Of a DNA stretch of 64,000 nucleotides, positions 1-64,000 are shown one piece after another; the first letter of the stretch is position 1; the number at the start of each line of letters is the position of its first letter. A model generated the notes under the pieces. That model had not been told where the DNA came from, did no database searches, and saw only the letters and a program-made list of their open reading frames with translations. Made by a program: the position numbers and the translations under genes. Source of the DNA: Macrostomum lignano (Eukaryota); assembly GCA_002269645.1 (NCBI GenBank), contig NIVC01000487.1, positions 1 to 64,000 on the forward strand, written 5' to 3'.

Positions 1-542
1 CGCCTGCGGCGGCGGATGCCTACGCGTCTGAAAATATAGTACTGCGACGATGAGGTTGACGAACTCGGCCGAGACAGGCGGGAGCAGCAGCGGATGCACG
101 GCGGCGCCTGAGGCGTATCTGATGCCGGAGGCTGCCTGGTTGGATACGGAGCGGCGAATTGTCGGACTAGAGCCACGGTTGGTCTCGGCTGCTGCGGTTG
201 CTGATGAGGCTGCTGGGCGGGTAGCTGGAGCTGCTGCTGATGCTGCTGCGGCTGACTAGGATGGCGAGCTTCTCCGATTAAATTTATAATCGACAACGGA
301 GATATTTTGCGAGCAGATCTGATCGAATTCTCGAACAAAATCGTCATCATCAAAGATGTTATCGTCGCCCCAAGGATCCTCCTCGTTGCCAATCTTATTA
401 GCATTACTAATAATTGCATTATTATTGTTATTGCCGTGGCCGCCGCCGCTGCTACTAGAAGCTGCGCCGCCAGTGGTCGAGGTCCCGCGGTCGATGCCGC
501 GCGGGCATCGAATCGAAACCGCTTTGGCGGCGGCTCGGCCAT
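1..542 (-). CDS. 5' end of a protein-coding gene running off the window; tentatively ATRIP-like
   Basis: ATG at 542-540 gives MAEPPPKRFRF... and that frame stays open to position 1. An overlapping frame (546-259) reads ...GHGNNNNN...EEDPWGDDNIFDDDDFVREFDQICSQ, resembling the remembered ATRIP acidic RPA-binding/SQ motif. The two frames are not joined in this sequence. Confidence 0.35.
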   Translation of the reverse strand, partial: MAEPPPKRFRFDARAASTAGPRPLAAQLLVAAAAATAITIIMQLLVMLIRLATRRILGATITSLMMTILFENSIRSARKISPLSIINLIGEARHPSQPQQHQQQLQLPAQQPHQQPQQPRPTVALVRQFAAPYPTRQPPASDTPQAPPCIRCCSRLSRPSSSTSSSQYYIFRRVGIRRRR

Positions 543-750
543 GTTTTTAGCGCGCTGCGAGCTGTCTATGGCAATTCCTGAATAGTGGGGGGGGGGAAAG
601 TTAGCAATTAATGGACTAATCCAAGGAATTCTAAATCCTACTAAATTTAGAATTCCTTGACTAATCATATCAAACACAGTTCCTAACACTTTAACTCTAA
701 AATTTGACTCAATTCAAAAATACCAGCCTAGTATTTGGGCTAGGTCTCTA

Positions 751-920
751 CCTTTGGGCTACACCCCTAACCCTTGGGCTACACCCCAAACCCTTGGGCT
801 ACACCCCAAACCCTTGGGCTACACCCCTAACCCTTGGGCTACACCCCTAACCCTTGGACTACACCCTTAGCCCTTGGGCTACATCCTTAAGCCTTGGCTA
901 CACATCCCTTGGGCTACCGC
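751..920. repeat. 20-bp minisatellite (CCCTTGGGCTACACCCCTAA)
   Basis: Directly visible tandem copies that degrade to the right. Confidence 0.9.
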
Positions 921-1000
921 CTACATCCTTGTTTATTAATCTAGACTCGACTCTGTGGCGTTACACATGTATATCCCTGACATTTCAGCTTAAAATAGGC

Positions 1001-1420
1001 CTCTGACCCTTGAACTCGACCCCTGACCCTTGACTCGACCCCTGACCCTTGAACTCGACCCCTGACCCTTGGACTCGACCCCTGACCCTTGAACTCGACC
1101 CCTGACCCTTGGACTCGACCCCTGACCCATGGACTCGACCCTGACCCTTAAACGACTAGACCCCTGACCCTTGGACTCGATCCCTGACCCTTGGACTCGA
1201 CCCCTGACCCATGGACTCGACCCTGACTCTTAGACGACTAGACCCCTGACCCTTAAACTCGACCCTGACCTTTAGACGACTAGACCCCTGACCCTTGGAC
1301 TCGATCCATGACCCTTGACTCGACCCCTGACCCATGGACTCGACCCTGACCCTTGGACTCGACTCCTGACCCTTGGACTTGACTCCCGACCCTTAGACGA
1401 CTCGACGCCTAACCCTTGAC
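1001..1420. repeat. about 20-bp minisatellite (GACCCCTGACCCTTGGACTC)
   Basis: Directly visible tandem copies with small indels. Confidence 0.9.
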
Positions 1421-2543
1421 TAATCTCCCGTCTTTTTAGGACTAAGCCCTCTGACCTCTGGACTAACTACCTTAATACTATCACACGTATTTGGTATTTG
1501 CGTTTAAACTAGATAAAATAAATTCAATCAACAAGCCTAAATAAGACTAAAAAATTCAGGTATTGTATGCGTATGCAGCTATATTTGCTATTGTTTCCGC
1601 AGTGCCAAAACTGAACCTAAAAAAAGTTTTAAAAAGAGAATATATATATGATAAATTATCAAATAGAGGCGTAACGAACTCAATACATGCAATAATCGAT
1701 TAGTATCAATAGAAACAATAATTGGCAGTGCGAGCCTAGAGGCTGGTGTTAGACTTGGTAGCAATACCTAATAAACCAATTGACACTGTCCAGCAGACAA
1801 TTATTAAATAGTCAGGTGGATTACATAAAAAGTGCATCGAATTCAATCTAAGTCTTATCTCATAAACTGTTGATTTACGATGCGATCCAGTTTAAACTTG
1901 AGGTGCAAATTTCTAAATTTGAGGTGTTAAAAAATTCCGAGTAAAGTACATTACATACTACTGTTTACCAACCTTGACTGTGTTACATAGTAGTACTCAG
2001 AAAGAATCGCTACAAAAATGGACCGGAAGCGTGAATATTATTAATTACTAAGCATATAGTGGATTAGTAAAGCAACAAGACAGTCCACTAGATAACAGAA
2101 ATAAACACAAAAACATTGATTTGAAAGTTTGAAACCAAACGCATGCAGAATACGGAAACGGGGGTGATCAAATCGGCTGAGAGGTGAGTACAGATCTATT
2201 TATATATATAATATAATATATTGGTTTAAGGCTTGGATATGCGATTCGTTTCATTTACTAGTAGGCGCAGGTAGCAACCATTCAACCAAGTTTTGCCAGA
2301 CTCCCCCGTCCAGTTTGTTGAAAACTGAAAACCGTATCCATAGCGGAATCCTTCCCGTTGCTCTGCAGCTAGATATAAAAGAATTACTTCGACTCGCAAA
2401 CTGTAGTCGGTGTGGCAAAAAGGCTAAGGGGTAAGAAAAAAGGCAGAATATTGGGATTTAGCAAGTAATTAAAAAAGCACAGACACGCCCAGTCTAGTTG
2501 TGCATCCAGATTCCAAATACTGTTCATTCTCTTCTTGTGAGAA

Positions 2544-2986
2544 TCAGCCGCTCATGATATTCCTGACCAGATCTTCGTAATTAATGTTGCCATGAATGTC
2601 GTCCATGCCAGCTAGCAGCTGTTCCACCTCTTCGTCCTTGAGCTTCTCCCTAGCGAGGTCAACAGGTGGCGCAGCTCGGCGGCGCTAATAGTGCCATTCT
2701 GGTCCTTGTCGAACACGCGGAAACCGTCGATAAATTGTTCGGGCTTCACTTTGTCGGCATTCTTAGCCAAGTCTTTGTAGATTGGTAGAAATGTTTCAAA
2801 AGTGATGCGCGTGTCCGGCTGTTTATCGTAGCCGGCCTTCTTAATCTCGGCTTCGGTCGGATTGAGGCCCAGAGCGCGAACAACTTCGCCAATTTGGCGG
2901 GCCTCGATTTTCTCGTCGCCGCGAATGTCAAATAGGCGAAAAGTGTCGCGAATCTCTTCAGTATCAAGCTCTGGCATCCTTGACAT
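2544..2986 (-). CDS. Mlc-c: Non-muscle myosin essential light chain (EF-hand), intronless, 147 aa if a 1-nt deletion at 2648-2650 is restored
   Basis: [47 protein letters not shown]...[13 protein letters not shown]. Adding one G restores [34 protein letters not shown]-stop (TGA at 2546-2544), the typical Mlc-c/MYL6 C-terminus. Confidence 0.9.
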
Positions 2987-4469
2987 TATATTAGAGTATA
3001 TTAGAGTTTGGACTGTCTGCCAAGCAGCGGGGAAGCAAGATTAGTTAGGTGACTATTAGTTTGCAGAGGGTTCAGGGCACTGCTGCAAATCACAGGCGAC
3101 AGTTGGCCAGTCAGGGGGAAGTGGATATGCCCATTCCACTGGCCGCTGAGCATTTTGTCAGGAGCGTGCACTCTGCATGTTGGACGTTAGCACTCATGGG
3201 AACAAATCGCACAAGGTCTTATTGAATTTTAGAATATACCACAGATACTAAACAGCTATATATGTCACTTACAAAATTTTGCTTATTTACTGGTTCTCTC
3301 TTAATAGCAAAATTTGCATTTTGTGCTAATTTTGTCCATTTAAAAATATTTCCTATGACAAGGCCTTTAGGGTAAAAAAACTTATAAGTTTGCTAACTCA
3401 TTTTTTCAATAAATATTAAAAAAATGAATAACTAGCAAAATGTGTAATCATTTTGACTAAAGCATTTATATGAATGTATATAAATTGCCAAGTGAAAAAC
3501 AGCCTATTGAAGAAAATTGATGACACCGGCAAGATATACAAGATTAAGCAAGATAGCCTAAGCAGGAATTTGCCACCAACATCAACTTGAAGATGAGACC
3601 AATAGTCATACCTAAAGAGAATTTGTTGTCAACCAGACCAATTAAAGAGTGGCCAATGTTGTGGCCAATAGCTAAATTTAAAATTGTTGAGGCTGCTAAC
3701 CAGATGAAAATGAGATGAAGATGAAAAACAGATTAACAATATAAAAGATAAGACTAACAGTTATATAAGCAACAAGGCAAGCAACCAACTGACAGATAAG
3801 AGAATAATGATTTGACAAGAAAACTAATAACCAATGCTATGATAGCATAGCATTTGCCAGTCTAACTAAATTTAATTCTAATTTCTAATCTGTATTATAG
3901 GTATTTTTATCCTTGTGTGCAGGCAAGTTGCCACTAATCGTTATTTTCTGTTGATTTTTGAAACTTAATTTTTTGTCAAAACATTTTTTGAATGTTTCAA
4001 CCCCTGGAAATTTTTCTTTTCCCCCAATCTTTGTCTATATGTCATTTTTATGGTTGCTGTCTTGTCCTTGTCCCAGTTGTAGTTTTCTATTTTCTCACCT
4101 TTGGCTTTGTTTTGCCCTATTTTTGGTTGCTTAATATTTTGTCATTGCTTCCTTCTTAACTTTGCTTGTGCCCAACTCTTTGTCCACCTTTTGTTCTGTG
4201 CTTGTTCAAGTCCTGTCCTATGAGTTGGAATTGTTATTTTTGCCTATATATTTATATTTTGTCTCCAATGCTAATGTCAGTATGCTATTGGTCTCCTCTC
4301 TACTCAGTTACATTTGATTAACAGATTCTATCAACTAAGTGACCATATTTTATTTGGCCTCTGTGCACTGTGGCTCTGCCAGATTTATTTGGTCTCATGT
4401 CTCGTGATAATATGAGCTAGCCAGTCCTAGAAAAGTGAGTTTTATTTAGTCAGCAGACGGGTTTTACCA

Positions 4470-5035
4470 TAGACTATAGTAAAGAAATTAAATTAATTTA
4501 GTCAAGGTTCTCTAAATCTCTTTCATAACTTTTATTAAGTCAAAGTGAATTTTATTTAGTCGTTATATCTTTGAGAAAAACACAAATGAACATAACACAA
4601 CACAAGACACAACAAATTATTGTTACAACGCTTCACTTTTGAACTCAATCAACGATGTCTTCGATGTCTTTTGTGGCAATGCACCGCGGTATGTATCGAA
4701 GGCTCTCACAATGCCAGGCTTTGCAGTGAGGCAGCTGCTATACTGACCTCCAGTTCATGCTTAAGAAACAGAGAATAAGGTGATAAAGGCTTGAACTCTT
4801 GCTCTACCTCCATGGCTAATGGATTCCAATGGGCACAAGCATTGTCAAATAGAAGGCAGAATGACTAATGAACCAATGCAGACCGTTTAGCCATGAACTC
4901 TGCAACCAAACTCTGCAAGCCATGAACTCTGCCACCATTATGACTAAATAAAATTCACTTTGACAAAAATCAAGTCATGGAAGGGTTTAAATACGAGTAA
5001 TGACTAAATTAACTTCATTTATATCCAAAAAAATT
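4470..5035 (-). mobile_element. Decayed non-autonomous DNA transposon with an IS630/Tc1-type DDE fragment
   Basis: Perfect 23-bp inverted repeat at 4539-4561 / 4942-4964, plus a 12-bp one at 4493-4504 / 5001-5012. The internal minus frame reads FCLLFDNACAH...EFKPLSPYSLFL, resembling DNAxxH...PPYSPxLN. Confidence 0.4.
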
Positions 5036-8000
5036 GTTAAAAGGTATAATAACTAAGATGTTAACCATATTTATTTGTTAACCAATTTAGCCCATAGACT
5101 ATCTTGAGTTATTTGCCTGCGGGGCATAAAACAGTCATAAAGTTCTCATTTCAAAGAAAGCTCTAAAACTTCAACATTCTGTAATACATAAATTATGGTG
5201 GTAGCAGTGCTATTCTACTAAAAGTAATCAGCAAAGCATTACACTGCACATTGACTTCAGTGTCTTAGGAGCCAATTTGAATGACTATGCCTATTAAAAA
5301 AAGCAATCAATTACAATTTTGACTACCCTCCCCCAGAATTGAGGACCCTTGCAGCCAGAGTAAAACAGGATAATTGTCTGTATCTTTGTTGAGATTTGTC
5401 TAAACAATTATTCTAGAATTATTTGTGCAAACTCAATGCCAATGGAAATTCAAATTATCATACTGTCCCATTTTGTGTCAGCAATCGACAACCACCAGAA
5501 AAAAATTTCTTTTCTCTGCCCCACCTCACTTGTTTAGATGTCATAAAAAGAAAAAGCCTAGAATACTCTTTAATTAGGGATAAAAGCAAAATAATGTGGC
5601 AGCCAGATTGTACTAGTGCTACTAGTCGCGTACAGTCTGGCTGTCACAATAAACAATAAGTAGGGCAAAGGGCCCAATTGCCAAATGGATATAAGAAAAG
5701 AAGGCTAGAGAAAAAAAGACTAAGAAAGAGGCAAGATTGAAGAACCAACCATAAAGCAGGAAGAAGTAGATAAGAATAATAAGATTAAACTAGACAAAAA
5801 GAAGAAAAAAACAGAATAAACACAAATGCAAATAAACTATAAAACTAAGAAAGTCATGACAAGAAATTAAAAATATTGATTTAAATGTTGATTTTGATTT
5901 CTAAAAAAATTGCCAAGTTTTTAGTTTTTTTAAAAAATCTGCTTTGATTTAAATCTAATGCATTTATAGATTTTTTAAAAGCATAATAGACTTAATATCT
6001 CTTTTTAGACCTAGTCTTAAGTTTGTTTTCTCAAAACATAGGTCTGGAAGTTTTTTTTATAAAAATAAAATAATTCTCATTTTACCCAGAATAGCCTATA
6101 TTGATACTTTAGAAGATATCATCTATTACAGATTTTTTCTTATATGCATTTGGCTTAATAAGAATTTTTTGCATTAGGTTCTGGCATGTGTTTTACACTT
6201 ATTGCAAGACTAAATATGATCTAGAATATAGGCTTGATATTATCAAAGATACTACTTTAATGCAGCTATTTAATAATGATTTAATTATTTAATAATACAA
6301 GGTCCTAAAAAGTATAATACTATATGCATAGCATGCATAATGAAGTTAATGTTTTTTGTTATGCACCTTATAGAAGTATGTGCTAAATTCCTTAGCATAT
6401 ATACTATTACACATCAGTCATCAGAAGCACTTGGCCTTATGCCATATAGTTTCAGTAAGTACTTGGTTAAAAAAAAATTCTACAAGAAAGATTTTGCAAA
6501 AATCTTTCAAGCAAACTTTGTCAAGGCAATTTGCAAGCAAACTTTGGCAAGTGAATTATTGCAAGCAATCATTATACAGGCAAAGTTTGGCAAGCAAATT
6601 TTGTCCAATAAACTTTAGCAAACACGCTACAACAAGCAAACTTTAGGCCTAGCAAGGCAATTTTTGCAGGCAAACTGCTATAAGCAGACTTTGACAAGCA
6701 AACTTGGGCAAGCAAATTTTAGCAAGCAAATTTTCAATAAACAACATTTGGCAAGCAGACTTTAGCAAGTAAACCTTTCTAAGCAAAATTTATCAAGCAA
6801 AATTTGGAACACAAATATTGGCAAGCCTGGCAAAAATCCTTGGTAAGCAAACTTTATACTTTTCCTCTTGCCTACCTTGCAAACAACATTTTTCTCAATA
6901 AACCTAATAATATTAAATAAATATTACTAAGAATGACTATATATACCTTACTTATTCAACATTAATTATCAACCAATATAATACTTGAACTAGACTAAAA
7001 AAGAGAAAGTAGGTCTAGCCTTAGCTACATAAAAATGTTTGCCAATATTGATGGCATTGGCATATAGCAAATAGTAATAGGACTAAGCTATAAAAAAACT
7101 ATACTTGATTAAATTTTGGCTAGGCCTATCTACCTATTCCCTTTTTATGTGACTTATCAATAACTAAGATTTAAATAAGTGAACATTTGAATTATAACTA
7201 GACTAGAATATAATTTAAAATGCAAAAAATTAAAATAAATTTGAGACATGCTAGCAGGTTTTTTTTAATGCAAAGTGTATATACACCTTAAACTTTGAAA
7301 TTGCTTTCTCAAATTAGATATAGGCACAAGATGCAACTTTGCATTTGTATATTGTCTTTTGCCAAAAAACCTTGCATGTTAGGCATAAGCTTTAAAGTCT
7401 AAACCTAATAGTTGGAAAATGGTCCATTTTGGTGATAAACCATTCTAGCATCTAACAATAGCCATTTCAATAACAACTCATTATAGCAACAACCTATTTG
7501 GACACATTTTTGATATATTCCATCAAATACCATCTAAATGAAGTGACAAACTTGCTATGCAAATACTATGATAGTTAAATTTAAAAAAGAAACATTTTAT
7601 TAATATTATAGGGGCCTATGATAGTAACTTCTAGTGGTTCTTATCATGGTAGCTTACTTTAGGTAATCGTTAACTATTATCTTGTAATTTAACAGAAATG
7701 TCTTCTACATGACCATAAAAATAGCCATTTTGCTTCCTACCTACGATGATTGTAAAAATAACAGTTTTGCTATTTATATGATTACATTAAGTAAAGACCA
7801 TAAGCCCGCATGATGTTTTATGCATTAACTATAAAAATAACCGTTTTATTATTTATATGGTCACTGCAACAATAACAACAATTAATTAGGCCCCTAATGA
7901 TTATTAAGAATTACTGATAATAAAGAATTTATTGAAGATTTTTTACATAATTACACTTTGATTTGCTGCACTTTTTGTATACTGTGCCCATGATTTGTCA

Positions 8001-8149
8001 ACACCTAATTCGTCAATAGACCTAAAATGTGAGAAATTGGAAGAAGTCAAATTTGTCAATAGTTAAAACAAGCTGAGAGAATTTGCCAACAAAATGAGGC
8101 AGAATTACTAAAAGTTGTTTTGTATCTCAATAATGTAAATTTCTTTTAA

Positions 8150-8450
8150 ATTTAAAGATTTAGGCCTAGTATATAGAAAGATAGTATATTTGGAAGATTG
8201 AAGAGCCTTTGTACATCAGAATACACAAACCCAACTTGAATGTGCAACTAGCTGGCAATGGGGTGGAGCGTGAGCTAATTGAGTTCTGTGAGCAATGCCG
8301 TACCTATTTTTTCTCTCTCTCCCTTTGTTTTGTACTTAGGCTCTTTTGAAATTCTACTGGACTGTCTTTGACCCGCCTAAGGATTGTACAATTTGTTGTT
8401 CTTAAATATATTGGCGTATTGAATTAAGGTGAAGTGAATTAGCTCTGACT
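8150..8450 (+). mobile_element. Penelope-like element relic (end of GIY-YIG endonuclease)
   Basis: 8194-8247 reads KIEEPLYIRIHKPNLNVQ, matching the remembered KExLxI...PxLN tail of Penelope endonucleases. The rest is degenerate. Confidence 0.4.
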
Positions 8451-11339
8451 CTGTTAAGACGAGCACTGCACTTCTACAGTTCTTTGGACCAAACAAAACA
8501 AAGGTATTGTTTAGACTTCATATAGGCCTATCACTTCGTGAATGTTATGCATGCAATAAAAAAATTTACATAGTTGAGTATACAGATACATAATTGTATA
8601 TTGTACAACGCACATGTACATGTATATCCAGAGTGGCAGATCGCCAACTTAAGGCCTGCCTAGTAAGGCTGTCTACAATACAAGCTATGCAACAAAAATT
8701 TTACATGGGTCATGACTGTGAAAAAATGAAGCAAAGGAACCTAGCACGAAAAACTATTGTAAAAATACGCCACGTGAGTTGCGACAACATATTACCAATT
8801 ATAAGAGTATAATTTACTCAACATGCTCATTTGAGTCATCTGCATTCAGCCGTCCTAAAATTAGATCGCGGCTAGAGGAAGAATCTTTCTAAGAAAGGAA
8901 ATATAATTTTATTACGAAATTCAAACTAAATTTGATTTAGAAACAAAACTATATACTAGCAGTTAATCTAAATATTAATGCTAAATCTGAAAGTTTTTAA
9001 ATTTTTCGACTTTCAAGACAACAATTTTGACGAAATATTATGCTACTACTTTGATTATGGCATCGTATTAAGATAAAGCCAAGATCTTGCTAGGATTTTT
9101 TTACTGTTCCTTTGACGGGTTTAGTGAAGTCTATGGGGTTAGGGTGTAGACCAGTTTAGCCAAACGGCCGTTCACTACTAGCCAAATCCTCATCACCAAT
9201 AATGCTAACAATGCGTCAGAGGCCTATACTTGTACGTACTTGTACACGTAGCCATACTAATGCTTGATTTAATTTTTCCACTAGAAGTACATGGCAGGTT
9301 CTAAAAATGTGTCAATGAGCTGAGTTGAAAGCAAATTGTTGTGCCAGGGGTGTGGGGTCTGGTGACATACCCTCCCTATCCAATGACCACTGTAAAAAAT
9401 CCAAGCATCAATGTGCATTCTCGTACGTCTTTAGCGCACATGCCTTTCTCTCCTAATTCTAAAAATTCGCTGATGGAGGGGCAACCTCACCGCTGGAGCT
9501 GCGCGCCGCCACTGGTTGAAGCTAGGTTGAAAGCCACTACATACAGAGCTGCAATGACTATATCCAAGGCCTACTAACAGATTTGCTAGTGGTACTAGTG
9601 AACGCCATTATAACAATTTAGCTATATAGCTACTTAAAAATACAGAGGCCAGGCGGCCCATGCCAGGGCTGCCATGTTTGTTATGTTTTTCGTTTGCATT
9701 CTGCGAAATATGCGTTTATCTATTTTCCGTGCTTAAAATGGTTTGACCAACTTGAGAGTCCTTTTTTGGTGTTCTTCAGTCAGTCAGTATTTTACAACCT
9801 ATGGCTAGTTAATTTTCATTCAATATATATAGTATTACATTGCAATCTCTAGAGCCTTATCGACAAGCATACAAACCTTGGAGATTTAGTATATCAAGAT
9901 TGTATTATTATGTATATATATATATTGTAATAACAATGACAATATGTCGTGTTTGTTTTAAGTTTCTGAGCCAAAATCTTAGCTTTTTTCATAATTATCT
10001 AAGCCTTTCCCTACTTAGGCCTAAATCAGGAAGTTGGCAAAGTATATAGCCAGCCTAGGCAGGTAGTATAGGCCTAATAATTGTGCACTGTTTGTCTTGT
10101 TTGTCTTCGATTTTATTGTCTAGCTAAGTTTTTCAAATTTGCTTTAAAACAATAATTCACTTAAGCAATCATGTAATTGGGCCCACTTTTTATGAAAAAA
10201 TTAAAATAAGAATAGGCCTAAATATATATAAAAACAATGTTTTTAAATTTAACCAGTTTAGTTCAACCATTTAAGCCTCTTTTTGGGCATTTGGCCAATG
10301 TATTAATGTAGAATTACAATAGGCCTAAACTAAAGCTAAGCCTAAAAAGTTTTATAACCCATTACATGCATACATGCACAACAGTTGGCCAAGTTGGCCA
10401 ATATGGCCAACCAATTTGTCAGCTAACCAATGCAAGTTGCAAAAATGCCCATCTGAATAAATACCCAAGTAATACTAAGTTAGACTAAGTAAATGATGAG
10501 GCATTTTACTTTATTAACATAATCATTGTTACTCCTAGTCCTACCGTCTGGGTTTTTTTGTGCAAATGGGTGCAAATAGCATCCTGTTCTTAAAAATTGC
10601 ACTCTGAAATTTGACTCAGGGTATGAAAAGTGCACCAGAATTTTTTGCAAGGATGTGATATAGATTTTACAATTTAGTGTTATGGACATTGAGTAGGCCT
10701 AGTGTTATTTTAGACCAGTTTTTGTCTGCAGCAGTGCAGCACATCCTGGTCTTGAAAATTGCACCCTGAAATCTATCACCTAATAGGTATTGAAAACCTA
10801 AGTTATAGACAAAAAACCTAGCTTACCATTTACCCAAAGTTGCCTTAGTTTTGCTTAGGGTTTTTTACATGTTAGGCATATTTTTGACCAAAAACTACAT
10901 CACATTTTTGTTAAAACTAAGTCACATGGCCAACCAAATTTTGGAGGTTGCACATGTATGATTGCATGGCTTTACTCAAAAAGATATATATATATATATT
11001 AGTAAAAACATGTCATTATATCAACATATCATGTCAAACGTTAAACATATAAAAGACACCATGTCATACAAAAGGGAGCCACCATGTCAAACATAAAAAA
11101 GACACCATGTCAAACATAAAAAGAAGTGTCATGCCAAACAAAGTAGAGCCACTATAAAGCTAAAAAAATTGTTGTACTAGCTACTTGTTCTCTGGTAGAT
11201 GCTTGCTATTTAAGGATAGATACTTGCTATCAAGGGGATGCTTGCTATCTGAGGGATACTTACTATTGGGGTTATTTGCTATTGGGAGATGCTTGCTCTT
11301 GGGGATGGAGGGTAGGCCTTACTTGCTAACTGAGAGGGG

Positions 11340-11964
11340 CCTCCGGCTCCTCTCTTGGCCCCGAACCTCTTGTCCCAATTCCTGGCTGTGTCATCGACTC
11401 GCGCATCAAAGCGTGGATCAGGACTCAGCACTGCTCAACTTGGGCGAACCACACGAACTGCAGGCAATCCAGAGGCACTGTCCCTCAGCCCTCTCACCAG
11501 CTCCGGAAGCTCCTCTTGCGCCTCTCGTGCAGAGACATCCAGGCTGCCATCATGACCCTCTCTGGTCACGGCTGCTTCTCTAGGCACCAGTACCTGCAGG
11601 GCAACGCCACCAACGCCACCTGTAGTTTCTGCAACTCAGATGACAAAACCGCTGAGCATTTCGTCAGCATCTGTCCCGCCTTCACGCGGGCCAGACTCAC
11701 TTACCTTGGGCCACACACATCTATTACTGAAGCGTGCAAACCCGAAAACTTTAATCAGCTCATGCGCTACCTTTGGGCCACCCGCAGGGCTGAACTCTCC
11801 TTTCCAGAGAGCACTATAGCTGCTGGTGACACTGGGGGACCTCCCTAGGTGGCGCCAACCCTCCGTCCATAGCGATGCGTTGGCCGTTCAGGGACTAGCG
11901 GAATGGGCGCCTGCGCCTTCCCGCTGTGTCCCCTCCGAGACAGCCCTGCAGCTAAGTCAAGTAA
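11340..11964 (+). mobile_element. 5'-truncated non-LTR retrotransposon (LOA/I-group-type ORF2 C-terminus)
   Basis: Open frame GPEPLVPIP...W...CRQ...LSGHGCFSRHQ...CSFC...EHFVSICPAF...RLTYLGP with a CCHC knuckle. It ends in CTGCAGCTAAGTCAAGT. Possible 8-bp TSD GAGAGGGG at 11332-11339 / 11965-11972. Confidence 0.8.
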
Positions 11965-13194
11965 GAGAGGGGGTTGCTAGATATCTACAAGGTCTCTTTT
12001 TATCCAGGTTATGTTTGTTATCTGGGGTTGCTTGCTATTTGGGGGATGCTTGCTATCTGGGGTTGCTTGCTATCTAGGAGATACTTGCTATTTGGGGTTT
12101 GCTTGCTATCTAGAGGATGCTTGTCATCTGGGGGATGCTTGCTATCTGGGGTCTGGGGGATGCTTGCTATTTTGGAGGTTTATTCAATAAATTGAGTCTT
12201 CACAGTAAGTGACTATTTTTCGGCTACTAGCCAAATGAACAAAAGCAACCAGCAAGTAAACTCTCTGTGGAGAGACTGATGTTTATATATTGCAATACTT
12301 TAACCAAAAAATCAATTTTTTAGATAAATGGGATGGGTGTTGCTGAACATTAATAAATGGGGTCTAGGGCTAAAACATACATATTCCAAAATTTTCAGAT
12401 ATGAAAAGTACACATAGGTGAATGAAAGTACATGTAAACCATCTTCTAAACACTTGCTAGCTGGGGGATGCTTGCTATCTAGGGTTGCTTGCTATCTGGG
12501 AGATGCTTGCTATCTGGGAGATATTTGCTATCCTGGGATATTTTGTTTTTTAGAGAGAATGTCTGTTGTTTTTTATGAAAGCTTTTTTTGCTGTCTATTT
12601 GTTACTTGTAAAGAACAAAGATTCTATCCAGATGTCCCCCATTGGGGGGGTGAAGATTGCTAGTCCATATATTAAAAATGGTTTGTTTGTTTGTACAAAA
12701 TCAATTATCTCCCAAAAGGCTTGACCAATTTCTTCGAACTTGCACTGTTCAATTAGAATTTTTTGTGACAGTAAATGCATCATGGCTAAGAAATTACTCA
12801 ATATTAAAAGGATTAAATATTCAAAAAACATGCTTTTTTTACAAAGGTCAAGCAGCTCTTTCAACTTGAAATGCATTGTAAGAATGCTAGAAAGAAAACT
12901 GACTAGTTGTATTCTAATTCTGAAATAGATTGCATCACACCAGGCTTTTTATTTATTCAGTCTATGTACTGGTTAAATTTTGACACTGAATTGAATTGCA
13001 TCATAGTATTAAAAATGCAATGTGGAAGCATAGTACAATACTTGATTTATATTGCAAAACCACAATGCTAACTTTGTTAGAGACTGGTACTGACTTGCCT
13101 AAGAAATTGATTATGTCATAACTACTTTGTGTGACTTTTACTCAATTGACTTGTGTGAGTGTTGAATTATAAATGCTACTGTCACCAAGGATTA

Positions 13195-13460
13195 TTGTTA
13201 TTGCACTTGATAGACCAAGGATTACTGCACTTGATAAACCAAGACTTACTGCACTTGATAAACCAATGATTATTGTGCTTGATAAACAAATGATTATTGC
13301 ACTTGATAAACCAAGACTTACTGCACTTGATGAACCAATGATTACTGCGCTTGATAAACCAATGATTATTGCACTTGATAAACCTAGACTTACTGCACTT
13401 GATAAACCTAGACTTACTGCACTTGATAAACCAAGGATTTCTGCACTTAATAATATCTAG
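13195..13460. repeat. 24-bp minisatellite (GCACTTGATAAACCAAGACTTACT type)
   Basis: Tandem copies that give the repetitive ALDKPRIT ORF. Confidence 0.85.
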
Positions 13461-13978
13461 GGGATGCTTACTATGTGCAGGATACTTGCTATCTGGGTGG
13501 ATGCTAGTACAATATTTGGGGGATGCTTGCTATCTGCAGGATGCTTATTGTCTAGGTAGATGCTTGCTATCTGGATGGATGCTTGCTATCTGGGTGGATG
13601 CTTGCTATCTGGGTGGATGCTTACTATCTAGGTGGATGCTTGCTATTGTTGTACTATTGCTGGCTGGCCAACCCAAATATATATTTAGCGCGGTATAGCA
13701 GCAGTGAGGGACCAACTGTGGCTGCTACTTTCCAATTCAACTCAGCTCTAAGTTTCCACTGCCCATATCGATTAGAACCAAGACACCCCTATGGGTACAT
13801 AACGTCTGAGAATCTGCGCTACCGGCTAGTCCTTCGCCACTGCTCCTGCCATGTTCATTCCTCAGTAAGAACTTGAGTCTCGTTGTGTTGTTTATTGTTT
13901 GGTATGGGACTTACTGTATCGGGTATTGCCGTAGGGATGAGCTGCTAGCTAGGAACAAGAAGTGACAAATACCAACAG

Positions 13979-15412
13979 TTAATACTTTGTAACTCCACCT
14001 TTAGCATCAATAACAGCCCAAAATTGATTTCTATAACTGTCAATCAGTCAGCTGCACCACTCTGCAAGAATCTTTTCCCATTCTTCAATGTAGAACCTCT
14101 TTAACTCATCCAGATTCTAAGGTCTGCATGCGTGAACAGCCTTCTTCAGATTGAACCAAAGATTTTCAATAACATTCAAATCTGGGCTTTGACTTGGCCA
14201 GTCCATCAGCTTCACCTTTTTGTTCTGAAACCATGTTTGAGTTGATTTGCTAGTATGCTTTGGGTTGTTATCTTGCTATATCAGCCAATCACGCCTAAGC
14301 TTCAGCTTTCTTATGCTAGGTTGGACATTAGCAGCCAGTATTCCTTGATATCTGGATATCTGATATCTTGATATCTGAGTTCATAATTCCATGAATTTGG
14401 ACAATGTTTTTAGTTCCACTTGCAGCGCAACAGCCCCACAGCATGATGCTGCCACCTCCATGCTTTACAGTTGGCAGTACATTACTTTGTTTAAATGCTT
14501 GATTTGGCTTTCTCCATATATAATTGCTGCAAAATATGCCTAAACAGTTCATTTTTTGTCTCTTCTGTCTATAAGATATTTGGCAATAGCTATCTGGCTG
14601 CTGCAGCTGCTGTTAAGCACATTTTAGGCAAGCTTGGCAATGCTTTTTGGACAGAAAAGGCTTCTTGCAAACAACTCATCCATGGTATCCTTGATAGTTC
14701 AAAGACTTCTACACCATTGATTTGTGAACCTCTATTCCGCATTGAGCAAGCTGATGTTGCAATTGACTAGCAGTCACAGTTGGATCACTGTCAACAGTCT
14801 AAGCTAGTCTTCTTGCTGTGCACTTAAAAAATTTGGCCGGTCATCTACAAGGCAGTGGTGTCACAGTGTTATGCCTCCACCATTTGTGTATGACAGCTCT
14901 AATAGTGGAAGCACTGAGTTGAAGTTGGCTGGCAATTTTCTTGTATCCAAGGCCAGTTTTGTGAGCTAATACAACAAGTTGCTTCAAATGCTCTGGGTGC
15001 TCTTTGCCATAATATATGCTGGCATAAAGTACTGCTGTTAGCTAGCCTGCCTCTGAGGCTTTATATAGCTTTGTACAAGTGTATAATTGCATTCAAACTA
15101 CAATGATGCAACAGATTTTGTGTGCAACGTGCCATGATGGTCTGAAATTGCATCATGCATTGTGGTTTCAATGGTTTGAATGATTACAATTAGCATGTTT
15201 GTAGTACAAACTTTTGGCTTTACTAACTTTTTTGATGGCAGTCTAACTGTATCCAAACTTTGTGATATTTTTGCTAACAATATACAAAATCAGTTACTAA
15301 TATAAATACCTTTATTTGAATAAAATCTGAGAACATTTTCCTTAGGCTAAAAGAAGTTATTGGAATTTTTGTGACAGTTCAGTCAGGGTTCACTAACTTT
15401 TTCTTGCAACTG
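13979..15412 (-). mobile_element. Inactive Tc1-family transposon; only one terminal repeat recognised
   Basis: Minus-strand [13 protein letters not shown] motif and AVIDAKGGVTKY-stop C-terminus (stop 13981-13979), with many stops and frameshifts. The end reads CAGTTGCAAGAAAAAG from 15412, flanked by TA. Confidence 0.85.
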
Positions 15413-17593
15413 TATATATTAATAGACAAATGTAGGCCTTGGTGCACAAATTTGTATTTTAGCTTTGCATATAGTGCACACCAAAATATGCTAAAATATA
15501 TTATTGCACACATGTGACACCTTAGGTATAGTATGAATAGTACTCATAGGCTTGCATTTTGTAATATTTTTATTTTTTGTTTATTAGTCTAATATTATTG
15601 TTGCTGAAAGGTTAGGCCCTATAAAGCTAACCTAAAATGCATTTATATGGAATGCAGATAAAATAAGCCTTTTTACCAACTCCTAATAAAAGACCTATTC
15701 CTATAAAGTGCTTTTATCTTATTTGCTATTTTATAACACAAAGGGTAATGCAGTTGCAAATATAAGGTTAGTTTAAAGCATTGGAATCATAACTTGAATG
15801 TCAGGGGTTTTTACTAATAAAAAATTAATATAAAATTTTTGTTCTGTTCAAAACATAGAAAGTTTTCCTAAGACAATCAAGCATTAGCTATATTTTTTTG
15901 TTAAATGCTTGGTAATTTTTCAAAACAACCTAAAGTTATTGCCTGTATACTTTATTATGTTACTTAAGCATTTATCACTGATAGTCATATTGCCAAAGTA
16001 ACTAGTAGCCCTTGGTGCTAGATATTTTAGTATTACCATAGTCTAGTACTAGAGCAAAGGAAAAACTTATCTGATGTAAAGGCCATCTTCTAGACTATGA
16101 AGTATAGTATTTGGACTTTTAGTGTTTATCATTTTTTATTTTAAAGTTTCCATTCTAAATCTTCTTAAAGCAGTCTACTAGTAAAAACATGATATAGATT
16201 TCAACAACAATTGTCCAATTATCTGGCATTAGCATTGCTATTTTCTTTATTTATTAGTATATTGACATGGTTATTAGTTGTATATAAAATAGATTATTTT
16301 GCCTTAGAAATATAAAGACACTAATATAGTATTGTTCTACTTTGTTCCTTAGCTTAGATTTGATCTTTTTATTTTTAGTTTTTAAATAGGCATTTGACTG
16401 TTTCCTTATAGCAGTAAAATAAATTTCCCTTTTGGTACTTAATAAGTTTCATATAAATGATATTAGCATCTTTCAATAAGAATAAGATAGCATAGCAATA
16501 AGATTAGCTAATGTCTTTCTTTGGCTCTAAGTTTAATTATGCTTGTCTTTAGAGACCAGAATAAAGGGTTGCTTAGTGCTCAAAAAACAGGCTTAGCTTG
16601 TTTGTTAATACCAAAACACTAGTTTTTTAAGACCAGATGTTACCTTTTCAATGCCTTGCTCAAGACCATATCAAGAACTACTCAAATAGAAAGATGAGAA
16701 ATAACATTACTTAAAAATGTTTATAAGGCTAGTTTTTTTCAGAAAATAGTTACCCAGGTCACAAACCAACTGTCCTTTTAGTATATGTCTAGCACCTAAA
16801 AACCATTAAAATGGCACAGCTCAGCTCGTTGCTTTTATGAATCTATTTTATCATTCTTAGCAGACTTTGTAATATTTATGTGTAACAAAAATGATAAAAT
16901 ATATTCATAAAACCAATGAGCCAAGCTATGTCATGCATTTTTATGATTCTTAGATATAGGGAATGTATATAAAATAAAACATTAGCATGAATCCTATTTC
17001 TAAATCAAAAGCTTTATGAATACCAATAAAGCTATAAAAAGAAAACATATGAAACAATGTGTGCTGAAAAACTGAAAATTTCATGCCATAGTATTTTTTA
17101 AGAAATGTAGTTTTTCATCTTTCTACTTAAGTAGTCCTTGGAGCACATTAGTTGCTTGCTACTAGTCACTTAGTGCCAAGACCATGGCTTGTTGCTGGGA
17201 TAGATTTGCCTTAATGCTATAAATATAACCAATAGTGTCTTTGACATCAGTGCTAGAGCCTACAGCTTGTGGCCAATGGTATGTATAACTTTGATATTAG
17301 CAATATTTTGATGCCTCTGAAGTCTGAATGTTAGGATCCATTTTTAACATTAGCTTACTACTATGGAATCATAAAAACAAAACAGAATATTTACTAAAGT
17401 GTCTAAGGATTTAAAATTATTCTTGTGTATGAGTAACACAAAACAAAGTTATGATTTTTGCATTGGTATTGCTTGGAACTATTCAAATTTTGTTGAATTT
17501 CATGCTTCTGCTAATGCTTGTAAAAATATGGTAAATGAGAGGCTTTATTATCAGTATTTTTTCTTATCTTCAGCTGTAAAGCATCATAAATGG

Positions 17594-17986
17594 ATGGATT
17601 CTGATTCTGATGCTGAGTGTACAGTAGTATCAAAAGATTGCCAAAAACGGTTAGATCAAGTTGGTAAACTTGGCTTCAAAGAGGGTGCAGCAAGCAAAAG
17701 TGAACTTGATCAGCAAGTTTGCTTTGACGAAGCCTTCAAAGTTTCGGAGCCACGCGCTGAAAGACTCGGTGCATTGAGGGCGCGCTTGTTGTGCAAACGC
17801 CAACTTGTCACTAATACTGTGGCCTTTGATAGTGTCCTGAGTGATATCGAGCAATACTGCTTGCGTGAATTACCAACAAAGCTTCTTGTCAACGACACAT
17901 TAAGTATTGATAACCACATCGATCAGCTAGAAACTCTTGTGGACTTTTTGTTGTTATCCGCTCAGACTCCAAGCAGCAATGTTTAG
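17594..17986 (+). CDS. YAE1: YAE1-like protein (Yae1_N; CIA adaptor for ABCE1), 130 aa, single exon
   Basis: MDSDSDAEC...GFKEG...QQVCFDEAFK...LGALRARL aligns without gaps to the remembered human YAE1 GYRDG...QQGFNQGYK...YGRLRGTL. A pyrimidine-rich acceptor TTTTTCTTATCTTCAG ends at 17573, 20 nt before the ATG. Confidence 0.65.
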   Translation: MDSDSDAECTVVSKDCQKRLDQVGKLGFKEGAASKSELDQQVCFDEAFKVSEPRAERLGALRARLLCKRQLVTNTVAFDSVLSDIEQYCLRELPTKLLVNDTLSIDNHIDQLETLVDFLLLSAQTPSSNV

Positions 17987-20182
17987 TGACAACGAGGCGC
18001 AGGAGTTTACAGCTCAACATTGGAAACGGCTGGCGCATCTGGCTGTCACTTATAAACAGTCAGGTGATGACAATCCATTGCGCGCTTTTCTAACTAGGGC
18101 TTTTATAACAGATGGAAAAATTTACGACGGAAAATTTCATAAAGAAAAGCAGAATGAGGAGTGTCAAGTGGAGGTTGGCAAAAAATATGACGATTCGCTG
18201 AATCCAGATGAAAGTGATGCCCAACCTGTTGTAATGGCCGCAGTGCCTGCTGATGCCGTTTCTGACCGGCTGGCCGAATTGTGCATTTCAGCCGATTCTG
18301 GCACTGCCTGCGACGGCGAAGAGGAGACTCGTACTACAGAAAAAGAAATTGGGACGTCTACCAACTCGGAAATGAACAAGGAAGCCTGCGAAGTAATGAG
18401 TCCAGAAGATGAGGAGCGAATGATGGCTATGCTGGGTCTGCCAACTAATTTCGCTGTCCGTCAAAGGCGGCAACGCCGAGATGACGGCGATTCAAGTCGA
18501 AAACCAGGAAAACGTCCAATGCAGCACCAAGATCGAGATGCCCCACTAATGGAACCAGAGAAAAATATTTTAGAGACTGCCGACGAGTCGCCAAAGCGAC
18601 GCAAATCCATTCCCGAAGTTGTTTCTGAAGATTTCAAGGAAGACGCCAATGAGGAACAAGTTTACCACGGCCCGCACTGGCCAGACTATGAATGGATTGC
18701 TGGCGAGTTCGAACGCTATTGGAACGCTAATCGCGATCGCTGCATCTGGCTAGCTTGGGTGCGCCGTTTCGGTGCTTACATGACCGAGGAGAGCTGGTCT
18801 GGTATGCCAGCTAGCCTGCGCGAAAATGAGGAGTTTCTGCAACTGCTGCGCGAACAACAAGGCTCGAATTCGTCATCTGCCGGGTTGCCTGTTCAAGACT
18901 GGGATTTAGAGTGGCAGAGAAACAGTGAAACAGCCTACTGGGCCGAGATTCTCCGGTTTGTCTCCCGCTACCGACCAGGATCTGGGGCCAAACAGTCGGC
19001 CCTGAGACTGGCTAAGCGGCTTGGATTTGTTTACAAAGCTCATCTTGATCAAGATCATGTGTCGGCTAGCAACTACCAGCTGCTTCCCGCTGGAGAGACT
19101 GCCGCTCATCTATCCTACAAAGACTATAAGGCGATTGAACGAGATGCCGAAACAGAGGTATTTTTGACCTTTCTTATTTCCCTGCATATTAAAATTATTG
19201 AAACTCATGTACTATTTCTTGCTGCAGACTGTACAAGTTATAATGAGTGAGGTACAGTATTCAACCTTAGTTTTAATACTTTGTGGGAGTCAGAAGAATC
19301 ACTATAGACAAATAGGATTAGATTTCTGTTAACCTCTTTTATCACGCTTTGTTCCTGTGCAGTTCCATACTGGTCTCTTAAGATCGTAACTAAAGCCTTC
19401 TTCAACTAAAAGCCACCTTTTTGAGATTAGAGAACGCCGTTGCAGTTTACCTGTTGTCTTGTTAAGTTCCGCTACCTTCCTTCGTGTATTTTATTTTATA
19501 GGCTGCTGAGGCTAAAACCGCCCTGCAAGATCCAATACTGAACAAGTACTGGAATCAGCGCTACCGGTTCTTCGACAAATTCGACGATGGCATCCAGCTG
19601 GATAGAGAGGCCTGGTTTAGCGTCACGCCGCAGAGAATCGCCCGTCATCAGGCCGAGCGACTAAAATGCCCTGGCATCCTGATTGATGCATTTTGCGGCG
19701 CCGGTGGCAATGTTATTCAATTTGCCCAGCTGAGCGGCCACGTTATCGCCATAGACATCGATCCCAGCCGCCTGGCCATGGCCGAGCACAATGCCGGCGT
19801 CTACGGTGTGCTTAACAATATCAGCTTCCTGTGCGAAGATTTTTTCGACGCTGTGCCCCGTCTCGGCGCCATTGCCGATGCCATCTTTCTATCGCCACCT
19901 TGGGGCGGTCCCAGCTATCTGGACAAGGACGTATTCGATCTGGACGAGCCGGTTCTGTCCGGCGGTCGCTCCGTTGCCGACTGCGTTCGCTCCGCCCTGG
20001 CCCACTGCGCCAGCGTTGCTATCTACCTGCCCCGCAATGTGGACCTGGGCCAGCTGACCCGCCTGCTGGCCGGCTGTCGGGCTGGTATTGTTGAGGTTGA
20101 GCAAAATATGCTCAATGGCCGGCTGAAGGCTATCACAGTCTACACCGGTGGCCTTGTGGACGCAGTGACTGCTGACTATTAA
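17979..20182 (+). CDS. TGS1: Trimethylguanosine synthase (PIMT/TGS1), 2 exons, 619 aa
   Basis: Exons 17979-19157 and 19502-20182, GT-AG intron, phase 0. Motifs KYWNQRYRFF, WFSVTP, DAFCGAGGN, DID and FLSPPWGGP. The N-terminal Trp-rich patch resembles PIMT. Confidence 0.93.
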
Positions 20183-20284
20183 TTAGTGAAATGTACTGCA
20201 TAATGCAATATTATTTTCTTATCCTGCTTCGCAGATACTAGAATAACTAGACATCAACTAGAATAACAAGTTAGGAATAAACAA

Positions 20285-20570
20285 CAAGCATTCAACCCGA
20301 TGTACACAAGTGAATGCAAGACGGAAAAAACTCAGCCTGGGGGGAGGCCCAATCTAGCTCAGCCAATGAAAGAGCAGTAAGGAGAGAGGGCAAAGTCAGA
20401 CGGACGAAACTCAGCCTAGGGCAGGCCCAATCTGGCTTAGCCAATGAGAGAGCAGCAAGGAGAGAGGTCAAAGTCAGACACGAGTGGGCGAGAGGAAAGC
20501 CAAGCTGTTATGGAATGGGTGATGGGGTTTATCGGCCTGGCTGGGGGCTGTGGAGCCATCCCTTTTCTCT
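20285..20570 (+). repeat. Dispersed repeat with about 80-bp CCAAT-containing subunits (copy 1)
   Basis: Two subunits CCCAATCT...AGCCAATG...AGCAGTAAGGAGAGAGG; aligns to the inverted copy at 26870-27195. Confidence 0.75.
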
Positions 20571-21718
20571 CTTGCTCGTTACGCACAAGCACTGGATTAT
20601 GGCTTTTCATGTTTTCCTGCAATCTTCAGTCGTGAATCAATTATTTTTTTAATTATTTAAAGTCTGAGCAGGCTGGGGTTGGTATAACAAGGTAAAGAAT
20701 AAACATGCTCAAAATTAAAGAGGCAAAAAACGCTAATTTTATACTGAAAAACCAGTAGACAAGCACATTTTTTGCGAGTGACATCTTCTAGCTATTCTAT
20801 TATGTGATCTGTTCTATCAGTTATATTTATGCCTTGAGACAATTTGCAATGTGAGTAAAAAAAAACAGATTTTTTCGAAGCTCAGTCAGACAATAGCATT
20901 TTACTTTGTGTCTGAAATTTAAACGAAACTGGTATAAGATGATTCAAAGATACTGAAAACCTTCGTCTCGTAATAATTTGCTATTTTTCAATCCAGGAAA
21001 GCATCGTGAGCCAACCAACCACTCTCCCTGTTTTCGTGTTTTCTGCTTTTGTCATCAAGCCACGATTTTGTTTGCCAGCTTAATCACCTCATCACTGGTT
21101 ACGGGTCCGTTATTTAACAGCTTTTCTTTTGACTATACGGTATTTTTTCCATTTTCCATTCATCAGCATCATCACCCATCCGTTGATTGCATTCGATTCG
21201 AGGCTAAATAGCTTGTAATTCTTACCATAAATGATGCACAAGCATAGTTACTATTTTCTACTTTTTTACTATATTTCCTACAAATTAAATTATGAAATCT
21301 TCTGGAAAAGAAAATCTAATATTATTTATTGAGTCTCCGAGTGCTGTTTCAGCCAAACCGGTCCTTTATTGTTGCGAATCCCGCCCTGCAATTGCTGTAA
21401 ACCGTTTTGCTAGCTGTTTTGTGTTTGCTAATTCGATAATTGCTAATATAAGCTGAAAGTAAGCTCTTTGTTGTTTTCTTTAATATTTTGATTATAATTT
21501 CGTCGTTCTGTTCATTTTTGTTGTCTTGTCGTTAGGTTATAAAGTCAAGGATCACACCTGTAGACAGATTAGATAAAACACTATCATGAAGTAGTCATAT
21601 TTACTCTCGCCTTTTACCTAGGCAGTCTGTTGATTAGAACATAGAATGTTATTTAACTACGTTAATAAATTGCTTATTTAGCTACTTAGGAACTGAAATA
21701 ACCAGTAGTAAAAACTAT

Positions 21719-22010
21719 CCGGTGGTCTTAGCCCGGCGCTCTGATGTGCCAGCGGCCCAGGCTCGATTCCTAGTGCATTAATTTGGGGCTGAATTGAAAT
21801 CTCGACTTGGCTCTGCTCGTGCAATTAACGCCCTTGAGGACCAGCCCCAAGGCACGTTGAAATGTACATGCCTAACAATAAAGTCAGGGCCGCTGTACAC
21901 TCCTGTGTCAGTTTGTACCTGCTCAGGGGAGTCGGCGAAATGGGCAGTAAGGCCTCTCGCTGGTTGCGTGACAATGTCGCTTAAAAAGCACTAGGGTGCA
22001 CAAAGCCCCT
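21719..22010 (+). mobile_element. tRNA-derived SINE (family A)
   Basis: A-box-like start and B-box GGCTCGATTCC; highly similar to 43192-43420. Confidence 0.75.
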
Positions 22011-22082
22011 GACTCTATCTCTAAAAATAGTATAAGCTACCTATCCGCCTCCTTCAGCAATAAATCTGTCCCAATAGCAACA

Positions 22083-22481
22083 ATGGCCGGTGGCAAAGCG
22101 GGCAAAGACAGCGGCAAGGCCAAGCAGAAGGCCATCTCTCGGTCAGCCAGGGCCGGCCTACAATTCCCAGTCGGCCGTATTCATCGCCATTTGAAGACCC
22201 GAACAACCAGCCACGGTCGGGTTGGTGCCACCGCCGCCGTGTACAGCGCCGCCATCTTGGAGTACCTCACCGCCGAAGTGCTGGAGCTGGCTGGCAACGC
22301 TAGCAAAGATCTGCGCGTTAAGCGCATCACGCCGCGCCATCTGCAGCTGGCTATTCGAGGCGACGAAGAGCTGGACACGCTAATTAAAGCCACCATCGCT
22401 GGTGGCGGCGTGATCCCGCACATTCACAAGAGTCTGGTGAATAAGAAGGGCGCAGCCACTGTGCCGCCAAAGGGCCATTAA
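22083..22481 (+). CDS. H2A.Z: Histone H2A.Z (H2A.V), intronless CDS, 132 aa
   Basis: [14 protein letters not shown]...[20 protein letters not shown]...[26 protein letters not shown] is the diagnostic H2A.Z sequence. Confidence 0.98.
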
Positions 22482-22984
22482 ACTCGCTAACTGACTCAAA
22501 TTCGTTGTCGCGTCGATTATGTTCTTTTTTTCAAGCCCGCCGGCAGCTTTAATTAGTTTTCAGGTAACCTCAGCCTCCTTTGTTCTTAATTCTAATCTAT
22601 AATACTACTACTATAAGTCTGTCGAGTTTCTTATTTTTGTAATTCTTTTTAATTTTTCCCTATTCATTTGACTAAGTATCGTTTTTTTGCCTATGTTGTT
22701 CCACTGCTTACATGTGCTATTGGTTAATCTGCAATGCAATTCTTTTCTGCTTTTAGCTAATTCTGTTTTTAAGAAAACCTACATGCTACAATAATACTTT
22801 ACTGCCGTTTTTAGCATAATTTAGTCATTTTTAACTTTTAGTAGTATGCCTGACTACGCGAAGCTGTTCTAATTAATTATTACACAATACATCAACTGCG
22901 TGAGTTGGACCCATAATATATCGCGTTTAATTATGCAATTGTTTTGTGTGTTTTGCTTTTTAACTTATTTTCACCAGTCATCCA

Positions 22985-24760
22985 CTGATCCCTTCGAACT
23001 TATCAGTGACCCTACTGTCCCTGCAGATCCATCAGTTGACCTCATTGTCCCCCCGCATATCCACCAGTGACCCCACTGTCCCAGCAGATCCATCAGTGAC
23101 CCACTGTCTTTGCAGGTCCATTAGTGACCCACTATTAGTGCAGATTCATCAGTGACCCCACTGTCCCTACAGACCCACCAGTGACCCCACTGTCCCAGCA
23201 GATCCATCAGTGACCCCACTGTCCCAGCAGATCCATCAGTGACCCCACTGTCCCAGCAGATCCATCAGTGACCTCACTATTAATGCAGATTCATCAGTGA
23301 CCTACTGTCCCTACATATCCATCAGTGACCCACTGTCCCTGCAGATCCATCAGTGACCTCATTGTCCCCCTGCGTATCCACCAGTGACCCCACTGTCCCA
23401 GCAGATCCATCAGTGACCCCACTGTCTTTGCAGGTCCATCAGTGACCCACTGTCCTTGCAGATTCATCAGTGACCCACTGTCTTTGCAGGTCCATCAGTG
23501 ACCCACTGTCCTTGCAGGTCCATCAGTGACCCACTGTCCCTGCAGATTCATCAGTGACCCCACTGTCCTTGCAGGTCCATCAGTGACCCCACTATTAATG
23601 CAGATTCATCAGTGACCTACTGTCCCTGCAGACCCACCAGTGACCCCACTGTCCCCGCAGACCCACCAGTGACCCCACTGTCCCCGCAGATCCATCAGTG
23701 ACCCACTGTCCCCGCAGATCCATCAGTGACCCACTGTCCCCGCAGATCCATCAGTGACCCACTGTCCCTGCAGATTCATCAGTGACCCCACTGTCTTTGC
23801 AGGTCCATTAGTGACCCCACTATTAATGCAGATTCATCAGTGACCCCACTGTCCTTGCAGGTCCATCAGTGACCCCACTTTTAATGCAGATTCATCAGTG
23901 ACCCCACTGTCCTTGCAGACCCACCAGTGACCCCACTGTCCTTGCAGGTCCATCAGTGACCCCACTTTTAATGCAGATTCATCAGTGACCCCACTGTCTT
24001 TGCAGACCCACCAGTGACCCCACTGTCCCCGCAGATCCATCAGTGACCCACTGTCCCCGCAGATCCATCAGTGACCCCACTGTCCTTGCAGGTCCATCAG
24101 TGACCCCACTATTAATGCAGATTCATCAGTGACCCCACTGTCCCCGCAGATCCATCAGTGACCCTACTGTCCCCGCAGATCCATCAGTGACCCACTGTCC
24201 CCGCAGATCCATCAGTGACCCCACTATTAATGCAGGTTCATCAGTGACCTACTGTCCCTACATATCCATCAGTGACCCCACTGTCCCCGCAGATCCATCA
24301 GTGACCCTACTGTCCCCGCAGATCCATCAGTGACCCACTGTCCCCGCAGATCCATCAGTGACCCACTGTCCCTGCAGATCCATCAGTGACCCACTGTCCC
24401 TACAGATCCATCAGTGACCCCACTGTCCCTACAGATCCATCAGTGACCCCACTGTCCCCGCAGATCCATCAGTGACCCACTGTCCCCGCAGATCCATCAG
24501 TGACCCACTGTCCCTACAAATCCATCAGTGACCTACTGTCCCCGCAGATCCATCAGTGACCCACTGTCCCTACATATCCATCAGTGACCCACTGTCCCCG
24601 CAGATCCATCAGTGACCCACTGTCCCTACAAATCCATCAGTGACCCACTGTCCCCGCAGATCCATCAGTGACCCACTGTCCCTACATATCCATCAGTGAC
24701 TCCACTGTTTCTGCAGATCTCCACGACTCCTTTGTGAATCCATCACTGTCCTCACTACTC
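22985..24760. repeat. 27-28-bp minisatellite (GCAGATCCATCAGTGACCCCACTGTCCC), about 1.75 kb
   Basis: Directly visible array between H2A.Z and MCM4. Confidence 0.95.
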
Positions 24761-25035
24761 CACGTAAATCATCTGTGACCCCGGTACAACCCATCTAAAG
24801 CATCATTGACCCTTAAAACCGTGAGTTATTTTGCTTAGGTTGAATAATCAGACTAGTCCCTACGATCAAAACCACCTATATATTACTACTAATCGATATA
24901 AATAATTAATTTTGCATTACTTGAAGTAGTACGCTATTTAAATTCTTTTCACTTCAGTTCAGCAAAAAGTTGCTAAATAAAGCCCCTCGTTTCCGCAGCA
25001 CCGAAGCCATCAAATAGGTAAACAAAGCGACAGCC

Positions 25036-28000
25036 ATGTCCGAAGCGGACCGTCAGCAGTATCAGCGACCCGGCGGCGAGCCGAGTGGCATCCACGACTC
25101 CGAGGTTGACTACAGCTCCCCGCTGCGCTACGGAACCGGCGGCGCTGGCGGCCCGCCGTCCGAGCAGCAGCCGACTTCGGTCTCCGGGGCCGGCGTCTCG
25201 TCCAATCGGTCCACCCAAAGGCCCGGCCTGCGCGAGGATCAGGCCGAGCGGCGCACCATCGCCTTGGAGCCGAACGCCGAGGACGGCGGCGTTGTCATCT
25301 GGGGCACCGATGTGAATGTCAGCCGGATTGAGCGGCTGTTCAGAACTTTTATTACTACATTCACTCCGCAGGTGAGCGCTTCAGGAGAGTTGTGCTGAAA
25401 TCTATATCGCCTTCCGCATCCTGATTCTGTAAATCGCCTTCCGCATCCTCATTCTGTGAATTCCCTTCCGCATCCTCATTCTGTAAATCACCTTCCGCAT
25501 CCTCATTCTGTAAATCGCCTTCCGCATCCTCATTCTGTAAATCACCTTCCGCATCCTCATTCTGTAAATCGCCTTCCGCATCCTCATTCTGTAAATCGCC
25601 TTCCGCATCCTCATTCTGTAAATCGCCTTCCGCATCCTCATTCTGTAAATCACCTTCCGCATCCTCATTCTGTAAATCACCTTCCGCATCCTCATTCTGT
25701 AAATCGCCTTCCGCATCTCATTCTGTGAATTCCCTTCCGCATCCTCATTCTGTAAATCGCCTTCCGCATCCTCATTCTGTAAATCGCCTTCCGCATCCTT
25801 ATTCTGTAAATCACCTTCCGCATTTTTATTCTGTAAATCGCCTTCCGCATCCTTATTCTGTAACTCGCCTTCCGCATCTTATTCTGTAAATTGCCTTCGG
25901 CATCCTCATTCTGTAAATCGCCTTCCGCATCCTCATTCTGTAAATTCCCTTCCGCATCCTTCTGTAAATCACCTTCCGCATCCTCAAATCGCCTTCCGCA
26001 TCCTCATTCTGTAAATCGCCTTCCGCATCCTCATTCTGTAAATTCCCTTCGGCATCCTCATTTTGTAAATCGCCTTCCGCATCCTCATTCTGTAAATTGT
26101 CTTCAACATCCTTATGCTATCAATCGCTTTCCACATCCTCATTCTGTACCTGTCTTCCTTAATCTCTTTCCAACTTCGTCTGTAACCTTCTGTACTACGG
26201 CGAATATTTTCTGCAGTTGCACATCTTTTTACTCTGCAGGAAGGCGCCCCGCCGCACTACATGGGCAAACTAGAAGAGATCTACGTGCTTGGCGATCGTC
26301 ACCTTGACATTGATTGCGTCCACCTGCGCCAGTACTCCGCTGAGTTGTACCGCCAACTGGTCACTTACCCGGGTGAGGTGATTCCGGCTCTGGACGTGGT
26401 CACTAATGCCATGTTCGCCGAGCAATACAGAGACGCAGTGCTCGAGCAAGAGATTATGGTGCGACCGTTTAACTGCGATCGGGCCAGGTCTCTGCGTGCC
26501 TTGGATCCCGAAGATATTGACCAGCTGGTGACTGTGCGGGGCATGGTCACCCGGCTGTCTCCCATCATACCGGAGATGCGAGTAGGCCTATTCACCTGCT
26601 CCCTGTGCGACCAGCAGGCGCAGAGTGTGCTAGACAGGGGCCGTATTGTTGAACCGGTGCTTTGTCCCACCTGTCAGGTGTGTGATTTATGATAATTGTA
26701 ATTGTATCAAATTAGGCTTTACTGTAGACAATTTTTCGAACGATTTATAATTTGCCAGACTCCGGCGGGTTATTTTAATTAAATATCGGAAGTCAATAAT
26801 ATAAAAGCTACTTAAGACGTGAGTTATGGAATTTTCCGAATTTAGTTTATTAATTTAGATTTATTCATTCAGAGAAAAAAGGCGCCCCAACACCCAGCTA
26901 GGCCGATAAACAGTTTGACTTGTGTCTGACTTTGCCCTCTCTCCTTACTGCTCTCTTATTGGCTGAGCCAGGTTAGGCCTGCCCCCTAGACGGAGTTTCG
27001 TCCGTCTCACCTCTCTCCTTACTGCTCTCCCATTGGCTCAGCTAGATTGGGCATTTCCCCTATGCGGAGTTTTGTCCGGCTCACATCTCTCCTTACCGCT
27101 CTCTCATTGGCTGAGCCAGATTGGGCCTGCTCCCATAGGCTGGGTTTCGTCTGTCTGGCGTTCACTTTTGTACATCGAGTTAAATGCTAGTTCATTATTA
27201 ACCCCATACGAGTATGCTCCTGAGCAGATCTGAGGCCGAGGAAAGCAACGGAAATTTCAGCTTCCACAATAAATTTTAGTGTCATTGCGTTGACGAACTA
27301 CTGAAAAGAGTAGAAGCTACTTTTTCACAATTTTAGTTGTGAGTGACTCTAGGAGTTTTTCTTTAAAAAAATAGAACGATTTTCCGGGATAATATTTACT
27401 TTTATATCTTACGTTTTTTCCGAGATGAGACTTGCCTTTTTCGGGAGCTATTTTTGTAAAACCTCTACATAAAAGTGTGTGTATAAAGGCTTCAATGATG
27501 ACAGCTTGTAGCAATTTAAGTCCAGCTGTCGAAGAGCTAAAATATGCAATGCCATCCGACTATTCAGGGTCGCAACAGTTTCGATCTGGTGCACAATCGG
27601 AGCAAATTCACCGACAAGCAGCGGGTTAAACTGCAAGAATCGCCGGACGAAATGCCAGCTGGCCAGACGCCGCAGACTTTATTGGTATACGCCTATGGCG
27701 ATCTGGTTGACACTGTACTACCTGGAGACCGGGTCACCATCACCGGGATCTATCGGGCCACGCCAATGCGAGCTAATCCCAGGTATGAATGTCCAGTTCT
27801 AGGCTTAGCATCGATACTAATTAAAGTGAGCTGTTTATGCATTCTTAAAAGCCGTCGCATCGCCCACCCCCACCCTACGCAGGCAGACGTCCATTCTGTC
27901 CGTGTTCCAGACCCACATCGACGTGGTGCACTTCGAACGCGAGAAGAGCGGCCCAGACGATATTGGCGATGGTAGCAACTGTCTGACCCCGGCCCGAGTT

Positions 28001-30747
28001 GAACAGCTGCGCTCGCTCAATCAGAAGGCCGATCTGTACGAGCGACTCAGCGCGGCCATAGCGCCGTCAATCTACGAGCACGAGGATATTAAGAAGGGCT
28101 TATTGCTGCAACTATTTGGCGGGGCTGATAAGCACTTTAAAGATGCTGGCCACTTCCGATCAGAGATTAACATTCTGCTGTGCGGAGACCCGGGCACGTC
28201 CAAGTCTCAGCTGCTGCACTATATCTACCGGCTCATGCCCAGGGGCCAGTACACGTCTGGCAAGGGCTCATCGGCTGTAGGATTGACAGCCTACGTTACT
28301 AAGGAGCCTGACACTGGCCAGGTGGCTCTGCAAACTGGTGCCCTGGTGCTGGCTGACAGGGGTAAACGCTTAGTTGCTGGCGGCTGCGTGTGCGTAATGT
28401 TGCATGTCGGCATGTCTGTCTGTCTGTTTGCATGCCCATGTGTCTTAGTGTCTGCTTGTATGCATGTCCATGTGTCTTAGTCTGCTTGTATGCATGTCCA
28501 TGTGTCTTAGTGTCTGCCTGTATGCATGTCAATGTGTCTATAGTGTCTGCCTGTATGCATGTCAATGTGTCTAGTGTCTGCTTGTATGCATGTCCATGTG
28601 TCTTAGTGTCTGCCTGTATGCATGTCAATATGTCTATAGTGTCTGCCTGTATGCATGTCAATGTGTCTAGTGTCTGCTTGTATGCATGTCCATGTGTCTT
28701 TGTGTCTGTCTTCTTGTATGCATGTCCATGTGTCTTAGTGTCTGTTTGTATGCATGTCCATGTGTCTTTGTGTCTGCCTGTATGCATGTCCATGTGTCTT
28801 TGTGTCTGCCTGTATGCTTGTCCATGTGTCTTAGTGTCTGCTTGTATGCATGTTCATGTGTCTTAGTGTCTGCTTGTATGCATGTCCATGTGTCTCTGTG
28901 TCTATGAATAAATATGTTTCTGTCTGTTTGTGTGTCTGTCTCTATCTCTATTTTTATGCCTGTAGTATTTCAGAATCACCGACCGGTCGTTTCTACTGAA
29001 AGCAGGCACACACGTGTGGGTGGCTACTCACACACGTGTTTGTGTTGCCAGTATAGAAACGAATGAATTGATTTCGAAAGTTGTCCAAACGTATTTGTAT
29101 GCCGTTCATTTTCTACCAAGCCAGTCCTCATCCTTCAATTAATCAATCAACAGGCATCTGCTGCATCGACGAGTTCGACAAGATGACCGACCACACCCGA
29201 TCGATTCTGCACGAGGTGATGGAACAGCAGACCCTGTCTCTGGCCAAGGCCGGCATTATTTGCCAGCTGAACGCGCGCACTTCAATCCTAGCCGCTGCCA
29301 ATCCTGCCCACTCCAATTGGGACATGCGCAAGAGCATAGTTGAGAATGTTCAACTAGGCCACGCCCTGCTCAGCCGTTTCGATCTCATCTTTCTCATGCT
29401 GGATCCGCAGGACGAGATGTACGATGCCCGTCTGGCCAGACACCTGGTCAGCTGCTACTACCGCGGCCAGGACGCCATGGCCGATGAGTCGGCCGACGCG
29501 CAGCTTATGCGCGACTATATTGGCTACGCTAAGGCCAACTTCCAGCCGAAACTGTCCGAAGAAGCGCGCATCTATCTGGTGTCCGAGTACGTTGAGATGC
29601 GCCGCATTGCCGGCCGCGGCGCCGTGTCCGCCTATCCGCGCCAGCTCGAATCGTTGATCCGTCTGGCCGAGGCGCACGCCAGGATGCGCTGGAGCAGCGA
29701 GGTCACCAAGACCGATTGTCAGGAGGCGCGTAGACTGCAGCGGGAGGCCTTGAAACAGGCGGCCACTGATCCGGCTACAGGGCTCATTGATGTTAATATT
29801 CTCACTACGGGTGAGTGTTGCTTGTGTCTAGTGTAGACATTTAGGCTTTTGATCCCTTCTGTTGTCTGTTGATCTCGCATCGTGTCTGTATTTCTCTGTC
29901 TGTTGATATTGTATCATTTCTGTATTTGTCTGCTGTAAATCTCGAGTCTGTCTGCTGTAAATCTCGAGTCTGTCTGCTGTCAATCTCGAGTCTGTAACTG
30001 TCTGCTGTCAATCTGGAGTCTGTAACTGTTTGCTGTCAATCTCGAGTCTTGTAACTGCTGTCAATCCTGAGTCTGTAACTTCTGCTGTCAATATCGAGTC
30101 GGTAATATCTGCTGTCAATCTCGAGTCTGTAACTGTCTGCTGTCAATATCGAGTCTGTAACTGTCTGCTGTCAATATCGAGTCTGTAACTGTCTGCTGTC
30201 AATCTCGAGTCGGTAATGTCTGCTGTCAATATCGAGTCTGTAACTGTCTGCTGTCAATCTCGAGTCTGTAACTGTCTGCTGTCAATCTCGAGTCTGTAAC
30301 TGTCTGCTGTCAATCTGGAGTCTGTAACTGTCTGCTGTCAATCTGGAGTCTGTAACTTCTGCTGTCAATCTCGAGTCTGTTACTGTCTGCTGTCAATCTC
30401 GAGTCTGTAACTGTCTGCTGTCAACCTGTCTACACGGCGGCACTGGTCAAATTGACAGCAGATAGCCACCGGACAAGTCCGTACACGAACCCTCAATAAG
30501 AGTCATGATACCATTTTTTGCAGGAATGTCTGCCTCCCTGCGCAAACGCCGCACAGAGGTGGCCCAGGCTGTGACCGCCTATCTGGAGGACAGCGGCGCC
30601 AAGGTGCTGACGATGCAGAAACTGCTGGAGGAGGTCCGCTCCCGCACAGAGCGACTCATTAGCCGCGACCTGCTGGAGGACGCGCTCAACCAGCTGCGCG
30701 TTGAAGGCCGGATCGACTGGAGCGGCAACACGGTGCGGCGCAGATAG
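25036..30747 (+). CDS. MCM4: DNA replication licensing factor MCM4, 6 exons, 782 aa
   Basis: Exons 25036-25371, 26240-26677, 27568-27782, 27883-28361, 29154-29810 and 30524-30747, all GT-AG and phase-consistent. Zinc finger, Walker A GDPGTSKS, Walker [10 protein letters not shown] and the SRFD arginine finger are present. Confidence 0.96.
25400..26150. repeat. 27-bp minisatellite in MCM4 intron 1 (TCGCCTTCCGCATCCTCATTCTGTAAA)
   Basis: Directly visible. Confidence 0.95.
26870..27195 (-). repeat. Dispersed CCAAT-subunit repeat (copy 2, three subunits) in MCM4 intron 2
   Basis: The reverse complement matches 20285-20570, including the GATGTACA flank and TTTATCGGCCT. Confidence 0.75.
28400..28905. 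repeat. 32-bp minisatellite in MCM4 intron 4 (TGTCTGCTTGTATGCATGTCCATGTGTCTTAG)
   Basis: Directly visible. Confidence 0.95.
29930..30425. repeat. 28-bp minisatellite in MCM4 intron 5 (CTGTCTGCTGTCAATCTCGAGTCTGTAA)
   Basis: Directly visible. Confidence 0.95.
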
Positions 30748-31607
30748 GTAGGGAGGACGGCCTGATGTGAACGGGCGATCTTGGACAAGAATTATCCATT
30801 CTAAATTGTGCCATTTTTAAGCAAATTTATTTCTCAAATATTTTACTGACTTCGCTAGTGTTGCTGCATTTTCAATTGAATTATTTTTGCAATGTCCTTC
30901 TTTTTCAGTTGGTCTTTTTAGGCAATAAGTTAAATTAATTAACTATTTTCTTTAACTCCCAATTTTACTGCATTTTGCTGGTTTTCAACCTTCCGCGATT
31001 CAACATTTTCAAGTGCGAGCTAGCACGAGTATTTAGTGCTTAATAAACTTTATTAAAATACAAATCGCGACTATGATACGATTGGTGCTTCAAACGGTAT
31101 TAAACCTAAAATACAGACATCGTTAGCCTTGCTTTTTCATTGCACTGTCTTCCTTCTGTGCAATTGGCATTCATACTATATAGCTGCAGTTGAATGAGGA
31201 GCACCTGAACTCGACATTGTACGAGCTAATGAAGTACGTTCTTGAAGTGACTCCCTTTAAGCCTTGCTCAATACCGCCAGATATTCGGTTGGATCGAAGA
31301 GGACTTGCTTAAAAAGTGCCGCTTGTACTATTGTTGCAAATAATTTCTGCCGTCGAGAGGCCTCGTACTGTCATGTCAATTCATCGTCTTCAATTAGGAA
31401 TTTAGATTCCACTGGAATTGAGGGATTTCTTTTACAATGTATTTTTCTCCCTCGACGAAATGTTCTCGTTCGGGAAATGTCTGTGAAGGAAGCCAATTTG
31501 ACCTTATTGACAATGGTAGTTTGCGGCGCGAGTGTTACGGTCATTATCTACGAGTACTGACGTAACCTACGACGCAACGGCATTTATAAATGACACACAT
31601 TGGCCAT

Positions 31608-31845
31608 GATGTCAGGTCATCAAGGGTGGCCATAATGTCAGGTCATCAAGGGTGGCCATAATGTCAGGTCATCAAGGGTGGCCATAATGTCAGGTCATCA
31701 AGGGTGGCCATAACGTCAAGTCATCAAGGGTGGCCATAATGTCAGGTCATCAAGGGTGGCCATAATGTCAGGTCATCAAGGGTGGCCATAGTGTCAGGTC
31801 ATCAAGGGTGGCCATAATGTCAGGTCATCTAGGGTGGCCATAATG
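31608..31845. repeat. 26-bp minisatellite (GGCCATAATGTCAGGTCATCAAGGGT)
   Basis: About 9 tandem copies. Confidence 0.95.
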
Positions 31846-32364
31846 CTATGCCTTTGCCTGCTTATGCCTAAAGCTTTGTGCAACTCAAATTCTCATTGAT
31901 TTAAAGCCTATAGAAAGCCATGTCTAAGTGTCGTTTGAGTCATCAATGCTTGCTCTTTTTAGATGCTGATTCATATTGCAATAAAAAATACGTAAATAGA
32001 TTCCCATTCCCTTATCTGATTGATGGGGAAAAACTGTCGAAAACAATTCGATGGGCAGGCGAAAGATTAGAATTGAATTTTTCTCCAAATATTAACGAAA
32101 ATTTCTATCTCAGTTGCCATGGTAACAGGGCGAACGAGGTGTCTAATTAACACAGACTGCTGGAGCCCCTGTTTCGTTTTTTTCTCCAAGCACGCGAAAA
32201 CCTAATCCCCTGGTGATAGCCATCTCTCCTTCATTGGCTGGAGTCTGGCTGCTCATCTGAGAATAAATCTTAGCTGCTCAGACTGCTCAGACCCTGGCTC
32301 GCTAGGAAAGCATCCATCTTAACCTCCTATACGTTTGCGACAGCCATCCTAGCTCAGTTCGAAA

Positions 32365-35300
32365 ATGGTGAGTCTTAAATTAATATGCATAGTGAATTTA
32401 AAACCAAATGCAACTCCTGCGATCTTAGCAATCAAGTTTGTTCCCGACCTGTATATACATGAAGGGCAGTCCATGACCGAGATGTTTGTCTATGGTACAA
32501 CCCCACATGCACATGTAATTCCATCCGTCCAGCATACTAAAAGTGAATGCGCGTGTGACACGTTTGTTTGAAAGCGAACCCTTGGACTGATCTACTCCAT
32601 TTTTGTACCATTTAATTGGAATTTGATCATAGATTGTATGATTCATTTTTCTTTGCTTGGGTTAATGAAAAGTGCCTCTAAAAGGTCCTTAATTTAATTT
32701 CCTTTATGTCCATTTGCTTTGCGTCTATTGTTAACCGAGCTTTGCCATTATTCTATGGCCTACCCGAGCCTTAATGATTGTCCAAGGAACGCCATTATTC
32801 CAGGCTTCCAACGCGCATTTCAACCATAGACAATACAGTTTATTTAACAGAAGTGACGATAAATACACTAGGAAATTGAGAATATGCTCGTACATACATG
32901 TAAATATAAAACATGCGAATAACCTGGCCCTGCCTTAGAAAACAGACCCTTTAAAGAGTCTTTAGTCTAGGAAAATCATAGTCTATGGTCGACCGTATAC
33001 CCTCTAACTCTTCCCTTTAGTCTTTCTATCCAAGCTCTAAAATTGTCTATGGCCAATCCTTTGAGAAAATTCTAGGCGGTACGCAATGAAAACATCTATG
33101 CGGTACGGAATGGAATGGTCGGTACGCAATGATCGCGGGACTCGGGTAGGCCATAGAATAATGAGCGTTTTTGACGAGTGGCAGTCGATCATTATTCAAG
33201 GCTAATACATACTACACAATCTACCATTGATACTTGAAGACTGCCCTGGAATTGTAACTTTATTCGAGACAACAGCAGAGCTAATTGCGGCTGTTTCTCT
33301 TGCTGAAGGGGCCTTAGGTGCATATGACATAGTTTCAACACTCATACATCTCATACTAAATGTCAATCATGAAATTTATCAGCGAGAGATGCTACTAATA
33401 TCGAAATGCTTCGTTTGATTGAGAGAGGACACACCCCTACGAGGTACTCAGCCATCTGTAATTACTCTTCGTCTCCTTTACGATCGGCATAGGATGCGTT
33501 ATGAATCCCTGCGTATTTTTGACCCCGCAATCAATCGCGATCCCTTGCACTTCTGATGCATCAAGTCAGCACTGATGGACACGTCATGCAGTCAATGTGG
33601 GTGACTATAACTGCTTTTTTCATGTGCAACTCTATTTGAATTCCCAGTTCGGCCACATTCACTTCTGCGCCAAACAGATGGTGCTGGAGAAATTCGACGA
33701 GAAGACCTGGGCTAAAATCCTGTGAGTTTCAAAACAGTGAGATCGTTGCTTTCTAGAGATGATAGCACTCCGCAATCACTGCTGCTACTCAACTGTAACC
33801 TGTGAATGCCCATTGCAGCCTCACGGCAGAACTCGACGACTACGAAGATTTCCAACTTTTAAAAGGCTACCCGGATCGGAAGACTTTTCTGCTGATTGAG
33901 ACCATCTCTAAAGTTGTTGGTGAGCCAATGCGCTGATTTGTAGGCGAAATTGTATGAATACCAACTCAAGTCTTTTGATGTACCGTCACTCTTCCCTGTG
34001 GGTCTGTGATGTACCGTCACTCTTCCCTGCGGGTCTGTGATGTACCGTCACTCTTCCCTGCGGGTCTGTGATGTACCGTCACTCTTCCCTGTGGGTCTGT
34101 GATGTACCGTCACTCTTCCCTGCGGGTCTGTGATGTACCGTCACTCTTCCCTGTGGGTCTGTGATGTACCGTCACTCTTCCCTGTGGGTCTTTGATGTAC
34201 CGTCACTCTTCCCTGCAGGTCTGTGATGTACTGTCACTCTTCCCTGCGGGTCTGTGATGTACTGTCACTCTTCCCTGCGGGTCTGTGATGCAAGGACTAC
34301 TTAACAACTCACTAACATCAGAGGACCCACAGGGAAGAGTGACGGTACATCAAGACACAAGACAAGAGAGACAGTCAAGGACTACTTATCAACTCAGGAC
34401 GCTACACTCGCGAATGGTAGAAATTCTAGAAAAAGCCCCTTGCTTTAGCTGTCTATGGCAATGAAGCCTTTTCACTAACATTCTTTCATATTCTCAATGC
34501 TGGTTCAGACCAGCACTGCTGGTTTGTAGTAATAATTTGTTTCGTCTAAAATCTTGATAAATAGCAACACTCTTTTTCATCAAAATGCCAATGAAGTGCT
34601 GCATCCCTGGATGCAGAAGCAATCATAAGAGCGGTGAAAAATGCACTGTTTTTGGCTTTCCAAAGGAAGAAGCTGAAGCTGAGGCATGGCTCAATGCGTT
34701 GCCTGTGCAAGTTAAGGTAATTTATGTAGCCTTTTGAACCTAATTTTTCGTTTCTACTATAAAGATACTTATATTAACTGAATTGTGATGATCATTCCAT
34801 TCTATCTGTAGAAGGCTAGCATCTACACGGGAGTCTGCAAAAATCACTCGCCTGAAAATGCACCACTGAAACGAATTAACCACCATACACGCCCCATCGA
34901 CCCACCCTCAATCTTTAAAGATTTTTCATTGACTTCCCTGCGTCAGACTGTCTCAAGTAAGTATGAATGGTTGTGTACTTTGTTTACTTACTAAGTTGTA
35001 TCAGCCTGTTTCAAATATTTTAGGACGCTCTAGAGATGCTGGTCGGCGAGGCGTGCTGTTAGTCGACAGAGCTAGGGCCCCTGATGAATGCTGTCGACAG
35101 AATTGTCTCGTGGGCTCTATTCATTACGTCAGCTTTGAGCCTGGATTTTGTTACCTCCGGAGGCTGGATTTTTCAATGTCAGGATTTGCGAGTCGATTTT
35201 TTGCTCATTCATGAGCGCACTGTTGAGTCCTTCGTTCGAGTTAAGAGCGAATTCACAGTCTTGGCGTATCGGCGCGATGTGCTTGTAAAGATTTCCATGA

Positions 35301-38300
35301 CATATTAGGTTTTCAGCACAGGTTGCAGCGCTACAGTCAGCTGGAAGCAATTGCAAGCTCTACAATCTCTGCAAGCTCTGCAGCTCAGTCAAACATAGAT
35401 GCGCTTCAGTCGATCTGTCTAGAATCATCTGATCCACGTCAGCAATATATTCTACGCCAATTTCAGCTAAGCTTTAAACCACCCGGTGGCGCTCGGTACA
35501 ACTGCATGGATATTTTGATGGCGGCTAAGATATATTTTGCTGGAAGACAAGCGTATTGAGCTGCGAGAGAACTAGCGTGTCTGCCTCATCCAGCTACTCT
35601 AAAACGGCACATCGGCGGACTCGGTTCAGTTGGTACAGATAAAGATTGTCAGCTTATTATTGAAGCTCATTTAAAGTGCTGCAGCCCGTTGCAGCGTATC
35701 TGCTCTATTGTCTTCGACGAAGTTTACGTGCAGCCTTCCTTACGTCTTCGTGGAGGCCACGTTATTGGATATGCAGAGGATGCACCATAAAATTTGGCAA
35801 GAACTACTCTAGCTATGATGGTTAAGCCATTTATGGGAGCTTCTGCTTTTGTCGCTCGACTCATTCCTATATACAGTCTACGACCAGAATTTTTGTACGA
35901 GCAAATCGTGCGGCTGTTAGAAATTTTGCATGGCCTCGGTGGAACAGCCATAGCCATAATCTGCGACAATCATTTCACTAATCAAAGCTGTTTCCGAAGA
36001 TTTCAGCGGGAGAGTGACTCACAACCATGGAAGGCAGTGAATCCAGTAAACAAGAATAAACCTTTGTTTCTACTTTACGACAGTGTTCATTTGATGAAGA
36101 ATATTCGCAACAACTGGTACACCCAATCGCACAGACAACTTGAGTTCCAGTCAATATCAGACAGCGGAGTATAGCTAGATGGAATGATATTATTGAAATT
36201 GAGGAGCGATCGCGTGGTCACGTAGTTCGACCAACTACGCTCAGTCCGGTGTCTTGCCACCCGTCACCATTGGAACGACAGAAAGTTTCACTAGTGCTTG
36301 ATGTGTTCAATGATAAAACGGTTGCTGCTCTTCGTTTGAATAGTCGTCTTGAAACAGCGGATTTCGTTGAGTGTACTAAAATTCTGGAAAATCGTAAACT
36401 GCAAGTCGCCATCTGCACACGTCCTACTTAATGACAAATATAGAGAGCCAATTAAGTCAAACGAGTGCGAAAATTTGACATTTCTACTCCAATTTGCTAC
36501 TCTGATTAAAGGGATGTCAGGCGGCCGAGGAGCGGGACGATTGCGTTCACTGACGACAGAGACACGAAACGCATTGTACCAAACTGTAAGAGGCCTTGTA
36601 GATTTAAGTAGCCATCTCATACAAGATTACGGCTTTTCTTAGGTGCTACTTGGTGAGTTTGATAATAATTAACAACTGCTAGATGAATATGCACACCGTT
36701 GTTTTTTATGAAAATCGACAGTGATTGTACTAAACCTTTTAGGTGAATGCCAGTCGGACCGACTCGAGGGAGAGTTTTCCATTTATCGTCAAGGTCATGG
36801 AGGCTGCTATTACATATCAGTGGATCAGATTATGGCTAGTGCTCGCCTCCGCCCCATGCAGCTCTATGCGCAACTTCAAGCTTCGCCACCAGATCACTCG
36901 CCATCAGCATGTTGTCAGCATGATGTCACCGATGAAGAGACTGTCAGTTTTGACGAGCTAAGTTTATCCGTTGCTCGAATTTCTACCGAAGAAAAAGCCT
37001 CTCTTTACTACATTTGTGGCTACGTTTCACACAAAGAAAATTTGCCTGACCGAACAATTGCAACAAGTTTGCCTGGTCTGGATACTTCCACTGCTTCATT
37101 CTCTAGGTTCTGGGCAGCGTTGTGTTAACAGTTCCGTGCTTGTATTTGAGAAAATCTTCGGAAAATTTTTTGATGTTCAACTGGACCGAGATCTGCTGCG
37201 TGGAGTGCCTCGAAGACTGGCCAACTCCATCTATAAAGGCATGGTGCGCAGAGATTCCGAGACGTCCAAACAATCAACCACCGTTTGCTCTCGCCGACTC
37301 TGCAAACTGAAGCCTAGCTGAATGTTTCTTTCAAACACCTGCATATTTTCTTTGTTATAGCCATCTATGTTTTCCTTATACAGTTATGTACGGAGTTTCC
37401 CAATTCCTTGCATATCGTACTTTTCAATTGTCATTTACAATTCTTATGCTGGGAATATTTGCATATATTTATTGTTTGTATAACTGTAAAAATAATTATT
37501 ATAGCGCAAAACTTTTATAATCCATAGAAATAAAGACTTTCCGTGACAATATTTGCGTTCTCCGGGATTTTATTTGGTAATATTCAATAATATCCCGTAA
37601 AGTCTTTATGTCTATGGTTTATACGAGATTACACATGCCTTTTTCGGGAGTTATTTTCATAAATCCCTCGGGCCTCAGGCCCTCGTGATTTATACAAATA
37701 ACTCCCTCAAAAGGCATGTTTAATCTGATACATAATCATCTGTCACTTAGTACTTGCTTCTTTATCCAAAAGGCTTATTAAAAAACCATAGACAGCCAAA
37801 TCAAGCGGCCTTTTCTAGAATTTCTACCATTCGCGAGTGTAGCGTCTTGAGTTGTTAAGTAGTCCTTGACTGTCACTCTTGTCTTGTGTCTTGATGTACC
37901 GTCACTCTTCCCTGTGGGTCCTCTGATGTACCGTCACTCTCCCCTTGGGTCTTTGATGTGCCGTCACTCTTCCCTGTCAGTCTTTTGATGTACCGTCACT
38001 CTTCCCTACGGGTCTGTGATGTACCGTCACTCTTTCCTGTGGGTCTTTTGATGTACCGTCACTCTTCCCTACGGGTCTGTGATGTACCGTCACTCTTTCC
38101 TGTGGGTCTTTTGATGTACCGTCACTCTCCCCTTGGGTCTTTGATGTACCGTCACTCTTTCCTGTGGGTCTTTTGATGTACCGTCACTCTTCCCTACGGG
38201 TCTGTGATGTACCGTCACTCTTCCCTGTGGGTCTTTGATGTACCGTCACTCTTCCCTGTGGGTCTTTGATGTACCGTCACTCTCTTCAATTAGTTCGTAT

Positions 38301-38657
38301 TCAGAACTTTTTTAAAAATTGCGGGTTTCCTGACTTATTGCGAAATTTCCCAATAAATCTTTTTTTAAGTTCAACATCGTAGAAATTAATCTCTCGTTCG
38401 GGGACAGCAGGAAACAGACAGCCTTAATTACAGATTGACTAATCACGCTCCGCTCAGTGCATTCAGCTCAGGCTGTTCGATAGAGATGAAACCAGGAGTA
38501 TAATTTTTGCACTAAGACAGTGCAAAGCTGGGTAGTCTAGTTAGTGGCTAAAGCTCTGCTGCGAGAGAACGGACATTAAGATTGAATTAGCATTGAAGCT
38601 AGCCTTGCTAATGAATGCTAAGTCATGCGATCTACTGTGTCTGTCCTTCTGTCTGAC

Positions 38658-38696
<39 letters not shown>

Positions 38697-38697
38697 T

Positions 38698-38769
<72 letters not shown>

Positions 38770-60931: not shown

Positions 60932-61934
60932 CTGCTTGATGGGAGAAAAAACTGTATTGATCAAGGATGCGCTGGCAGCGAAAGGACGTAACTCTCTGCT
61001 CTAGAGTTTCTTCAAAGGCCTGATTTCCCTTTCTAAATTAATTAGCGAAATAGACGCCTTTCAGTCACCGAATTGAAGATTATCAGAGTTTGTCTACTGA
61101 TAAGTAGACAGTATAGAGTGTAGCGCGAAAAGCTTGCCTGGCGGGCAAAGAAATTTCGCAATACGAGAGAGCTGTAGAAGTTCTGGTCATCACTTGCCTC
61201 AGTAGGCCAGCTAACTAAAGTTAAACCTTATATTTATTCTCCATGCTAAGCCATAACACCTTGAGATCAATGCTATTTATTTCATAGAGATAGCACAGAT
61301 CTCAAATTGGCGTTAACAAACGTTAAAATTACACGTACGCTATTATTTAATTGGCTATTTTTGTTCCACTTCCCCGCATGCTACCCTTGTAATTGCATAT
61401 TTTTATCCCAGAAACTTAAAAAAGTATTTCTGTGGCTGTTTGATGCACTAGAAACTATACTGTGTTTGCAACACGCTCGTATGTCAGGTATATGTCGTTG
61501 CCAAGTTCAAAAAACTATTTGTTTGTACTTTAATTTCAATCCAGGTGTACACTGTATTTTAAGTTGTCCCTGGCTGGCATCTTTGGTATAGTTTGCTGAC
61601 GGATTGGCACTTCTATTTGAGGGAGATTTTACGATTCAAATCCTTATTCGTCTACTTTTCTCAGTAGTCTAAATTGAATATATCACAAATTAAACAAGTT
61701 GAACAAGGTTTGTATTTAGAATTCCAAAAAATGTAGTAAAATTTACGGTCAACCGCTGTGCGAACGCCAGCTTCTGAAGAGCCATTTTAAAGTACTTACG
61801 AGCAATGCCAGATTGCATCAGTAAATTTCAGTATAATAAGCACAGCCTGCAAAAAAGTTACTGTACTTTTTTTTAAATGGGCGACGATGGACTGTTTGCA
61901 ATTTCCGCGATTTGATTGGGAAATAGGGAAGTAG

Positions 61935-62560
61935 AGAGGCCAGACAGGGAAGGCAGAGAAGCGCCAGACAGACAGGGAAGGCAGAGAAGCGCCAGACAGA
62001 CAGGGAAGGCAGAGAAGCGCCAGACAGACAGGGAAGGCAGAGAAGCGCCAGACAGACAGGGAAGGCAGAGAAGCGCCAGACAGACAGGGAAGGCAGAGAA
62101 GCGCCAGACAGACAGGGAAGGCAGAGAAGCGCCAGACAGACAGGGAAGGCAGAGAAGCGCCAGACAGACAGGGAAGGCAGAGAAGCGCCAGACAGACAGG
62201 GAAGGCAGAGAAGCGCCAGACAGACAGGAAAGGCAGAGAAGCGCCAGACAGACAGGAAAGGCAGAGAAGCGCCAGACAGGAAAGGCAGAGAAGCGCCAGA
62301 CAGGAAAGGCACAGAAGCGCAAGACAGGAAAGGCAGAGAAGCGCCAGACAGACAAGAAAGGCAGAGAAGCGCCAGACAGACAAGAAAGGCAGAGAAGCGC
62401 CAGACAGGAAAGGCAGAGAAGCGCCAGACAGGAAAGGCAGAGAAGCGCCAGACAGGAAAGGCAGAGAAGCGCCAGACAAGAAAGGCAGAGAAGCGCCAGA
62501 CAGGAAAGGCAGAGAAGCGCCAGACAGGAAAGGCAGTGAAGCGCCAGACAGGAAAGGAAG
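61935..62560. repeat. 28/24-bp purine-rich minisatellite (GGCAGAGAAGCGCCAGACAGACAGGGAA)
   Basis: Directly visible. Confidence 0.95.
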
Positions 62561-62713
62561 ACATGAGAGTATCAGTATCAGAAACAGTCTCAGAGTTGGT
62601 TATGAAATATGAATATCGCAGAGTTAGGGCATGTGAAACGCCTCAGAACTTGAAGTACTTATGTGGAATTTGCATAGCGTGAGCATTACGTCACGTAGAA
62701 ATCGCAATAAAAA

Positions 62714-63865
62714 TTATTTCGAGTCGCCGTCAGGGGACGCCTCGGGCTTGTCGGCGAAAGGCACCGCCGCGGAGGCTGCCTCGGTAGACGAGGTTCGCGC
62801 AGCTTCCGCCTCCTCTCCCTCCTCGCGCTCGTCTGCCCGACTTCGACGCGTCTTCCGCTTCGACTTCCGGCTGCCGCCCCGGCGGCGACTCGACAGCGAA
62901 CTGCTGAGCGACTCCACGGCCTGCATGATGTCGGCGAGCTTGGCTTCGACGCCTTGCAGCCGGGAGCTCAGGTCGCCGATGCTCGGCCCGGCCGGCTCCG
63001 CTTCCGCCTCAGCCGCTTCCGGTCCGTCCGGCTGACGTTTCTGCAGCTGCAGTCTGGTGTTGCTTCTGCTTTCGCTGAAGATAGGAGTTCGAGAATTCGA
63101 TAATTTCATGGGCTCTGCTTGTCGAATTTCTGACGCCTTAGCAGCCCTCTGAACCCAAATATCCAGCCGTGTGTTGGTAACAGTGTTGAGAGGGGAGCTC
63201 GGCAGTTGACTGCCACAGTATAAGTTAGGGCTAGGGTTATCAGCATTCAATGTGAGATCAACAGCAAAGGGGATCCGGGATCAACAGCCATGTAATCCGG
63301 GATCAATGGGATCAGCAGCCAGGAGATGCGGGATCAATGGGAGCAACAGCCAGGAGATCCGGGATCAATGGGATCAGAAGCCAGGAGATCCGGAATCCAT
63401 GGGATCAGCAGCCAGGAGATGCGGGATCCATGGGAGCAACAGCCAGGAGATCCGGGATCAATGGGATCAGCAGCCAAGAGATCCGGGATCAACAGCCAGG
63501 ACATCCGGGATCTATGGGATCAACAGCCAGGAGATCCGGGATCCATGGGATCAACAGCCAGGAGATCCGGGATCCATGGGATCAGCATCGAGGAGATCCG
63601 GGATCAATGGGATCAGCAGCCAGGTGAAGAACTCACAGCTGGAGGGCAATGCCGGTCAATTTTCTCCGACTGCTGGCGGTCAGCCGCGACTCCAGGTGCT
63701 CAACCTGGTACTTCACATCGTCCAGCCGTTCAAGCGCCAGCAGCCAGTTGTCCTCCTCATCGTCTGGCTGGGCGTACTCGGAACGCCGCGCAGTCAAGTA
63801 CTTGTCGGTGCCCTGCTGCACGAAGGCGCCAAGCATCCGCTGTGTCCTGGAGTCGTAGTCCACCA
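62714..63865 (-). CDS. Last two coding exons of an unidentified gene with a coiled-coil C-terminal tail
   Basis: Exons 63865-63637 (acceptor CCCTTCGTAG, donor GTGAGT) and 63074-62714 (acceptor CTTCAG, stop TAA) join in phase: VDYDSRTQRMLGAF...WLLALERLDDVKYQVEHLESRL...LSSRLQGVEAKLADIMQAVESL... Codons are GC-rich, as in the other genes. Confidence 0.7.
63250..63625. repeat. about 31-bp minisatellite (GATCCGGGATCAATGGGATCAGCAGCCAGGA) in the last intron of the minus-strand gene
   Basis: Directly visible. Confidence 0.93.
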
Positions 63866-63949
63866 CTACGAAGGGACGGCCATGGACATTTAATGTCACT
63901 ATGCACTTTGACTAGATCCCAGTGTACCAATTTCACCTCTAGGTTGTAG

Positions 63950-64000
63950 CCTACTAGTTAGAGCGTCCAACACAGGACTTGAAGGTCAGGGGTTCGATTT
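63950..64000 (+). mobile_element. Start of a tRNA-derived SINE cut by the window edge
   Basis: TAGTTAGAGCG A-box-like and GGTTCGATT B-box-like motifs at tRNA spacing. Confidence 0.4.

What the first reader, a model, noticed from the sequence alone, without database searches (positions are those of the whole stretch)
17528..18100. YAE1-like ORF overlaps the TGS1 start codon: candidate bicistronic or acceptor-switched unit
Seen: the YAE1-like ORF ends ...AGC AAT GTT TAG (stop 17984-17986), while the TGS1 ATG is at 17979-17981, an 8-nt overlap (ATGTTTAG) with no intergenic DNA. There are two strong acceptors: one before the YAE1 ATG (AG 17572-17573) and one inside YAE1 (CTTTTTGTTGTTATCCGCTCAG, AG 17964-17965) 13 nt before the TGS1 ATG. 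A possible donor ATG|GTAAAT lies at 17531. Knowledge: Drosophila Tgs1 is encoded with an unrelated upstream ORF (moi) on a bicistronic locus. Yae1-Lto1 delivers Fe-S clusters to the ribosome-recycling factor ABCE1. TGS1 makes the TMG cap of snRNAs and SL RNA. Inference: either stop-start reinitiation, possibly sensitive to the ABCE1 activity that YAE1 itself supports, or alternative cis/SL-trans acceptor choice yielding YAE1+TGS1 versus TGS1-only mRNAs. Either would be an independent recurrence of a bicistronic TGS1 coupled to a different partner.
Basis: partly seen in the sequence, partly recalled or inferred. Interest (0 to 1): 0.82.

Follow-up and report, generated by a model that had tools for sequence, protein, structure and literature searches.

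The report
Flatworm TGS1 shares overlapping two-gene mRNA
In the flatworm Macrostomum lignano a conserved 130-codon gene of unknown function (not demonstrably YAE1) ends 8 bases inside the start of the cap-methylase gene TGS1, so both proteins probably come from one messenger RNA, an arrangement already known in kind from Drosophila (moi-Tgs1).

Summary
The sequence observation is correct. The window is Macrostomum lignano NIVC01000487.1. A 130-codon ORF (17594-17986) overlaps the TGS1 start (17979) by 8 nt.

The upstream ORF is a real gene. A spliced transcript contig from a related species carries the same ORF (63% identity, dN/dS 0.13), with TGS1 starting at the identical +385-nt, +1-frame offset.

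"YAE1-like" is not supported. Pfam Yae1_N, phmmer against 1.8 billion proteins, the PDB and a fold search all give nothing. Only 3 of the 10 defining glycines are present. The ABCE1-feedback idea therefore falls.

The outer acceptor (17573|17574) is very probably SL-trans-spliced: two paralogous contigs carry the spliced-leader 3' end in its place, probably written in by RNA-seq polishing.

For TGS1 translation I favour scanning on the two-gene mRNA. There is no AUG in any frame for 366 nt before the TGS1 AUG in either species. All upstream AUGs have a weak context, the TGS1 AUG a strong one. The published TGS1 gene model seems not to be cut at the inner acceptor.

The inner acceptor-like site is nonetheless the best in both transcripts and remains a live rival.

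Verdict: a new member of a known kind, of moderate interest.

The parts
17553..17573 (+). Outer splice acceptor (AGTATTTTTTCTTATCTTCAG|). The exon starts at 17574. Very probably the SL trans-splice site of the unit.
   Evidence: It fits the M. lignano SL-acceptor motif [T/C]TNCAG (PMC8629364). In paralogous contig L001 the same place reads TTATTGCATG|CTGTAAAGC, and in L004 CTCATG|CTG. These are the last 10 and 4 nt of the SL CGGTCTCTTACTGCGAAGACTCAATTTATTGCATG. The assembly was polished with RNA-seq reads (PMC5730564).
17590..17604 (+). Mini-ORF 1, ATG GAT GGA TTC TGA (MDGF*). It is out of frame and overlaps the start of the 130-aa ORF. Context -3 T.
   Evidence: Start, length and stop are the same in L002 (17-31).
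17594..17986 (+). Upstream cistron: 130-aa ORF with no internal Met, predicted all-helical, an orphan protein.
   Evidence: It is 63% identical to the L002 orthologue. dN/dS is 0.13, differences by codon position are 31/27/67, and the other frames are full of stops. There is no Pfam, phmmer, PDB or Foldseek match. The AF2 model has 5 helices with pLDDT 62.
17610..17627 (+). Mini-ORF 2, ATG CTG AGT GTA CAG TAG (MLSVQ*), in the +1 frame. Context -3 C, +4 C.
   Evidence: L002 37-54 has the same length and stop position.
17613..17978 (+). AUG-free tract: 366 nt without ATG in any frame, up to the TGS1 start.
   Evidence: The tract is identical in extent in L002. TGS1 CDS has about 7 ATG per 367 nt. 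P(no out-of-frame ATG | protein) is 0.02-0.07 per species. P(no Met) is about 0.065.
17945..17965 (+). Inner acceptor-like site TTTTTGTTGTTATCCGCTCAG|ACT, inside the last codons of the upstream ORF and 13 nt before the TGS1 ATG. Use unproven.
   Evidence: It is the top-scoring pyrimidine-tract+YAG site in 17574-20182 (14/18 Py). The homologous L002 site is the top one in that transcript. It does not fit [T/C]TNCAG, shows no SL imprint in three copies, and the annotated TGS1 model is not cut here.
17979..17986 (+). Overlap ATGTTTAG: the TGS1 start codon (17979-81) and the upstream ORF stop (17984-86).
   Evidence: L002 has ATGCCAAGTAA (11 nt) with its ATG at the same offset.
17979..19157 (+). 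TGS1 exon 1 (codons 1-393), with start context GCAGCAATGT (-3 G).
   Evidence: tblastn of PAA82187.1 gives 100% identity. Start context.
19158..19501 (+). TGS1 intron (GTATTT...TTATAG), 344 nt.
   Evidence: It is absent from the L002 contig, which is therefore spliced RNA.
19502..20182 (+). TGS1 exon 2, holding the cap guanine-N2 methyltransferase domain and the stop codon.
   Evidence: Pfam PF09445 at 3.2e-24; tblastn.
20276..20281 (+). AATAAA: the first exonic canonical poly(A) signal downstream of the upstream ORF's stop, 94 nt after the TGS1 stop.
   Evidence: The only other canonical hexamer (ATTAAA 19188) lies in the intron.

Best explanation
This is a conserved two-cistron (dicistronic) transcription unit of Macrostomum. 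The pre-mRNA receives the spliced leader at 17574. The first cistron encodes a lineage-restricted, Met-free, helical 130-aa protein of unknown function that is not demonstrably Yae1. The second cistron is TGS1, whose AUG sits 5 nt before the first cistron's stop codon.

The mature mRNA keeps both ORFs and uses the TGS1 poly(A) signal. Ribosomes reach the TGS1 AUG by scanning. Some 40S subunits leak past the weak-context AUGs at 17590, 17594 and 17610, or translate the 4-5-codon mini-ORFs and resume scanning. They then meet no AUG for 366 nt until the good-context TGS1 AUG. The strength of the 5' AUG cluster thus sets the ratio of the two proteins.

Shown:
- the overlap;
- conservation and purifying selection of both ORFs;
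- the AUG-free tract and the start-codon contexts in two species;
- co-linearity on a spliced transcript in the second species.

Inferred:
- SL use at 17574, from imprints in the assembly;
- absence of a cut at the inner acceptor, from annotation conventions;
- the translational mechanism itself.

An SL-trans-spliced, TGS1-only mRNA from the inner acceptor may coexist as a minor or conditional route.
For: (1) Real first cistron. It is 63% identical to its orthologue at the protein level. pN is 0.22 against pS 0.70, giving omega 0.13, the same as TGS1 exon 1.

(2) Same architecture in two species. The ATG-to-ATG offset is 385 nt with TGS1 in the +1 frame, and the overlaps are 8 and 11 nt.

(3) L002 is one 2414-nt contig with both ORFs, the TGS1 intron removed, and an Illumina adapter at its 3' end.

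(4) AUG desert. There are 0 ATG in 366 nt in both species and no internal Met. Synonymous-codon nulls give P=0.039 and 0.017. A codon-order shuffle gives 0.0065 and 0.013. TGS1 has 6.6-7.3 ATG per 367 nt.

(5) Start contexts. The upstream AUGs have -3 = T, T, C in both species. The TGS1 AUG has -3 = G (M. lignano) or A (L002). The H2A and MCM starts nearby also have a -3 purine.

(6) These are the published signatures of leaky-scanning bicistrons in green algae and in Drosophila stoned/Snapin (PMC11892635).

(7) In M. lignano there is no exonic canonical poly(A) signal between the first stop and the TGS1 3'UTR AATAAA at 20276.

(8) The deposited annotation starts CDSs at the first transcript codon when no upstream stop exists. 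H2A begins NKSVPIATM... right after its acceptor, and P0001 begins KWM. TGS1, by contrast, is annotated as complete from its Met in two loci. Its transcript model must therefore include the in-frame stop at 17928, upstream of the inner acceptor.

(9) SL imprints occur at the outer acceptor in 2 of 3 copies and at the inner one in none.
Against: - There are no direct M. lignano transcript, Ribo-seq or protein data in hand.
- The AUG-desert statistics are moderate: about 1e-3 per species when combined with Met absence, and the two species are not independent.
- A de Bruijn contig can merge two overlapping mRNAs, so L002 does not prove a mature bicistronic molecule. The nature of run SRR30276804 could not be checked.
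- The best acceptor-like sequence of the whole transcript lies 13 nt before the TGS1 AUG in both species. A pure scanning model does not explain this.
- Leaking past three or four AUGs, one of them with +4 G, may give little TGS1.
- In contig L001 the annotation calls the short ORF and not TGS1, which hints at a cut somewhere in that copy.
Confidence: 0.5

Rival explanations
1. Acceptor switching. Each pre-mRNA is SL-trans-spliced either at 17574 or at the inner acceptor 17965|17966. The first choice gives an mRNA that yields the 130-aa protein. The second gives a TGS1-only mRNA with a 13-nt leader after the SL, and the upstream ORF is discarded as outron. TGS1 protein then comes essentially from the second mRNA.
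For: The inner site is the strongest pyrimidine-tract+CAG candidate in the M. lignano unit (14/18 Py, equal to the proven outer site). Its homologue is the strongest in the L002 transcript. The T-rich tract and CAG|AC persist although the encoded C-terminal tail is poorly conserved (pN 0.41 against 0.20 for the rest of the ORF). [quoted passage not shown] The SL's own AUG would open only a 7-codon ORF (MTPSSNV*).
Against: GCTCAG and ACACAG do not fit the [T/C]TNCAG SL-acceptor motif. There is no SL imprint at this site in three polished copies, whereas the outer site shows one in two copies. The annotated TGS1 transcript models extend upstream of 17928, so they were not cut here by the SL-peak-based pipeline. 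This rival does not explain the AUG-free first cistron or the weak and strong start contexts. The T-rich Leu/Phe codons are typical of this low-GC3 ORF (GC3 0.39).
Confidence: 0.25
2. Termination-reinitiation. Ribosomes finish the 130-codon ORF at UAG 17984, stay on the mRNA, back up 5 nt and restart at AUG 17979.
For: Stop and start overlap in both species (8 and 11 nt). In the Drosophila palustris moi-Tgs1 locus the Moi stop lies 4 nt before the first ATG of the Tgs1 reading frame (the presumed Tgs1 start), and Moi contains out-of-frame AUGs, so a termination-coupled route is plausible for that relative.
Against: The upstream ORF is long, and reinitiation after long ORFs normally needs a dedicated element. 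No UGGGA (TURBS motif 1) occurs anywhere in the ORF in either species. The conserved HIDQLETLVD block varies at third positions, so its conservation is at the protein level, not the RNA level. The region has no significant structure (z=-0.53). The spacing between AUG and stop differs between species (2 against 5 nt). This rival does not require, and so does not explain, a 366-nt AUG desert.
Confidence: 0.1
3. The upstream ORF is a diverged Yae1/Lto1-type deca-GX3 adaptor, and TGS1 translation is coupled to ABCE1 activity.
For: Residues 22-64 align without gaps to a Yae1_N domain in the register G[FY][KR][ED]G...Q..F[DN]..[FY]K...G.LR (hhalign P=0.005 for that single comparison). Small residues occupy 7 of the 10 GX3 positions. 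An acidic Ser/Asp N-terminus precedes it.
Against: hhalign probability is only 6.9%. Pfam Yae1_N gives no hit for either orthologue at E<=10, while a true fragment gives 1e-14. Gly occupies only 3 of 10 positions. phmmer against 1.84e9 representatives finds no Yae1. There is no evidence of any kind for an ABCE1 link.
Confidence: 0.04
4. Artefact or single protein. Either the two ORFs are one TGS1 reading frame split by an assembly indel, or they are joined in vivo by +1 ribosomal frameshifting at GUU UAG U.
For: The assembly is PacBio-based. The frames overlap only across 17928-17986, which contains a T5 run. The TGS1 frame is +1 relative to the upstream ORF.
Against: The same frame relation appears in three genomic copies and in an independent Illumina-based contig of another species. 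The TGS1 AUG is conserved at the same position although the surrounding tail is not. The upstream ORF shows no similarity to the N-terminal regions of 123 other TGS1 proteins (best E=0.28 in that tiny database).
Confidence: 0.03

Closest known systems
Drosophila moi-Tgs1 bicistronic locus (CG31241)
   Same: TGS1 is the second cistron behind a small, fast-evolving, domain-less protein on one transcript (PMC7289441, PMC7605716). In the D. palustris locus read here, the 188-aa Moi stop lies 4 nt before the first ATG of the Tgs1 frame. Moi, like the flatworm ORF, has no internal Met.
   Different: There is no detectable homology between Moi and the flatworm ORF (hhalign probability 0.4%). Moi has a small intron and four out-of-frame AUGs, so it has no AUG desert. 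The ORFs abut rather than overlap. Drosophila has no SL trans-splicing. The flatworm ORF is under stronger constraint: its pN/pS is 0.32, against the pN/pS of 0.47 reported for Moi (PMC4643883).
Leaky-scanning dicistronic mRNAs: Drosophila stoned and Snapin (Wall et al. 2005, as cited in PMC11892635 and PMC4528330) and green-algal bicistrons (PMC11892635)
   Same: ORF 1 has a weak start context, AUGs are scarce before ORF 2, ORF 2 has a good context, and the ORFs lie close together or overlap.
   Different: The mechanism is not tested here. The mRNA additionally carries an SL, whose own AUG opens a 2-codon ORF, and two conserved mini-ORFs at the 5' AUG cluster. Reinitiation after mini-ORFs may therefore contribute.
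SL-resolved operons of M. lignano and other flatworms, nematodes and tunicates
   Same: The organism is the same. The first gene is SL-trans-spliced, the genes are co-oriented, and an acceptor-like site lies just before the downstream start.
   Different: There is no intercistronic region. The candidate acceptor lies 19 nt upstream of the first gene's stop codon. One pre-mRNA therefore cannot yield both a complete upstream mRNA and an SL-TGS1 mRNA. No poly(A) signal lies between the cistrons.
Yae1/Lto1 deca-GX3 adaptors (Pfam PF09811)
   Same: Small helical protein with an acidic N-terminus and a GFKEG...FD..F..G.LR register resemblance.
   Different: It fails the family HMM and lacks most of the defining glycines.

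Membership tests
Yae1_N / deca-GX3 (Yae1, Lto1) | Match to Pfam PF09811 at or above the gathering score (27.5 bits) | tested here: not met
   No hit at E<=1 or E<=10 for the M. lignano ORF, the L002 orthologue or the isolated 48-aa segment. A positive-control Yae1_N fragment scores 54.4 bits, E=1e-14.
Yae1_N / deca-GX3 (Yae1, Lto1) | Ten consecutive GX3 repeats with Gly at every fourth position | tested here: not met
   The register from G27 reads G,G,K,D,C,A,S,A,G,A in M. lignano and G,G,K,D,L,A,S,A,G,A in L002, so 3 of 10 are Gly.
Yae1_N / deca-GX3 (Yae1, Lto1) | Binds Lto1 and recruits ABCE1/Rli1 for Fe-S insertion | not testable with these tools
   Needs a pull-down or complementation experiment.
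Dicistronic mRNA translated by leaky scanning | Two conserved protein-coding ORFs on one mature transcript | tested here: met
   The L002 spliced contig carries both ORFs. Both are under purifying selection. For M. lignano itself this is inferred from the annotated TGS1 model extending upstream of 17928.
Dicistronic mRNA translated by leaky scanning | Weak start context at ORF 1 and at other upstream AUGs, good context at ORF 2 | tested here: met
   The -3 bases are T, T, C for the upstream AUGs and G or A for TGS1, in both species. A species-specific Kozak model was not built.
Dicistronic mRNA translated by leaky scanning | Depletion of AUG in all frames upstream of ORF 2 | tested here: met
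   0 ATG in 366 nt in both species. The nulls give P=0.007-0.07.
Dicistronic mRNA translated by leaky scanning | ORF 2 output inversely dependent on ORF 1 start strength | not testable with these tools
   Needs reporters or Ribo-seq.
SL-resolved operon | SL added at an acceptor immediately upstream of the downstream cistron | tested here: inconclusive
   A strong acceptor-like site is conserved in two species. Against it: no motif match, no SL imprint, and the annotation is not cut there.
SL-resolved operon | Cleavage and polyadenylation of the upstream mRNA between the cistrons | tested here: not met
   The cistrons overlap. The acceptor lies upstream of the first stop. There is no canonical poly(A) hexamer before the TGS1 3'UTR apart from one in the intron.
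moi-Tgs1 locus | Upstream cistron homologous to Moi | tested here: not met
   hhalign probability 0.4%, E=0.14 over 12 columns. phmmer of the ORF finds no Moi.
moi-Tgs1 locus | TGS1 as the 3' cistron, with its start next to the 5' cistron's stop | tested here: met
   The spacing is -8 nt here and -11 nt in L002, against +4 nt to the first ATG of the Tgs1 frame in D. palustris.
Termination-reinitiation (TURBS-type) | UGGGA-type 18S-complementary motif within about 100 nt upstream of the stop/start | tested here: not met
   No TGGGA anywhere in the upstream ORF of either species. M. lignano 18S was not available for a wider complementarity search.

The most novel reading that the evidence does not exclude
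TGS1 has been placed behind a small, Met-free, rapidly evolving upstream cistron in two distant animal phyla: the flatworm ORF here and Drosophila Moi. Either the pairing is very old and the partners have diverged beyond recognition, or selection repeatedly favours making TGS1 as a scanning-limited second cistron. In the flatworm the shared mRNA also carries the spliced leader, whose trimethylguanosine cap is made by TGS1 itself. The enzyme's own synthesis, and its ratio to the partner protein, could therefore feed back on cap hypermethylation.
Probability: 0.12. Interest if true: 0.7.

Novelty: new member of a known kind. Interest (0 to 1): 0.42.

Why it matters
The finding gives a second, independent animal example of TGS1 encoded as the downstream cistron of an overlapping two-gene mRNA. 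The organism has transgenesis, RNAi and SL trans-splicing, so leaky scanning, reinitiation and acceptor switching can be separated experimentally. It adds an unannotated or under-annotated conserved protein-coding gene to the M. lignano catalogue. The gene is treated as TGS1 5'UTR in two of three loci. It also shows that RNA-seq polishing left spliced-leader imprints in the Mlig_3_7 assembly. These imprints are an annotation hazard, but they also mark trans-splice sites. The finding removes an attractive but unsupported YAE1-ABCE1-TGS1 regulatory story.

Tried and rejected
Searches that found nothing for the 130-aa ORF:
- Pfam for the M. lignano ORF, its orthologue and the motif segment: no Yae1_N.
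- Word-indexed search of 5.8e9 proteins: self only.
- phmmer against 1.84e9 representatives: self plus one spurious hit to a bacterial 89-aa tandem-repeat protein.
- PDB sequence search: nothing below E=0.5.
- AlphaFold2 single-sequence model (pLDDT 62) with Foldseek against the PDB: best E=2.1.

Hypotheses tested and rejected:
- Assembly frameshift. Rejected by three genomic copies and an independent species.
- Fission of an ancestral TGS1 N-terminus. The ORFs, a profile of the two ORFs, and D. palustris Moi were searched with phmmer/hmmsearch --max against 123 other TGS1 proteins. For the M. lignano ORF and the profile the best E was 0.28; the table rows for the L002 ORF and for Moi were cut off and not read.
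- Moi homology. Rejected.
- RNA structure around the overlap. RNAalifold and RNAfold gave z=-0.53 and no covariation independent of coding.
- TURBS motif. Absent.

Looking for the arrangement elsewhere:
- The full-length TGS1 search returned only one close relative (P0003). The rest were arthropod, vertebrate, mollusc and plant TGS1s.
- Four Logan contigs were sampled. Three had readable DNA (L005, L007, L008). No upstream gene is called on any of them, and the ORF listing run for L005 alone shows no convincing upstream ORF. The fourth, the P0019 contig, has a 213-aa upstream gene call but no DNA was available.

Direct M. lignano transcript evidence:
- Exact-product look-up of the 130-aa ORF found no contig.
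- Gene ID Mlig033998 and run SRR30276804 were not found in papers or supplements.
- Raffa et al. 2009 is not held in the library.

Full report
**Where the window comes from.** The window is positions 1-64000 of Macrostomum lignano contig NIVC01000487.1 (assembly GCA_002269645.1, Mlig_3_7). Locus L003, fetched for the annotated TGS1 protein, is identical to window 7979-30182. The protein is PAA82187.1, 'hypothetical protein BOX15_Mlig033998g6', named trimethylguanosine synthase by UniRef. Two paralogous or homeologous copies of the locus exist: L001 (NIVC01002124.1) and L004 (NIVC01001347.1).

**The observation.**
- A 130-codon ORF runs from ATG 17594 to TAG 17984-17986.
- The TGS1 ATG is at 17979, so the overlap is ATGTTTAG, with TGS1 in the +1 frame.
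- TTTTTTCTTATCTTCAG|C ends at 17573.
- TTTTTGTTGTTATCCGCTCAG|A ends at 17965, 13 nt before the TGS1 ATG.
- ATG|GTAAAT lies at 17529-17537.
- TGS1 has two coding exons, 17979-19157 and 19502-20182. The second carries Pfam Methyltransf_15 (3e-24).

**Is the upstream ORF a gene?** Yes. The only close relative of the M. lignano TGS1 in 5.8e9 proteins is P0003 (62% identity overall, 51% in the non-catalytic N-terminal part). It is encoded on a 2414-nt Logan contig from run SRR30276804 (L002). The species could not be identified. The alignable non-catalytic region suggests another macrostomid.

L002 has a continuous TGS1 ORF across the position of the M. lignano intron and ends in Illumina adapter. 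It is therefore spliced RNA. Upstream of TGS1 it carries a 131-codon ORF, 63% identical to the M. lignano ORF.

Selection analysis:
- Nei-Gojobori gives pN=0.22, pS=0.70 and omega=0.13.
- 67 of 125 differences fall at third codon positions.
- The two other frames contain 4-15 stops and give omega of about 1.1-1.4.
- The constraint equals that on the N-terminal half of TGS1 (omega 0.13; the methyltransferase domain has 0.02).

The TGS1 ATG lies exactly 385 nt after the upstream ATG in both species. The overlaps are 8 nt (ATGTTTAG) and 11 nt (ATGCCAAGTAA). Three genomic copies are identical across the junction. This excludes an assembly frameshift.

- Pfam finds no Yae1_N in the M. lignano ORF, in the orthologue or in the isolated motif segment, even at E<=10.
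- phmmer against 1.84e9 representative proteins returns only the protein itself and a spurious hit to a bacterial tandem-repeat protein.
- The PDB sequence search, a single-sequence AlphaFold2 model (five helices, pLDDT 62) and Foldseek give nothing.
- A profile of the two orthologues aligns without gaps to the Yae1_N fragment (residues 22-64; GFKEG...QQ..FD..FK...G.LR), but with hhalign probability 6.9%.
- Gly occupies only 3 of the 10 GX3 positions in both species.

The proposed link to ABCE1 therefore has no footing. The ORF is also not detectably related to Drosophila Moi or to the N-terminal regions of 123 other TGS1 proteins. It is best called a lineage-restricted orphan.

**The outer acceptor.** The M. 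lignano spliced leader is CGGTCTCTTACTGCGAAGACTCAATTTATTGCATG, and SL acceptors carry [T/C]TNCAG (PMC8629364). The window has CTTCAG|CTGTAAAGC. At the same place L001 reads TTATTGCATG|CTGTAAAGC and L004 reads CTCATG|CTGTAAAGC. The bases just upstream of the junction have been replaced by the last 10 or 4 bases of the SL.

In L001 this is five mismatches in six bases, in an alignment that is otherwise 98.4% identical. It is the only substitution cluster of that kind outside repeats. Mlig_3_7 was polished with Pilon using RNA-seq reads as well as genomic reads (PMC5730564). I infer that SL-bearing reads overwrote the acceptor. That amounts to indirect read evidence for SL trans-splicing at 17574. 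The H2A acceptor nearby shows no such imprint, so the artefact is not universal.

1. After the ATG at 17610 there is no ATG in any frame for 366 nt, until the TGS1 ATG. The same is true in L002 (37 to 406) despite 32% nucleotide divergence.
   - Neither protein has an internal Met. At the TGS1 Met frequency of 2.1%, P is about 0.065.
   - Given the proteins, the chance of no out-of-frame ATG is 0.039 and 0.017 (synonymous permutation), or 0.069 and 0.030 (codons drawn from TGS1 usage).
   - TGS1 itself has about 7 ATG per 367 nt.

2. The three upstream ATGs (17590, 17594, 17610) have a pyrimidine at -3 in both species. The TGS1 ATG has G (M. lignano) or A (L002), like the H2A and MCM starts nearby.

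3. ATG 17590 and ATG 17610 open conserved 4- and 5-codon mini-ORFs (MDGF*, MLSVQ*). The SL's own AUG would open a 2-codon ORF (ML*). Ribosomes that use these can resume scanning, and the next AUG they meet is that of TGS1.

Weak ORF 1 context, AUG depletion before ORF 2 and a good ORF 2 context are the published signature of leaky-scanning bicistrons. This holds for green algae and, as cited there, for Drosophila stoned and Snapin (PMC11892635). FlyBase lists dicistronic pairs whose stop-to-start distance is negative (PMC4528330).

Two further points fit a shared mRNA.
- In M. lignano the first exonic canonical poly(A) hexamer after the upstream stop is the AATAAA at 20276, 94 nt past the TGS1 stop.
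- The deposited annotation begins a CDS at the first transcript codon when no in-frame stop lies upstream. H2A starts NKSVPIATM... one base after its acceptor, and the upstream ORF in L001 is recorded as KWM.... TGS1, however, is recorded from its Met in two loci. Its transcript model must therefore reach the in-frame stop at 17928, upstream of the inner acceptor. The pipeline that built these models cut transcription units at SL-read peaks (PMC5730564), so it apparently found none at 17966. This is inference from conventions, not from reads.

**The inner acceptor.** It cannot be dismissed. With 14 of 18 pyrimidines before CAG it is the best acceptor-like site between 17574 and 20182, as good as the outer site and the real intron acceptor. 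The homologous site is also the best in the 2.3-kb L002 transcript. This holds although the encoded tail (DFLLLSAQTPSSNV against DLLFFDTQTKCENAK) is the least conserved part of the protein.

The site lies 19 nt upstream of the first cistron's stop. One pre-mRNA could therefore give either an upstream-ORF mRNA or an SL-TGS1 mRNA, never both. This would be alternative trans-splicing, not ordinary operon resolution.

Four points count against a major role:
- The site does not match the SL-acceptor motif.
- It shows no SL imprint in three copies.
- The annotation is not cut there.
- It leaves the AUG desert unexplained.

I rate it at 0.25 as the main route. It may well coexist with scanning.

**Other rivals.**
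- Termination-reinitiation at the overlapping stop/start would have to work after a 130-codon ORF. There is no UGGGA motif, no RNA-level conservation and no significant structure.
- A +1 frameshift fusion is unlikely, because the TGS1 AUG is conserved in an otherwise variable tail.

**Comparison with Drosophila.** Moi and Tgs1 are made from one mRNA of the bicistronic locus CG31241 (PMC7289441, PMC7605716). Moi is fast-evolving and has no identified domain (PMC4643883). In the D. palustris locus read here (L006):
- Moi is 188 aa in two exons.
- Its stop lies 4 nt before the first ATG of the Tgs1 reading frame, which I take to be the Tgs1 start. The deposited gene model (P0113) instead fuses Moi and Tgs1.
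- It has no internal Met but four out-of-frame ATGs.

The flatworm locus works like this one in outline. The partner, the overlap, the AUG desert and the SL are different.

**Verdict.** The YAE1 label and the ABCE1 loop are not supported. The most likely mechanism is scanning-dependent translation of TGS1 from an SL-capped dicistronic mRNA (0.5), with inner-acceptor switching as the main rival. This is a new member of a known kind (dicistronic animal genes) and a second case involving TGS1. It is moderately interesting, chiefly because M. lignano is experimentally tractable.

Noticed in passing
L001:9977-9986 and L004 (homologous to window 17564-17573): The Mlig_3_7 assembly carries the 3' end of the spliced leader (TTATTGCATG, or CATG) in place of the genomic acceptor in two of three copies. 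This is probably an imprint of RNA-seq-based Pilon polishing. Such imprints destroy the AG in the assembly but mark trans-splice sites.
   Followed up: yes
window 8550-8560 and 1686-1695, minus strand: There are 11- and 10-nt matches to the SL 3' end (tttattgcatg|CATAAC..., ttattgcatg|TATTGAG...). About 0.1 such matches are expected by chance in the window. They may be further SL imprints at minus-strand trans-splice sites. No obvious ORF follows either one.
   Followed up: partly
window 22052-22481: A histone H2A gene lies here. Its annotated product begins [12 protein letters not shown]..., a 5'-partial CDS that starts one base after a consensus SL acceptor CTTCAG|C (22057|22058). The acceptor is intact in all three copies. 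An MCM gene follows from 25036. The upstream ORF-TGS1 unit, H2A and MCM are all on the + strand.
   Followed up: partly
window 17594-17983 against L001 and L004: The upstream ORF has 0 of 390 nucleotide differences between the window and L001, and 1 against L004. The adjacent TGS1 CDS has dS=0.04 between the window and L001 copies, so about 5 differences would be expected. Possible causes are gene conversion, constraint on synonymous sites, or homogenisation by multi-mapped RNA-seq polishing.
   Followed up: no
window 17931-17940 and 17999-18008: RNAalifold pairs AAACUCUUGU with GCAGGAGUUU. This 10-bp helix would enclose the inner acceptor, the TGS1 AUG and the upstream stop. Both arms lie in conserved codons, there is no independent covariation, and the MFE z-score is -0.53.
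   Followed up: partly
L008:403-3437 (SRR18067489) and L005:463-2820 (SRR18067494), unknown organism: On the L008 transcript contig a TGS1 ORF is followed about 420 nt downstream, on the same strand, by an mRNA cap guanine-N7 methyltransferase ORF (PF03291). This may be a two-gene unit of two cap-modifying enzymes. L005 shows the same layout, but its downstream 147-aa ORF runs off the contig end and has no family assignment.
   Followed up: no
L006:2501-4498 (Drosophila palustris JBNQSE010000006.1): The deposited gene model (P0113, 614 aa) fuses Moi and Tgs1 into one protein through an invented intron. Read directly, Moi (188 aa, with a 56-nt intron) stops at 3123, and the first ATG of the Tgs1 frame is at 3128.
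   Followed up: partly
upstream ORF residues 108-117; D. palustris Moi residues 163-172: HIDQLETLVD and RIDQAEELIQ lie at similar distances from the C-termini of the two TGS1-upstream proteins. hhalign gives E=0.14, which is not significant. Recorded only as a lead.
   Followed up: partly
window 23002-24719, 25406-26148, 43783-46836, 50747-51808 and others: The window is very rich in tandem arrays (34 TRF rows). Examples are a 29-nt unit x60, a 27-nt unit x28 just downstream of the MCM start, 3 kb of (CTTGTGTG)n and 1 kb of (CTAT)n. These explain the extreme skews in the composition profile.
   Followed up: no
window 17529-17573: ATATG|GTAAAT...CTTCAG| could form a 42-nt cis intron ending at the SL acceptor. 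The upstream exon would end in ATG, as the SL does, and give the same ATG CTG TAA mini-ORF. The sequence is conserved in all three copies. Its use is unknown.
   Followed up: no
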